This document shows, piece by piece, positions 1 to 64,000 of a stretch of DNA of 64,000 nucleotides. Each line of letters begins with the position of its first letter. Position 1 is the first letter of the stretch. The position numbers and the translations under genes are program-made. This DNA is from Dehalococcoidia bacterium (GTDB lineage: Bacteria; Chloroflexota; Dehalococcoidia; UBA2979), in assembly GCA_963692775.1 (NCBI GenBank), contig OY839116.1, positions 3,149,334 to 3,213,333 on the forward strand, written 5' to 3'. A model generated the notes under the pieces. That model did no database searches and had not been told where the DNA came from. It worked only from the letters and a program-made list of their open reading frames with translations.

Positions 1-1
1 C

Positions 2-610
2 GATTTCCCCGCGGTGTTCCGCTCCGAAGCGCCGCTTGACGCCGTCGTCCAGGCGGCGGGACGCTGCAACCGCGAGGGCAAACTGGACGGCCCCGGCCGC
101 GTCGTCGTGTTCCGGCCGCCCGACGACGCCTCGCCGCCCGGCGTGTACCGCTCGGGGCGCGACATCGCGCGGGTGGCGCGCGAGCTTCCGGGCTTCGATC
201 CCCATGACGCCGCGACGGTGCGCCGTTACTTCGGGTTGCTCTTCGACCTGGCTGTCGACGCGGACGAGAAGCGCGTGCAGGAGGCCCGGAAGCGCCTGGA
301 CTTCCCGGCCGTGGCCGATCGCTTCCGCATGATCGATGACGATACCTGCGACGTGATAGTCGACTACCCGGAGGCGGACGCGGCGAAGATCGAGCGCCTC
401 GTCGAGCAGCTGCGTTCGCGTGAACGCCCCGCCCGCGAGGTGCTGCGCGAACTCCAGCCGCATATGGTCTCGATCCGCCGGCGCGATTACGAGGCGTGGC
501 TGCGGGAACGGTTCGTGGAGGAGTTGCTCCCCGGCGTCGGGCGCTGGCCCGGTGGGTACTACGACACGGTGCGTGGCATCACCGTCGAGGATCCGGAAAT
601 GGTGTACTAG
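2..610 (+). CDS. cas3: Cas3 helicase/nuclease, C-terminal part (5' end lies outside the window)
   Basis: The ORF is open to the window edge and stops at TAG 608-610. It lies directly upstream of cas5c-cas8c-cas7c-cas4-cas1-cas2, the canonical type I-C order. The C-terminal sequence looks Cas3-like by recall only. Confidence 0.7.
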   Translation, partial: DFPAVFRSEAPLDAVVQAAGRCNREGKLDGPGRVVVFRPPDDASPPGVYRSGRDIARVARELPGFDPHDAATVRRYFGLLFDLAVDADEKRVQEARKRLDFPAVADRFRMIDDDTCDVIVDYPEADAAKIERLVEQLRSRERPAREVLRELQPHMVSIRRRDYEAWLRERFVEELLPGVGRWPGGYYDTVRGITVEDPEMVY

Positions 611-641
611 CCGCGCCCGCAGGTTGCCCCGCGGGCGCGGC
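610..641 (+). terminator. GC-rich hairpin overlapping the cas3 stop codon (11-bp stem GCCGCGCCCGC / GCGGGCGCGGC)
   Basis: A perfect inverted repeat is read directly from the sequence. There is no clear T-tract, as is common in high-GC genomes. Confidence 0.45.
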
Positions 642-749
642 GTCCGTGCGCACCAGCGAAAGTGTTTCAACCCTCATCCACCCACAGGGCGATGCTGAGG
701 CGGTGTTGCCGCCTCAGCTGATTCTAGCGTGGCCCCGGCTAATCCGGGG

Positions 750-777
750 TTGACACAGCGCTGGGGTTGTGTATCTT
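750..777 (+). promoter_or_regulatory. Candidate sigma70-type promoter for the cas5c-cas2 operon (TTGACA-N16-TATCTT)
   Basis: TTGACA is at 750-755 and TATCTT at 772-777, about 35 nt upstream of the cas5c ATG (811). The SD-like GAGAGGGG sits at 799-806. Confidence 0.45.
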
Positions 778-810
778 GGATTGCACACCAGCTAAAGTGA
801 GAGAGGGGAC

Positions 811-1473
811 ATGCCGTACCAACCGCTCGAGGTGAAGCTGTGGGGCGATTACGCCTGCTTCACTCGCCCGGAGCTGAAGGTGGAGCGCGTGACCTACCCG
901 GTCATGACGCCGTCGGCCGCGCGCGGGGCGCTGGAGGCCATCTTCTGGAAGCCGCAAGTGGCATGGCGCGTCGAGGAGATCCACGTGCTCAGACCCATCG
1001 CCTACGCCTCGATCCTGCGCAACGAGATCAACGATCGCCAGAGCGCGCGCACGGCCCGGGGCTGGGCGAGGAACGGCGGCGGCTACGACGCCACGAGCAC
1101 GGACCAGCCGAAGAACCGCACGCAGCGTCACACGCTCGCGTTGCGTGATGTCGCCTACCTCGTGCGTGCGCAGCTTGTCCTCCGGGACGGGGTCGGCGAC
1201 GACATCGCCAAGTACCGGGACCAGTTCCGGCGGCGCGTGGCGCGCGGGCAGTGCTTCGCGACGCCCTACCTCGGCTGCCGCGAGTTCAGCGCCTCCTTCG
1301 GCGAACCCTACGCAGGCGACGAGCCGATCGACCGCACCGAGGACCTCGGCCTGATGCTGCTCGACATCGACTACGACCCCGATGGCAGCGGGCGCGGCAC
1401 GCCCCGGTTCTTCCACGCCTCGCTCGAGGGCGGCGTGCTGCGCGTGCCCGATCGCTTCGCGGAGGCGGCGTGA
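811..1473 (+). CDS. cas5: Cas5c (Cas5d) pre-crRNA endoribonuclease, type I-C
   Basis: 220-aa ORF. The N-terminus MPYQPLEVKLWGDYACFTRPE is typical of Cas5d. Its TGA overlaps the next ATG (TGATG at 1471-1475). Confidence 0.9.
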   Translation: MPYQPLEVKLWGDYACFTRPELKVERVTYPVMTPSAARGALEAIFWKPQVAWRVEEIHVLRPIAYASILRNEINDRQSARTARGWARNGGGYDATSTDQPKNRTQRHTLALRDVAYLVRAQLVLRDGVGDDIAKYRDQFRRRVARGQCFATPYLGCREFSASFGEPYAGDEPIDRTEDLGLMLLDIDYDPDGSGRGTPRFFHASLEGGVLRVPDRFAEAA

Positions 1474-3200
1474 TGTTGCTCGCGAGGCTCAAGGAGTACG
1501 CGGACGAGCGGCTCGAGGATCAACTCCCGCCGCTCTACGCGATGACCCCGGTTGCGTCGATCGTCGTGATCGACCAGGAGGGGCGCGCCGTGTCGCCGGA
1601 GCCCGTCTCGCGCATCGACCCGAGCACCACTCGCGGGAAGCGTGGCCTCGACATGGCGGCCCCGGAGGTGCAGCGCTCCTCGGGCATCACGCCGCTGCTG
1701 CTGGCCGATAACGGCGAGTACACGTTCGGTCGCGCGCGGGCCGCCTCGAAGCAGGGGCGCGTCGACCGGGCGCATGGCGCCTACCTGGAGCTCCTCCGGC
1801 GCTGCGCGATCGAAACGGAGGAGCCGGCCGTGCTCGCCGTGCTCCGCTTCTTCGAGCACGGCGGGGCGCAACAGCTCAGCCTCGGCGAGGATTGGGACAG
1901 CGGGCTGAAGGTCACCTTCGAGGTGCTCTTCGAGAACGGCGAACGGCAGCGCCCGATCAACCTGCCCGCCGTGCAAGAGTTCTGGCTCGCGATCAGCGCG
2001 CCCGGCGCCGGCGACCGCGAGCAGTGCCTCGTGTGCGGCGATTCCAAGCCGGTGCTCGATCGCCTGCAAGCCAAGGTCAAGGGCATCCGCGGCGGGCAAT
2101 CGGCGGGCACGTCGATCATCTCCGCGAACTCCGAGGCGTTCGAATCGTACGGACTGCGGGCCTCGCGGACCGCCCCCACGTGCCGCGAGTGCGGCGAGGC
2201 GTTCACCCGCGCCCTCAACCACCTACTCGCCGACGAAGCCAATAGCCTCGCCGTCGCTGGGGCGACGTTCGTGTTCTGGACGCGCGGAGCCTCTGAATTC
2301 GACCTCGGATCGTTCATGCGTGCGCCCGCGCCCGAGCAGGTGCGGGCGCTGATCGAGTCCGCCGGCCGGGGCCGCCGCGCGGCGCCGTTCAACGAAGCGG
2401 ACTTCTACGCGGCATCGCTCTCCGCGAGTGGCGGCCGCGCCGTCGTGCGCGACTGGATCGACACCACCGTCGGGGCCGTCGAGGCGAATATGAAGCGCTG
2501 GTTCGAGCTCCAGCGCATCTCCGACCCTCGCGACGAAGACCCGCTGGGAGAGCACCCGCGCCCGCTGAGCCTCTTTCAGCTCGCGGTCTCGACCGTGCGG
2601 GCCGCCGCGGATCTCCCCGTGACGACGACCCGCGCCCTGTTCCGCGCCGCCCTGGAGGGCGGGGAACTGCCGCTTGAGATCGCGTTCCAGGCCGTGCGGC
2701 GCAACCGCGCGGAACAGGGCATCAGGCGAGAGCGGGCGGCCCTCATCAAACTGGTGCACCTCAGCCGCAAACCGCAACTGCCGAAGGAGGACTACATGGT
2801 TGCCCTGGAAGCCGAACACGAGGAGCCCGCCTACCACTGCGGACGCCTGCTCGCCGTGCTGGAGAGCGTCCAGCGCGCGGCGCTGGGGCCGTCGGTGAAC
2901 GCCACGATTGTCGATCGCTACTACGGCGCGGCCTCGGCCACGCCCGCGGTCGTGTTTGGCTCGCTGCTGCGGGGGGCTCAACCTCACCTCGCCAAGCTCG
3001 AGGGCGCCCGTCGCGGCGGCCTCCAGAACCGCATCATGGAGGTCTGCGAGCGAATCGACGGGTTCCCCAGGACGCTCTCGCTCGAACAGCAAGCGCTGTT
3101 CTCGCTCGGCTACTACCACCAGCGCGCGCATGACCGCGCCGAGGCCAACCGCCGCCGCGCCGAGCGCGATGGCGCGAATGACGAAACGGAAAAGGAGTAG
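1473..3200 (+). CDS. cas8c: Cas8c (Csd1) large subunit, type I-C
   Basis: 575-aa ORF between cas5c and cas7c, start-coupled to the cas5c stop. Size and position fit Csd1. Confidence 0.85.
   Translation: MLLARLKEYADERLEDQLPPLYAMTPVASIVVIDQEGRAVSPEPVSRIDPSTTRGKRGLDMAAPEVQRSSGITPLLLADNGEYTFGRARAASKQGRVDRAHGAYLELLRRCAIETEEPAVLAVLRFFEHGGAQQLSLGEDWDSGLKVTFEVLFENGERQRPINLPAVQEFWLAISAPGAGDREQCLVCGDSKPVLDRLQAKVKGIRGGQSAGTSIISANSEAFESYGLRASRTAPTCRECGEAFTRALNHLLADEANSLAVAGATFVFWTRGASEFDLGSFMRAPAPEQVRALIESAGRGRRAAPFNEADFYAASLSASGGRAVVRDWIDTTVGAVEANMKRWFELQRISDPRDEDPLGEHPRPLSLFQLAVSTVRAAADLPVTTTRALFRAALEGGELPLEIAFQAVRRNRAEQGIRRERAALIKLVHLSRKPQLPKEDYMVALEAEHEEPAYHCGRLLAVLESVQRAALGPSVNATIVDRYYGAASATPAVVFGSLLRGAQPHLAKLEGARRGGLQNRIMEVCERIDGFPRTLSLEQQALFSLGYYHQRAHDRAEANRRRAERDGANDETEKE
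2796..3200 (+). CDS. cas11: Probable Cas11c small subunit, translated from an internal in-frame start within cas8c
   Basis: An in-frame ATG at 2796 is preceded by a strong SD (AAGGAGG, 2784-2790) inside the coding sequence. The product would be 134 aa. Type I-C systems are known to make Cas11c this way. Confidence 0.55.
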   Translation: MVALEAEHEEPAYHCGRLLAVLESVQRAALGPSVNATIVDRYYGAASATPAVVFGSLLRGAQPHLAKLEGARRGGLQNRIMEVCERIDGFPRTLSLEQQALFSLGYYHQRAHDRAEANRRRAERDGANDETEKE

Positions 3201-3205
3201 GAACC

Positions 3206-4096
3206 ATGGCTAACGCAACGACCGCAGCGGTCACGATCGATCCAGCCCGCCGGCACGACTTCGTGCTGCTGTTCGACGTGCGCGACGGCAACCCGAACGG
3301 CGATCCCGACGCCGGCAACCTGCCCCGCGTCGACCCCGAGACCATGCAGGGCCTCGTGACGGATGTCGCGATCAAGCGGAAGGTGCGGGACTTCGTCGAC
3401 ATGGCGCACGGCGACGGGCGATTCAAGGTGTATGTCCAGCACGGCCAGTTCCTCACGAACCGCCGGAAGATGGTCTTCGACGAGCGCGGAAACGGCGAGG
3501 CGCCCAACGTAAGCGATGCCCAGGGCTGGATGTGCGAGGAGTTCTACGACGTCCGGATGTTCGGCGCAGTGATGTCCATGAAGGAGCGCAATGCGGGTCA
3601 GGTGCGCGGCCCGATGCAGCTCACGTTCGGGCGCTCCATCGACCCGATCGTGCCGCTCGACTCGAGCATCGTCGGCCCGGCCCAGAACGAACGCGACGTG
3701 AATCGCGAGGACGCCGACGGTCAGGCCACCAACTACGGGACCATGGGCCGCAAGTCGACCGTGCCGTACGGCCTCTACCGCGCGCACGGTTTCTTCAACC
3801 CGCACTTCGCCGCGAAGACCGGGGCGGACGCCGAGGACCTGGCGCTCTTCTGGAACGCCCTCGAGCTGATGTGGGACCTCGACCGCTCCGCCTCGCGCGG
3901 CGAGATGGCCTGCCGGGGGCTCTACGTCTTCAGCCACGAGAACAAGCTCGGCAACGCCCCCGCGCATCGCCTGTTCGACCTCGTCCGCACGCCGCCGAGC
4001 GAGTCGGCGGCGCCGCGGGGGTTCGCGGACTACTCCATCGAGGTTGACGGGGACGGAGTGCCCGGCGGCGTCACGCTCACCACCCTGGTCGGCTAG
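3206..4096 (+). CDS. cas7: Cas7c (Csd2) backbone subunit, type I-C
   Basis: 296-aa ORF. The motif DVRDGNPNGDPDAGNLPR is the hallmark Csd2/Cas7 N-terminal motif. Confidence 0.9.
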   Translation: MANATTAAVTIDPARRHDFVLLFDVRDGNPNGDPDAGNLPRVDPETMQGLVTDVAIKRKVRDFVDMAHGDGRFKVYVQHGQFLTNRRKMVFDERGNGEAPNVSDAQGWMCEEFYDVRMFGAVMSMKERNAGQVRGPMQLTFGRSIDPIVPLDSSIVGPAQNERDVNREDADGQATNYGTMGRKSTVPYGLYRAHGFFNPHFAAKTGADAEDLALFWNALELMWDLDRSASRGEMACRGLYVFSHENKLGNAPAHRLFDLVRTPPSESAAPRGFADYSIEVDGDGVPGGVTLTTLVG

Positions 4097-4108
4097 GAGC
4101 GAACGTCC

Positions 4109-4774
4109 GTGGCCGGCGGCGCGGGCACGCCCTGGGACGAGCGGCAAGCGCTCGATGTGCCGATCTCGGCCATCGAGCACTTCTCGTACTGCCCGCGTCA
4201 GTGCGCCCTCATCCACATCGAGCAGACCTTCGAGGAGAACGTCCACACCATCCGCGGGCGTCTCTCCCATGAACGCGTCGACAGCGGCGAGGCCGAGACT
4301 CGCCCCGGGGTGCGCGCCCTGCGCGGCATCCCGCTCTGGTCCGAGCGGCTTGGCCTGCGGGGCAAGGCCGACCTCGTTGAGCTGCGGCCCGGCGAACCGC
4401 CCTTCCCCGTCGAGTACAAGGTGGGCCGCAGGCGGCCGCCGCACGCCGACCTCCAGCTCTGCGCGCAGGCGCTCTGCCTCGAGGAGATGCTCGGCGCCCA
4501 CGTGCCCGGGGGCGCCGTCTACTCGCACGCGGAGCGGCGGCGACACGCCGTGAGCTTCAGCGGCGCGCTGCGGCAGCGCACCGAGGAGCTCGTGGCCGAG
4601 ATCCGGGAGCAGCTTCGCCGCCAGATCCTCCCGCCCGCCGCCGCCGACGCGCGCTGCCCGCCCTGCTCGCTCGTCCACGCCTGCCTGCCGCACGTGGCGG
4701 CCCGGCCCGCACGTGTGCGCGGACTACAGGGCGCGCTCTACCGGCCGCTGGAGCTGGCGGGCGACGATGCATGA
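4109..4774 (+). CDS. cas4: Cas4 RecB-like exonuclease (4-Cys cluster)
   Basis: 221-aa ORF with an N-terminal Cys (YCPRQC) and C-terminal CPPCSLVHAC, plus the nuclease core GKADLVE...EYK. Confidence 0.85.
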   Translation: MAGGAGTPWDERQALDVPISAIEHFSYCPRQCALIHIEQTFEENVHTIRGRLSHERVDSGEAETRPGVRALRGIPLWSERLGLRGKADLVELRPGEPPFPVEYKVGRRRPPHADLQLCAQALCLEEMLGAHVPGGAVYSHAERRRHAVSFSGALRQRTEELVAEIREQLRRQILPPAAADARCPPCSLVHACLPHVAARPARVRGLQGALYRPLELAGDDA

Positions 4775-5798
4775 ACTGCTCAACACCCTCTATGTGACCA
4801 CGCCCGGCGCCGCTCTCGGCCTCGACCATGACACCGTGCGGGTGATCGTCGAGCGGGACACGCGCGCACGGCTTCCGCTCGTGCGGCTCCAGGCGATCGT
4901 GGTCTTCGGACGCGTGTCCGTGAGCACCCCGCTCATCCACCGCTGCGCCGAGGACGGGCGGGCCATCGTCTGGCTCACCGGCCGCGGGCGCTTCCGCGCC
5001 CGTCTGTCGGGGCGCACGCTTGGCAACGTCCTGCTGCGCCGGGCGCAGCACGAGGCGCTGAGCGACCCGATCCGCACGCTCGCGCTCGCCCGCCAGTACG
5101 TGGCGGGCAAGCTGCAGAACGCGCGCACGCTCATGCTGCGATCTGCGCGCGACAGCGGCGGCGGTGCGGACGAGGCCGAACTCCGCGCCGCCGCGGACCA
5201 AGTCGCCGGGCTTCTTCGCGATGTGCGGGACGCCCCTGACCTCGACGTGCTGCGGGGGCTGGAGGGCATCGCGGCTCGCGCCTACTTCGGGGTGTTCGGC
5301 GCGATGGTGCGCGGAGACCGCCCCGCGTTCACGCCGGACGGGCGCTCGCGCCGCCCTCCTCGCGACCGCGCGAACGCGCTCCTCTCGTTCTGCTACGCGC
5401 TCCTCCGCGCCGAGTGCGAGGCCGCGATCGAGGGCGTCGGTCTGGATCCGCAAGTCGGCTACCTGCACGGACTGCGGCCCGGGCGTCCCGCGCTCGCACT
5501 CGACCTGATGGAGGAGCTACGGCCCGCGATCGCCGACCGCCTGGTGCTCCGCATCATCAACCGCCGCGAGATCCGCCCCGCACACTTCGACGAGACCCCC
5601 GGAGGAGCGGTGAGCCTGAACGAGGCCGGGCGGCGCGCCGTGCTGGGCGCGTACGAGCACCGCAAGGAGAGCGCGACGCCGCACCGGCTGCTCCGCGAGC
5701 GGGTTCCGGCGGGCCTCATCCCGCATGTCCAGGCGCGCCTGCTCGCACGCCATCTCCGCGGCGACCTGCGCCACTATCTGCCGTACCTCGCGCGCTGA
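4767..5798 (+). CDS. cas1: Cas1 integrase
   Basis: 343 aa starting MHELLNTLYVTTPGA. The ATG at 4767 overlaps the cas4 stop. Typical Cas1 motifs (RPALALDLMEE) are present. Confidence 0.9.
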   Translation: MHELLNTLYVTTPGAALGLDHDTVRVIVERDTRARLPLVRLQAIVVFGRVSVSTPLIHRCAEDGRAIVWLTGRGRFRARLSGRTLGNVLLRRAQHEALSDPIRTLALARQYVAGKLQNARTLMLRSARDSGGGADEAELRAAADQVAGLLRDVRDAPDLDVLRGLEGIAARAYFGVFGAMVRGDRPAFTPDGRSRRPPRDRANALLSFCYALLRAECEAAIEGVGLDPQVGYLHGLRPGRPALALDLMEELRPAIADRLVLRIINRREIRPAHFDETPGGAVSLNEAGRRAVLGAYEHRKESATPHRLLRERVPAGLIPHVQARLLARHLRGDLRHYLPYLAR

Positions 5799-5826
5799 GG
5801 CGCGGGAAGGAGGAACGGGATCGGCA

Positions 5827-6117
5827 ATGGAAGTCCTCGTCACCTACGATGTCGCCACCGAAGACGCGGCCGGACGGCGGCGGCTGCGCCGCGTCGCCCA
5901 AGCCTGCGAGGCGTACGGCCAGCGAGTGCAGAAATCTGTGTTCGAGTGCGTGCTCAGCGACGCCGGCCTTGAGTTGCTCGTCGCCCGCCTGCGGGCGGAG
6001 ATGGACGAGAGCGCGGACAGCGTCCGCATCTACCGCTTGCGCGAGCCGCTACGGCGGCACCTGCGGTCGTTCGGCGTCGCGCTGCCGTTCGACCAGCGGG
6101 GCCCGCTGGTCTTCTGA
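5827..6117 (+). CDS. cas2: Cas2
   Basis: 96 aa starting MEVLVTYDV...VQKSVFEC, preceded by the SD GGAAGGAGGA. Confidence 0.9.
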   Translation: MEVLVTYDVATEDAAGRRRLRRVAQACEAYGQRVQKSVFECVLSDAGLELLVARLRAEMDESADSVRIYRLREPLRRHLRSFGVALPFDQRGPLVF

Positions 6118-6297
6118 ATCGCCGCGCGGCGCGCGAACCTCCGGCGGACACTTCTCGTCCCGCCGCCCGCGCACTTCGGGCGGCCACACGCTCCGCGATT
6201 CGGGCGGCGAGCGTGCCGGCAAGCCGCTTGGGGTGACAGCGAACGGCAATTCGGCCAGAATCGAGGGCGCGTTCCCCCGAACTGGGGTACCGATAGC
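6118..6297 (+). promoter_or_regulatory. CRISPR leader (between the cas2 stop and the first repeat)
   Basis: Position. It contains two copies of TTCGGGCGGC (6175-6184 and 6199-6208). Confidence 0.6.
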
Positions 6298-9200
6298 GTA
6301 GCGCCCGGCCTTCGGGCCGGGCGAGGATTGAAACTTCGCCTGCCGCTCGATGGCGCAGACCCGAGCGCGCGTAGCGCCCGGCCTTCGGGCCGGGCGAGGA
6401 TTGAAACTCCTCGTCGTCGCGGCGGTAGACGAGGGCGTTGCGCAGTAGCGCCCGGCCTTCGGGCCGGGCGAGGATTGAAACTCGAACGCCACGGGGACAT
6501 GGCCCATCGCCTCGGTGGTAGCGCCCGGCCTTCGGGCCGGGCGAGGATTGAAACGCGCCGAGCATGAGCGGCTCGAGGCGGACCGGCGGGGTAGCGCCCG
6601 GCCTTCGGGCCGGGCGAGGATTGAAACGGCGATGTTGCGAAGGGCGCTCTTATGGGCATCCTCGCGTAGCGCCCGGCCTTCGGGCCGGGCGAGGATTGAA
6701 ACGTCTCGCGCAGCACGTCCGGCTGCGGCGCTCGCTTCCTGTAGCGCCCGGCCTTCGGGCCGGGCGAGGATTGAAACTCGGTCAGGCCGGTGAACACGAG
6801 CGCGAGCACGTCGCCGTAGCGCCCGGCCTTCGGGCCGGGCGAGGATTGAAACCAGAGCGAGACTTGGAGCTTCTTCACGGGACCACCTTCCGGTAGCGCC
6901 CGGCCTTCGGGCCGGGCGAGGATTGAAACTTGTTACGGACGGGCGGGAGGATCACGGATGGCCACGTAGCGCCCGGCCTTCGGGCCGGGCGAGGATTGAA
7001 ACCACTCGATCGGGTCGACTTCGGCACGAGCGTGGAAGTAGCGCCCGGCCTTCGGGCCGGGCGAGGATTGAAACGCGTGCGGCCGCGGCTAGGGCCGGAA
7101 CAGAGTGCCGTAGCGCCCGGCCTTCGGGCCGGGCGAGGATTGAAACGCTCGACCAGGACTCACTGGCGACCGTGCTCGACGCGCGTAGCGCCCGGCCTTC
7201 GGGCCGGGCGAGGATTGAAACCCGATCACGATCGCCAGCCCTCCCTCGATCGCGATGAGTAGCGCCCGGCCTTCGGGCCGGGCGAGGATTGAAACGAGCG
7301 GCGCTACGTCGGCGAGGAGACGTGGGAGGCGATGTAGCGCCCGGCCTTCGGGCCGGGCGAGGATTGAAACATGGTCGTTGCGCTCACCCGTGCGCGCCCT
7401 GCGCCAGGTAGCGCCCGGCCTTCGGGCCGGGCGAGGATTGAAACGCGCCCCAGGACGGGACGCGCGTCTTCAACGGCTCGGGGTAGCGCCCGGCCTTCGG
7501 GCCGGGCGAGGATTGAAACTAGCATGGCCGCCGTGACGCTGATCTGCGTGTGCGAGTAGCGCCCGGCCTTCGGGCCGGGCGAGGATTGAAACGTGAGGCG
7601 GCTGATCGTGTCGGCGTTGCCGGCCGAGAGTAGCGCCCGGCCTTCGGGCCGGGCGAGGATTGAAACCCCGCCATCATCCCGCGCGCGCTTGAAGACCGCC
7701 TCAAGTAGCGCCCGGCCTTCGGGCCGGGCGAGGATTGAAACGAACGCGAGGAGATCCTCGCGTGGTACGCGCCCGGGAGTAGCGCCCGGCCTTCGGGCCG
7801 GGCGAGGATTGAAACAACACCGGGACGATGGCGTCGGCGACGCTGCGCCAGGTAGCGCCCGGCCTTCGGGCCGGGCGAGGATTGAAACCGCTAGTCTGCC
7901 CTGCGGGGCGTCCCGCCGGTCGACATGGTAGCGCCCGGCCTTCGGGCCGGGCGAGGATTGAAACGAGGACGCGCGGCTGCGCGAGGGCCTGCGGGCGCTG
8001 AGTAGCGCCCGGCCTTCGGGCCGGGCGAGGATTGAAACGGCAATACGACTGTGCAGGCCATTGAGGACTTGATCGTAGCGCCCGGCCTTCGGGCCGGGCG
8101 AGGATTGAAACCCTTACAGTGCCGCCGAGGTCACCGCGCGCCTGAGCGCGTAGCGCCCGGCCTTCGGGCCGGGCGAGGATTGAAACAGCCTGGCCGGCGC
8201 GAACGGCCTCGCCACGGACCGCGACGGTAGCGCCCGGCCTTCGGGCCGGGCGAGGATTGAAACGCGCAGCTCGACTACATCGGCGAGGGCAACGCCCACA
8301 GTAGCGCCCGGCCTTCGGGCCGGGCGAGGATTGAAACCCGTACATCTGCCGCGTCGCGAACTCCGACGCCGCGTTGTAGCGCCCGGCCTTCGGGCCGGGC
8401 GAGGATTGAAACGTACCTGCTCGTGCCTCGCAAGAACGGCAAGACGACGTAGCGCCCGGCCTTCGGGCCGGGCGAGGATTGAAACATCCAGCGTCGCCAG
8501 GGGAAGGCCGGGCCGGGGTCGTGGTAGCGCCCGGCCTTCGGGCCGGGCGAGGATTGAAACGGGCTGCTGCAGTTGCACCAGGGCGGCGGGCAGGGCGAGT
8601 AGCGCCCGGCCTTCGGGCCGGGCGAGGATTGAAACATGAAGCTCAGGGGGTGCTGCCTCTGCTCGTGGTCGTGTAGCGCCCGGCCTTCGGGCCGGGCGAG
8701 GATTGAAACCCCCGTGACCGGGGCCCGATCCGGGACGCGGGCGGCGGTAGCGCCCGGCCTTCGGGCCGGGCGAGGATTGAAACCTCGACACGGATCTCGC
8801 ATGAGCGCGAGGCTGCCGACCGTAGCGCCCGGCCTTCGGGCCGGGCGAGGATTGAAACATGCGCGTCACGACGCGCTCCGCGCAGCGGCGCAGCGGGTAG
8901 CGCCCGGCCTTCGGGCCGGGCGAGGATTGAAACGTGCTCGACCGGCTCGAGCGCGGCGAGCCGCTGCCGGAGGTAGCGCCCGGCCTTCGGGCCGGGCGAG
9001 GATTGAAACGCGATCTCGCGGCCGAAGCACTTCGTCCTGGTCACGTAGCGCCCGGCCTTCGGGCCGGGCGAGGATTGAAACGCCCACGCAGGGCGCCGTC
9101 CGCGGATCATCGCACGCGTAGCGCCCGGCCTTCGGGCCGGGCGAGGATTGAAACGACCTGACGGAGCGCGGCTGGCGGATCGTGGCGGCGCTGTAGCGCC

Positions 9201-10493
9201 CGGCCTTCGGGCCGGGCGAGGATTGAAACCGGTTCACGATCTCGCGCAGCAGCTCCGTCTCGGCGGGTAGCGCCCGGCCTTCGGGCCGGGCGAGGATTGA
9301 AACGCGCAGGGCGCCCATCTCGCGCAGCAGCTCCGGCGTGTAGCGCCCGGCCTTCGGGCCGGGCGAGGATTGAAACTCCGGCAACCGCGCGGGCCTCGGC
9401 AACGCGACGATCTCGTAGCGCCCGGCCTTCGGGCCGGGCGAGGATTGAAACTCACGAGAACCTGCGAATCGACATAATCCTACGCCTGTAGCGCCCGGCC
9501 TTCGGGCCGGGCGAGGATTGAAACTCGACGACATGGAGCTTGCCGCCCGCGATCGCGATGTAGCGCCCGGCCTTCGGGCCGGGCGAGGATTGAAACCGCT
9601 ACGGTCAGCGATTGAACCGCTTAGGACGGGAGCCGTAGCGCCCGGCCTTCGGGCCGGGCGAGGATTGAAACTGGCGCATGAGCAAGTTGGCCGCTCAGAT
9701 TATTCGCCGGTAGCGCCCGGCCTTCGGGCCGGGCGAGGATTGAAACCTTCCGCTGCCTGTTGCCCTTGATCCGCCGATCCACCAGGTAGCGCCCGGCCTT
9801 CGGGCCGGGCGAGGATTGAAACGTCAAGCTCATCGCGCCGCCTTACGCGAAGCAGCCGCCGTAGCGCCCGGCCTTCGGGCCGGGCGAGGATTGAAACGGG
9901 TGGCTGCCGGACGCCGGGGCGGTGGCGGCGCGGGAGTAGCGCCCGGCCTTCGGGCCGGGCGAGGATTGAAACGTAGAGCAGGATGGCGACCAGCCCCCCG
10001 ACCGCGAAGTAGCGCCCGGCCTTCGGGCCGGGCGAGGATTGAAACGACAACACCGGCTGGGACGACGCCGCCGCCCTCGCCGGTAGCGCCCGGCCTTCGG
10101 GCCGGGCGAGGATTGAAACCTCTCGCCGGCCGTGCCGAGCGTGGCGGCCGGCGACTAGTAGCGCCCGGCCTTCGGGCCGGGCGAGGATTGAAACCTGCAG
10201 CGCGAGCTACAGGCCGCCCGGAGCGAGGATGTAGCGCCCGGCCTTCGGGCCGGGCGAGGATTGAAACGCGTAGCCCGCCTCGAGGTCGCGGCCCGCGCTC
10301 CGGTAGTAGCGCCCGGCCTTCGGGCCGGGCGAGGATTGAAACCGCGACGGCGACCTCGAGGGCGACGATGCGATCCGCCAGGTAGCGCCCGGCCTTCGGG
10401 CCGGGCGAGGATTGAAACGCCTCGAGCGTGGTCGACGAGGAGCACGCCCGCGCCCGGTAGCGCCCGGCCTTCGGGCCGGGCGAGGATTGAAAC
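6298..10493 (+). CRISPR. CRISPR array: 57 identical 37-nt repeats (GTAGCGCCCGGCCTTCGGGCCGGGCGAGGATTGAAAC) and 56 spacers of 35-40 nt
   Basis: Repeat starts were mapped by eye (6298, 6371, 6445 ... 10382, 10457). The repeat ends in ATTGAAAC, as in type I-C repeats. It contains a GCCCGGCC/GGCCGGGC stem closed by a TTCG loop. Orientation matches the cas operon. Confidence 0.97.
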
Positions 10494-11404
10494 AAGACAT
10501 CGCCGTGCTCGCCCCCACCGGGCGGCGCTGCGACACCGCCAACCCCTACCAGGACGCGCAGCTGCCCGACGGCTCGCGGCTCAACGTCGCGATCCCGCCC
10601 GTCGCCCGCGACCCCGTGATCACGATCCGCAAGTTCGTGCTCTCCGACTTCCCGCTCGAGGCGATGGCCGGCGCCGGCGCCCTCACCAACGAGGCCGCCG
10701 AGTTCCTCGACTCCGCCGTGCGCGCGCAATGCAACATCCTCGTCGCCGGCGGCACCGGCTCCGGCAAGACGACCTTCCTCAACGCCCTCGGCCAGCGCGT
10801 CGACGGGCCGAACGAGCGGATCGTCGTGATCGAGGAGACGGCCGAGCTGCAGCTGCACCTGCAGGTGCTCGACTGCGTCTCCCTGCAGGCGCGGCCGTCC
10901 GGCGCCGACGGCTCGGGCGGCGTCACGATCCGCCAGCTCGTGACCAACGCGCTGCGCATGCGCCCGACCCGCATCATCGTCGGCGAGGTGCGCGGCGGCG
11001 AGGCGCGCGACATGCTCACCGCGATGTCCTCGGGCCACGACGGCTCGATGTGCACCCTGCACGCCTCCTCCGCCCCCAACGGCGTGCTGCGGCTCATGCA
11101 CTACGCGCAGCGCACCGAGGAGCAGGCCTCCGAGGAGTCGCTGCTCTTCGAGATCGCCGCCGCGATCGATTTCGTCGTCTACCTTGAGCAGGACCACGAG
11201 ACGCAGCGCCGCTTCGTCTCCGCGATCTACGAGGTCGTCGGCGTCGAGGGCGGCGGCGACCTCGCCCGCATCACCGGCGCCAACATCTTCGAGCGCGGCC
11301 GCGACGGCGTGCTGCGCCACAGCGGCATCGCCGTGCACCACGCCCAGAAGTTCCGCCGCGCCGGCATCCTCGCCGGCGGACCGAAACCCTGGCTGCCCTC
11401 GTGA
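10494..11404 (+). pseudogene. cpaF: CpaF/TadA-type secretion ATPase lacking its 5' part; homology starts within a few nt of the last CRISPR repeat
   Basis: Motifs present: LPDGSRLNV...ITIRKF, Walker A (GGTGSGKTT) and His-box (GHDGSMCTLHA). No N-terminal domain and no credible start downstream of the array. The stop overlaps the tadB start (GTGA). Confidence 0.75.
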
Positions 11405-12397
11405 GCGCGACGCCGCTGCTGCTGCTCGCGGCGGGAGCCGTCGCGGCCGGGCCCGTGCTGGCCGCCCTCTCCGCAACCCGCGCGCTGGCGCGGCGCGAGC
11501 GCGAGGCCGCCGCGCCGGGCGAGCTCGAGCGGCAGGCGCGCTACCGGCCGCGCCGCGCCGCGCGGGCGCAGTCCCTGACGGCGCGGCTCTTCCCGATCGA
11601 CGACCTCGGACTGCCGCGCGCGCAGGCCGTGCTCGCGATCGCCGGCGGGACCGCCGCCTGGTGGCTGCTGCTCTCGCTCGCGCTCGGACTGCCGATCGCC
11701 GCCGCCGGCTCCGCGCTGCTGCTCGGCTACTTCGCGCCGCGCCAGCTCGCCGGGATCCGCGCCGACCGCCGCCGCGCCGCCACCGAGACGGCGATCGCCA
11801 ACTCGATCGCCGCGCTGCGCGACTTCATCCGCTCCGGCTCCTCGATCAACCGCGCCCTGCAGCAGCTCTCCGAGTCGGGCCCGCTGCTGCTGCGCCCGGA
11901 GTTCCGCCAGCTCTCCTCCGATATCGCCGCGCACGGCTTCGAGACCGCGATCGCGCGCTCCCAGGAACGCCTCGCCCACCCCGCCTGGGACTCGACCGCG
12001 CTCGCCCTCGCCTACTCGCACCGCGCCGGCGGCACCGCGATCAGCCCCGTCATGGACCGCCTCGCCGCCTCCGTCCAGGGCCGTATCGGCGTGCGCTCCG
12101 AGGCGCGCGCGCGCCAGACCGAGTCCGTGCTCACCGGACGCGTGCTCGCCGTCTCCCCGCTCGCCCTGCTCGCCGGCCCTCGCCTTCGCCAACCGCCCCC
12201 TGCTCGCGGAGTTCACGAACCCGCTTGGGCAGATCGTGATCGTCGTGATCCTCGGCATGGTGCTGCTCGGCTACCTCTGGATGATGCGCATCGCCGCCCT
12301 GCCCGCGGACCGCCGCGTGCTGCTCCCGCCGGCCGACGTCACCGAGCGGATCGTGGCCGCCGCGGGGGAGCGGACGCCGCGCGGCCCGGCCCCGTGA
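11401..12397 (+). pseudogene. tadB: TadB-like T2SS-F family membrane protein with a +1 frameshift in a C-run near 12176-12180
   Basis: Frame 1 reads a TadB-like sequence up to ...LAVSPLALLAG. The typical C-terminus LAFANRPLLAEFTNPLGQIVIVVILGMVLLGYLWMMRI continues in frame 2 to the TGA at 12395-12397. Confidence 0.65.
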
Positions 12398-12653
12398 ACA
12401 CCCTGATCGCGGCGGCGCTGCTCAGCGGCCTCGGCTTCGGCCTGCTCGCCCACGCGCTCGTGCTCGCCGCGCGCCGCCCGCATGCCGGCGAGCTGCTCGA
12501 CGCGCTCGGAACCGAGGCCGCCCGGGCGCGCGCGGCCAGGCGCGCGCCTCGCGCCGCCACCGAGCCGCTGATCCGCTCCTCGCCGCTGCTCAACGGGCTC
12601 GTGCAGCCGCCGCTGCTCGCGCTCGGCGAGCTGCTCGCCGCGAGGCCGGTGTC
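12394..12653 (+). pseudogene. tadC: TadC-like gene, N-terminal ~87 codons only, cut off by hairpin element copy a
   Basis: The GTG start overlaps the tadB stop. The hydrophobic N-terminus is VNTLIAAALLSGLGFGLLAHAL. The reading frame runs into the repeat at 12654. Confidence 0.5.
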
Positions 12654-12747
12654 GTGTCGCCGGGGTTCGAACCCCGGCCTTCGTTGAGCGTGCGCCACGG
12701 CGTTCGTCCCGGCGTCGATGTGGGCGATGTGTCGCCGGGATTCGACC
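12654..12747 (+). repeat. Hairpin element copy a (12654-12690), a 38-nt intervening segment, and copy b (12729-12747, first 19 nt only)
   Basis: Copy a is GTGTCGCCGGGGTTCGAACCCCGGCCTTCGTTGAGCG. Copy b is GTGTCGCCGGGATTCGACC and ends abruptly at the IS21-type end. Confidence 0.85.
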
Positions 12748-13047
12748 TGTCGATCGTCAGGGTCTATAGACCACCCGTCGCCACAGTCATTGGACCACCC
12801 CGGGCAGCCGGTAGAGCGGCTTGGTATCAGTGAGCAGTAGGTCTCGTCAATCAGCTCCTTCCTGCGCCTCGAGCAGGGCGCGGTGCGGGGAGAGCCGCTG
12901 ACGGTAGCTCTCGCCCTCGATCACGATCTGGTAGCTGGCGTTGGCGAGCCGGTCGAGGGCGGAGTTGCCGAGGATCGGGTCGTCGAAGAGGCCGAGCCAC
13001 TCCTCAGCGGCACGGTTCGAGGTCACCACGAAGAGTCGATCGGCTGG
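12748..13047 (-). mobile_element. istB: IS21-family remnant: terminal region plus the 3' end of istB (the istB fragment is ~12847-13047)
   Basis: The minus-strand translation ...SNRAAEEWLGLFDDPILGNSALDRLANASYQIVIEGESYRQRL stops at 12847, which is an IstB-like C-terminus by recall. The ~100 bp beyond the stop carries repeated GACCACCC motifs, as in multi-repeat IS21 ends. Upstream istB and istA are absent. Confidence 0.6.
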
Positions 13048-13382
13048 GTGTCGCCGGGGGTAGACCACCGGCCTTCGTTGAGCGTGCCGCGGGCCGTGCA
13101 CCGCGTCGCACAGGCGTGGATGTGTCGCCGGGGGTAGACCCCCCGGCCTTCGTTGAGCGTGCCGCGGGCCGTGCACCGCGTCGCACAGGCGTGGATGTGT
13201 CGCCGGGGGTAGACCCCCCGGCCTTCGTTGAGCGTGCCGCGGGCCGTGCACCGCGTCGCACAGGCGTGGATGTGTCGCCGGGGGTAGACCCCCGGCCTTC
13301 GTTGAGCGCATCGTAGATGAAGGTGGGTGAAGGAGAGATGAATGAGTGTCGCCGGGGGCAGCCTCCCGGCCTTTGTTGAGCG
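13048..13382 (+). repeat. Five hairpin elements (copies c-g) at 74-75-bp periodicity: 37-38-nt elements separated by 37-nt segments
   Basis: Copies start at 13048, 13122, 13197, 13272 and 13346. Three intervening segments are identical (TGCCGCGGGCCGTGCACCGCGTCGCACAGGCGTGGAT). The fourth (13309-13345) is unrelated and AT-richer. Confidence 0.9.
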
Positions 13383-13394
13383 GCTGTAGGGGCC

Positions 13395-15173
13395 ATGGGC
13401 ACAGATCAACTGCTCGTCGTGTTCGTACTCGCTCTCACGCTCGCGGGCTTCGCCTGGGGGCGCTGGCGCTACGACGCGGTGGCGCTGCTCGCGCTACTCA
13501 CGCTCGTGCTGGGCGGCGTCGTGCCGGGCGAGCGAGCCTTCGCCGGCTTCGGCCACCCCGCCGTCGTCACGGTCGCCGCGGTGCTCGTCGTCAGCCGCGG
13601 CCTGCAGAACTCAGGCGCCGTCGACACGGTGGCCCGTGTGCTCACCCTCGCAGGCGGTTCGCTCACCCGCCAGATCGCGGCCACCTCCGGGCTGGCGGCG
13701 GCGCTCTCGGCGTTCATCAACAACGTCGGCGCGCTGGCCGTCCTCATGCCGACGACGCTGCGCCTCGCCCGCCAGGCGGGCAACCGGCCGTCCGCCGTGC
13801 TCATGCCGCTTGCCTTCGCCTCGCTGCTCGGCGGCCTCGTCACGCTCGTCGGCACCCCGCCCAACATCGTGATCGCCTCCTTCCGGGCGGAGACATCCGG
13901 GGAGCCGTTCGCGATGTTCGACTTCGCGCCGGTTGGCCTCGGCGTCGCGTTCGCGGGTCTCGCCTTTGTCTCGCTGGTCGGCTGGCGGTTGATCCCGCGG
14001 CGCGAGGAGGCGGTGAGCGAGCAGCTCTTCGAGATCGACGACTACCTCTTCGAGCTCCGGGCGCCGCGCGGCTCCCCGGCGATCGGGCGGACCATCGCCG
14101 AGCTCGGCTCGGAGACGGACGCCGAGTTCATCGTGCTCGCGCTCGTGCGCGGCGAACGGCGGATCGACATCCCCTGGAGTTTCGAGACGTTGCGCGCGGG
14201 AGACGTCCTGGCCGTCGAGGCGAGCAGCGAGGCGCTCGACGCGCTCGTCGCCGCGGCCGGGCTGGAAATTGCGGGCGGAAGCGGCGGCGCGGCGGCGGGG
14301 CCGGGCGGCGGCGACATCGTGCTCGCCGAGGCGGTGATCATGGACGGCTCGCAGCTGCAGGGGCGGACGGTCGTGCAGGCCGATCTGCGGCAGCGCCACC
14401 ACGTCAACGTGCTGGCGATTTCGCGCGGCGACAGGCAACGCTTCACCGCCCGCATGCAGGATCTGGCGCTCGAGGCAGGGGACGTGCTGCTCCTCCAGGC
14501 GGATCGCCGCGAGTTGCCCTCCACGCTCGAAACGCTACACTGCCTGCCGCTGGCCGAGCGCGAGCTCGCCGCCGGGCGCCGCGAGCGCCGCGCGCTGCTC
14601 GCGACCTCGATCTTCGGCGGTGCCCTCGTGCTGGCGGCCGTGCTGCGGCTGCTGCCGATCCAGGCCGCGCTGGCGCTCGCCGCCGCGGTGATGGGGCTGA
14701 TCGGGCTGGTCTCGCCCAAGGAGGTCTACGAGTCGATCGACTGGCGGGTGATCGTGCTGCTGGGCGCGATGATCCCGGTCGGCGGGGCGCTGGAGGAGAC
14801 GGGGCTCGCGGCCGAGACGGCGGCGGCGCTCGTCGCGGTCAGCGGCGGCTGGCCGCTGTGGACGAACGTCGCCGTGGTGCTCGTGACCTCGATGTTCCTG
14901 TCGGACCTCGTCAACAACACGGCGGCGGCGGTGCTCATGGCGCCGATCGCGCTCGGCGTCGCGGGCGGACTCTCCGCGCCGGCGGATCCGTTTCTCATGG
15001 CCGTCGCGGTGGGAGCCTCGGCGGCGTTCCTGACTCCGATCGGCCACCAGTCGAACCTGCTGGTGATGGGGCCGGGCGGCTATCGCTTCGGCGACTACTG
15101 GCGGCTGGGGCTGCCACTCGAGGCCGTGATCACGGCCGTCGCCGTGCCGCTGATCGTGCTGGTCTGGGCGTAA
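13395..15173 (+). CDS. SLC13/DASS-family permease with two central TrkA-C (RCK_C) domains
   Basis: 592-aa intact ORF with polytopic hydrophobic N- and C-terminal halves. The central soluble segments have an RCK_C-like pattern (LFELRAPRGSPAIGRTIAEL..., VIMDGSQLQGRTVVQADL...). Confidence 0.8.
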   Translation: MGTDQLLVVFVLALTLAGFAWGRWRYDAVALLALLTLVLGGVVPGERAFAGFGHPAVVTVAAVLVVSRGLQNSGAVDTVARVLTLAGGSLTRQIAATSGLAAALSAFINNVGALAVLMPTTLRLARQAGNRPSAVLMPLAFASLLGGLVTLVGTPPNIVIASFRAETSGEPFAMFDFAPVGLGVAFAGLAFVSLVGWRLIPRREEAVSEQLFEIDDYLFELRAPRGSPAIGRTIAELGSETDAEFIVLALVRGERRIDIPWSFETLRAGDVLAVEASSEALDALVAAAGLEIAGGSGGAAAGPGGGDIVLAEAVIMDGSQLQGRTVVQADLRQRHHVNVLAISRGDRQRFTARMQDLALEAGDVLLLQADRRELPSTLETLHCLPLAERELAAGRRERRALLATSIFGGALVLAAVLRLLPIQAALALAAAVMGLIGLVSPKEVYESIDWRVIVLLGAMIPVGGALEETGLAAETAAALVAVSGGWPLWTNVAVVLVTSMFLSDLVNNTAAAVLMAPIALGVAGGLSAPADPFLMAVAVGASAAFLTPIGHQSNLLVMGPGGYRFGDYWRLGLPLEAVITAVAVPLIVLVWA

Positions 15174-15195
15174 GGCGCGTCCTCGCCGGGGCGCA

Positions 15196-15546
15196 AGACC
15201 GTGACTTCCGCGCGGCTCAGCTCCCGCCGCCCGCTCGCAGGCGCACGCGATCCGCGCTGCGGCCTCCTCGAGGTCTTCGGCGCTCGCCGTCGACCAGGCG
15301 AGGTGGCTGCAGCCACCGCCGGGGTCGCCGCCGCGCTCGTCGTGGTCCGGGAAGAAGGCGCGGCCGCCCGGGAAGACGACGCCCTCGACGAGCGACTCGC
15401 GCTGCGCGGTGTCGGCGCTCAGGCCGCCGCGCAGCCGCACCCAGAGGAAGAATTCGCATCGAGGGCCGCGGAAGTCGGCATACGGCTTGGCGTACTCGCG
15501 CAGCCCGCGCTGCAGGGGCTTCGGCCTTGCGCGCGTAGAGCGCCGG
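15196..15546 (-). pseudogene. C-terminal fragment of a class I/II PLP-dependent aminotransferase
   Basis: The minus-strand translation ...FFLWVRLRGGLSADTAQRESLVEGVVFPGGRAFF... matches the conserved aminotransferase C-terminal pattern. No N-terminal part is present. It abuts the transposase fragment at ~15547. Confidence 0.5.
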
Positions 15547-16260
15547 CATGCTGCTCCAGGTCGACGGCAGCCATCACGCCTGGCTCGAGCAGCGCGGCCC
15601 GCGCTTCTGCCTCCTGCTCGGCGTCGACGACGCCACCGGCGCCGTCGTGCACGCTCTCTTCCGTCCCGCCGAGGACGCGCGCGGCTAATTCCTGCTGATG
15701 GAGGGGTGCTGCGCCGCGCGGGCGTCCCGCTCGCCCTGTAGAGCGATCGCCACGCCGTCTTCCGGGCCTCCGCCCAGCAGCGCGCGGGACGCGGAGGCTC
15801 CACCCAGTTCGCCCGCGCGCTGGCGGAGCTGGGGGTCCGCCTGATCCTCGCCGCTCCCCGCAGGCCAAGGGCCGCGTGGAGCGCGTCGCCGGCACCCTCC
15901 AGGACCGCCTCGTGACCGAGCTGCGACTCGCCCGGGCGACCACCCTCTCCGAGGCGCAAGCCGTGCTTGATCGCTTCAACGCCCGCTTCGCCGTCGCCGC
16001 CCGCGAGCCCGAGTCAGCCTGGCGGCCGCTCGACCCGGCGCTCGACCTCGGCGCCGTCCTCGCCTTCCGCCACCCGCGCAGCGTCGCCCGTGACAACACC
16101 GTCAAGTACCGCTGACGCACGTTGCAGCTGCTGCCCTCCCCGGAGCGGACCAGCTACGCCGGGGTACAGGTCGAGGTGACCGAACGCCCCGGCGGGGAAC
16201 TCGCGGTGCGTCACCTGGGCGAGACCATCCCCAGCCAGCTCGCCCCGCCCCGAGCCGGTG
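15547..16260 (+). pseudogene. ISNCY-like (integrase-core) transposase, C-terminal two-thirds, with in-frame stops and frameshifts (fragment A)
   Basis: The translation reads MLLQVDGSHHAWLEQRGPRFCLLLGVDDATG... then, across frame breaks, ...RVAGTLQDRLVTELRLA...RDNTVKYR, a stop, then ...LQLLPSPERTSYAGVQVEVTERPGGELAV. Family assignment is by recall. Confidence 0.55.
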
Positions 16261-16524
16261 TGCTGCGCGAGCGCCGCTCCGAGCTGGCGCGCGACCCGCG
16301 CTCGAGCGGATCGCCTCCGGCCTCGGCTCGGGCGTTGCCTCGCCTGGCGGTCCGCAGCTCCCGCCTGCGGCGAACGGGACTGCCGCCAACGGCGCCTCGC
16401 CGCAGGCCAGAACCCGGCCGCTGCGCCCGCCCACCCCTCGCCAGCAGGCGCGCTGGGAAGGCTATCCAGCAGGCGCAGTTGCAGGGACTGTCGATGCGCG
16501 CCACCGCCTGGCTGCTCGGGCTCT

Positions 16525-17004
16525 CCCGCGTGACGCTACGTACTCGACAGAGTGGTGGCCGGAGATTTGCAAGCCTCGCAAGCCGCCGAGCTCCTGGGCA
16601 TCAGCGAGCGACACGCCTGGCGGCTCCTCGCCGCCTACCGCGCGCGCGGAGCGGCGGCGCTTGCGCACGGCAACTGCGGGCGCCGTCCCCACAACGCCAC
16701 CGCAGCCGACGTCGCCTCGGCCTGGTGCGCTTCGCCAGCTCGCGTTACCCGGGCGCGAATCACACGCACCTCGCCCGAGCTGCTCTGGGAGCACGAGGGC
16801 CTGGACCTGAGCTGGACGGTCCGCCGGATCCTGACGCGGGCCGGCATCGCGAGTCCCCGACGCCGCCGCCCGCCCGAGCACCGCGTCCGGCGTGAGCGGA
16901 TGCCGCGCGAGGGCATGCTGGTCCAGGTCGACAGCAGCCACCACGCCTGGCTCGATCAGCGAGGCCCGCGCTTCGCCCTCCTGCTCGCCGTCGACGATGC
17001 GCGG
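16525..17004 (+). pseudogene. ISNCY-like transposase, N-terminal third only (fragment B)
   Basis: HTH region LDRVVAGDLQASQAAELLGISERHAWRLLAAYRARGAAALAHGN, running on to ...[29 protein letters not shown]. It ends at the junction with the leuA fragment. Confidence 0.55.
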
Positions 17005-17007
17005 CCG

Positions 17008-17790
<783 letters not shown>

Positions 17791-17792
17791 AC

Positions 17793-17829
17793 GTGTCGCC
17801 GGGATTCGACCCCCGGCCTTTGTTGAGCG
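17793..17829 (+). repeat. Hairpin element copy h (GTGTCGCCGGGATTCGACCCCCGGCCTTTGTTGAGCG)
   Basis: It has the same conserved flanks as copies a-g, and its first 19 nt are identical to the truncated copy b. It sits exactly at the 5' breakpoint of the leuA fragment. Confidence 0.85.
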
Positions 17830-18033
17830 TCGCGCCATCGTGACGGTAACAAACGGAATCGATTAGTGTCGCAGGGATGATGACCGGAGACCCTTGTCGA
17901 CCGCCTCGATCGCCTGCCCTGAGCCTCCCGCAGGGGGCGGCCGGGGCGAAGATGGCCACAAGATGGCCACAACTGATCACCCTGTTGAGTACAATGCGCC
18001 AGGGAACGATCCGCGAGAACCCGCTGGCGACGT

Positions 18034-18121
<88 letters not shown>

Positions 18122-18200
18122 TGCCGTGGTCCGTCCAGCATCGCGCGAGGACGGCGACGCGACAAGCGCGGCGACGAGAGGTACGCGCGGGGGGTGAGGG

Positions 18201-18275
18201 TGGAGCGGAAGACGGGGGTCGAACCCGCGACCTCCTCCTTGGCAAGGAGGCGCTCTACCACTGAGCTACTTCCGC
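18201..18275 (-). tRNA. tRNA-Gly (anticodon GCC), CCA encoded
   Basis: The reverse complement is GCGGAAGTAGCTCAGTGGTAGAGCGCCTCCTTGCCAAGGAGGAGGTCGCGGGTTCGACCCCCGTCTTCCGCTCCA. Confidence 0.92.
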
Positions 18276-18441
18276 TCGCCTCGCCATGGTACGGCCAGCG
18301 CTCGCGCGCGGGCAACGTCGCGGCGATGAGATTGAGGAGCGCCCCTTGAGGCGCGGCGCGGCAGGGCGTAGGCTGGACGGACGCGCGCCGCACGTTTGTT
18401 CGCCGCTGTGCCGCAGACACGGCGCCGATGACGGAGTGCCG

Positions 18442-22809
<4,368 letters not shown>

Positions 22810-22821
22810 GGGGGTGCGCCC

Positions 22822-23055
22822 GTGAAGACAGTAGCTGTGGACGACAGCCTGTACGGAGCGCTTGAGGCCGCCTCCAATCGCGACGGCAGGCCAGTCCAGG
22901 AGCTCTTGAACGAGGCCATCGAGTCATGGCTCGCGGACACCGCACTCGATGATGCCGAGCGCTCCGTGATCGAGCGGTCGAGGCTCGAAGCCGCCGAGCA
23001 GGGCGGCGTCGAGTTCGAGCAGTTCTTCAAGGAACTGCTGGGCGACCGGGATTGA
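22822..23055 (+). CDS. Small (77 aa) ribbon-helix-helix/CopG-like protein; antitoxin-like, with no partner gene
   Basis: GTG start with the SD GAGGGGG upstream. The N-terminus MKTVAVDDSLYGALEAASNRDGRPVQELLNEAI fits a beta-strand plus two-helix RHH pattern. Confidence 0.5.
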   Translation: MKTVAVDDSLYGALEAASNRDGRPVQELLNEAIESWLADTALDDAERSVIERSRLEAAEQGGVEFEQFFKELLGDRD

Positions 23056-23066
23056 GCGAGGACCGC

Positions 23067-23114
23067 CAGGCCGCGCCCACGCCGCGCCGCACCCTCCCGC
23101 GCTCCTCGCGTTGA
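23067..23114 (+). repeat. Direct repeat copy 2 (non-coding duplicate of the lhr 3' end)
   Basis: CAGGCCGCGCCCAC(G)CCGCGCCGC(A)CCCTCCC(G)CGCTCCTCGCGTTGA. The three bracketed positions differ from copy 1. Confidence 0.85.
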
Positions 23115-23184
23115 ACACAAACGCGCTAAGGTAGAAGGACGGGCGGCGCACGCCGGCGCGCCGCCGCGAGGAGCGGAGTCCCCA

Positions 23185-24006
23185 GTGCCGCGACCGATCT
23201 GGCGAGGCGCGATCAGCTTCGGCATGGTCGCCATACCCGTGCGCCTCTTTACCGCCACCGAGAGCAAGGACGTCTCCTTCCGCCAGCTGCACCGCGAGGA
23301 TCACTCGCGCGTCCGCCAGCTGCGCTGGAACCCCAACCTCGACCGCGAGGTGCCCTACGACGAGATCGTGCGCGGCTACGAGTACGCCAAGGACCGCTAC
23401 GTCGTCCTCGACAACGAGGACTTCGACAAGCTCCCCCTCCCCACGAAGCACACGATCGCGATCAAGGCGTTCGTCAAGCTCGAGGAGATCGACCCCGTCT
23501 TCTACGAGCGCGCCTACTACCTCGAACCCGACGAGACGGGCGTGAAGCCGTTCGCGCTGCTGCTCAGGGCGCTGGAGGCGAAGGGGCTGACCGCCATCGC
23601 GCAGGTCGCGATCCGCAACAAGGAGCGGCTCTGCGCGCTGCGCCCCGGCGCCGAGGGCCGCGTGCTGCTCGAGACGCTCTACTACCCGGACGAGATCCGC
23701 ACCGCCGCCCTCGAGCCGTTCGAGCAGGCCGAGGTCTCCGAGGACGAGCTGCAGATGGCGCTCACGCTGATCGAGATGCTCGAGGCCTCGTTCCAGCCCG
23801 AGGACTACCGCGACGAGTACCGCGACGCGCTGATGCAACTGATCGAGGCGAAGCTCGAGGGCCAGGAGATCGTCGAGGCCGAGGCGCCCGAGACGGCGAA
23901 GGTCGTCGATCTGATGGCCGCGCTGCGCGCGAGCGTCGAGGCCGCCTCGCAGCACGCCGCCGCGCGCGAGGACGCCCCGGCCGCCACCCAGGCGAAGGCG
24001 AGCTAG
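23185..24006 (+). CDS. ku: Ku DNA end-binding protein (NHEJ)
   Basis: 273 aa. MPRPIWRGAISFGMVAIPVRLFTAT is the signature bacterial Ku N-terminus. Confidence 0.92.
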   Translation: MPRPIWRGAISFGMVAIPVRLFTATESKDVSFRQLHREDHSRVRQLRWNPNLDREVPYDEIVRGYEYAKDRYVVLDNEDFDKLPLPTKHTIAIKAFVKLEEIDPVFYERAYYLEPDETGVKPFALLLRALEAKGLTAIAQVAIRNKERLCALRPGAEGRVLLETLYYPDEIRTAALEPFEQAEVSEDELQMALTLIEMLEASFQPEDYRDEYRDALMQLIEAKLEGQEIVEAEAPETAKVVDLMAALRASVEAASQHAAAREDAPAATQAKAS

Positions 24007-24045
24007 CCCGCGCCCGCCGGGCGCGCGCGGCGCCGGCCCGCAGCC

Positions 24046-26790
24046 ATGCCCGCTCGCAAGCCCTCGCGCAGCCTCGACGAGTACGAGGCGAAGCGCGACT
24101 TCGAGAAGACGCCCGAGCCGCCGCCCGGGCAGCCGCCCACAGCCGATGGCCCGCTCACCTTCGTCGTGCAGCAGCACCGCGCGACGCGCATGCACTACGA
24201 CCTGCGCCTTGAGGTCGGCGGCGCGATGCCCTCGTGGCCGGTGCCGCGCGGGCCCTCGCTCGACCCGTCCGAGCGGCGGCTCGCGATCCAGACGGAGGAC
24301 CACCCGCTCGGCTACGCCTCCTTCGAGGGCGTGATCCCGCAGGGCGAGTACGGCGCCGGCGAGGTGATCGTCTGGGACAACGGCGCCTACTCCCCCGACG
24401 AGGGCGGCGCGCTCTCCTTCCACGACCGTGCCGAGGCGGAGGCGCGCGTCCTCGCGGGCATCGAGGCCGGCAAGCTCTCCGTGACCTTCCGCGGGCGCAA
24501 GCTGAAGGGCTCGTGGGCGCTGGTGCGCACCAGCGAGGAGGAGCGCAGCTGGCTGCTGATCAAGCACCACGACGAGGCCGCCGATCCTTCCCGCGAGCTG
24601 GTCGCCGAAGACGCTTCCGTCATCTCGGGCCTCACGCTCGCCGACCTGCGGGCGGGCCGCCTGCCCGACCCGGCGCGGCGCGGCACGCCGCCGGACCTCG
24701 CCGCGCTGCCCGGCGTCGAGCGCGGCGAGCTGCCGCGCACGCTCGCGCCGATGCAGGCCGCCCTCGCGGACGGGCCGTTCGACGGCGCGGACTGGCTCTT
24801 CGAGCCGAAACTCGACGGCATCCGCGCGCTCGCCTTGATCGAGGACGGCGCGGTCACGCTGCGCTCGCGGCGCGGCCTCGACGTGAGCGCGCGGTACCCC
24901 GCGCTCGCGCGGGCAGTCGCCGCGCAGCCCGTGGCGAGCGCGATCCTCGACGGCGAGATCGTCGCGCTCGACGAGCGCGGCGCGCCCTCGTTCGAGCGCT
25001 TGCAGCAGCGCATGAACCTGGGCGGCGAGGCGGACGTGGCGCTCGCCGACGCCGAGCTGCCCGTGCTGTTCTTCCCCTTCGACCTGCTCTACCTCGACGG
25101 TTTCGACCTGCGGCGCGTTCCCCTCGCCGACCGCATCGAGGTGCTCGCGCGGGTGCTGCGGCCGGGGCCGCTGCTGCAACCCCTCCAGAGCTTCGAGGCG
25201 GACGGCGTCGCCGCCTACGAGGCCGCGGTCGGCCTCGGCTTCGAGGGCGTGATCGCCAAGCGGCGGGACAGCGCCTACCTCGACGGCCAGCGCTCGCGGG
25301 AGTGGCTCAAGGTGAAGGCTCGCCAGAGCGCGGACTTCGTCGTCGGCGGCTGGCGCGAGGGGGAGAGCGGGCGCGGCAGCTTCGGCGCGCTGCTGCTCGG
25401 CGTGTACGACGAGGGCGGCGCGCTGCGCTACGCGGGCCGCGTCGGCTCCGGCTTCAGCGACGGCGCTCTCGGTGAACTGCGCGCCCGCCTCGATGCGTTG
25501 GCAGCCGAGGGCGACCCGTTCGCCGACGCGCCGCCGGAGCCCGGCCGCGTGCGCTTCGTCCGCCCGGAGCTGGTCGCCGAGGTGGAGTTCGACAGCTGGA
25601 CCGGCGACGAACGGCTGCGCGCGCCCGTCTTCGTGCGCCTGCGCGACGACAAGCCGCCCTCGGAGGTCCTGCGGGCTGACGCCGTCGCGTCGCGGCCGCC
25701 AGCCGCCGAGACGCACGAGGCGACCCATCGCGGTGGCGACAGCGGCGCCGTGCTCGACCAGCTCGCGCGCGAGGGGGAACGAATGCACCTCGAGGTTGGC
25801 GGGGCGGAGCTACCCGTCACCAACCTCGACAAGGTGCTGTGGCCGGAGACGGCGCAGCAGCGCGCGCTCACCAAGCGCGACCTGCTGCGCTACCTGGCCG
25901 AGGTCTCGCCCTGGCTGCTGCCGCACCTGCGCGACCGCCCGCTGACGCTCACCCGCTACCCGAACGGCATCGAGGGCGGCTCGTTCTACCAGAAGCACTA
26001 CGACAGCCCGCCGCCGTTCGTGGAGACGGTGACCGTCTACACGGACTCGGCGGGCGGCGATCAGCAGGCGATCCTCTGCAACAACCTGCCGACGCTGCTC
26101 TGGCTCGGCCAGCTCGCGGACCTCGAGCTGCACGTCTCGCTCGCGCGCGTCAGCCCGCGGCCGGACGGCGCGCGCCTCGAGGCGAGCTTCGGCGGCTCGA
26201 AGGCGCGCGTCGAGGTGTCGCTGCTCAACTACCCGGACTTCGTACTCTTCGATCTCGACCCCTACATCTACGCCGGGACGGAGCAGGCGGGCGACGAGCC
26301 GGAGCTGAACCGGCGCGCCTTCGCGAAGACCGTCGAGGTCGCCCGAGGGCTGAAGGAGCTGCTCGACGCCGCCTCGCTGTCCTCGTTCGTGAAGACCTCG
26401 GGGGCGACGGGGCTGCACGTCCTGACGCCGGTGCTGCGGCAGTTCGACTACGCGGCGGTGCGATCGGTGGCGGAGACGTTCGGCGGCTTCCTGCAGCGCG
26501 CGCACCCGCGCGACGTGACGCTGGAGTGGGCGGTGGACAGGCGGGGCGGCAAGATCTTCCTCGACGTGAACCAGAACGCGCGGATCAAGAACCTCGCGGC
26601 CGCCTTCTCACCGCGGCCGAAGCCGGGCGCGCCGGTCTCGATGCCGCTGCGCTGGGACGAACTGGACGAGGTCTACCCGACGGACTTCACGATCCTCACG
26701 GCGCCCGCCCGCATCGCCGAGGCCGGCGACCCGTGGGCGGACATCCTCTCGCACAAGCACGACCTGGCGGCGCTGCTCGGCGCGCAGTAG
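24046..26790 (+). CDS. ligD: Multidomain ATP-dependent DNA ligase LigD (phosphoesterase - ligase - polymerase/primase)
   Basis: 914 aa. The PE domain is YEAKRDFEKTPEP...FVVQQHRATRMHYDLRLE. The ligase core is around FEPKLDGIR. The C-terminal LigD-Pol-like domain includes VKTSGATGLHV. Confidence 0.9.
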   Translation: MPARKPSRSLDEYEAKRDFEKTPEPPPGQPPTADGPLTFVVQQHRATRMHYDLRLEVGGAMPSWPVPRGPSLDPSERRLAIQTEDHPLGYASFEGVIPQGEYGAGEVIVWDNGAYSPDEGGALSFHDRAEAEARVLAGIEAGKLSVTFRGRKLKGSWALVRTSEEERSWLLIKHHDEAADPSRELVAEDASVISGLTLADLRAGRLPDPARRGTPPDLAALPGVERGELPRTLAPMQAALADGPFDGADWLFEPKLDGIRALALIEDGAVTLRSRRGLDVSARYPALARAVAAQPVASAILDGEIVALDERGAPSFERLQQRMNLGGEADVALADAELPVLFFPFDLLYLDGFDLRRVPLADRIEVLARVLRPGPLLQPLQSFEADGVAAYEAAVGLGFEGVIAKRRDSAYLDGQRSREWLKVKARQSADFVVGGWREGESGRGSFGALLLGVYDEGGALRYAGRVGSGFSDGALGELRARLDALAAEGDPFADAPPEPGRVRFVRPELVAEVEFDSWTGDERLRAPVFVRLRDDKPPSEVLRADAVASRPPAAETHEATHRGGDSGAVLDQLAREGERMHLEVGGAELPVTNLDKVLWPETAQQRALTKRDLLRYLAEVSPWLLPHLRDRPLTLTRYPNGIEGGSFYQKHYDSPPPFVETVTVYTDSAGGDQQAILCNNLPTLLWLGQLADLELHVSLARVSPRPDGARLEASFGGSKARVEVSLLNYPDFVLFDLDPYIYAGTEQAGDEPELNRRAFAKTVEVARGLKELLDAASLSSFVKTSGATGLHVLTPVLRQFDYAAVRSVAETFGGFLQRAHPRDVTLEWAVDRRGGKIFLDVNQNARIKNLAAAFSPRPKPGAPVSMPLRWDELDEVYPTDFTILTAPARIAEAGDPWADILSHKHDLAALLGAQ

Positions 26791-26823
26791 CGTCGCCGGC
26801 CCTCGGAGTCGCGATGGGCGTCA

Positions 26824-26851
26824 GGAGGCCGCCCCGGAAGGGGCGGCCTCC
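26824..26851. terminator. Bidirectional hairpin between convergent genes (12-bp stem GGAGGCCGCCCC/GGGGCGGCCTCC, GGAA loop)
   Basis: Read directly from the sequence. It lies between the ligD stop (26790) and the stop of the minus-strand hydratase (26877). Confidence 0.55.
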
Positions 26852-26876
26852 GTGCTTGCGTGTCCGGCGTCGAGGG

Positions 26877-27695
26877 CTAGCGGCCCTGGAAGACGGGCTC
26901 GCGGCGCTCCATGAAGGACGCCATGCCCTCCTTGGAGTCCTCGGTCTGGTGCGCGACCGAGCCCGCCCAGGACTCGACCTGCATTGCCTCGAGGAGCGTC
27001 GGCGCCTCGATCGCCCGCCAGATCAGCTTCTTGTCCAGCTCCAGCGTGACGGTCGGGCCGGAGGCAATCGTCTCCGCCAGTTCCATCGCGGCCGGCATCA
27101 GTTCGTCCTGCCCGTGGAGCGAGCTGACGAGGCCGATCTCCTTGGCCTCGTCGGACATCACGAAGCGGTCGGTCCAGAGCAGCTCGAGGGCCTTCGAGAT
27201 GCCCACGACGCGAGGCAGGTAGTAGGACATGCCCGCGTGCACGACCATCGCGCGCTTCGTGAAGATGGTGGAGAAGCGAGCCGACTCGGCGGCCATGCGG
27301 ATGTCGCAGGCCAGCACGAGCGCGAGGCCCGCGGCCACCGCGACGCCGTTGATGGCGGCGATGGTCGGCTTCTCGCAGTGCCCGACCTTGTGGATCGCGT
27401 AGCTGAGGACGCCGCCCGGGTACTCGGTCATCTTGCGCTCGCCGAGCTTCGCCCGGTAGATCGGGCCGTCCACGGCGGCCCGGCTCAGGTCGGCGCCGGA
27501 GGAGAAGCCCCGGCCCGCGCCCGTGAAGACGATGCAGCGGACCTCGTCGTCCAGTTCGGCCCGCTCGATCTCAACGATGATCTCGTAGAGCGAGCGGAAG
27601 GTGATCGGGTTCAGCTTCTCCGGGACGTTGAGGGTGATGATCTCAACGTGCCCCTTCTTCTCGACGCTAATCTCTTCGTACGCTTCCTCGGCCAT
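26877..27695 (-). CDS. Enoyl-CoA hydratase/isomerase (crotonase) family protein
   Basis: 272 aa with the crotonase pattern ...FTGAGRGFSSGADL... and ...AAINGVAVAAGLALVLACDIRMA. Confidence 0.85.
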   Translation of the reverse strand: MAEEAYEEISVEKKGHVEIITLNVPEKLNPITFRSLYEIIVEIERAELDDEVRCIVFTGAGRGFSSGADLSRAAVDGPIYRAKLGERKMTEYPGGVLSYAIHKVGHCEKPTIAAINGVAVAAGLALVLACDIRMAAESARFSTIFTKRAMVVHAGMSYYLPRVVGISKALELLWTDRFVMSDEAKEIGLVSSLHGQDELMPAAMELAETIASGPTVTLELDKKLIWRAIEAPTLLEAMQVESWAGSVAHQTEDSKEGMASFMERREPVFQGR

Positions 27696-27839
27696 CGGCT
27701 CTCCCCCACTACGTTCTGGTGGCGTGTTGCATCTGCCGGGACGCTCCCGGCGGCGCCATCATACACGCCCGCGCCACCTCGCCACAGCGCCCCCGGTGTA
27801 CCGTGTTCGCCGCGCACGCCCAACCGAAGGGAGCGAGGC

Positions 27840-28937
27840 ATGAAGGCAGCCCTGCTGCGAGCGATCCACGAGCCGCTGACCATCGAGGAGATCGAGATCG
27901 CCGAGCCGAAGAGCGGCGAGGCGCTCGTCCGCATCGAGGCGAGCGGCGTCTGCCACAGCGACCTGCACCGCATCCACGGCGACTTCCCTTCGCCGCTGCC
28001 GATGGTGATGGGCCACGAGGGCTCCGGCGTCGTCGAGGCGGTCGGGCCCGGCGTCGGCAGCCCGCGGGTCGGCGACCACGTCGTGCTCAGCATCGGCCCC
28101 TACTGCAACGAGTGCCTCGCCTGCGGCGCGGGCCGCTTCAGCGATTGCCCGAAGATCGCCGCGATGCGTCCCCTCGGCGCGCTCTTCGACGGCACCAGCC
28201 GCCTCAGCAAGGGCGGCGAGCGGATCAGCAACCAGTCCTTCGTCTCCTCGTTCGCCGAGTACACCGTGGTCCCCGCGACCGGCGCGATCCCCGTGCGCAA
28301 GGACGCGCCGCTCGACACGATCGCGCTCGTCGGCTGCGGCGTGACGACGGGCGTCGCGGCCGTCTTCAACGACGCCCGGGTCGCGCCCGGCGACCGCGTC
28401 GCCGTCTTCGGCTGCGGCGGCGTCGGCCTCAACGCCGTGCAGGCGGCCGCCCTCGCGGGCGCGGAGATGGTGATCGGCGTCGACCTGCTCGACTCGAAGC
28501 TCGAACTCGCGAGGGAGTTCGGCGCGACGCACACCGTCAACGCCTCCGCGGGCGACCCGGTCGAGCAGATCCGCGAGCTGACGCGCATCGGCGTCGACCA
28601 CGCCTTCGAGGTGATCGGCATCCCCGCCGTGGTGTTGCAGGGGATGGCCTCGCTCAAGCCGGGCGGCAGGATGTGGGTGCTCGGCGTGCTGCCGGCCGAC
28701 GCGGTCCTCGAGATCCCGTGGTGGCGGCTGATGGCCGGACGCCAGGGCTTGCAGTTCAGCGGCTTCGGCGCAGCCAACCCGCGCGCCGACATCCCGCGCA
28801 TCGTCGACCTCTACATGGCGGGAAAGCTGAAGCTCGACGAGCTGATCACCGAGCGCCTCCCGCTGGAGCGGATCAACGACGCCTTCGACTTGATGGAGCG
28901 CGGCGAGGTCGCCCGCACGCTGGTCTACCCGCGCTAG
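27840..28937 (+). CDS. Zinc-dependent alcohol dehydrogenase (MDR family)
   Basis: 365 aa with GVCHSDLH...GHEGSGVVEAVG and the GCGGVG Rossmann motif. Confidence 0.88.
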   Translation: MKAALLRAIHEPLTIEEIEIAEPKSGEALVRIEASGVCHSDLHRIHGDFPSPLPMVMGHEGSGVVEAVGPGVGSPRVGDHVVLSIGPYCNECLACGAGRFSDCPKIAAMRPLGALFDGTSRLSKGGERISNQSFVSSFAEYTVVPATGAIPVRKDAPLDTIALVGCGVTTGVAAVFNDARVAPGDRVAVFGCGGVGLNAVQAAALAGAEMVIGVDLLDSKLELAREFGATHTVNASAGDPVEQIRELTRIGVDHAFEVIGIPAVVLQGMASLKPGGRMWVLGVLPADAVLEIPWWRLMAGRQGLQFSGFGAANPRADIPRIVDLYMAGKLKLDELITERLPLERINDAFDLMERGEVARTLVYPR

Positions 28938-28944
28938 CCGCGCC

Positions 28945-29490
28945 TCACTCCTCCGCGCCGCCGGACGCGTCGAGTTCGTCGAGGTAGGCGAGGACGAGGC
29001 CGAGCGCGGCGGCGGCGGCGCGCTGCTTCGTCTCCTCGCGTCCGCCGGGGAAGACGCGCCGCACGACGTGCGCGTAGTCGCGGGCGACGAGCGCGATGAA
29101 GTAGAGGCCGGGCGGGCGCTCCGGGCTGGCGCGCTCCGGCGGCAGCGCGCTCGCGATGCCCGTCTCGGCCAGCGCGAGGTCCGAGCCGAAGGCCGCGCTC
29201 GCCCCCTGCGCCATCGCCAGCGCCGTCTCGGGGGAGACGGAGCCGCGCTCCTCGAGCACGGACGCCGCGACGCCGAGCAGCGCCTGCTTCGGCGGGTTCG
29301 CGTAGGCGGTGATCCCGCCGGGGAAGACGCGCGAGGAGCCGGGCACGTCCGTCAGCGTGTGCCCGATCAGCCCGCCGACCGTCGACTCGGCCGTGGCGAG
29401 GCGCAGGCCGTGCGCGGTCAGGCGCTCGACGGCCTCACGCGCGGCGGCGGCGGTCTCGTCGGCGGGCACAACGTTTCCGGCGGAGCTCAC
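28945..29490 (-). CDS. CinA C-terminal domain / nicotinamide-nucleotide amidohydrolase (PncC-like)
   Basis: ~181 aa with the LATAESTVGGLIGHTLTDVPGSSRVF motif. The GTG start overlaps the stop of the upstream peptidase gene (GTGA). Confidence 0.75.
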   Translation of the reverse strand: MSSAGNVVPADETAAAAREAVERLTAHGLRLATAESTVGGLIGHTLTDVPGSSRVFPGGITAYANPPKQALLGVAASVLEERGSVSPETALAMAQGASAAFGSDLALAETGIASALPPERASPERPPGLYFIALVARDYAHVVRRVFPGGREETKQRAAAAALGLVLAYLDELDASGGAEE

Positions 29491-31463
29491 GGCGTCAGTC
29501 CTCTCTGGAGCCAGTCGACGGTACGGTCGTAGTACTCCTTGCGCAGCGCCGCGTGGCCGCCGCGCAGGAAGAGGTGGGAGCAGCCGGGGAAGCGCGCGAA
29601 CTCCACCGTCTTGCCGCGCCGCTTGAGCGCCACGTAGAACTCCTCGGACTGCGAGATCGGCACGCGGATGTCGTCCTCTCCGTGGAGCAGCAGCACCGGC
29701 GTCGTGACGCGGCCGGCGTGGGTGAGTGGAGACCGCTCGACATAATGGTCGAATTTCTCCTGCGGCAGACCGCCCCACTGCCGCTCGCCGAACGATACGG
29801 CAATATCGGTCTGCCCGTACATCGAGACGAGGTTGGTGACGGGCGCGCCGATCACGGCCGCGCGGAAGCGCTCGTCGTGCCCGACAATCCAGCTGCTCAT
29901 GTAGCCGCCGTAGGAGTAGCCGTGCAGCCCCAGCCGCTCCTCGTCGACGTAGGGGCGGCGGCAGGCGGCGTCGACGGCCGCGAGCAGATCGAGGTAGTCC
30001 TCGCCGCCCCAGTCCTCGAAGACCTGCGCGGTGAACTCCGCCCCGTAGCTGCTGGAGCCTCGAGGGTTGACCGCGAGCACGAGGAAGCCCGCGCCCGCGA
30101 TCACCTGGTGCAGCGGGCTGAAGCCGTCGCCGTGGAAGGCGTTCGGGCCGCCGTGGATCTCCAGCACCAGCGGGTAGCGCCGCGAGGCGTCGAAGTCCGG
30201 CGGATGCACGAGCCGCGCCTCGATCGACTCGCCGGCGCGACGCACGCGGAAGCGCTCGGTGCGCCCCGGCGGATGCGCCGCGAGGTAGTCCGCGCCCGCG
30301 CGCGTGACCGTGCGCCCGCGCCCGGCGCGCAGGTCGAGCGTCCGCACCTGCGGCGCGGCCCGCGCGCTCGAGGCGACGAAGGCGAGCCGATCGCCCTCGG
30401 CGCTCGCGTCGAGGCCGCCGATCAACTCGCGGCGCGCGCGCACTGCCTCGACCTTGCCCGAGGGCGTCGCGGCATGGATGCCGGACGAGCCCGCCGCGTC
30501 GGCGAGGAACAGCACGCGCCCCTCGCGCCAGACGAGCGGGGGCGCGGGGGCAATCGGGAAAAAGCCTGTCTGCGGGTCGATCGAGTCGTCCGTGAGGCGC
30601 CGGCACTCGCCCGATGCGAGGTCGAGTAGGTAGAGGTAGCGCTGCCAGGTGTTGTCCTCGGGCGCGCCGACGAAGGCGATCTGCTCCTCGCCCGGCGCGC
30701 GTCCTGGCCGCCAGGCGATGCCGCCGACGGCGACGACGTCGCGCGCGAACCGCTGCACGCGACCGCCCTCGGCGGGCATCACGCACAGCTCCGCGCCCCA
30801 CGGCGCCCGCTCGTGCCGCTTCCGCGAGCGGTCCGAGGCGAAGGCGAGCATCGCGCCGCCCGGTGAGACGGCGAGCGCGCGGTGCTGGAAGTCGCCGCGC
30901 GTCAGCCGCCGGGCGCGCCCGCCCGCGACCGGCACGGCGAAGATCTGCCGCCGGGTCCGGCCGCGCCAGCCGATCGTGTCGCCTCGGTAGTAGATCTCGT
31001 GCACCTCGCGCACGCGCGGCAGCGGCGGGTCGCGTTCCTCGGAGGCGGGAAGGGCGTCGGGGTCGACGTCGCTGGTGCAGTAGAGCATCGCGCCGTCCGG
31101 GGACCATGCGAACTCCGCCACGCCGCCGCGCAACGAGGTCAGCGGCGCCGCTTCGCCGTCCGCCGGCTGTAGCCAGATCTGCGGCGCTCCCTCCTCCTCG
31201 CGGCGCAGGAAGGCGAGCGCGCCGCCGTCCGGCGACCAGCGCGGCGACCCGTCGCGCGGGCCCTCGGTGAGTCGCCGCGCCGCGCCGCCGCCGAACGGGA
31301 CGCCCTCGATGTGCGACTCGCTCGCCAGCGTCTCGCGGTCGACGTGCGTGACGACGTAGGCGACCGCGCCGTCGCCCGGTCGGATCGACGGTGACCCGAC
31401 GGAGGGCAGGTCGAGCACGAAGCCGCTGTCGAAGGGGCGGGGCCGGGGTGCTGGTTCGGACAC
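29487..31463 (-). CDS. S9-family serine peptidase (beta-propeller plus prolyl-oligopeptidase-type hydrolase domain)
   Basis: Repeated WSPDG propeller motifs are present. The catalytic region is GYSYGGYM...LLLHGEDDIRVP. The start is placed at the GTG at 31463; the ORF is open to 31574. Confidence 0.8.
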   Translation of the reverse strand: MSEPAPRPRPFDSGFVLDLPSVGSPSIRPGDGAVAYVVTHVDRETLASESHIEGVPFGGGAARRLTEGPRDGSPRWSPDGGALAFLRREEEGAPQIWLQPADGEAAPLTSLRGGVAEFAWSPDGAMLYCTSDVDPDALPASEERDPPLPRVREVHEIYYRGDTIGWRGRTRRQIFAVPVAGGRARRLTRGDFQHRALAVSPGGAMLAFASDRSRKRHERAPWGAELCVMPAEGGRVQRFARDVVAVGGIAWRPGRAPGEEQIAFVGAPEDNTWQRYLYLLDLASGECRRLTDDSIDPQTGFFPIAPAPPLVWREGRVLFLADAAGSSGIHAATPSGKVEAVRARRELIGGLDASAEGDRLAFVASSARAAPQVRTLDLRAGRGRTVTRAGADYLAAHPPGRTERFRVRRAGESIEARLVHPPDFDASRRYPLVLEIHGGPNAFHGDGFSPLHQVIAGAGFLVLAVNPRGSSSYGAEFTAQVFEDWGGEDYLDLLAAVDAACRRPYVDEERLGLHGYSYGGYMSSWIVGHDERFRAAVIGAPVTNLVSMYGQTDIAVSFGERQWGGLPQEKFDHYVERSPLTHAGRVTTPVLLLHGEDDIRVPISQSEEFYVALKRRGKTVEFARFPGCSHLFLRGGHAALRKEYYDRTVDWLQRGLTP

Positions 31464-31572
31464 GGCGTCCCCTCGGGCGTGCCGGGGGCATGCTACGCGG
31501 CGCGCACGTGTGTCGCCGCCTTGACCGCGGGGCGGCGGCGTTGGACGGTGCTGCCGTCCGACCGGAGGGACC

Positions 31573-33774
31573 ATGAGCGCAGCGCCTCAGCCGGACCGCC
31601 CGCTCCTCCTCGCCGGGCGCACCGCCGCGGTCGAGTGGGCATCGCTGCTGCTGCGCCGCGCCGGGCGCGAGGTACGCCTGCTGGAACGAGCGGGCGAGGG
31701 CGTCACGGTGCGCGCCGCCTGGAGCGAGGACGGCGACGGCGCGGCCGAGCCCTTCGCCGCGATCGCGGACGCCGTCGCGCGCCTCGACGCCGCGGCGCTG
31801 CTCGTCGACTTCGACGACCGCGCGGGCTGGCCGGACGGCGCGCTGCCGGAGGGGCTGGGCTGTCCCGCAGTCGTGATCTCCGCCTTCGGGCGCGCGCCCG
31901 ACGCGCCGAGGGGCGGCAACCTCACCGTCTCGGCGGCGTCGGGGGTGCTGCACCTCACGGGCGCCTCGGGTGACCAGGAGGGCAGGCCGCTGGTGCTGCA
32001 CGAGCACCAGACGGAGACGATCGCAGGCTCCTACGCCGCGATGGCGCTGCTGCTCGCCTCCGCGCACGGCCAGCCCGGCCAGCTGATCGAGCTGACCAAG
32101 CACGAGTGCTTCTCGATCTGCGCCGCCGGCGAGGTGGTGAAGTGGACCTACGCCGGACTCTCGCCGACGCGCCTCGGCTCGGCGCTGTTCCAGCCGATGG
32201 AGGTGATGAGCGCCTCCGACGGCGATCTGTTCGTCCTCTGCACCAGCGAGGAGCAGTGGCAGCGCCTGATGCGCGAGATCGGCGACCCCGAGTGGGCGAG
32301 CTGGGAGATCTTCGCCCACCGCGGCCTGCGAGGCGAGAACTGGGACGTCCTCGAACCGCGGCTCGCCCCGTGGTTCGCCACGCGCAGCTGCGACGAGCTG
32401 ATGGACCTCGCGCTGCGCGAGCGGCTGCCCTTCGCGTTCGCCCTCGCGCCGCCCGGCGTCGAGGAAATGGAGGAGGAGCTGTCCGGCAGCGCCGACGTGC
32501 GCGACTGGCTCTACCGCTCGACGCCCTCCCCGGCGCCCGCGCCGCCCTCGCGGGGCGCGGGCGCGACCGACCTCGCGCGGCCGCTCGAGGGCGTCACGGT
32601 GCTCGACCTCAGCACGGTCTGGGCGACGCCGCTCAGCACCGCGCAGCTCGCGCACCTTGGGGCGCGGGTGATCAAGGTCGAGTCGCAACACCGCCTCGAC
32701 CACACGCGCTCGCGCATCGGGGAGTTGTCGCTGCCCGACGCCGACCTGCCGGAGTGGGACCGCAAGGGCTCGTTCCGCGAGACGAACCAGGGCAAGGAGA
32801 GCGCCACGGTCAACCTCGGAACCGCCGAGGGGCAGCGGCTGTTCCGCGAACTGGCGGCGCAGGCGGACATCGTCGTCTCCAACTTCACGCCCGGCGTCGC
32901 GGAGCGCCTCGGACTCTCGGCGGAGGCGCTGTGGGAGGCGAACCCGGGCCTGATCATCGGGCGGCTCTCCGCCTACCACCCGGACAGCCGGCTGTCGCGC
33001 CTCGTCGGCTTCGGCTACGCGATGCTGCTCGCCTGCGGCTTCGGCTACCAGGGCGAGGGCGAGCCGTGGATCGACCGCAGCATCGCCTACCCCGACCCGC
33101 AGGCCGGCTTCGTGCTCGCCTTCGCGATGATCGACGCGCTCCAGCAGCGCGCGCGCAGCGGGCGCGGCGCGCTGATCGAGGTCGACCTGTTCGGTCCCTC
33201 CGCGGCGCTGCACCGCTACCTCGGAAGCAACTACCCGCCGCGCGACGGCGCTGGCGAGCCGCTCGACTCAAGTCGCGGTTTCGAGCTGCCCGTGCCCGCC
33301 TTCAGCGAGTGCCTGCCCTGCCTCCACGATGAGTGGGTTGCCGTCGTCTGCGAGTCGCCCGAGGAGGTCGGGCGACTCGCGAGCGCCCTCGGCGCGGACG
33401 GCCCGGCGGCCGGGGAGCCGCCGCGCGAACTGGCGCGGCGGCTGGGTGAGGTGAGCCGCCAGCGCGAAGCGCAGCAGCTGGAGGCGCTGCTGCGCGATCG
33501 CGGCCTCGCCGCGCAGCGTGTGCTCGACCTGCGGCAGCTCGTGCGCGAGGCGGGCCTGACGACCGCCGCCCACGCCTCGGGCGGCCTGTTCCGCGTGCCC
33601 GAGGGCGAGCGCCACATCCACGCCGCAAGCCCCTGGGTGCTCGACGGCGAGCGCTACGACTCCAAGCGCCGCGCCCCGCGGCTCGGCGAGCACACGACCG
33701 CCGTGCTCGGCGACCTGCTCGGCCTCGCGCCGGGCGCGATCACCGACCTCGAAGCCCGCGAGGTGGCGTGGTAG
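31573..33774 (+). CDS. Two-domain family-III (CaiB/BaiF) CoA-transferase; the N-terminal domain is degenerate
   Basis: 733 aa. The second half carries LEGVTVLDLSTVWATPLSTAQLAHLGARVIKVE. The first half keeps only the fold-like pattern (LLLAGRTAAVEWASLLLRRAGREVRLLE). Confidence 0.7.
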   Translation: MSAAPQPDRPLLLAGRTAAVEWASLLLRRAGREVRLLERAGEGVTVRAAWSEDGDGAAEPFAAIADAVARLDAAALLVDFDDRAGWPDGALPEGLGCPAVVISAFGRAPDAPRGGNLTVSAASGVLHLTGASGDQEGRPLVLHEHQTETIAGSYAAMALLLASAHGQPGQLIELTKHECFSICAAGEVVKWTYAGLSPTRLGSALFQPMEVMSASDGDLFVLCTSEEQWQRLMREIGDPEWASWEIFAHRGLRGENWDVLEPRLAPWFATRSCDELMDLALRERLPFAFALAPPGVEEMEEELSGSADVRDWLYRSTPSPAPAPPSRGAGATDLARPLEGVTVLDLSTVWATPLSTAQLAHLGARVIKVESQHRLDHTRSRIGELSLPDADLPEWDRKGSFRETNQGKESATVNLGTAEGQRLFRELAAQADIVVSNFTPGVAERLGLSAEALWEANPGLIIGRLSAYHPDSRLSRLVGFGYAMLLACGFGYQGEGEPWIDRSIAYPDPQAGFVLAFAMIDALQQRARSGRGALIEVDLFGPSAALHRYLGSNYPPRDGAGEPLDSSRGFELPVPAFSECLPCLHDEWVAVVCESPEEVGRLASALGADGPAAGEPPRELARRLGEVSRQREAQQLEALLRDRGLAAQRVLDLRQLVREAGLTTAAHASGGLFRVPEGERHIHAASPWVLDGERYDSKRRAPRLGEHTTAVLGDLLGLAPGAITDLEAREVAW

Positions 33775-33807
33775 GTCGCTTGCCGGGCCTCGGCCTGGGA
33801 GTTGCGG

Positions 33808-34578
33808 CTAGCGGCCCTTCCAGACGGGCGGGCGCTTCTCGGCGAAGGCGCGCGCGCCCTCGCGGATGTCCTCCGAGCTGTCGATGTTCGCCCGGTAGAC
33901 CCACTCGCTGAGGCGATAGGAGTAGTCCATGTTCTCGTGCCGCCAGGCGCGGAAGGCGGCCTTCGTGCCCTTGACCGCCAGCGGCGCGTTCTCCGCGATC
34001 AGCTCGGCGATCTCGATCGCCCGAGGCAGCAGCCGCTCCGGCTCGACGACCTCGGCGACGATGCCCCACTCCTTGGCCTTCTCCGGCTCGACGCGGTCGC
34101 CGGTGAGCAGCATGTAGCTCGCCGCCGCGAGGTTGATCATCCTCGGCAGGTGGTGGATGGCGTAGCCGGCCATGCGGCCGCGCTTCGGCTCGAACAGCGC
34201 GAACCACGCCTCCGTCGAGCAGATCCGGATATCGCAGTCGAGCGCGCGCTCGAGGCCGCCGCCGACGGCGAGGCCGTTGACCGCGGCGATGTAGGGCTTC
34301 TGCGCCAGCGAGTAGGGGGCCGAGTCGTTGAAGCGCACCGTGGGCTTGGTGCGGCCCGCCGAGAACTCCTCGTTGCTCTCCTTCAGGTCGGCGCCCGCGC
34401 AGAAGGCGCGGCCCGCGCCGGTCACGATCCCGGCGCGCATCTCCGGGTCCGCCTCGAAGTCGGCGACGGCGCGCTTGAGGTCCTCCTGCATCGCGCCGCC
34501 GAGGGCGTTGAGCCGCTCGGGGCGGTTCATCGTGAAGATGGCGTAGTGGTCGCGCTTGTCGTACAGCAGATCGGGCAT
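33808..34578 (-). CDS. Enoyl-CoA hydratase/isomerase family protein
   Basis: 256 aa with FTMNRPERLNAL...TGAGRAFCAGADL...AAVNGLAVGGG. Confidence 0.85.
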   Translation of the reverse strand: MPDLLYDKRDHYAIFTMNRPERLNALGGAMQEDLKRAVADFEADPEMRAGIVTGAGRAFCAGADLKESNEEFSAGRTKPTVRFNDSAPYSLAQKPYIAAVNGLAVGGGLERALDCDIRICSTEAWFALFEPKRGRMAGYAIHHLPRMINLAAASYMLLTGDRVEPEKAKEWGIVAEVVEPERLLPRAIEIAELIAENAPLAVKGTKAAFRAWRHENMDYSYRLSEWVYRANIDSSEDIREGARAFAEKRPPVWKGR

Positions 34579-34724
34579 GGCCAGTCCTGTCTTCCTGTCG
34601 CGCCGCGATCATGGCGGCGTCGGCCCCGCTTCGCAACCCCTCGTGCCCAACCACTGAGGCGCGGCGAAGCGTGGCGGGTTGCGGTAGGGTGAGAGGGGAG
34701 CCCCGATGGGCCCGGAGGCGAGCG

Positions 34725-34808
34725 ATGATCCCCGACGTTGCGGAGCGCGCCGAAGAACTGGAGCGCCTCTGCGTCCGCTATGGCGTCCGCCGGCTCGGCG
34801 TAGGATAG
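34725..34808 (+). pseudogene. 27-codon remnant of a second MntA-type nucleotidyltransferase N-terminus
   Basis: MIPDVAERAEELERLCVRYGVRRLGVG then a stop. It mirrors the N-terminal segment of the intact mntA gene immediately downstream. Confidence 0.4.
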
Positions 34809-34812
34809 CCGC

Positions 34813-35112
34813 ATGGATGCGATGACGCGCGACGAGGTCATCGAGGCGCTGCGAGCGCACCGCGAGACGCTGGCCGAGCGCTTCGGCGTGCAAAGCCTCG
34901 CGCTCTTCGGCTCGTACGCACGCGACGCGGCCAGCGACGCGAGCGACGTCGACATCCTCGTCCGGTTCGACCCGGCTCCGGACTGGCGGCGCTACTTCGG
35001 AGCGCAAGCCTATCTCGAGGATGTCCTGGGGCGGCCCGTTGACCTCGCGACGATCGGCGAGGTGCGCGAGGAGATTCGCGGCCACGTGGAGAAGGACGCC
35101 ATCAGTGTCTGA
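34813..35112 (+). CDS. mntA: MntA-type nucleotidyltransferase (antitoxin of HepT/MntA modules)
   Basis: 99 aa with LFGSYARD...SDVDILVRFD, the minimal NTase motif. Confidence 0.8.
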   Translation: MDAMTRDEVIEALRAHRETLAERFGVQSLALFGSYARDAASDASDVDILVRFDPAPDWRRYFGAQAYLEDVLGRPVDLATIGEVREEIRGHVEKDAISV

Positions 35113-35365
35113 CGCGCCGGGCGAGAGCCGGGAGTGGCGCTTCTACATCGGCGACATGCTGCGGTTCGGTGAGAAGGTGCTTGCCTACACGGAAGGCCTC
35201 GATCAGGCCGCCTTCCTCGCAAATGAGCGCACGTACGACGCCGCGCTGCGCAATATCGAGTTGATCGGCGAGGCCGCTACGCACATCCCGGTTGAGGTCC
35301 AAGAGGCGCACGACGGCGTCCCCTGGCGCGCGATCATCCGACGCAATCCCAGCCCTCTTGCCTGA
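35105..35365 (+). pseudogene. hepT: HepT (DUF86) toxin gene lacking the Rx4HxY catalytic region
   Basis: The N-terminal two-thirds are DUF86-like (RNIELIGEAATHIP...VPWRAII). It stops right where R-x4-H-x-Y is expected. A typical C-terminal tail (LPELRDMLD...) continues in another frame at ~35360-35413. Confidence 0.6.
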
Positions 35366-35572
35366 GTTGAGGGACATGCTCGACACCGCAGCGGACCCCG
35401 TGTCGAGCAAGTGATCCATGATGCCTCCCGCCAGCCGGGTCAGCGAGCACGCTTGAGCGACCCGCCTGGCGCCGCACTACGCCTGCGGGCTCCGGGCCGA
35501 CGAACGCGGGAGCGCACGCGCCCGCAGCGGGCCGCCGTCCGCTACCCTGCTGCGTGACACGGAGGAGCGGCG

Positions 35573-36505
35573 ATGAGCGCGCGCATCGGGCTGGGCATGG
35601 CGGCGTTCCCGTTCGCCTCGACGCGCGCGTTCCGCGAGTGGGTGGAGCTCTGCGAGGAGCGCGACGTCGACTCGATCTGGCAGTCCGACCGGCTGATCTC
35701 GCCGCAACCGCAGCTCGAGGCGCTGAGCGTCATGGCCACCCTCGCCGGGGCGACCGAGCGGCTCAAATTCGGGATGAGCGTCGTCGTCCTGCCGCTGCGC
35801 GATCCGCTCGTGCTCGCGATGCAGTGCGCGACCATCGACTTCCTCAGCGACGGGCGGATGCTGCCCGCCTTCGGCGTCGGCCCCGAGGTCGCGCCCGAGT
35901 GGGCCGCGACCGGCCGCGAGCCGCGCGGGCGCGGGCCCCGCTCCGACGAGGCGCTGGAGATCATCACCCGGCTCTGGCGCGGCGAGACCGTGAGCCTCGA
36001 GGGCGAGTACTACCGCTACAAGGACGCCTCGATCGCTCCGCTGCCGGTGCAGCAGCCGCTGCCGCTCTGGATCGGCGGCTCCAGCCCCGCCGCCGTGCGG
36101 CGCACCGCGCGCTTCGGCAACGGCTGGCTCGGCGGGCTGCAATCGCCGGCGCAGGTCGCGCCCGTGGTCGCCTCGATTCGCAAGGCCTCGAGGGAGGCGG
36201 GGCGGCCCGTGCCCGAGGACCACTACGGCGCGAGCTTCCCCTTCCGCTTCGGGGGCTGGGACGACCCCATGGTCGAGCGCGCGGCCGCCGCGATCAGCCG
36301 CCGCCCAGGCGCCACGGATCGCGCCGACCCGACCACCTACTTCGCGGTCGGCGACGCGGCCGCCATCCTCGAACGCCTCGAGGAGTACGCCGCCGTCGGC
36401 GTCTCCAAGTTCGTGATGCGCCCGATCGCCGAGGACGACGACGACCTCATGGAGCAGACGCGGCGCCTCGCGGACGAGGTGCTGCCCGTCGTCCACGGCG
36501 AGTAG
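35573..36505 (+). CDS. LLM-class (luciferase-like) F420-dependent oxidoreductase
   Basis: 310 aa with DSIWQSDRL...LKFGMSVVVLPLRDPLVLA...LWIGGSS. Confidence 0.8.
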   Translation: MSARIGLGMAAFPFASTRAFREWVELCEERDVDSIWQSDRLISPQPQLEALSVMATLAGATERLKFGMSVVVLPLRDPLVLAMQCATIDFLSDGRMLPAFGVGPEVAPEWAATGREPRGRGPRSDEALEIITRLWRGETVSLEGEYYRYKDASIAPLPVQQPLPLWIGGSSPAAVRRTARFGNGWLGGLQSPAQVAPVVASIRKASREAGRPVPEDHYGASFPFRFGGWDDPMVERAAAAISRRPGATDRADPTTYFAVGDAAAILERLEEYAAVGVSKFVMRPIAEDDDDLMEQTRRLADEVLPVVHGE

Positions 36506-36519
36506 CCGGCGAACCACCG

Positions 36520-37428
36520 ATGGCGCGAGCCGAACCCGTCCAGCACCACTTCGAGTCGCAGCGGCTGCGGCTGGCTTACTGGGAGTGGGGCGAGCCAGAG
36601 TCGCCGCCGCTGCTGCTGCTGCACGGCAAGCGCGACCACGCCCGCTCGCTCGACCGCCTCGCGGCTGCGTTCCGCGACGAGTACCGCGTGATCGCCCCGG
36701 ACTTGCGAGGCCACGGCGACTCGGCTTGGGCCGTCGGCGGCTACTACGGCATGTCCGAGCACATCGCCGACCTGCTGGCGCTGATCGACATGGTCGGCGG
36801 TCCGGTCGATATCGTCGGGCACTCCTTCGGCTCGCGCATCGCGCTCTATGCGGCGGGGGCGTTCGCGGAGCGCGTGCACTCGGTCGTGGCGATCGAGGCG
36901 ACGGTCAACTTCGCCTTCCGCGGCCTCTCGCGCCGCCCGCTGAGCGAGCCCGAGGCGCTGCGCCGCTGGATCGCGCGCCACGAGGGCTATGCGGAGCTGC
37001 AGCCGCGCGTCTACAAGACGCTCGAGGAGGCGCGAGAGCGCATCCAGCGCGTCGACAGCCGCCTCGACGACGCGTTCGCCCTCGAGCTGGCGCGGCACGC
37101 GCTGCGCCCGGTCGAGGGCGGCTACATCTGGAAGTTCGACCCGTTCGCGAGAGGCCGCACCAGCGACGAGGTCGACGTGGAGACGGTGCGCGGGTTCTGG
37201 TCGGCCGTCGAGTGTCCGGTGCTGCACCTGCTCGGCGGCGCCTCGACGTGGTCGACGACGCCCCCTCTGGAGGAGGACCGGGCCGCCTTCCGCGACGCGC
37301 GCTGGCTGATCGTCCCGGAGGCGGGCCACTGGCTGCACCACGACGCCCCCGAGGTCGCGATCCGCGAGGCGCACGCCTTCCTCGCTCGGCACGGGCGCGC
37401 GGCGGGCGGCGGGGACGGTGCGGGGTAA
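36520..37428 (+). CDS. Alpha/beta-fold hydrolase
   Basis: 302 aa with HGKRDHARS...DLRGHGDS...the nucleophile elbow GHSFGS...and a C-terminal HWLHHD. Confidence 0.8.
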   Translation: MARAEPVQHHFESQRLRLAYWEWGEPESPPLLLLHGKRDHARSLDRLAAAFRDEYRVIAPDLRGHGDSAWAVGGYYGMSEHIADLLALIDMVGGPVDIVGHSFGSRIALYAAGAFAERVHSVVAIEATVNFAFRGLSRRPLSEPEALRRWIARHEGYAELQPRVYKTLEEARERIQRVDSRLDDAFALELARHALRPVEGGYIWKFDPFARGRTSDEVDVETVRGFWSAVECPVLHLLGGASTWSTTPPLEEDRAAFRDARWLIVPEAGHWLHHDAPEVAIREAHAFLARHGRAAGGGDGAG

Positions 37429-37649
37429 TGTCGATCCCCAAGAAGTTCGCCTTGGTGGGGCCGGTCACGGCCGTTCGATGGGCAGTGAAGCGCTGGCGGG
37501 AGCGTCGCCTCAGCGACGCCTACAAGCTCGCCTGGGAGCAGTGGGAGGTCTCCGGCGACGCTGCGCTGTGGGACACGACGGTCGGCGACGGCCTGGAGCC
37601 CGAGGACTGGTCGGCGGAGCCCAGCTATCCTTCGAGGGCTACGGAGTGA
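37428..37649 (+). CDS. Hypothetical small protein (73 aa)
   Basis: The ATG overlaps the upstream TAA (TAATG). GC3-rich codons. No recognisable family. Confidence 0.35.
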   Translation: MSIPKKFALVGPVTAVRWAVKRWRERRLSDAYKLAWEQWEVSGDAALWDTTVGDGLEPEDWSAEPSYPSRATE

Positions 37650-37679
37650 TGCCGCGCGAAGAGCGCAGCAGCGGTGCCG

Positions 37680-37832
37680 CTACTTGAACAGCTTGCCCAG
37701 CCCCCGGCCGGTCGCCTTCCCGGCGGCGCGGCGCGCGATGCGCCGCCCGACGCGCCCGCGCCGCACGGCGTTGATGTCGCCGAGCAGCCTCGCCAGCCAG
37801 TAGAGGAACCCGCGGGTCTTGCTGATGCTCAT
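37680..37832 (-). CDS. Hypothetical small basic protein (50 aa; MSISKTRGFLYWLARLLGDINAVRRGRVGRRIARR...)
   Basis: Short ORF with an ATG start. It resembles a small basic protein family recalled from high-GC Gram-positives; this was not verified. Confidence 0.4.
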   Translation of the reverse strand: MSISKTRGFLYWLARLLGDINAVRRGRVGRRIARRAAGKATGRGLGKLFK

Positions 37833-37843
37833 CGCGTCGGTCC

Positions 37844-38725
37844 CTACGCCGCGCCCTCCGTGACGCCGTAGCGCGCCTCGAGCTCGTGCCAGTCGGGGGC
37901 GCCGACGATCTGCTCGAACTCGTGGAAGCCGGTGAGGGCGTCGACGCGGCTCGCGGTGGTCTTCTCGTCGTGGAGGGCGCGGAAGGTGGCGGCGACCGCC
38001 TTCGCCGCGCTGAACAGCGCCGCGAGGGGGAAGACCACCATCCCGTAGCCGAGCTCCTGCAGCTCGGTGGTGGAGAGCAGCGGCGTCTTGCCGCCCTCGA
38101 TCATGTTGGCGAACAGCGGCGCGTCCGGGATCGCCTCGCGCACCGCCTTCAGCTCGTCGATCGACTGCGGCGCCTCGACGAAGACGACGTCCGCGCCGGC
38201 CTCGTGGTAGAGCCGGCCGCGGCGGATCGCCTCGTCGAGGCCGAGCGGGGCGCGCGCGTCCGTGCGGCCGATGATCACGAGGTCGTCGTCGCCGCGGGCG
38301 TCGACGGCGGCGTGCAGTTTCTGCACCTGCTCCTCGGCGGGGATCACGCGCTTGCCCTCGAAGTGGCCGCACTTCTTGGGCCACTCCTGGTCCTCGAGGA
38401 TGATGCCGGCCACGCCGGCGCTGACGCACTCGCGCACGGTGCGGACGACGTTGAGCGGGTTGCCGTAGCCGGTATCCATGTCGGCCACCAGCGGCACATC
38501 GACGGCGGCGACGATGGGGCGCACGCGGTCGAGCACCTCGGAGGCGGTGAGCAGGCCGTAGTCGGGAGCGCCGAGGGCGGCGGCGGAGAAGCCGAAGCCG
38601 GTCGTGAAGACGGCGTCGAAGCCGGCCTGCTGGGCCAGCCGCGCCGAGAGCGCGTCGTAGGCGCCCGGCAGCACGATGATCTCCGGCCCGCCGAGCCGGG
38701 CCCGCAACGCGGTCGAGTGGCGCAT
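37844..38725 (-). CDS. Isocitrate lyase/PEP mutase superfamily enzyme (methylisocitrate lyase / carboxyvinyl-carboxyphosphonate phosphorylmutase-like)
   Basis: 293 aa with PGAYDALSA...DMDTGYG...ILEDQEWPKKCGH...GRTDA. Confidence 0.8.
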   Translation of the reverse strand: MRHSTALRARLGGPEIIVLPGAYDALSARLAQQAGFDAVFTTGFGFSAAALGAPDYGLLTASEVLDRVRPIVAAVDVPLVADMDTGYGNPLNVVRTVRECVSAGVAGIILEDQEWPKKCGHFEGKRVIPAEEQVQKLHAAVDARGDDDLVIIGRTDARAPLGLDEAIRRGRLYHEAGADVVFVEAPQSIDELKAVREAIPDAPLFANMIEGGKTPLLSTTELQELGYGMVVFPLAALFSAAKAVAATFRALHDEKTTASRVDALTGFHEFEQIVGAPDWHELEARYGVTEGAA

Positions 38726-38897
38726 CCCGCTCCTCCATCCGCCCCGCCGCCGCTGATCGCGGGGCGCGGCGAGGATAGCGAACCCGCGCGCAGCGCGCGC
38801 CCGTGCTATTGTCGTGCCTCCGGACGCGTTCGCAGCCCCCGACGGCCGCGAGGTGGCAGCGCTTCCGGGTGCGTCCCCGAACCGGCGCGGGAGGTCC

Positions 38898-39758
38898 ATG
38901 ACTCAAAGCGAACCCCAGATCCGCGTCGAGGGAGTGTGGAAGGTCTTCGGCGACCAGGCCGATCGCGTATTCGAGCCCGAGTACGTGGAGCGCAGCCGGG
39001 CCGAGATCCAGGACGAACTGGGCGCCGTGGTCGGGCTTCGCGACGTCTCCTTCACGGTCGATACCGGCCAGGTCTTCGTCGTGATGGGCCTCTCCGGCAG
39101 CGGCAAGTCCACCCTCGCCCGCTGCCTGATCCGCCTCGTCGAGGCGACGCGCGGCGCGATCCGCTTCGACGGCGAGGACATCCTCCAGTACAGCCCGAAG
39201 GAGCTGAGCGAGTTCCGCCGCAAGCGGATCGCCATGGTCTTCCAGCACTACGGCCTGCTGCCCCACCGCCGCGTGCTCGACAACGTCGCCTACGGCCTCG
39301 AAATCCAGGGCGTGGACGAGCGCACGCGGCGCCGCGCGGCCCACCAGGCGATCGAGACGGTCGGCCTCGACGGCTGGGAGGACTACTACCCGCACGAGAT
39401 GAGCGGCGGCATGCAGCAGCGCGTCGGCATCGCCCGCGCGCTCGCGGTGGACCCCGACGTGCTGATCATGGACGAGCCGTTCAGCGGCCTCGACCCGCTG
39501 ATCCGCCGCCGCATGCAGGACGAACTGATCAGCCTCGAGGGCGAACTCCACAAGACCATCGTCTTCATCACGCACGACCTCAACGAGGCGATCAAGCTCG
39601 GCGACCGCATCGCGATCATGCGCGACGGCGTGATCGTCCAGGAAGGCGCGCCCGAGGAGATCGTCACGCAGCCCGCCGACGACTACGTCGCCGACTTCGT
39701 GCAGGACGTCTCCAGCGTCGCCGAACTGCGCGCGGGCCAGTCCGGGGAGGCGCACTGA
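38898..39758 (+). CDS. Glycine betaine/proline-type ABC transporter ATP-binding subunit (no CBS tail)
   Basis: 286 aa with Walker A GLSGSGKST, signature MSGGMQQR and Walker B LIMDEPFS. The N-terminal extension is typical of the ProV/OpuAA type. Confidence 0.85.
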   Translation: MTQSEPQIRVEGVWKVFGDQADRVFEPEYVERSRAEIQDELGAVVGLRDVSFTVDTGQVFVVMGLSGSGKSTLARCLIRLVEATRGAIRFDGEDILQYSPKELSEFRRKRIAMVFQHYGLLPHRRVLDNVAYGLEIQGVDERTRRRAAHQAIETVGLDGWEDYYPHEMSGGMQQRVGIARALAVDPDVLIMDEPFSGLDPLIRRRMQDELISLEGELHKTIVFITHDLNEAIKLGDRIAIMRDGVIVQEGAPEEIVTQPADDYVADFVQDVSSVAELRAGQSGEAH

Positions 39759-40825
39759 TGGCCGGAGCCGACCGCGCGTTCGACGACCAGCTCGACGACG
39801 CGCCCTCGATCACCGCGAGGCTCGAGCAGCTCGCGCGCAAGCCGCTGACGCGGGGCCTGGCGGCGGTGCTCGTGGTGCTCGTGGCGAGCCTGCTGATCTG
39901 GGGCCCGGGAATGGAATTCCCGACCACGATCTCGCAGTCCGAGGCGGAGACCTCGGGCGGCGGCACGGTCACGCTCGACCGCACCGTGCGCAACGTCGTC
40001 GGCGACGCCATCGACGACACGGTGGACTGGATGACGCGCAGCGGCAGCTGGCTCTTCGACGGCCTCAGCGAGGCGACGGCCTACGCGCTGGTCAACATCG
40101 AGGACGTGCTGAAGTGGCTGCCCTGGCCGGCCGTCGTCGTCGCGCTCTCGCTGCTCGCCTTCGCGGTGGGGCGCTGGAGCCTGCTCGCGTTCACGGCGCT
40201 GGCGCTGCTCTACATCGGCTTCATGGGGCTGTGGAACAACGCGATCGACACGATCGCGCTGATCGTCGTGGCGGTGGCGGTCGCGCTGGCGATCGGGCTG
40301 CCGCTCGGCGTGCTCGGCGCGCGCAGCCGCATCGCCGACCGCCTGATGCTGCCGATCCTCGACGCGATGCAGACGATGCCGAGCTTCGTCTACCTGCTGC
40401 CGGGCATCCTCTTCTTCGGCCTGGGCAAACCGGCCGGCGTCTTCGCCACGGTGATCTACGCCGTCCCGCCCGTGATCCGCCTCACGAACCTCGGCATCCG
40501 CCAGGTCTCGCCCGAGGTGGTCGAGGCCGCCCTCGCCTTTGGCTCGTCGCCGTGGCAGGTGCTGACGAAGGTGCAGATCCCGATGGCGCTGCCGACGATC
40601 ATGGCGGGCATCAATCAGACCACGCTGATGGCGCTGGCGATGGTCACGATCGCCAGCATGGTGGCCGCCGGCGGGCTCGGCGACAACGTGCTGCGCGCGC
40701 TGCAGAAGAACGAGTCCGGCAACGGCGTGATCGCCGGCCTCGCGATCGTCTTCCTCGCCATCATCATCGACCGCCTCACGCAATCGATCGCCTCGGGCGA
40801 GAAGGGACGCATGAGCGCCGGCTGA
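39758..40825 (+). CDS. ABC transporter permease (ProW/OpuAB-like)
   Basis: 355 aa. The ATG overlaps the upstream TGA. Multiple transmembrane segments and an EAA-like loop (EAALAFGSSPWQVLTKVQIP). Confidence 0.85.
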   Translation: MAGADRAFDDQLDDAPSITARLEQLARKPLTRGLAAVLVVLVASLLIWGPGMEFPTTISQSEAETSGGGTVTLDRTVRNVVGDAIDDTVDWMTRSGSWLFDGLSEATAYALVNIEDVLKWLPWPAVVVALSLLAFAVGRWSLLAFTALALLYIGFMGLWNNAIDTIALIVVAVAVALAIGLPLGVLGARSRIADRLMLPILDAMQTMPSFVYLLPGILFFGLGKPAGVFATVIYAVPPVIRLTNLGIRQVSPEVVEAALAFGSSPWQVLTKVQIPMALPTIMAGINQTTLMALAMVTIASMVAAGGLGDNVLRALQKNESGNGVIAGLAIVFLAIIIDRLTQSIASGEKGRMSAG

Positions 40826-41008
40826 TCGGCCGGCCGTGATGGACGCGACGCAACGCCGCCGGACCCGCGAACCGAGCCGCACGCGCGGCCGCGGCTCCTG
40901 CGGCGCCATCAGCCGTTGGTACGCGCGCCGCTGCTACCGGCAGTGAGCCCGGCTCGACGCGCGGGCAGGCCGCGCCAACCCTCGATCCGCAAGCCCGCTG
41001 AAGGGAGC

Positions 41009-42040
41009 ATGGACTTGCTGAACCGCTACAAGATGATTGCCGTGGCGGCGCTCTCCGCCCTCGTGTTCGCCGCCGCCCTCGCCTGCGGGGGCGACGACGA
41101 CGGCGACAAGGAGACGCTCGTCTTCAACGACCTCAACTGGACCAGCGCACAGGTCCAGAACCGCATCGCCCAGTACATCGTCGAGATGGGCTACGACTAC
41201 CCGACCGACGTGGTGCTGGGCGCGACCCTGCCGCTCTTCCAGGGCCTGCGCAGGGGCGACACCCACATCACCATGGAGATCTGGCTGCCCAACCAGGACG
41301 AGGCCTGGAACGAGGCGCTCGCCGGCGGCGAAGTGGTCTCGCTCGGGCCCAGCCTCGGCAGCGACTGGCAGTCCGCCTTCGTCATCCCGAGGTATCTCCA
41401 GGAGCAGCACCCCGATCTCGACAACGTCGAGGATCTCAAGGACGACAAGTTCAAGGAGCTCTTCGCGACCGCCGAGACGGGCGGCAAGGCGCGGCTCGTC
41501 TCCTGCGTCATCGGCTGGTCCTGCGAGGTGGTCAACACCGCGCAGATCGAGGCCTACGGCCTCAACGCCCACGTCGACATCGTCTCGCCGGGCGACGGCG
41601 CGGCCCTCAACGCCGACCTGATCGGCGCCTACGAGAAGGGCGACCCGTGGCTCGGCTACCAGTGGGGCACCAACGAGCCCGCGCTGGTGCTCGACCTCGT
41701 GCGGCTCGAGGAGCCCGCCTACAGCGACGAGTGCTGGTTCACGACCAAGGCCTGCGCCTACGAGGACGCGACGATCCTGATCGCCGTGCACCCGGACGTC
41801 GTGACCAACGCCCCGGACGTCGTCTCGATGCTGCGCGCGTGGACGTTCGACGTCTCGCAGTACCGCGGCGTGGCCGCCTGGCTGCAGGACAACCCGGACG
41901 CCGACGCCAACGACGCCGCCCTCTGGTGGCTGAACGGCAACGAGGGCGTCTGGAGCGCATGGGTGAGCGAGGACGCGGCCTCCGCCATCAGCAGCGCCCT
42001 CGCGGACGGCGAGACGCCGTCCGGCTGGCCCGAGGAATAG
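41009..42040 (+). CDS. Glycine betaine-type ABC transporter substrate-binding lipoprotein
   Basis: 343 aa with a signal peptide and lipobox (LACGG). It follows the ATPase and permease genes. Confidence 0.8.
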   Translation: MDLLNRYKMIAVAALSALVFAAALACGGDDDGDKETLVFNDLNWTSAQVQNRIAQYIVEMGYDYPTDVVLGATLPLFQGLRRGDTHITMEIWLPNQDEAWNEALAGGEVVSLGPSLGSDWQSAFVIPRYLQEQHPDLDNVEDLKDDKFKELFATAETGGKARLVSCVIGWSCEVVNTAQIEAYGLNAHVDIVSPGDGAALNADLIGAYEKGDPWLGYQWGTNEPALVLDLVRLEEPAYSDECWFTTKACAYEDATILIAVHPDVVTNAPDVVSMLRAWTFDVSQYRGVAAWLQDNPDADANDAALWWLNGNEGVWSAWVSEDAASAISSALADGETPSGWPEE

Positions 42041-42072
42041 CCCCGGGCGACGACCCGGCGAAACCCCGAACG

Positions 42073-42104
42073 CGCCCGCGCCGCCCGTAGCGGCGGCGCG
42101 GGCG
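42073..42104 (+). terminator. GC-rich hairpin (12-bp stem CGCCCGCGCCGC/GCGGCGCGGGCG) after the transporter operon
   Basis: Inverted repeat read directly from the sequence. Confidence 0.45.
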
Positions 42105-42132
42105 GGCCGGGCAGCGGGCGGCGCGCACGACC

Positions 42133-42693
42133 ATGCCAGCCGCGGCGGCGTCCGCCGCGGGCGACCTCGCCGTCGCGGCGGCGCTGCTCTTCGCGTCCGC
42201 CGAGGCGTTCCGCTGCTGGTTGCTGCTGCGCGCCGCCGCCCCGCACGGCTCGAGGCGGGGCGGTGACTACTGGCGGCTGGCCGCCGCCGGCCTCGCGCTG
42301 CTTGCCCTCGACGAGCTGCTCGGCCTGCACGAGGCGATCGGCTGGGCGATCGCCTCGCTCGGCGCACCCGCGCCGCGGCACACCCCGCACTGGGGCGACG
42401 TGGTGCTCGCGGGCTACGTGCTGGCCGCGGGCGCGATCTCGCTCGCGCGCCTCGGCGAGCTGCGCCGCAGCCCCCGCGCCTTCGCGCTGCTCGCCGCCGG
42501 CCTGGCCCTCGCCGCGCTCGCGGTCGCGCTCGACAACACGGCGCGCGCCGCCGCGCTGGAGGAGTCGCTGGAACTCGCGGGCGCGGCCCTGATCGCGGCG
42601 GGCATGCTTGCCCGCCGCCTCGAGGCGAGCCGCGCGCCCCACCCCGCCCGCGCGCGGCCACGCATTCCTTCTGGCCCTCTCTCCTTGGGGTGA
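42133..42693 (+). CDS. Hypothetical integral membrane protein (186 aa)
   Basis: About 5 hydrophobic segments and GC3-rich codons. No recognised family. Confidence 0.45.
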   Translation: MPAAAASAAGDLAVAAALLFASAEAFRCWLLLRAAAPHGSRRGGDYWRLAAAGLALLALDELLGLHEAIGWAIASLGAPAPRHTPHWGDVVLAGYVLAAGAISLARLGELRRSPRAFALLAAGLALAALAVALDNTARAAALEESLELAGAALIAAGMLARRLEASRAPHPARARPRIPSGPLSLG

Positions 42694-42772
42694 GGGAGGC
42701 ATCTCTCTTCCCGTCATTCCGGCGAAAGCCGGAATCCAGCTGCGCTAGGCCGCGTCGCGCTATCCTCGCGGC

Positions 42773-43558
42773 GTGCCAGCCATCGTCACCCTCACCACCG
42801 ACTTCGGGACGCGCGACCCCTACGCCGCGCAACTCAAGGGCGTGCTGCTCGCGGGCTGCGAGGGCGTGCGCGTCCACGACCTGACGCACGAGATCGCGCC
42901 GCGGGACGTGCTCGAGGGCGCGCTCTTCCTCGCGGCCGCCGCGCCGGCGTTCCCGCCGGGCACGGTCCACCTCGCCGTCGTCGATCCGGGCGTCGGCACG
43001 AAACGTCGGGCGATCGCCGCGACGCTGGGCGGGCAGCACGTCGTCTGCCCGGACAACGGCCTGCTCACGCTCCTCGCGAGGCGCGCGGCCCTCGATGAGG
43101 TCCGCGCGATCGAGAACGCCTCGCTGCGGCGGGAGCCGGTCAGCCCCACCTTCCACGGCCGCGACCTGTTCGCACCCGCCGCCGCCTTCCTCGCCTGCGG
43201 CGGCGCGCTCGAGGGGCTCGGCCCGCCGGTCGCGGACCTCGTCGAGTTGCCGCTGCCGCGCCCGCGCGCCGAGGGCGCACGGCTCGTCGGCGAGGTGCTG
43301 CATGTCGATCGCTTCGGCAACGCCATCACCAACCTCGGGCGCTCCGAGGTGGAGGCGATCGCCGGTGGTCGCACGGTCAGCGTCGAGGCGGGCGGGCGGC
43401 GGCTGGCGCTGGCGCGGACGTATGGCGACGTGGCGGAGGGCGAGCCGCTGGCGCTGATCGGCAGCGCCGACCTGCTGGAGGTGGCGGTCCGCGAAGGCAA
43501 CGCGGCTACCGCGCTCGGCCTCGGGCGCGGCAGCGAGGTGGTCGTCGCGGCGGGGTAG
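42773..43558 (+). CDS. SAM hydrolase / SAM-dependent halogenase family protein (DUF62)
   Basis: 261 aa with TLTTDFGTRDPYAAQLKGV...VVDPGVGT...FHGRDLFAP, characteristic of the family. Confidence 0.85.
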   Translation: MPAIVTLTTDFGTRDPYAAQLKGVLLAGCEGVRVHDLTHEIAPRDVLEGALFLAAAAPAFPPGTVHLAVVDPGVGTKRRAIAATLGGQHVVCPDNGLLTLLARRAALDEVRAIENASLRREPVSPTFHGRDLFAPAAAFLACGGALEGLGPPVADLVELPLPRPRAEGARLVGEVLHVDRFGNAITNLGRSEVEAIAGGRTVSVEAGGRRLALARTYGDVAEGEPLALIGSADLLEVAVREGNAATALGLGRGSEVVVAAG

Positions 43559-43626
43559 GCGGCTCGCGGCTATGATGCGAGCCGGGCGCGAGCCCGCGAG
43601 GGGACACGAGCAGCCACGGAGGACGG

Positions 43627-46107
43627 ATGCAGCTCGCCGAAGACCTGCGCGTGATCGATCTCAGCAGCGGACCGGCCGGCGGCGTCGCCACGATGATCCT
43701 CGCCGACTTTGGGGCCGACGTGATCAAGGTCGAGCGTCCGGGCGGCGACCCGCTGCGGCGGCTCCCCGCCTCGCCGATGTGGCTGCGCGGCAAGCGCAGC
43801 ATCGAGCTGGACCTGACGACCGAGGTCGGGCGCGAGCGGTTGCACGCGCTCGCTGCCGGGGCGGACGTGGTCGTCGCCTCGTACCGGCCGGGGCAGGCCG
43901 GGAAGCTGGGCGCGGACCATGGGACGCTCGCGATCGACAATCCCGGTCTCGTCTATTGCTCGATCACGGGCTTCGGACCGCGCGGGCCATACGCTGACTA
44001 CGCGCCGTACGAGGGCGTCGTGTCGGCAAAGTCGGGACGCATGCACTCGTTCACCGGGCAGCCGCGCCGCGAGGGGCCCGCCTACACCGCGGTGCAGGTC
44101 GGCAGCCACGCCACATCGCAGTCGGCCGTCAACGGCATCCTCGCGGCGCTGCTCGCGAGGGAGCGCGACGGCAAGGGCCAGCTCGTCGAGACGAGCCTGC
44201 TGCAAGGGATGTTCCCGCCCGACCTGTTCGGCCTGCTGCGCACGCAGCTCGCCCGCCGCTACCCGCGCGGCTTCGAGGGCGACCCCTATGCCAAGTTCGA
44301 GCCGATGCCGACGCTCCAGTACCACCCGGTGGTCGCCAGCGACGGGCGCTGGATCCAGCTCGCGAACCTGCTCGAGCACCACTTCCACGCCTACATCAGC
44401 GCGATCGGCCTCTCGGAAATCTACGCCGACCCACGCTTCGTCAACGCCCCGACGGGACTGACGCCGGAGACGCGCCGGGCGCTCAGCGACCTGATGCTGG
44501 AGCGCATGCAGGACCGCAGCCTCAAGGAGTGGATGGAGCTGTTCAAGGCGGACGGGCAGATCGCCTCGGAGCCCGTGCAGTCCGCGCAGGACGGCCTGCT
44601 GCACCCCGACCTCGAGGCCAACAGCGAGGTCGTCGCCTTCGACCACCCGCGCCACGGCCCCGTGCGCCAGCTGGGGCCGATCGCGCAGCTCAGCGAGACG
44701 CCCGGCGAGGTCGCGCAGTGGTTCGCCGAGCCCGGCGAGCACACGCAGGAGCTGCTCGCCGAGGCGCCGCGCGCGCCCTGGCAGCCGTCCGCTGGGTCCA
44801 ACGGCGCCGCGCCCAGCGATCGCCCGCCCCTCGAGGGCGTCACGATCATCGAGTTCGGGACGATCATCGCCGCGCCGCTCGGCATCACCTTCCTCGCGGA
44901 CCTCGGCGCGCGCGTGATCAAGGTCGAGGCGCCCGAGGGCGACCCCTACCGGGGGATGGGCTACGGGCTCGGCTCCTTCTGCGGCATCGCCAAGACCTCG
45001 GCCGGCAAGGAAAGCATCTGCATCGACCTCAAGCGCGAGGAGGGCCGCGCGATCGTCCGCCGCCTGCTGGAACAGGCGGACGCGGTGATGCACAACTTCC
45101 GGCCCGGCGTGCCGGAGCGGCTCGGCATCGGCTACGAGCAGGTGCGCGAGATCAGGCCGGACATCGTCTACCTGCAGGTCAACGGCTACGGCCCGAAGGG
45201 GCCGAGCGCGGCCCGCCCCTCGGCGCACCCGATCCCGGGCGCGGCCACGGGCGGCCAGCTCTACCAGGCCGGCGCGGCGATGCCGCCGCCCTCGGTCGGC
45301 TCGATCCCCGACGCGAGCGAGGCCGCCCGCTGGCTCTACCGCGCCAACGAGGGCAACCCCGACCCGAACACCGGCAGCGTGGTCCAGAACGCGATGATGC
45401 TCGGGCTCTACGCGCAGCAGCGCTTCGGCATCGGCCAGCTGATCTCGATGAGCATGCTCGGCGCGAACGCCTACGCGAACTCCGACGACTTCCTATCCTA
45501 CGAGGGCAAGGCGCCGCGCCCGACGGTCGACGCCGACCTCTACGGCCTCAACGCGCTCTACCGCCTCTATCCGGCCTCCGAGGGCTGGATCTTCCTCGGC
45601 GTCGTCACGGACGGCGAGTGGGCGACGTTCTGCGAGGCGACCGGCCGCGCCGACCTCGCCTCGGACGTCCGCTTCGCGACGCGCGAGGCGCGCCGGGAGC
45701 ATAACGCGGCGCTCTGCGAGGAACTGCGCGGCCTCTTCGCGCAGCGCCCCGCCCTCGAGTGGGAGGGGCTGCTCGCCCCGCGCGGCGTGGGCTGCGTGCA
45801 GGCGGACGGCGGGTCGCCCGGCGAGTTCTTCGCCGACGACCCGCAGATCGCGGCGAACGACTGGGACCTCGAGGCCGAGCACACGCTGTGGGGCGTCTAC
45901 CGGCGGCACGGCCCGCAGGTGACGCTGAGCCGCACGCCCGGCTCCTACCGCGCCGGCGCGCTGGCCGGCGAGCACGGCGACGCCCTCCTCGCCGAGTTCG
46001 GCTACGACGCCGCCGAGATCGCAAGCCTCCGCGAGGCGCGCGTCGTCACCTCGGAGCCGCTCTTCGATCCCGCGGAGTACGACCCGCCGGGCACGAGCTA
46101 CCCGTAG
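43627..46107 (+). CDS. Two-domain (tandem) family-III CaiB/BaiF CoA-transferase
   Basis: 826 aa. It has two copies of the N-terminal signature: RVIDLSSGPAGGVATMILADFGADVIKVERPGGDP and GVTIIEFGTIIAAPLGITFLADLGARVIKVEAPEGDP. Confidence 0.8.
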   Translation: MQLAEDLRVIDLSSGPAGGVATMILADFGADVIKVERPGGDPLRRLPASPMWLRGKRSIELDLTTEVGRERLHALAAGADVVVASYRPGQAGKLGADHGTLAIDNPGLVYCSITGFGPRGPYADYAPYEGVVSAKSGRMHSFTGQPRREGPAYTAVQVGSHATSQSAVNGILAALLARERDGKGQLVETSLLQGMFPPDLFGLLRTQLARRYPRGFEGDPYAKFEPMPTLQYHPVVASDGRWIQLANLLEHHFHAYISAIGLSEIYADPRFVNAPTGLTPETRRALSDLMLERMQDRSLKEWMELFKADGQIASEPVQSAQDGLLHPDLEANSEVVAFDHPRHGPVRQLGPIAQLSETPGEVAQWFAEPGEHTQELLAEAPRAPWQPSAGSNGAAPSDRPPLEGVTIIEFGTIIAAPLGITFLADLGARVIKVEAPEGDPYRGMGYGLGSFCGIAKTSAGKESICIDLKREEGRAIVRRLLEQADAVMHNFRPGVPERLGIGYEQVREIRPDIVYLQVNGYGPKGPSAARPSAHPIPGAATGGQLYQAGAAMPPPSVGSIPDASEAARWLYRANEGNPDPNTGSVVQNAMMLGLYAQQRFGIGQLISMSMLGANAYANSDDFLSYEGKAPRPTVDADLYGLNALYRLYPASEGWIFLGVVTDGEWATFCEATGRADLASDVRFATREARREHNAALCEELRGLFAQRPALEWEGLLAPRGVGCVQADGGSPGEFFADDPQIAANDWDLEAEHTLWGVYRRHGPQVTLSRTPGSYRAGALAGEHGDALLAEFGYDAAEIASLREARVVTSEPLFDPAEYDPPGTSYP

Positions 46108-46217
46108 CGGCTGCTCCGGCTTCCCGGCCTCGCGGCCGGGAACAAAGGCGCGCCTTCGAGCGTCCTGATCCTGACGGCAGGCAGCCGATCCGGAGCCCAT
46201 CCCGGAGGTGGCCCCCG

Positions 46218-46691
46218 ATGAGATCGAGACTCAAGACCGCCCTGCTCTATATCCTCGGCGCGTGGATCGCGCTGATAGCCGTCGTCGGCTGTCAGAGCGA
46301 GCCGGAGCCGGCCGACCCGGCGCTCGAAATCCCCTCGGGACGGACTCCCGACGCGTCGGTCAGCGGCACGGTCAGCTACCGCGAGCGGATCGCCCTCAGC
46401 CCCGGCGCAACGCTCGTCGTGGAGATCCGCGACGTGTCCCTCGCCGACGCCCCCGCGCCGCTGATCGCGCGCCGGACCATCGGCAGCCCGGGCCAGGTCC
46501 CCATCAGCTTCGAGGTTGAATACAGCTCCGGGGACATCGATCCCTTCAACACCTACTCCGTCGGCGCGAGCATCATCGAGGCGGACGGGCGCCTCGCCTT
46601 CACCAACGACACCGCGTACGACGTGATCACGTACGGCAATCCGGTCGAGGTCGACATGCTCCTCGTGCTGGTCGAGCCGCCGGAGGGGTAG
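46218..46691 (+). CDS. YbaY-like lipoprotein
   Basis: 157 aa with the lipobox VVGC. Pattern VSGTVSYRERIALSPGATLVVEIRDVSLADAP. Confidence 0.65.
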   Translation: MRSRLKTALLYILGAWIALIAVVGCQSEPEPADPALEIPSGRTPDASVSGTVSYRERIALSPGATLVVEIRDVSLADAPAPLIARRTIGSPGQVPISFEVEYSSGDIDPFNTYSVGASIIEADGRLAFTNDTAYDVITYGNPVEVDMLLVLVEPPEG

Positions 46692-46718
46692 GCGCAGGCC
46701 CTGCCGGGCCGGGCGCGG

Positions 46719-48539
46719 TCAGCGCAGCGCGAGCCGCTCGCGCGCCTCGGCCACGGCCTCCGCGCCGCCGAACAGCAGCAGCCGGTTGCCGCGCATGATC
46801 ACGGTCTCGCCGTAGGGCACCACGTCCTCGTTGTCTCGGCGCACGAGCAGCACCAGCACATCGTGCGGCAGCCCCAGATCGCGCATCCGCAGCCCGTCCA
46901 TGCCGGCGCTGACGGTGAACTCGACCGTCAGCCGGTCCTCGCCGCCGAGGGCCAGCGCCTCCCACAGGGCGGGCTGGCCGATCACCGTCATCATCGCGTC
47001 CGCGATCGCGTCGTCCGCGCCGACGGTCGCAATCCCGGCCTGGCGGAACGCGTCGACCGCGTCGGACTGCTCGACGCGCGCGTAGACGGTTGCCTCGGGG
47101 TTCTCGGAGCGCATGTACTGGCAGAACAGCAGGTTGACGTGGTCGCTGTCCGAGGCGGCGACGGCGATCGCGGCCTCGCCGCCGCCGAGCTTGCGCAGCA
47201 GCGCGACGTTCGAGGCGTCGCCGGCCTCCGCCTCCAGCCGCTCGGCGCGGGCGCGGGCGACGGCGTCCTCGTTCGGGTCGATCAGCGTGACGTCGAAGCC
47301 ACCGGCGCGCAGCTGCGCCCCGATCCGTCTCGACACCTTCCCGGCGCCGGCAATCAGCGCGCGCATGGCTCGCACCTCCAACCGCCGCGCGAGCGGCGCG
47401 GCATACGTGGACTGTACGCCAATCGTCATCGCCACCGTGAGGAACACGAGTGCGGTCAGATGGCCTCCGTCCAGTTCCTCGCCCAGCGTCTCGCCCGCAA
47501 AGGCCGCGAGCGCGACGGCGACCACGCCCCGAGGCGCGATCGCGGCGATGTAGGCGCGCTCGTGCAGCCGCAGATCGGAGCGCAGCGAGCAGATCGCGAC
47601 GCTCAGCGGCCGCACCAGCAGCATCAGCCCGAGCACGGCGATGAAGCCCATCGGCCACAGGTCGAAGAGCAGCCGCAGCTCCAGCGTCGAGGCGGCCAGC
47701 ACGTAGATCGCGGCCAGCAGGATGCGCGAGAACTCGTCCTCGAACGAGCGCACCTCCTCGGCGTGCGGCAGGTGCATCCCCGCGAGCACGACACCCATCG
47801 TCGCCATCGCCGTCAGCGCCGAGCCCTCCAGCAGGCGCTCGGCGAACCCGAACGTCGCGATGCTCGCGCCGATCAGCAGCAGCGTCATCTCGCGGGCCGA
47901 GAGTTGGGGGTGGAGGCGGACCACGCCGCGCACCGCCGCGACTCCCGCCAGTCCGAACAGGAAGCCGCCCCCCAGCCGCGTCGGCGCCCAGATGATGTCG
48001 TCGATGTGGAAGCCGGCGATCGCGAAGTGCAGCGTGACCACGGCGAGGATCGCGCCGAGCGGATCGATCAGCACGCCCTCGCCGAGCAGCACCGCGCGCA
48101 CGCGGTCGTTGAGTCGCGTCGCCCGCACCAGCGGCCCGATCACCGTCGGCCCGGTCACGGTGACGAGTGCGCCGAACATCAGCGCCGTGCGCCACGGCAG
48201 CACGTCCAGCAGTCCCGCGAGCAGCGCCCCCGAGGCGAACGTGATCACGAGGCCGACAGTCAGCAGGTTGCGCACCACCCCCCCGACGCGGCGCAGGTAG
48301 TGCACGTCGATCGAGAACGCGCCCTCGAAGACGAGCAGGCCGACGAGCACCTCAAGGCCGACGGGGAAGATCTCGCCGAGCTCGTCGGGGTGGAAGAAGC
48401 TGGTGACCGAGCGCCCGCCGACAACGCCGACGATGAGGTAGAGCAGCACCGGTGGAACGCGCAGGCGGCGCGCGAGCAGGTTGACGACCGCCACCGCGAG
48501 GCCGACGAGCCCGACCGCCGCGATCGCCGCCGATTCCAT
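46719..48539 (-). CDS. Cation:proton antiporter (Na+/H+ exchanger family) fused to TrkA-N/TrkA-C (RCK) domains
   Basis: 606 aa. A polytopic N-terminal ~390 aa is followed by the Rossmann-like ALIAGAGKVSRRIGAQL and a C-terminal RCK_C. The start is at the ATG at 48539. Confidence 0.8.
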   Translation of the reverse strand: MESAAIAAVGLVGLAVAVVNLLARRLRVPPVLLYLIVGVVGGRSVTSFFHPDELGEIFPVGLEVLVGLLVFEGAFSIDVHYLRRVGGVVRNLLTVGLVITFASGALLAGLLDVLPWRTALMFGALVTVTGPTVIGPLVRATRLNDRVRAVLLGEGVLIDPLGAILAVVTLHFAIAGFHIDDIIWAPTRLGGGFLFGLAGVAAVRGVVRLHPQLSAREMTLLLIGASIATFGFAERLLEGSALTAMATMGVVLAGMHLPHAEEVRSFEDEFSRILLAAIYVLAASTLELRLLFDLWPMGFIAVLGLMLLVRPLSVAICSLRSDLRLHERAYIAAIAPRGVVAVALAAFAGETLGEELDGGHLTALVFLTVAMTIGVQSTYAAPLARRLEVRAMRALIAGAGKVSRRIGAQLRAGGFDVTLIDPNEDAVARARAERLEAEAGDASNVALLRKLGGGEAAIAVAASDSDHVNLLFCQYMRSENPEATVYARVEQSDAVDAFRQAGIATVGADDAIADAMMTVIGQPALWEALALGGEDRLTVEFTVSAGMDGLRMRDLGLPHDVLVLLVRRDNEDVVPYGETVIMRGNRLLLFGGAEAVAEARERLALR

Positions 48540-48661
48540 CTCCACGGGTGGCCCTCCCCGCGCGGCCCACGGGAAGGGCCGCGCCGTGGCGGATGATACC
48601 TTGTCCGCATGGCCGGGGCGCCAGTGCGCCCGCCCCGGCGGCGCGCGAGGGAGCGACGGCG

Positions 48662-49495
48662 ATGCCCGCGAGCGAGCAAGGCTGCGCGCCGCACGTTCCC
48701 GATCCCCGCACCGTCGCCGTCGCGGTCGAGCGCCGCGCGGGCGGCCCCGCACGGGGCGCCCTCGACGCCGTCGCCGCCGAGGAGCCGCTCGAGATCGCGA
48801 TCGAGGGCGAGGCGATCGCGGTGGTGATGCGCACGCCGGGCGACGACGACGACCTCGTGCGCGGCTTCCTGCTGACCGAGGGCATCGTGCTGCGCGTCGA
48901 GGAGGTCGCCGCGGTGGACCTGGACGGGGAGGGGCGGGCGGACGCGCGCCTCGCGCCGGGCGTGGCGATCGACACGGAGCAGTTCCGCCGCAGCATGTTC
49001 ACGTCCAGCTCCTGCGGCGTCTGCGGCAAGGCCTCGATCGAGGCGGTGATGCTGCACGCGCCCGCCGCCGAGCCGATCGAGGTGTCCTCGGCAGTGATCG
49101 GACGGCTGACGGACGAGCTGCGCGCGCGCCAACCGACCTTTGACGCGACGGGCGGCCTGCACGCCGCCGGCGTGTTCGGCCTCGACGGCGCGGCGCTGGT
49201 CGTGCGCGAGGACGTAGGACGACATAACGCGGTGGACAAGGCCGTCGGCGCATTCGTCCGGGAGGCTTCCGAAGCGGCTGGTCCGAGGCCGCCCGCGCTC
49301 CTCGTGGTCTCAGGACGGCAGAGTTTCGAGATCGTGCAGAAGGCGGCGATGGCGCGGCTCAGCGGCGTCGTGGGCGTCTCGGCGCCCAGCTCGCTCGCCG
49401 TCGATCTCGCGCGGGAGCTGGGCCTGCTGCTCGTCGGCTTCGCGCGCGAGGGCGGCTACAACGTCTACGCGGGCGCGGAGCGCCTCGTCGACTGA
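48662..49495 (+). CDS. fdhD: Formate dehydrogenase accessory sulfurtransferase FdhD
   Basis: 277 aa with SSCGVCGK...GGLHAAG...DVGRHNAVDK. Confidence 0.88.
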   Translation: MPASEQGCAPHVPDPRTVAVAVERRAGGPARGALDAVAAEEPLEIAIEGEAIAVVMRTPGDDDDLVRGFLLTEGIVLRVEEVAAVDLDGEGRADARLAPGVAIDTEQFRRSMFTSSSCGVCGKASIEAVMLHAPAAEPIEVSSAVIGRLTDELRARQPTFDATGGLHAAGVFGLDGAALVVREDVGRHNAVDKAVGAFVREASEAAGPRPPALLVVSGRQSFEIVQKAAMARLSGVVGVSAPSSLAVDLARELGLLLVGFAREGGYNVYAGAERLVD

Positions 49496-50145
49496 CGCAG
49501 CGCCTCGCGGGCGGCGGCGAGCTGCTCCGGCGTGTTCACGTTGAGGAACGAGTGTCCAGCCGGATCGAGGTGGGCGTACGCCTCGGGAGGCAGCAGGGCG
49601 GCCTCGAGCGCCTCGGCGGCGGCGTGGACGGCGCGGTCGCCGGCCTTGATGCGCTCGCGCAGGACGGGGAGGGCGTCGCGCCGCCAGGCGGCGCAGAGCC
49701 ACTGCGGGACGCCCTCGTGCAGCGGCGCGGCGAGCGGTTTGCCGGCCCGCGCCCACGCGGCGAGTAGGCGCAGCAGCGTCGGCTCGAGCTGCGGCGCGTC
49801 GCAGCCGACGGCGATCGCGACGGGCGCCGAGGCCGCCTCAAGGCCCGCGGCGATCGCGACCAGCGGCCCGGCGTCCTCGATCGGGTCGGCGACGTGGCGC
49901 AGCGGCAGGCGGCTGCGCAGCTCCGGCGGCGGGCGACCCGGCGCGTGCACGACGATGATCTCGCCGCACACCTCGTCGAGGGCGTCCGCGACGCGCTGGA
50001 TCAGCGTGCGTCCGCCGACCTCGAGCGCGCACTTGTCGCTGCCCAGGCGGCGCGATCGGCCGCCCGCGAGGATGATGCCGCTCGGTCGGGTCGGCGTCGG
50101 TGGCGGTGCGGAGTGGGGAGCGGCGTCAGTCCTCGAGCGGGACAT
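49465..50145 (-). CDS. mobA: Molybdenum cofactor guanylyltransferase MobA
   Basis: 226 aa with GIILAGGRSRRLGSDK. It is convergent with fdhD and overlaps it by 31 nt. Confidence 0.8.
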   Translation of the reverse strand: MSRSRTDAAPHSAPPPTPTRPSGIILAGGRSRRLGSDKCALEVGGRTLIQRVADALDEVCGEIIVVHAPGRPPPELRSRLPLRHVADPIEDAGPLVAIAAGLEAASAPVAIAVGCDAPQLEPTLLRLLAAWARAGKPLAAPLHEGVPQWLCAAWRRDALPVLRERIKAGDRAVHAAAEALEAALLPPEAYAHLDPAGHSFLNVNTPEQLAAAREALRQSTRRSAPA

Positions 50146-50974
50146 ACATGCAGCGCCCGTCGCGGGGGACGCGGCGGCCGAGGCCCGGGAAGCGGAAGTG
50201 GCCGCCGATCACCAGCGCATCCTCGGCGTCGACGCGCTCCATGATCGCGGCGCGCGAGCGGTTGCCCTGCTCGTGATCGATGTCGGCGCGGTCCGACCAC
50301 CCGGTCTCGCAGACCTGCATCGCGATGTGGCAGGAGTCGCCGAGGATGTAGGCCGCCTCGCCCTCGCTCGCGATCCGCAGCACCTGGTGCCCCGGCGTGT
50401 GGCCGTAGGCGGCCATCACCGAGATCTCCGGCGTCAGCGCCCGGACGCCCTCGACCAGCTCGATCATCGAGGCCTCCTCGAGCGGGCGGATGCTGCGCTC
50501 GAGGACGGGGCCGGGGAAGCCGCGCTCGGTGACCGCCCAGTGCTCCCAGTCGGGCCGCTGGATGACGTGCTTCGCGTTCGGGAACATCGGAACCCAGCCG
50601 TCGCCCTCCGGCCGCGTGTTCCAGCCGACGTGGTCGAAGTGCAGGTGCGTGTGCACGACGAAGTCGACCGAGGCGGGGTCGATCTCCTCCTGGTCGAGCA
50701 GCAGGGGCAGCTGCGAGTGCTCGTCCATCTCGTGGCGGCCCATCGGCTGGTCCGCGATGCCGCTGTCGGCGAGGACGCGCACGCCCTGCGACTCCAGCAG
50801 GTAGACGGTCATGCTCAGTTGCGTCGTGCCGTCCTCGTCGATCAGGTGCGCGTAGGGGGCGAAGTCCGCCTCGACCTCGGGCCGGAGGATGTCGCCGGGC
50901 GCCCAGCGCGCGTGTCCGTCCTGCAGCGCGGTCAGCGCGACGGCGCCGATGTTGCGGCGGTAGACCTCGCCCAT
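50126..50974 (-). CDS. MBL-fold metallo-hydrolase
   Basis: 282 aa with the HTHLHFDH motif and downstream His/Asp ligands (YGHTPGH). Confidence 0.8.
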   Translation of the reverse strand: MGEVYRRNIGAVALTALQDGHARWAPGDILRPEVEADFAPYAHLIDEDGTTQLSMTVYLLESQGVRVLADSGIADQPMGRHEMDEHSQLPLLLDQEEIDPASVDFVVHTHLHFDHVGWNTRPEGDGWVPMFPNAKHVIQRPDWEHWAVTERGFPGPVLERSIRPLEEASMIELVEGVRALTPEISVMAAYGHTPGHQVLRIASEGEAAYILGDSCHIAMQVCETGWSDRADIDHEQGNRSRAAIMERVDAEDALVIGGHFRFPGLGRRVPRDGRCMYVPLED

Positions 50975-50997
50975 CGCAGTGCTCCCCGTTCGCCCGC

Positions 50998-52302
50998 CTA
51001 GACGTTCGGCTTCGCGCCGGTGCGCCGCATCAGGCGGTCGATGGCGGCGACCCAGTGGTCCTCGTCGACCTCGCCGGCCTCGGCCTCGCCTGCCCTGGCG
51101 ACGTGGCGCTTGTACGCCTCGTAGATCGGGATGTCGTCGTCGGCGAGGGGCTGCATCCACTCCTTGCGCGCGAGGGCGGCCTCGATGTACGGAGCGAGCT
51201 CCTCTTCCTTGCGCGCCTGCTTCTCTACCTCGCGCTCCTGGAACTCGGGCATGATCTCGTCGGCGAAGATGCGCAGCGACTCGCAGATGTCCTCGTGGGC
51301 GATCTTGCCCATCTGCGCCATGAACAGCACCTCGTCGCAGCCCATGTTCTCGTAGATCTGCATCATCTTGCGCGCCTGGTCGGGCGTGCCGACGGTGCTG
51401 GGCGCGCCGTAGCCCTCGAAGGACTTGCGCAGGATCGGCCACGCCTGCTCGTACTGCTCCCAGATGTCGGTGCGGCCGGGCTTGTGGACGCCGTCCACGT
51501 AGTGGTGGTTGCTGGCGAAGGTGAAGAAGTAGCGGCCCTTGAAACCGCGCTCGCGCGCCGCCTCCTCGTCCGCGTCCAGCGAGAGCGGCGAGGTCAGCGC
51601 GATGTTCGCGTTGACCGTGTGCCCGATCGGCACGCACTCGGTCTTGATGATCTCGTAGTACTCGTCGATCCAGCCCTTCGCCGTCTTGGCGTCGACGAGC
51701 GCGAAGCCGAGCGCGCCCAGTCCGAGGTGTGCGGCAAGCTTGATCTGCTCGTGGTTGGAGCAGGCCATCCACATCGGCGGGTGGGGCTTCTGGACCGTCT
51801 TCGGCACCACGTTGCGGGTCGGCATGGAGAGGTAGCGGCCCTCGTAGCCGGGGTACGGGTCCAGCGCGAGCATGTTCGCGACCTGCTCGGTGCACTCCAG
51901 CCACTGCGCGCGCTTCTCCTCGAGCGGCACGCCGTAGCCCTCGAGTTCCGCGCGCGAGGAGGACTCGCCCGTACCGAACTCGACGCGGCCGTTGGAGACG
52001 AGGTCGAGCGTGGCGATGCGCTCGGCGACGCGCGCCGTCTGGTTGTAGCCGGGCGGCATCAGCACGATGCCGTGCCCGAGCCGCAGGCGCCTTGTGCGCT
52101 GCGAGATTGCCGCGAGGAAGACCTCGGGCGACGAGGAGTGCGCGTACTCCTCGAGGAAGTGGTGCTCCACCTCCCAGACCGAGTGGTAGCCGAGCTTGTC
52201 GGTCAGCTCGACTTGTTCGAGGACGTCCTGGAAGAACTGGCGCTCGCCGTCTTCCGGCCACGGGCGCGGGTATTGCAGTTCCAGCAGCGTGCCGAATCTC
52301 AT
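50998..52302 (-). CDS. LLM-class flavin/F420-dependent oxidoreductase (monooxygenase-like)
   Basis: 434 aa with VWEVEHHF...LGHGIVLMPPGYN...RVEFGTGESSS. Confidence 0.8.
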   Translation of the reverse strand: MRFGTLLELQYPRPWPEDGERQFFQDVLEQVELTDKLGYHSVWEVEHHFLEEYAHSSSPEVFLAAISQRTRRLRLGHGIVLMPPGYNQTARVAERIATLDLVSNGRVEFGTGESSSRAELEGYGVPLEEKRAQWLECTEQVANMLALDPYPGYEGRYLSMPTRNVVPKTVQKPHPPMWMACSNHEQIKLAAHLGLGALGFALVDAKTAKGWIDEYYEIIKTECVPIGHTVNANIALTSPLSLDADEEAARERGFKGRYFFTFASNHHYVDGVHKPGRTDIWEQYEQAWPILRKSFEGYGAPSTVGTPDQARKMMQIYENMGCDEVLFMAQMGKIAHEDICESLRIFADEIMPEFQEREVEKQARKEEELAPYIEAALARKEWMQPLADDDIPIYEAYKRHVARAGEAEAGEVDEDHWVAAIDRLMRRTGAKPNV

Positions 52303-52367
52303 CGCGGATCCCCTTCAGGCGCGGACGCGTCGAGCCAGGCGGAGCCTAGCCGCTGCGCGCCTTGTGA

Positions 52368-53168
52368 TCAGCCGAGCAGGAAGCCGCCGTCCACGACCAG
52401 CGTCTCCCCGGTCACGAAGCTCGACCCGTCCGAGGCGAGGAAGACCGCGGCCTTCGCGATCTCGTCCGGTCCGGAGCGATGGCCGAGCGGGATCGTGCGC
52501 GCCGGTCCCTGGGCCATGCGCTCGCGGTCGGCGTCGGTGAGGTTCTCGCGCAGCTCGGCGGTGCCCTCGGTGCTGATGCCGCCGGGCGCAATCGCGTTGA
52601 CGCGGATCTGGTGCGGCGCGAGCTCCAGCGCGAGCGCCTTGGTGAACATCACCACGCCGCCCTTCGCCATGTTGTACGCGGCAAGGCCGACGAACGTCGG
52701 GCGAAAGCCGTCGACCGAGGCGAGGTTGATGATCGCGCCGCCCGTGCCCTGCTCGACCATCCGCCGTCCCACGCCCTGCGAGCAGTAGGCGAGCCCGCGC
52801 GAGTTCACCTGGTAGATCAGGTCGAACTGCTCGTGCGGCATCTCCAGCATCGGCGCGACCGGGAAGACCCCGGCGTTGTTGACGAGGATGTCGATCGAGC
52901 CCAGCTCGGCGACGGCGTGGCTCGCGAGCTGTTCCCCCGCGTCGTCCTCCGTCACGTCCAGCCGCATCGCGACGACCTTGCCGTCACCCGGGCCCTCGGC
53001 GGCGAGTTCGCCCGCCGTCCGCTCCGCCCAGTCGCCGTCGATGTCGGCGATCAGCACGTTCGCGCCGGCCTCGAGGAAGCGCGTCACGATGCCGCGCCCG
53101 ATGCCGCGCGCGCCGCCGGTCACGATCGCGTTCCTGCCGTTGAGGCTGAACGGTCCCCAGTCCGTCAT
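52368..53168 (-). CDS. SDR-family oxidoreductase
   Basis: 266 aa with TGGARGIG, NNAG and YNMAKGG. Confidence 0.85.
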   Translation of the reverse strand: MTDWGPFSLNGRNAIVTGGARGIGRGIVTRFLEAGANVLIADIDGDWAERTAGELAAEGPGDGKVVAMRLDVTEDDAGEQLASHAVAELGSIDILVNNAGVFPVAPMLEMPHEQFDLIYQVNSRGLAYCSQGVGRRMVEQGTGGAIINLASVDGFRPTFVGLAAYNMAKGGVVMFTKALALELAPHQIRVNAIAPGGISTEGTAELRENLTDADRERMAQGPARTIPLGHRSGPDEIAKAAVFLASDGSSFVTGETLVVDGGFLLG

Positions 53169-53206
53169 CGCTTGCTCCTCCCGCCGCGCTGCGGCCTCCC
53201 GGCGCG

Positions 53207-55705
53207 CTAGCCGGGCAGCATTGTCTCGACCGGCGGCACGTCGTCGGACCAGGCGACGCCGCGCTCGCGCAGGTCCGCGATCTCTTCGCTGCCATAGCCG
53301 AGTTCCTCGAGGATCTCGTCGGTGTGCTGCCCGGCGAGGACGCCCGGCCCGTAGCGCCCCGGCGTCTCCGCGAACGCGACGAGCGGCCCCCAGCGCTGGT
53401 ACTCGCCCCAGACGGCATGGTCCGCCGTGGCGGTGAACCCGTTCTCGTCCACGTGCGGGTCGTCGAGGAAGAACTCGCCGGGACCGCAGCTGTCCGCGCG
53501 CACGCAGCCGACGTCGACGGCGATCAGTGCGCGCTCCCACTCGTCGGCGTCGCGCTCCGCGAAGCATGCCGCGAGGACTCCCGCCAGCGCGTCCGCGTTC
53601 GCCTCGCGCGCCTCGGCCGAGGCGAAGCGCGGGTCAGCCGCCAGCGATCCGCCGAGAACCTCGCAGAGCCGCGCCCATTCCTCGTCGGTGGTGACGGCGA
53701 GAAAGACCCAGCCCTCGCGCGCCGCGTAGAGGCGGTAGAGCGGGCCGAGGCCGTACAGCTCGGCGTCCAGCGGCCGGCGCGGCTGCGCGCCCTCGTAGTC
53801 GACGAAGGCGTCGGCGTTGGCGTAGGTGTTCGCGCCGAGCATGCTGACGAAGATCTGCTGTCCGCGGCCGCTGCGCCGCCGCGCGTAGAGCCCGAGCAGC
53901 GCCGAGGAGGCGACCACCATCGAGGTGTTCGGGTCCGGGTTGCCCTCGTTGGAGCGGAACAGCCAGCGCGCCGTCTCGCGCAGCTCGTCGATGTCCTCGC
54001 AGTGCGCGGGAGGCATCCCGGCGCCGGCCTGCTGCAGCGCGCCGCCGACGACGGCGCCGGGCACCGGATGCGCCGAGGGCCGTGAGGCGCTCGGACCGAG
54101 CGGCCCGTAGCCGTTGACGGAGACGTGCACGATGCCCGGATTGAGCGCGCTCGCCAGCTCGTAGCCGATGCCGAGCCGCTCCGGGACGCCGGGGCGGTAG
54201 TTGTGGATCAGCACGTCGGCGCGCTCGATCAGCTTCGCGACGATCGCCTGGCCATCCCCGGACTTGAGGTCGAGGCAGAGGCCCTCCTTGCCGGCAGTCG
54301 TCTTCGCGGGGCTGACCTGGCCGGGGAGACCCCCGGTGTTGCCCCGGAACGCCTCGCCGCCGATCGGCTCGACCTTGATGACGCGCGCGCCGAGGTCGGC
54401 GAGCAGCGCCGCGCCGTACGGCCCGGCGATCACCGTCGCGAACTCGAGGACCGTGACGCCTTCGAGCGGGTGCGCGGGGGGCGCTCCGGCCCCATTGGGC
54501 GGCGTCCACGCGACGCGCGGCGGCTCGGCGAGGACCTCGTCGGTCTGTGCGCCGGGCTCCGGCGCGGGAGCGCCGACGGTTCCGGGCGTCTGCGTCAGGT
54601 TCGCGACGAGGCCGAGCTGGCGGACGGGTCCGAGCCGCGGGTGCTCGACGTCGACGACCTCGGAGTTGGCGACGAGGTCGGGGTTCGAGAGGGCGCTGAG
54701 GGTCTTGCCGAACGGCTCGGCGGCGACGTTCTGGGCGTTGCGGAAGAGCTCCATCCACTCGTCGCTCGTGCGCTCGAGGACGCGCCGCAGCATGCGCTCG
54801 CGCAGCTCCTCGCGGTCGGCCTCGGCGAGTTGGCGCGGCGCGCCGTTGAAGCGCTCCTCGAGGTAGATGTCCTCGAGGCCGATCGTCGCGATGAAGGCGT
54901 GGAAGAGGTGGTCGACGAGGTTGGCCGGCTGGATCCACGTCCCGTCCTTCGCCATCACGGGCTGGTAGTAGATCGGCGGCTGCGCCCCGTAGGCGCCGAG
55001 CTGGTTGCCCTCCATCTGCGCCGGGAAGGTCCGCTCCAGCTGCGTGCGGAGCAGGCTGTTCATGTCGTAGCCCATCAGCCCTTGCAGCACGCTGGTCTCG
55101 ATCAGCTGGCCGCGCCCGCTCCGGTCGCGGACCAGCAGCGCGCCGAGGATGCCCGTCAGCGCGGACTGCGCCGCCGCGTGCGTCCCCGTCTGCACCGCGG
55201 CGAAGGCCGGGCCGTCCCGCCGCGGCACGCCGCCGAAGTGCTGCATCCGCCCGGACTTGGCGGCGACGACGCCCTCGTAGCCGGGGTAGCCCGCGTAGGG
55301 CCCGCGCGGCCCGAAGCCGGTGATCGAGCAGTAGACGAGGCCGGGGTTGCCCTCGCGCAGCGTCGCATGGTCCGCGCCGAGCGCCTCGGCGCGGCCGGGC
55401 CGGAACGAGGCGACCACCACGTCCGCGCCCGCCGCCAGCTCGCGCAGGCGGTCGCGCGAGGCCTCGTCGCCGATGTCGAGCGTGATCGAGCGCTTGCCGC
55501 GCAACCACACCGGCGAGGCGGTGAGCCGCCGGAACGGGTCGCCGCCCGGCCGCTCGACCTTGATCACGTCCGCGCCGTAGTCGGCGAGCATCATCGTCGC
55601 GATGCCGCCGACGGGGCCGCTGCTGAGATCGATCACGCGGATGTCGTCGCAGGGCCCGCGCGGCGTCCCGTTGCCCGATGCGCCGTTGCCGGTCCCGTTC
55701 GTCAC
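53207..55705 (-). CDS. Two-domain (tandem) family-III CaiB/BaiF CoA-transferase, paralog of 43627-46107
   Basis: 832 aa. Signatures: RVIDLSSGPVGGIATMMLADYGADVIKVERPGGDP and GVTVLEFATVIAGPYGAALLADLGARVIKVEP. The GTG start overlaps the upstream TGA. Confidence 0.8.
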   Translation of the reverse strand: MTNGTGNGASGNGTPRGPCDDIRVIDLSSGPVGGIATMMLADYGADVIKVERPGGDPFRRLTASPVWLRGKRSITLDIGDEASRDRLRELAAGADVVVASFRPGRAEALGADHATLREGNPGLVYCSITGFGPRGPYAGYPGYEGVVAAKSGRMQHFGGVPRRDGPAFAAVQTGTHAAAQSALTGILGALLVRDRSGRGQLIETSVLQGLMGYDMNSLLRTQLERTFPAQMEGNQLGAYGAQPPIYYQPVMAKDGTWIQPANLVDHLFHAFIATIGLEDIYLEERFNGAPRQLAEADREELRERMLRRVLERTSDEWMELFRNAQNVAAEPFGKTLSALSNPDLVANSEVVDVEHPRLGPVRQLGLVANLTQTPGTVGAPAPEPGAQTDEVLAEPPRVAWTPPNGAGAPPAHPLEGVTVLEFATVIAGPYGAALLADLGARVIKVEPIGGEAFRGNTGGLPGQVSPAKTTAGKEGLCLDLKSGDGQAIVAKLIERADVLIHNYRPGVPERLGIGYELASALNPGIVHVSVNGYGPLGPSASRPSAHPVPGAVVGGALQQAGAGMPPAHCEDIDELRETARWLFRSNEGNPDPNTSMVVASSALLGLYARRRSGRGQQIFVSMLGANTYANADAFVDYEGAQPRRPLDAELYGLGPLYRLYAAREGWVFLAVTTDEEWARLCEVLGGSLAADPRFASAEAREANADALAGVLAACFAERDADEWERALIAVDVGCVRADSCGPGEFFLDDPHVDENGFTATADHAVWGEYQRWGPLVAFAETPGRYGPGVLAGQHTDEILEELGYGSEEIADLRERGVAWSDDVPPVETMLPG

Positions 55706-56559
55706 GATGCCGCCACACGTTCCCCGGCAACCGCGAGGGCGCGGTCGAGCGCGTCGTAATCGGCCAGCAGCTCCGCGTGGTACTCCTCGACGACCCCTCG
55801 GGTGTCCGGGTGGGTGAAGATAAAGCGCCGGTTCTCGCGCACGCCGTCGAGCACGCGCGGGGCCATGATCGCCGGGTCGGCGGGCTCGCGGCGCGGCGGG
55901 ATCGGCATCGGCGGCTGGCTGAGCGGCCCGCCGTAGCGCTGCTGCCGGTTGCGCCCGGCCGTCGGGAGGCCGGTGTCCATCATGCTGGGGCAGAGCACCG
56001 AGACGCCGATGCCCTCGGCGGCCAACTCCTCGCGCAGCACGAAGCTGTAGCCGACGACGGCGTACTTGCTGGCGGTGTAGACGCCGTGCGCGTTGTCGCG
56101 CGCGACGACGCCGTTGAGCGAGGCGGTGTTGACGATGTGCGCGCCGCCGCCGTCGCGCGCCCGCTGCTCGCGGATCCTCGGGAGGAACGCGCGCACGCCG
56201 TGCAGCTGGCCCCAGAAGTTGACCGAGAGCACCCACTGCCAGTCCTGCTCGCTCATCTCCGCGAGCGCGCCGTGCATCGCCACGCCGGCGTTGTTGAACA
56301 GCAGGTGCACCGCGCCAAGCTCCTCGAAGGCTCGCTCGGCGAGCGCCTCGACGGAGTCCCGCTCTGCCACGTCGGTCGCGACGGCGAGGCTGCGCACGCC
56401 GCGCGCCGCGATCTCCTCGGCGGTCTGCTCCGCGAGCGGCGCGTCGATGTCCGCGACCACGACGTGCGCGCCGGCGTCGGCCAGCGCGAGCCCGATCGCG
56501 CGCCCGATGCCCGAGGCGCCGCCCGTGATCACGGCCACGCGGTCCCGGAAGTCGTCCAT
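55702..56559 (-). CDS. SDR-family oxidoreductase
   Basis: 285 aa with TGGASGIG, NNAG and YTASKYA. Confidence 0.85.
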   Translation of the reverse strand: MDDFRDRVAVITGGASGIGRAIGLALADAGAHVVVADIDAPLAEQTAEEIAARGVRSLAVATDVAERDSVEALAERAFEELGAVHLLFNNAGVAMHGALAEMSEQDWQWVLSVNFWGQLHGVRAFLPRIREQRARDGGGAHIVNTASLNGVVARDNAHGVYTASKYAVVGYSFVLREELAAEGIGVSVLCPSMMDTGLPTAGRNRQQRYGGPLSQPPMPIPPRREPADPAIMAPRVLDGVRENRRFIFTHPDTRGVVEEYHAELLADYDALDRALAVAGERVAAS

Positions 56560-56622
56560 CGCTCAGCTCCGCCGGCGCGTGCTGGTCCGGCGCGGTGGTC
56601 GCGCCCGGCACGATGATATGCG

Positions 56623-57903
56623 CTAGTTCACCACGCCGTCATCGCGCAGGGCCGCGATCTCCTCGTCGCCGTAGCCGAACTCGCGCAGCAGTTCGGCGCT
56701 GTGCCCGCCGAGGGGCGGCGCGGGGCCCTGCGCGCCCGGCGGCGTCTTCGACATCTCGATCCAGGCGTTGAGCTGCCGCTGCGGCCCGCTCAGCGGGTCG
56801 TCGAGCTCCACGAACCAGTCCGAGGTCTGCGGATCGTCGGCGAGCTCCTCGGGGAAGCGCAGCGGCGCGGCGGGGGCGCCGGTGCGGCGCAGCGCCTCGA
56901 TCCACTCCGCCGTCGTGCGCGTGCGCACGATCGCGGCGACCTGCTGCTTGAACTCGACCATGCGCTCGCGCGTCTCCTCGTCGAGCGGGTCGAAGTCGGG
57001 GTCGTCGCCGCCCTCGTACTCGAAGCCGATCGCCTCGCGGATCGCCTCGCGATTGGCCCGCGTCAGCGCGCCGACGACGATCGCGCCGTCGCTGGTCTCG
57101 TAGGCGGTGTGGTAGATGCGGCGCACGACGCCGGTGGGCGCGAGGCCGCCCTGTCCGTAGCCCTCGATCGCCTCGGCGTAGCTCGCGCCCGCCTCGAGGG
57201 CGTCGCGCACGCGCTGCAGCGCCGGGCGGGTGATCACGGCGTCGGTGACGGGCTCCTGCGTCACGGCCCGCCCGATGCCGGCCATCGCCCCACGCAGCAG
57301 GGAGGCGTCGATCAGCTGGCCCTCGCCGGTCAGCGCGCGGTGGTAGAGCGCCGACGCGATCCCGACCGTCGCGGAGAGCCCGGCCATCAGGTCGGAGATC
57401 GGCAGCGAGCGGATGCGCCTCGGCGCGCCCCACTCGTCCACGTCGCCCTCGTCGGCCAGCATCCCGGAGTAGGCCTGCCCGACGATGTCCGAGGCAGCCT
57501 GGTCCGCCAGCGGCCCCTCCGGGCCGAAGCCGGTCACGCGCGCGTAGATCAGGTCCGGCCGCAGCGCCGAGAGCGTCTCGTAGTCGATCCGCTGCCGTTC
57601 GAGCACGCCCGGCCGCGGGTTCGCGACGACCACGTCGAAGGAGGGAACCATGCGGTGGACGATCGCCTGGGCGCGCGGATCGCCCAGGTTGAGCATCAGG
57701 CTGCGCTTGCCGCGGTTGTACCACTGGAAGCCCTTGCTGGTGCCCGGCGCCACGCTGCCCGTGCGGCGGAAGGCGTCGCCCTCGGGAGGCTCGACCTTGA
57801 TCACGTCCGCGCCGAGGTCGGCGAGGAACTGACCGATCACCGGACCGGCGACGATCTGGCAGAACTCAAGCACGCGGATGCCGTCGAAGGGGCCTGTTGC
57901 CAT
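56623..57903 (-). CDS. Single-domain family-III CaiB/BaiF CoA-transferase
   Basis: 426 aa with GIRVLEFCQIVAGPVIGQFLADLGADVIKVEPPEGD. Confidence 0.85.
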   Translation of the reverse strand: MATGPFDGIRVLEFCQIVAGPVIGQFLADLGADVIKVEPPEGDAFRRTGSVAPGTSKGFQWYNRGKRSLMLNLGDPRAQAIVHRMVPSFDVVVANPRPGVLERQRIDYETLSALRPDLIYARVTGFGPEGPLADQAASDIVGQAYSGMLADEGDVDEWGAPRRIRSLPISDLMAGLSATVGIASALYHRALTGEGQLIDASLLRGAMAGIGRAVTQEPVTDAVITRPALQRVRDALEAGASYAEAIEGYGQGGLAPTGVVRRIYHTAYETSDGAIVVGALTRANREAIREAIGFEYEGGDDPDFDPLDEETRERMVEFKQQVAAIVRTRTTAEWIEALRRTGAPAAPLRFPEELADDPQTSDWFVELDDPLSGPQRQLNAWIEMSKTPPGAQGPAPPLGGHSAELLREFGYGDEEIAALRDDGVVN

Positions 57904-58052
57904 CGCGCGCCATTCTCGCCGCTGCGTCGCGTCGCCGCCAGCGAGGGCGCGCCGGGTCCGTCACTCGCGCATAACGTACATGCAGTAGATCATATCTTCC
58001 GGGTGAGTGTGCGGGCCGGTGGCGGGGTGGCTCGCGCGGTGATGGATCTGCC

Positions 58053-59408
58053 GTGAGCGAGCGCCCGCGTTGGACCGGCCTGCAGCGACAACTGCTGCTA
58101 CCGCTGGCGCTCGTCGCCACCGTCCTGCTCTCCGCCTCGATTCCCCCGAGCTCCGCACACGCGGCCGGACCGCTCGCCGAGGGCCAGCAGGCGATCGTGA
58201 GCGCCGACGGCGACGGCCTGAACCTGCGCTCGGAGCCGTCCCTTGCCGCCCGCGTCCTCGCCCACGTCGAGGACGGCACGGTGGTGACCGCGCGCGGCAT
58301 GCAGCGCCGGGCGGACGGGCATTGCTGGGAGGCGGTCACTCACGACGGCCAGCACGGCTGGATGGCCGCCGAATACCTCGCGACCGTCGGCGGGTCGAGC
58401 GATCCCGCCGCGGATCCCTGCGCCGACGCCGGGAGCGGGGAGGACGAAGAGGACACGACGCCGTCACCGGGGGCGCCGGGCGAGTCGGGCGTCCTTCCGG
58501 TCCCGCCTCCCGGCGGCTGGACCGAGGGCTTCGCCGGAACCTCGGACGTCGAAGCGCTCGTCGCGGCACAGGACTTCGAGGTCAAGAGCGTGTGGCTGCT
58601 CGATGTCGCGACGCAGGACTACCACTCGTACATCGTCGGCGCGCCCGACTTCGTGCAGAGTCTCGACTCGACGAACCTGAGCGCGGACAGCATCGTGCTG
58701 ATGCAGCGCACGGGCGAGAAGCCCGGCGACCTCGGAGCGCCGCCGGCCGCCCCCGCCGACGAGCCGCCTCGCATAGCCGCGAACAAGCTGCCCACGCCGC
58801 CCGCCGGGGGCTTCACGATCGGCGTGTCGGGCACGAACGACCCGGCGCTGCTCGCCGCCTCACAGGACTTCGAGGTGAAGCTGATCGCGGTGCGCCACGT
58901 ACCGTCGCAGACCTGGCTGACCTACCGCCCCGGCGCGCCCGACTTCGCTCAGTCGCTCGCGCGCGGCCAGCTGCGGGAGGACTCGATCGTCTGGGTGCGC
59001 GCCGGGGCAGTCCCCACAACGGAGCCGACACCCACACCCACGCCTACACCCACGCCCGAGCCCACGCCGACCACCGAGCCTGAAGGCCGAGTCATCGAGG
59101 CGAAGATCACGTACTTCTACTGCCGGCAGGGCACGATCCAGGCCGGCATCGGCGACGGCGGCGGGTTCTGCGGCCGGATGGCGAACGGCGAGGTCGTCCA
59201 CCAGGGCGCAGCAGCCTGCTCCCAGGACAACTTCGGCCAGCGCTTCCGCATCATCGACGACCCGCTCGACCTCATCTACACCTGCAAGGACACGGGCAGC
59301 GCCGTCCACGGCGAGCAGCGCGACATCTGGTTCGAGAACAGCGACGACGCCATCACCTGGCTCGGCAAGGTCGGCGACACCGCGCGCATCGAGATCCTCC
59401 CGGAGTAG
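58053..59408 (+). CDS. Secreted protein: SH3b-like domain, two ~75-aa internal repeats, PT-rich linker, C-terminal 3D (MltA-like) domain
   Basis: 451 aa. The signal peptide ends ...SSAHA. SH3b-like: NLRSEPSLAARVLAHVEDGTVV...W. The repeats contain QDFEVK...GAPDF(V/A)QSL. C-terminus: CKDTGSAVHGEQRDIWF. Confidence 0.7.
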   Translation: MSERPRWTGLQRQLLLPLALVATVLLSASIPPSSAHAAGPLAEGQQAIVSADGDGLNLRSEPSLAARVLAHVEDGTVVTARGMQRRADGHCWEAVTHDGQHGWMAAEYLATVGGSSDPAADPCADAGSGEDEEDTTPSPGAPGESGVLPVPPPGGWTEGFAGTSDVEALVAAQDFEVKSVWLLDVATQDYHSYIVGAPDFVQSLDSTNLSADSIVLMQRTGEKPGDLGAPPAAPADEPPRIAANKLPTPPAGGFTIGVSGTNDPALLAASQDFEVKLIAVRHVPSQTWLTYRPGAPDFAQSLARGQLREDSIVWVRAGAVPTTEPTPTPTPTPTPEPTPTTEPEGRVIEAKITYFYCRQGTIQAGIGDGGGFCGRMANGEVVHQGAAACSQDNFGQRFRIIDDPLDLIYTCKDTGSAVHGEQRDIWFENSDDAITWLGKVGDTARIEILPE

Positions 59409-59440
59409 CGGGACTCGCCCACCACGGCTACGGTCTCCGC

Positions 59441-59893
59441 ATGGACCCGTCGCCCGAGCCGCTGGAGCTCTCGCCCGCCGTGCGCGCCTTCGTCGAGGCG
59501 CAGCGCGTCGCGCGCCTCGCGACGGTCGACCCCGCCGGAACGCCGCACATCGTCCCGATCTGCTTCGTGCTGCTCGGCGGGCGCTGCTACTCGGTCGTGG
59601 ACGAGAAGCCGAAGCGCAGCGCGCGCCTGCAGCGCCTCCGCAACATCGAGGAACACGGCGCCGCGACGCTGCTCTGCGACGTCTACAGCGACGACTGGGA
59701 ACGCCTCGCCTGGGCCATGCTGCGCTGCCGCGCCGAGGTGCTGGACGAGGGCGACGACGGCTACGCGGACGCCATCGAGGCGCTGCGGGAGAAGTACCCG
59801 CAGTACCGCGCGATGGCGCTCGACGGCCGCCCGCTGATCGCCCTCATGCCGCTGCGCGTGAGCAGCTGGGGCGTCGAGGGCCGCACGACGTGA
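59441..59893 (+). CDS. PPOX-class (pyridoxamine 5'-phosphate oxidase-like) probable F420-dependent protein
   Basis: 150 aa with ARLATVDPAGTPHIVPICF...DEKPK. Confidence 0.7.
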   Translation: MDPSPEPLELSPAVRAFVEAQRVARLATVDPAGTPHIVPICFVLLGGRCYSVVDEKPKRSARLQRLRNIEEHGAATLLCDVYSDDWERLAWAMLRCRAEVLDEGDDGYADAIEALREKYPQYRAMALDGRPLIALMPLRVSSWGVEGRTT

Positions 59894-60570
59894 GCGCCGC
59901 GTCGCTGGCCGCGCTGGAGGGCGAGATCGTCGCCTGCCGCGCCTGCCCGCGCCTCGTCGAGTGGCGCGAGCGCGTCGCGCGCGAGAAGCGCGCGGCCTTC
60001 CGCGATTGGGACTACTGGGGCAGGCCCGTGCCCGGCTTCGGGAATCCCGAGGCGCGCCTCGTCGTCGTCGGCCTCGCGCCGGCGGCGCACGGCGCGAATC
60101 GCACCGGCCGCGTCTTCACCGGCGACCGCTCCGGCGACTGGCTGTTCCGCGCGATGCACCGCGCCGGATTCGCCAATCAGCCCCACGCCGAGAGCCGCGA
60201 CGACGGCCTCGAACTGCGCGACGCCCGCGTCGTGGCGACCGTGCGCTGCGCGCCGCCCGACAACCGCCCGAGCGTCGAGGAGCGCGACCGCTGCCACCCG
60301 TACTTGGAGCGCGAGCTGGCGCTGCTCGATCGGGCGCGCGTCTACCTCGCGCTCGGCGGCTGGGCGCTGAACCGGCTCGCCGTCCTCGAGGGCCTGCGAC
60401 CGCGTCCGCGCTTCGGGCACGGCGCGGAGTTCGCGCTCTCCGGCGGGCGCACGCTGCTCTGCTCCTACCACCCGAGCCAGCAGAACACCTTCACCGGCCG
60501 GCTCACCGAGGCGATGTTCGACGAGGTGTTCGCCCGCGCCCGCGCAATCCTCGACGCGCCTACGGGCTGA
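59890..60570 (+). CDS. Uracil-DNA glycosylase superfamily protein (family 5-like)
   Basis: 226 aa with CRACPRL...GLAPAAHGANRTGRVFTGD...HPS. The GTG start overlaps the upstream TGA. Confidence 0.8.
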   Translation: MSAASLAALEGEIVACRACPRLVEWRERVAREKRAAFRDWDYWGRPVPGFGNPEARLVVVGLAPAAHGANRTGRVFTGDRSGDWLFRAMHRAGFANQPHAESRDDGLELRDARVVATVRCAPPDNRPSVEERDRCHPYLERELALLDRARVYLALGGWALNRLAVLEGLRPRPRFGHGAEFALSGGRTLLCSYHPSQQNTFTGRLTEAMFDEVFARARAILDAPTG

Positions 60571-60681
60571 AGCGGATCGGAGGCGCGCGATTCGCACACT
60601 CGCGAAGCCTGCCGCTCGGCTCCAGTGTGACGCCGTCTCGCCGCCTCGCGTACCCTGCCGTGCGCGGCGGAGGACGAGCCT

Positions 60682-61293
60682 ATGCCCGGCGAGTTGATGT
60701 TCACCATACGATCGGGCGAGGCGGAGTCTGCCGAGCCGATCAGCCTCGCCGATGTCGGCCTCAGGGAGCGCTCCCACCTACAGGAGTGGGTCCGGAAGAA
60801 TCCCGAAATACTTGGCGAGGACGTCCTCATCGTGACGTTCGAGTTCGACCGCTTCCAGTCGCGAGGCGGGCGCGCCGCCGATCGTCTCGACCTGCTGGGG
60901 CTCGACCCCGACGGGCGACTGGTGGTCGCCGAGTTGAAGCGCGGCCCCGCGCCCGACAGCGTAGACATGCAGGCGATCAAGTACGCAGCCTTCGTCAGCA
61001 AGTTTACTCCGGAGACACTCGCCGAGGCGCACGCCGCGTACGCGTCGGCGACTGAAGGTGAGGATGTCGCCGCCACCGATGCGCTGGCGCGCCTCAAGAG
61101 CCACGTCGATGGAGAACTCGATCCAGACACGCTGCGCAAGCCGCGCGTCGTGCTGATGGCCGAGCGCTTTTCGCCACGGGTGACAGCGAGCGCCGTCTGG
61201 CTGACCGATATGGGCCTGGACGTCACGCTGATCGAGTTGAGGGTTTGTCATATTGGCCGCTCCGAACCGCTGAAGCGGCCTGATCCTGGGTAG
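60682..61293 (+). CDS. PD-(D/E)xK nuclease-fold protein (NucS/DUF91-like), possibly 3'-truncated
   Basis: 203 aa. DLLGLDPDGRLVVAELKRG...QAIKYAA fits a D...E-x-K core. The ORF ends ~140 bp before the IS transposase gene. Confidence 0.55.
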   Translation: MPGELMFTIRSGEAESAEPISLADVGLRERSHLQEWVRKNPEILGEDVLIVTFEFDRFQSRGGRAADRLDLLGLDPDGRLVVAELKRGPAPDSVDMQAIKYAAFVSKFTPETLAEAHAAYASATEGEDVAATDALARLKSHVDGELDPDTLRKPRVVLMAERFSPRVTASAVWLTDMGLDVTLIELRVCHIGRSEPLKRPDPG

Positions 61294-61435
61294 CATCGCC
61301 AGGTCGCGCCCGGCAAGGGCCATCTCAACCTGGTGAACGCCTGAATGCCGTGTTGGGAGCCGGACAGGAAGACCGCGAGGACGCGTTGAGGCACCCCGCC
61401 TCAAGCGGGATGCAGCGGCTGGCCGCAGGCTGGGG

Positions 61436-62974
61436 TCAGGTGATGCGGCGTTTCACCTTGCGGATGTCACCGGGCCGTCCGTCACGGCAAGCCGCCAGCG
61501 CGCGAGCGAGCATCATGAGGATCGAGAAAGTCACCCTGAACCCGACGTTCGCTTTCCCGCGGACGCAGTGCCCCGACAGGAATCGGATCGTGCTCTTGAG
61601 GATTGAGTTGAGGCGCTCCACGAACTGATGTCGCCGGTAAGCCTCGCGGTACTCGGCCGAGCGCCGTGCCCAAGGCGGCGTTCGCCTCGGGTCGATCGTC
61701 CAGTCCAATTCCAGGCGCTCCGCGCCGCAGGTCGCAGGGCAATCCCAGAGCTGCATTCCCGGCTCGGGTCCGGCCGCTTCGGCGTGTCCGACGGAAGCCA
61801 TCTCGGCCCCGCATCCGCAGAGCGGCGTGCCGTCCGGGAGTAGCCGCTCCCCGCCGGGGCCGGCGACATACTCGCTCTTCGGCATCTTGCGAACCGGGAT
61901 CGCGGGCGCGGCGCCGACGGAGCATGCGAATTCGGAGTTCGCCCGCGAGTCGTAGCCGGCGTCGCCCGAGATGAAGGCCGGGCGCATCCACGGCGCACGC
62001 TCCAGCGCACCCGAGACGAGGCTGGGGAGCAGGTTGGTCTCGCGCTCGTTCGCGGGCGTGAACACCATGTACAGGGGCAGCCCGGTCATGCCGCACGCAA
62101 GGACGTTCGCGGCATAGCCGAGGTCGAACTCGGTTTTGCCTCTCCCGCGGTTCTTCGTCGCGAACCCCTTGCGGGCATCCTTGTCCGCCTGGCCTCTGCG
62201 GACGTTCGCCCATGTGTGGATGAACGTGCGGTCGGCGGCCGCGTGCCCGCCCAACTCCGGGAGCCAGCGGGAGAGCTCCGCAAGCCTCCCCGCCGAGGCG
62301 TCCACGATCAGGCTCGACTTGGCTGCGACGCGCCGTACGAACCGCGCGTACGTCGGCAGGGACGGGCGCCGCCCTGGCGGCAGGCCGCACCACGCGGCCA
62401 GCACCGGGTTACGGTCCACCTCGGCGAGGAAGTCGGTGTACGTCCCGTACCCGAGGCCCGCCTGGGCCACGAGCATCCGCAGCTTCGCTTCGGCTGGCCA
62501 GCCGGTGCGGCCCGGCTTCCCGCGCCGGTCGAGCTTGCCAAGCAGGTCGCGGAGTCCGGCCGCCGTCCAGGTGCGGCTGAGAGCCACGAATTCTTCCGGC
62601 AGATGGCTCAGCAACACACCGTGGGCGCGCGCGGCGTCCATCCAGTACGCAAGCTCCTGTTCGGCTCCGGCCAGATCGGCGAAACGCCTGATCGTGTCAC
62701 GCGAGGGCGGCTCGCCGCAGAGGCCGCAGAACTCGCGCAACTCGCCGTCCCTTGTGAGTTCCCGCGCCGCTGCGCGCCAACTCCATCCCCAGGCGAGCGC
62801 CACGAGCGTGATCAGCCACAGCGTCTTGCGCAAGTGGCCCTTGCGGCCCCGCGTCTTCCTGAGTTCGCCAATGCGGCTCAGCGCGCCGGAATCGGCCGCC
62901 GCCATGAAGACGACCGGCGGCAAGCTACGGTGCTCCGGGCGCCGGTCGCGTATGCTACGCCGCGTGGCAGGCAT
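61436..62974 (-). mobile_element. IS element transposase gene (DDE, IS4/IS5-superfamily-like; Y-x2-R-x3-E-x6-K signature YRRHQFVERLNSILK)
   Basis: 512-aa intact ORF with DAGYDS and a C-terminal YREK-type motif. The terminal inverted repeats could not be located by eye. Confidence 0.7.
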
Positions 62975-63776
62975 GCGGAGGCAGCTCCTCCGAGTGCTTG
63001 CGGGGACGGGCGGCGTGCGATGCCGTCCGTGCCCTGCACCCGCATTTCCGCGGGTGCGTCGTTTGATGTCCGGGGCGGCGGATCATTCCGTGAGCCGGGA
63101 TGTCCGCCGCCCCGGCTTCGACAGTCGTCATCGACTACTGCATGGGGCATCACCTCCGGCGCCGCTGGGGCGCAGACCGATCCGCGCGCGGCGTCGGGAC
63201 ACGCCGCCCGCGAACTGTCAGGAGAGGGGCCTGTCGGCAACGGTGCTGCTTGTGCGGGGAACGCGCGTTACGCTACGATCACCACAAGTCGCAGGCGGCG
63301 CTGGCAAGCTTCTCGCCTGCAAGGCACTGACGCCCCGGTCTCCCGGCCGGGGCGTCTTGTTGCCCCGGCCGGCGCCAGCGTTTGTGCCCTGCTCCCCCTA
63401 TTGTAGGGCCGCTGCCGATTTCGCTGCCCAACGACAAGGTCAGCGCCCGGAAAGTGATCTACTGCGGGGCGTGTCGATCCCGTTGCTGGCGCGCCCCAAT
63501 CCGTGATGGTCAACGAGAACAGGGCGTAGCCCGCAACTGGCATATCTTCACCGTGCTGGGATGCGTGGAGGCAAGGCGCTACTCCCGACCCGGTGCCGGC
63601 TGCGGGGCACCCGATGGGTGCGGGCGCTGACCGGGCGTCGCGGCGCTCTTGGCCAGACCGAGCTCGCCTGGATTGCTTGATGCCTGCAGGAGCACACCGT
63701 TGGGACTGACTCTGAGTGCGCGGCGTGCGCCGGTGCTATCTTCTACGGGTGACACATGGACATGGAGGAGGCCGTC

Positions 63777-64000
63777 ATGGCTACTCGCCGACCTACCGAG
63801 GAGATCGCTCGCCTCGGCGAGGAGATCTACGAACGCGACGTACGGCGGGAAGTCGAAACCGACCATCACGGTGAGGTTGTCGCAATCGACATCGACAGCC
63901 GTTGCTGGGCCATCGGCGACACCGTGACTGCCGCGCGGGATCGCCTGCGAGCAGAGCGCCCGGATGCGGTCAACGTGCTGTTCGAGCGCGTGGGGTACCG
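63777..64000 (+). CDS. Small hypothetical protein, 5' part only (runs off the window)
   Basis: The ATG at 63777 follows the SD GGAGGAGG. In-frame ATGs also occur at 63756 and 63762. The translation is MATRRPTEEIARLGEEIYERDVRREVETDHHGEVVAIDIDS... and is open to the window end. Confidence 0.5.
   Translation, partial: MATRRPTEEIARLGEEIYERDVRREVETDHHGEVVAIDIDSRCWAIGDTVTAARDRLRAERPDAVNVLFERVGY

Follow-up and report, generated by a model that had tools for sequence, protein, structure and literature searches.

A probable fragmented remnant of a type I-G CRISPR array near an intact type I-C CRISPR-Cas system

Layout of the locus

The window, meaning the whole 64-kb stretch of DNA that was analysed (part of a contig of approximately 3.2 Mb), carries a type I-C CRISPR-Cas locus of standard composition, in which the genes for Cas5c, Cas8c, Cas7c, Cas4, Cas1c and Cas2 are followed, directly after cas2, by an array of 57 identical repeats (6298-10493). 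Sequence reading, repeat finders and pattern searches identified a second set of hairpin elements at a distance of 2.2 kb from this system. The set consists of seven full repeats of 37-38 nt, a 19-nt stub (b) and a degenerate copy (i), all of them on the + strand and distributed over two pieces that lie 4.4 kb apart. The features are as follows:

12654-12690, +, repeat a, complete at 37 nt, loop TTCGAA; nhmmer E = 2e-12; 8-bp hairpin of -16.9 kcal/mol
12691-12728, +, spacer S1, 38 nt, 71% GC; without match in phage records
12729-12747, +, repeat b, cut short by an insertion after its first 19 nt; partial nhmmer match to model positions 1-17
12748-13047, -, IS21-family fragment between b and c: element end and the C-terminal 63 aa of IstB (12850-13038, -)
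13048-13084, +, repeat c, 37 nt, one stem mismatch (CCACC)
13085-13121, +, spacer S2, first of three identical copies, 37 nt, 76% GC
13122-13159, +, repeat d, 38 nt, one extra C
13160-13196, +, spacer S2, second copy (TRF and repeat finding)
13197-13234, +, repeat e, 38 nt, same sequence as d
13235-13271, +, spacer S2, third copy (TRF and repeat finding)
13272-13308, +, repeat f, 37 nt (nhmmer and folding)
13309-13345, +, spacer S3, 37 nt, 46% GC in a window of 72% GC; without exact match in viral contigs
13346-13382, +, repeat g, 37 nt, G-U wobble in the stem, C29T variant; terminator-like score
13383-17792, no strand, non-array DNA between g and h, 4.4 kb, with a permease gene, transposase-like fragments and an HMGL-like gene
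13395-15173, +, CitMHS/TrkA-C permease, intact, within the g-h segment
17041-17790, -, HMGL-like gene, N-terminally truncated, within the g-h segment
17793-17829, +, repeat h, 37 nt, loop as in stub b, C29T as in g
17830-17865, +, spacer S4, 36 nt, 50% GC; without exact match in viral contigs
17866-17903, +, degenerate terminal repeat i at the trailer end of the array, GTGTCGCAGGGAT...CCTTGTCGACCG, 73 nt after h

The repeats start with GTGTCGCCGGG and end with CCGGCCTT(C/T)GTTGAGCG. That these flanks are invariant and confined to a single strand, as stated in the original prediction, was borne out by pattern searches, the 3' flank motif occurring seven times against 0.07 expected from shuffled sequence. 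Eight elements had been counted, namely a to g and one at 17793; the coordinates of the seven full copies proved correct, b amounts to 19 nt only, and a ninth copy, i, had been overlooked. Matches of the window repeats to a profile of the repeat family described below had E values of 2e-12 to 2e-7 (nhmmer), with repeat i, in which the 5' half is kept and the 3' half has diverged, going undetected by the profile at E<=10. Outside 12654-13382 and the piece holding h and i, pattern and profile searches of the 64 kb returned no further repeat copies.

Contiguous copies lie 74-75 nt apart from start to start. The period of 74-75 bp that had been proposed holds for these copies but fails from b to c, where the spacing is 319 nt because copy b is cut by the end of the IS21-family element. 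The segments c-d, d-e and e-f were confirmed to be identical (TRF period 75, 3.5 copies, 98% matches), meaning that three of the six spacers of the window are one sequence. The segment at 12691-12728 had been taken for a diverged version of the same sequence; its alignment with S2 (p of about 0.04) was no better than that of an unrelated pair of spacers, and a relation of S1 to S2 is not supported.

The GC content of S3 and S4 (46-50%, in a window of 72% GC) suggests, on composition, that these two spacers are of foreign origin. A comparison of the intervening segments with phage sequences, which the original prediction had put forward, gave no meaningful match for any of the four spacers among phage records, a single match of 26 nt having an E value of 0.7. 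Likewise, no IMG/VR viral contig contained an exact match to S3 or S4, and no spacer was found to target the 64-kb window itself.

Non-array DNA breaks up the array at two places, an IS21-family fragment between b and c and 4.4 kb between g and h. The end of the IS21-family element cuts repeat b at position 19, and approximately 300 bp of the element are left, including the last 63 codons of IstB (PF01695 IstB_IS21, profile positions 188-233 of 238). Homologues of this IstB are located on plasmids and are too distant to place the b/c breakpoint any closer than about 18 nt. At the left edge of the array, a T2SSF-like ORF (11401-12687) runs into repeat a. The g-h segment holds winged-HTH transposase-like fragments in addition to its two genes, and the start codon of the permease is situated 12 nt past repeat g. 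There are four junctions at which non-array DNA comes close to the edge of a repeat, namely on the left side of a, c and h and on the right side of g, and the available homologues bound the leftover spacer at these junctions roughly to 12-24 nt.

Relatives of the permease identified by protein search were 77-82% identical, one of them from a Chloroflexi bacterium MAG, and were found in ordinary metabolic neighbourhoods with no array. Those on metagenome contigs reached no more than 56% identity and lacked repeats. A 10-nt match between the repeat and the region upstream of the permease in one relative was at noise level. The repeat with the GGTAGACC loop had no exact match in metagenome contigs, and exact look-ups of the window proteins gave no match.

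The repeat family in other genomes

Reference genomes (one genome per species) were scanned with the pattern GTGTCGCCGGN{8,18}CCGGCCTTYGTTGAG, which in part imposes the invariance of the repeat flanks seen across genomes. A search of relatives with the consensus had been proposed originally, and it proved productive: at least 119 loci with the repeat family were found, with a 37-nt consensus of GTGTCGCCGGGGTTCACGCCCCGGCCTTCGTTGAGCG. Most of the matches listed are canonical arrays of up to 108 repeats per 8 kb with a period of 72-75 nt, and spacers among the loci listed measure 34-40 nt with a mode of 36.

The loci were oriented by the repeat and their flanking ORFs were then clustered. In the loci listed, conserved cas ORFs always lie upstream of the array and on its strand, each of them in 10-37 loci:

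Cas2, same strand, upstream, median of about 265 nt from the array, at least 15 loci
Cas1, same strand, upstream, median of about 490 nt from the array, at least 37 loci
Cas4, same strand, upstream, median of about 1.5 kb from the array, at least 28 loci
300-aa protein (Cas3-extension), same strand, upstream, median of about 2.1 kb from the array, at least 29 loci
Cas3g, same strand, upstream, median of about 3 kb from the array, at least 22 loci
Csb2, same strand, upstream, median of about 5.8 kb from the array, at least 10 loci

Searches of the cluster representatives against NCBIfam identified type I-G Csb2 (TIGR02165, 142 bits, cutoff 45) and type I-G Cas3g (TIGR02621, 594 bits, cutoff 400), and also named Cas4, Cas1 and Cas2. 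The 300-aa protein scored 58.5 bits with the I-G Cas3-extension family, slightly under the cutoff of 65, and the I-G Cas1 had its top score with the I-C Cas1 model. In these MAG loci Cas4 and Cas1 are encoded by separate ORFs, whereas some I-G systems possess a Cas4-Cas1 fusion. Most arrays with retrieved flanks sit directly downstream of the I-G cas genes on the same strand. Judged by these sequence comparisons, the CRISPR repeat is of type I-G (formerly I-U), and its reading strand is the + strand, the one it occupies in the window; it is assigned to this type because NCBIfam names the conserved upstream genes as Csb2, Cas3g, Cas4, Cas1 and Cas2. Rfam has no family covering the repeat, and no CRISPR-DR family reached threshold with it, even in a search at E<=10.

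Among the loci listed, this I-G repeat family, with Cas1 proteins that are 61-84% identical, was found to be common to MAGs of nine phyla. Some of the MAGs with the family are named sponge symbionts.

Comparison with the neighbouring I-C array showed a number of likenesses, namely the same strand, a 37-nt repeat, a similar spacer length, and a repeat in which a short 5' flank precedes a central hairpin, its loop of tetraloop size, and a 3' tail of 11-12 nt. The arrays differ in the 3' tag, which is GUUGAGCG in the hairpin elements and AUUGAAAC in the I-C repeats, and they belong to different sequence families, the I-C array being made up of 57 identical copies. The identity of 18/37 positions to the I-C repeat reported previously was reproduced, and the family consensus gave 19/37 (shuffle p = 0.003). 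A likeness of 18-19/37 is compatible with a general relationship between the repeats, and between the adaptation modules, of types I-C and I-G, which the top score of the I-G Cas1 with the I-C Cas1 model also fits. A link to the I-C machinery, as had been suggested, is not supported: the repeat family is a separate one that adjoins type I-G cas operons elsewhere, and Rfam CRISPR-DR9, which matches all 57 I-C repeats, matches nothing at 12654-13382 or 17793. A second array derived from or serving the I-C system is consequently not supported. One original reading, that of a decayed trailer or second CRISPR array from a lost system, thus stands in its second half only, the elements being a second, decayed array and not the trailer of the I-C array.

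Two other readings had been offered, a dispersed REP/BIME- or MITE-like palindrome that merely resembles a CRISPR repeat and an uncharacterised hairpin element. Short GC-rich hairpins at gene-fragment junctions and the position of one copy 4.4 kb from the others favour the palindrome. However, the copies occupy a single strand with a CRISPR spacing of 74-75 nt, are restricted to one locus in the 64 kb, and have an identical repeat in canonical, cas-adjacent arrays in dozens of genomes, so that this reading is given next to no probability. The hairpin reading gives way to membership of the repeat in a type I-G CRISPR family with cas-adjacent arrays in other genomes.

Further candidates for the origin of the repeat were considered and set aside. 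The reverse complement of the repeat presumably resembles some type V repeats, and a type V reading on the minus strand was dropped because the flanking cas genes in other genomes are those of type I-G and lie on the + strand of the repeat. The TTCGAA loop resembles that of a tRNA T-arm, but ARAGORN and Rfam placed tRNAs only at 18034-18275, and few of the arrays in other genomes have tRNA genes nearby. The GTTRRRY core site of an integron attC is matched by GTTGAGC, but on reading the sequence no inverse core site was found and the element is too short.

The hairpin and its predicted processing

Base pairing was examined in an alignment of 45 array-specific repeat variants and five window copies. 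An 8-bp stem was found, in which columns 6-13 pair with columns 18-25, with 97% of cells paired compared to at most 61% with slid partners. The three stem pairs that the search pattern leaves free show compensatory changes to A-U as well as G-U wobbles. These wobbles have the G in the 5' arm and the U in the 3' arm, an arrangement in which pairing is possible only in RNA of the + strand; the G-T pair pointed out earlier in copy g is indeed a G-U wobble of this kind. The compensatory stem changes that had been claimed for the window are mostly shifts in the length of a G-run and a C-run, with convincing covariation appearing across the wider family only. RNA folding gave this same hairpin for the consensus and for repeats a, d, f and g, and weaker versions of it for c and h.

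The 12 nt downstream of the stem are CUUCGUUGAGCG. In the I-G system of Thioalkalivibrio, the sole one to have been characterised biochemically, the Csb2 cleavage site lies 4 nt past the 3' side of a 7-bp stem, producing an 8-nt 5' handle and a mature crRNA of 72 nt (PMC9638904). The present repeats resemble those of this system (Thioalkalivibrio sulfidiphilus HL-EbGr7) in being palindromic repeats of 36-37 nt with spacers of about 36 nt and a hairpin of 7-8 bp, in the division of the 12-nt tail into 4 nt and an 8-nt handle, and in a unit of approximately 72-75 nt, which matches published I-G (PMC9638904). By inference from this likeness, the repeat family would give a crRNA handle of GUUGAGCG, with Csb2 predicted to cut at the equivalent position.

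Decay of the array and its proposed history

Directly before the first repeat, the majority of the 40 leaders examined from intact arrays carry ATTAGCA or ATTAGGG. This motif is absent upstream of repeat a, where the window reads ...GAGGCCGGTGTC, and no promoter-like site was found at the window array. Searches with I-G proteins (tblastn) did not find Csb2, Cas3g or the Cas3-extension in the 64-kb window, the only matches being to Cas4, Cas1 and Cas2 of the I-C system at 41-51% identity. The locus is regarded as a genomic relic and not as a new kind of element because the window contains neither a leader nor cas genes belonging to it, and since no cognate cas genes lie within the 64 kb it is placed among the orphan arrays, with repeats of the I-G family, and not among complete I-G systems.

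The repeats themselves point in the same direction. Five variants were found among eight window copies compared to a median of one in 70 true, intact arrays, where at the median every copy is of the dominant variant. The variants in the window form a mosaic, in that b and h share a loop while g and h share C29T. The 3' end of the array is of the usual kind: intact arrays end in a degenerate last repeat (e.g. ...CCTTCGTCGACCG in locus L011; also in L019, L027 and L050), and the piece comprising h, S4 and i carries such a repeat, as do the trailer ends of intact arrays. The features that seemed odd at first, namely identical spacers, variable repeats and a distant eighth copy, are signs of decay and do not define a new class. 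Compared to other I-G arrays, the one in the window lacks a leader as well as I-G cas genes within 64 kb, is heterogeneous in its repeats, contains a triplicated spacer and is interrupted.

It is on these grounds very likely that the locus represents what is left, in fragments, of a CRISPR array of type I-G (formerly I-U), and the array in the window is presumably no longer functional. Seven of the nine copies keep intact flanks and a stable hairpin, and RNA from them could still be processed if Csb2 were encoded elsewhere in the genome. The array might be imagined as a functional orphan, which read-through from the tad genes upstream would transcribe and which an I-G system encoded at another place in the genome would use in trans. 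Such use would agree with the full hairpin and putative 8-nt handle kept in most copies, with spacer lengths of 36-38 nt that fit the family, with a GC content in S3 and S4 like that of real foreign-derived spacers and with the fact that the window covers only 64 kb of a contig of about 3.2 Mb. It was nevertheless considered unlikely, given the missing leader motif and promoter-like site, the interruption of the array by both an IS fragment and a 4.4-kb stretch of genes, three identical spacers out of six, a repeat heterogeneity far above that of active arrays and no I-G effector gene within 64 kb.

Solitary repeats and mini-arrays of the family are also present in other genomes. These, together with a unit whose fixed 'spacer' occurs three times in tandem and the IS fragments around the locus, might suggest a mimic of the repeat with a function of its own, such as an RNA anti-CRISPR or decoy of the solitary-repeat-unit type or a regulatory mini-array similar to CreTA, carried by a mobile element and retained because its hairpins would sequester I-G Cas proteins. 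No phage, plasmid or toxin genes adjoin the locus, however, and the neighbouring system is of type I-C, which the repeat does not mimic. Most of the solitary copies elsewhere resemble collapsed arrays, consisting of a leader and a degenerate terminal repeat, and tandem duplicates also arise in ordinary arrays (13 adjacent pairs of duplicate spacers among 2442 spacers in true arrays of the family). This explanation was accordingly judged very improbable. On one Dehalococcoidia contig (L092) a solitary repeat combines the loop of a with the C29T of g and h. Comparison of the window (tblastx) with the loci holding the most similar solitary repeats (L092, L026, L005 and L111) revealed no common context.

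As to the remnant itself, there is a slim chance that it is not inert, either because its hairpins act as a decoy or competitor for the Csb2 of an I-G system elsewhere or because its repeats served as recombination or integration sites that captured the 4.4-kb segment. If such a capture took place, the permease, with its start 12 nt past g, would depend for its transcription on read-through of the array.

An intact array of this family would be transcribed from a leader ending in ATTAGCA, with each 37-nt repeat folding into an 8-bp hairpin and the Cas5-Cas6 fusion Csb2 cutting 4 nt 3' of the stem. In the resulting crRNA, a spacer of about 36 nt would be preceded by the 8-nt 5' handle GUUGAGCG and followed by the hairpin at the 3' end. 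In the window, the cas operon and leader were presumably lost from the vicinity, and the array would subsequently have been reshaped in several ways: an IS21-family element inserted into repeat b and an internal deletion followed, one repeat-spacer unit was triplicated in tandem, and the repeats underwent point changes and recombination with one another. An insertion or rearrangement may have separated g from h by 4.4 kb of unrelated DNA. The terminal piece (h, S4 and i) retains the usual degenerate last repeat. Because protein, exact-repeat and tblastx comparisons found no genome or close relative with the same locus, we infer both the order and the age of these rearrangements.

Orphan or degenerate arrays left behind by the loss of cas genes are a general phenomenon. 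The present array is like others of this kind in having no cognate cas genes, mutated repeats, an IS insertion and no leader, and differs in having an intact I-C system, to which it is unrelated, at a distance of 2.2 kb, and in its division into two pieces 4.4 kb apart.

These results indicate that annotation should describe the locus as an orphan array of type I-G in a degenerate state, distinct from the I-C system, and not as a new RNA or DNA element. The lineage would at one time have carried a second CRISPR system, or received a fragment of one, and the locus illustrates the erosion of an array through IS insertion, duplication of a unit, repeat drift and interruption by other DNA. More notable than the relic itself is the spread of its repeat family across phyla, which, extending as it does over nine of them, suggests that a single CRISPR-Cas lineage has been transferred extensively between phyla.

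Sequences on either side of the array relic

Between the intact type I-C array and the first repeat (a) of the decayed type I-G array, the following gene was identified:

10541-11404, gene for a type II/IV secretion ATPase with the N-terminal part missing (match to the T2SSE profile from position 71)

This gene begins within approximately 50 nt of the end of the I-C array and is followed by a T2SSF-like ORF extending into repeat a. The stretch at 10494-12687 is a truncated tad/cpa-like pilus locus lying between two CRISPR arrays. Within the I-C array, the adjacent spacers 40 and 41 were found to share an identical 19-nt stretch, ATCTCGCGCAGCAGCTCCG (9239-9257 and 9317-9335), suggesting that spacers were acquired twice, from protospacers that overlap or are related.

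On the other side of the relic, approximately 130 nt past its degenerate terminal repeat (i), a pair of tRNA genes was found:

18034-18275 (minus strand), tRNA-Leu(CAA) and tRNA-Gly(GCC)

The entire stretch of gene fragments from 10.5 to 18 kb could be a decayed island adjoining a tRNA integration site. In other genomes, only a few arrays lie near tRNA genes.

The interval between repeats g and h

Repeats g and h, which are separated by 4.4 kb of non-array DNA, both carry the variant C29T in the 3' tail of the repeat, giving the tail CUUUGUUG. Features of these repeats and of the gap were as follows:

13351-13380 (in repeat g) and 17798-17827 (in repeat h), terminator-like sites, by intrinsic-terminator-like score
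15540-15633 and 16907-17000, pair of direct repeats of 94 nt with 88-90% identity, inside transposase-like ORFs
17041-17790 (minus strand), fragment of an HMGL-like gene (fold of the 2-isopropylmalate synthase family)

In the regions around repeats g and h, no intrinsic-terminator-like scores were obtained other than those of the two repeats themselves. The C29T variant is also the dominant repeat of some intact arrays elsewhere (e.g. loci L014 and L097).

An intact CitMHS/TrkA-C permease gene starts only 12 nt past repeat g (interval and gene start at 13383-13397), compared with intergenic regions of 95-130 nt upstream of the gene in relatives, and is therefore without its native upstream region; its N-terminus aligns to homologues from residue 1. 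The transposase-like ORFs containing the 94-nt direct repeats carry the motif GMLVQVD(G/S)SHHAWL, with the ORF holding the second repeat (16552-17016) having a winged-HTH N-terminus, and they appear to be what is left of two copies of a single IS. The HMGL-like fragment lacks approximately 55 N-terminal profile positions, has its C-terminal part out of frame and ends within approximately 10-25 nt of repeat h.

The repeat family in other genomes

Among the matches listed (L001-L119, at which the repeat flanks are fixed by the search pattern used), the I-G repeat family was found in MAGs of at least nine phyla (Acidobacteriota, Chloroflexota, Gemmatimonadota, Latescibacterota, Spirochaetota, Pseudomonadota, Rhodothermales, Cyanobacteriota and Actinomycetota), and some of the carriers, Ca. 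Synechococcus spongiarum and Ca. Palauibacter among them, are named symbionts of sponges. Array-adjacent Cas1 proteins were 56-84% identical between the taxa sampled (a single pair at 56%, the others at 61-84%), suggesting that one CRISPR-Cas lineage has been transferred across phyla.

In intact arrays of the family, the leader was found to terminate in a conserved motif, (G/A)ATTAGCA or ATTAGGG, whose 7-8 nt directly adjoin repeat 1 (L004, L012, L015, L024, L032 and others). Spacer integration probably uses this motif as its leader-anchoring site.

Solitary repeats and minimal arrays of the family are common in other genomes (L009, L016, L022, L026, L040, L071, L072, L083, L092, L096, L113 and others), usually consisting of a leader, one repeat, a spacer and a truncated repeat, or of two to three heterogeneous repeats. 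Array relics of the type found in the window are therefore not unusual.
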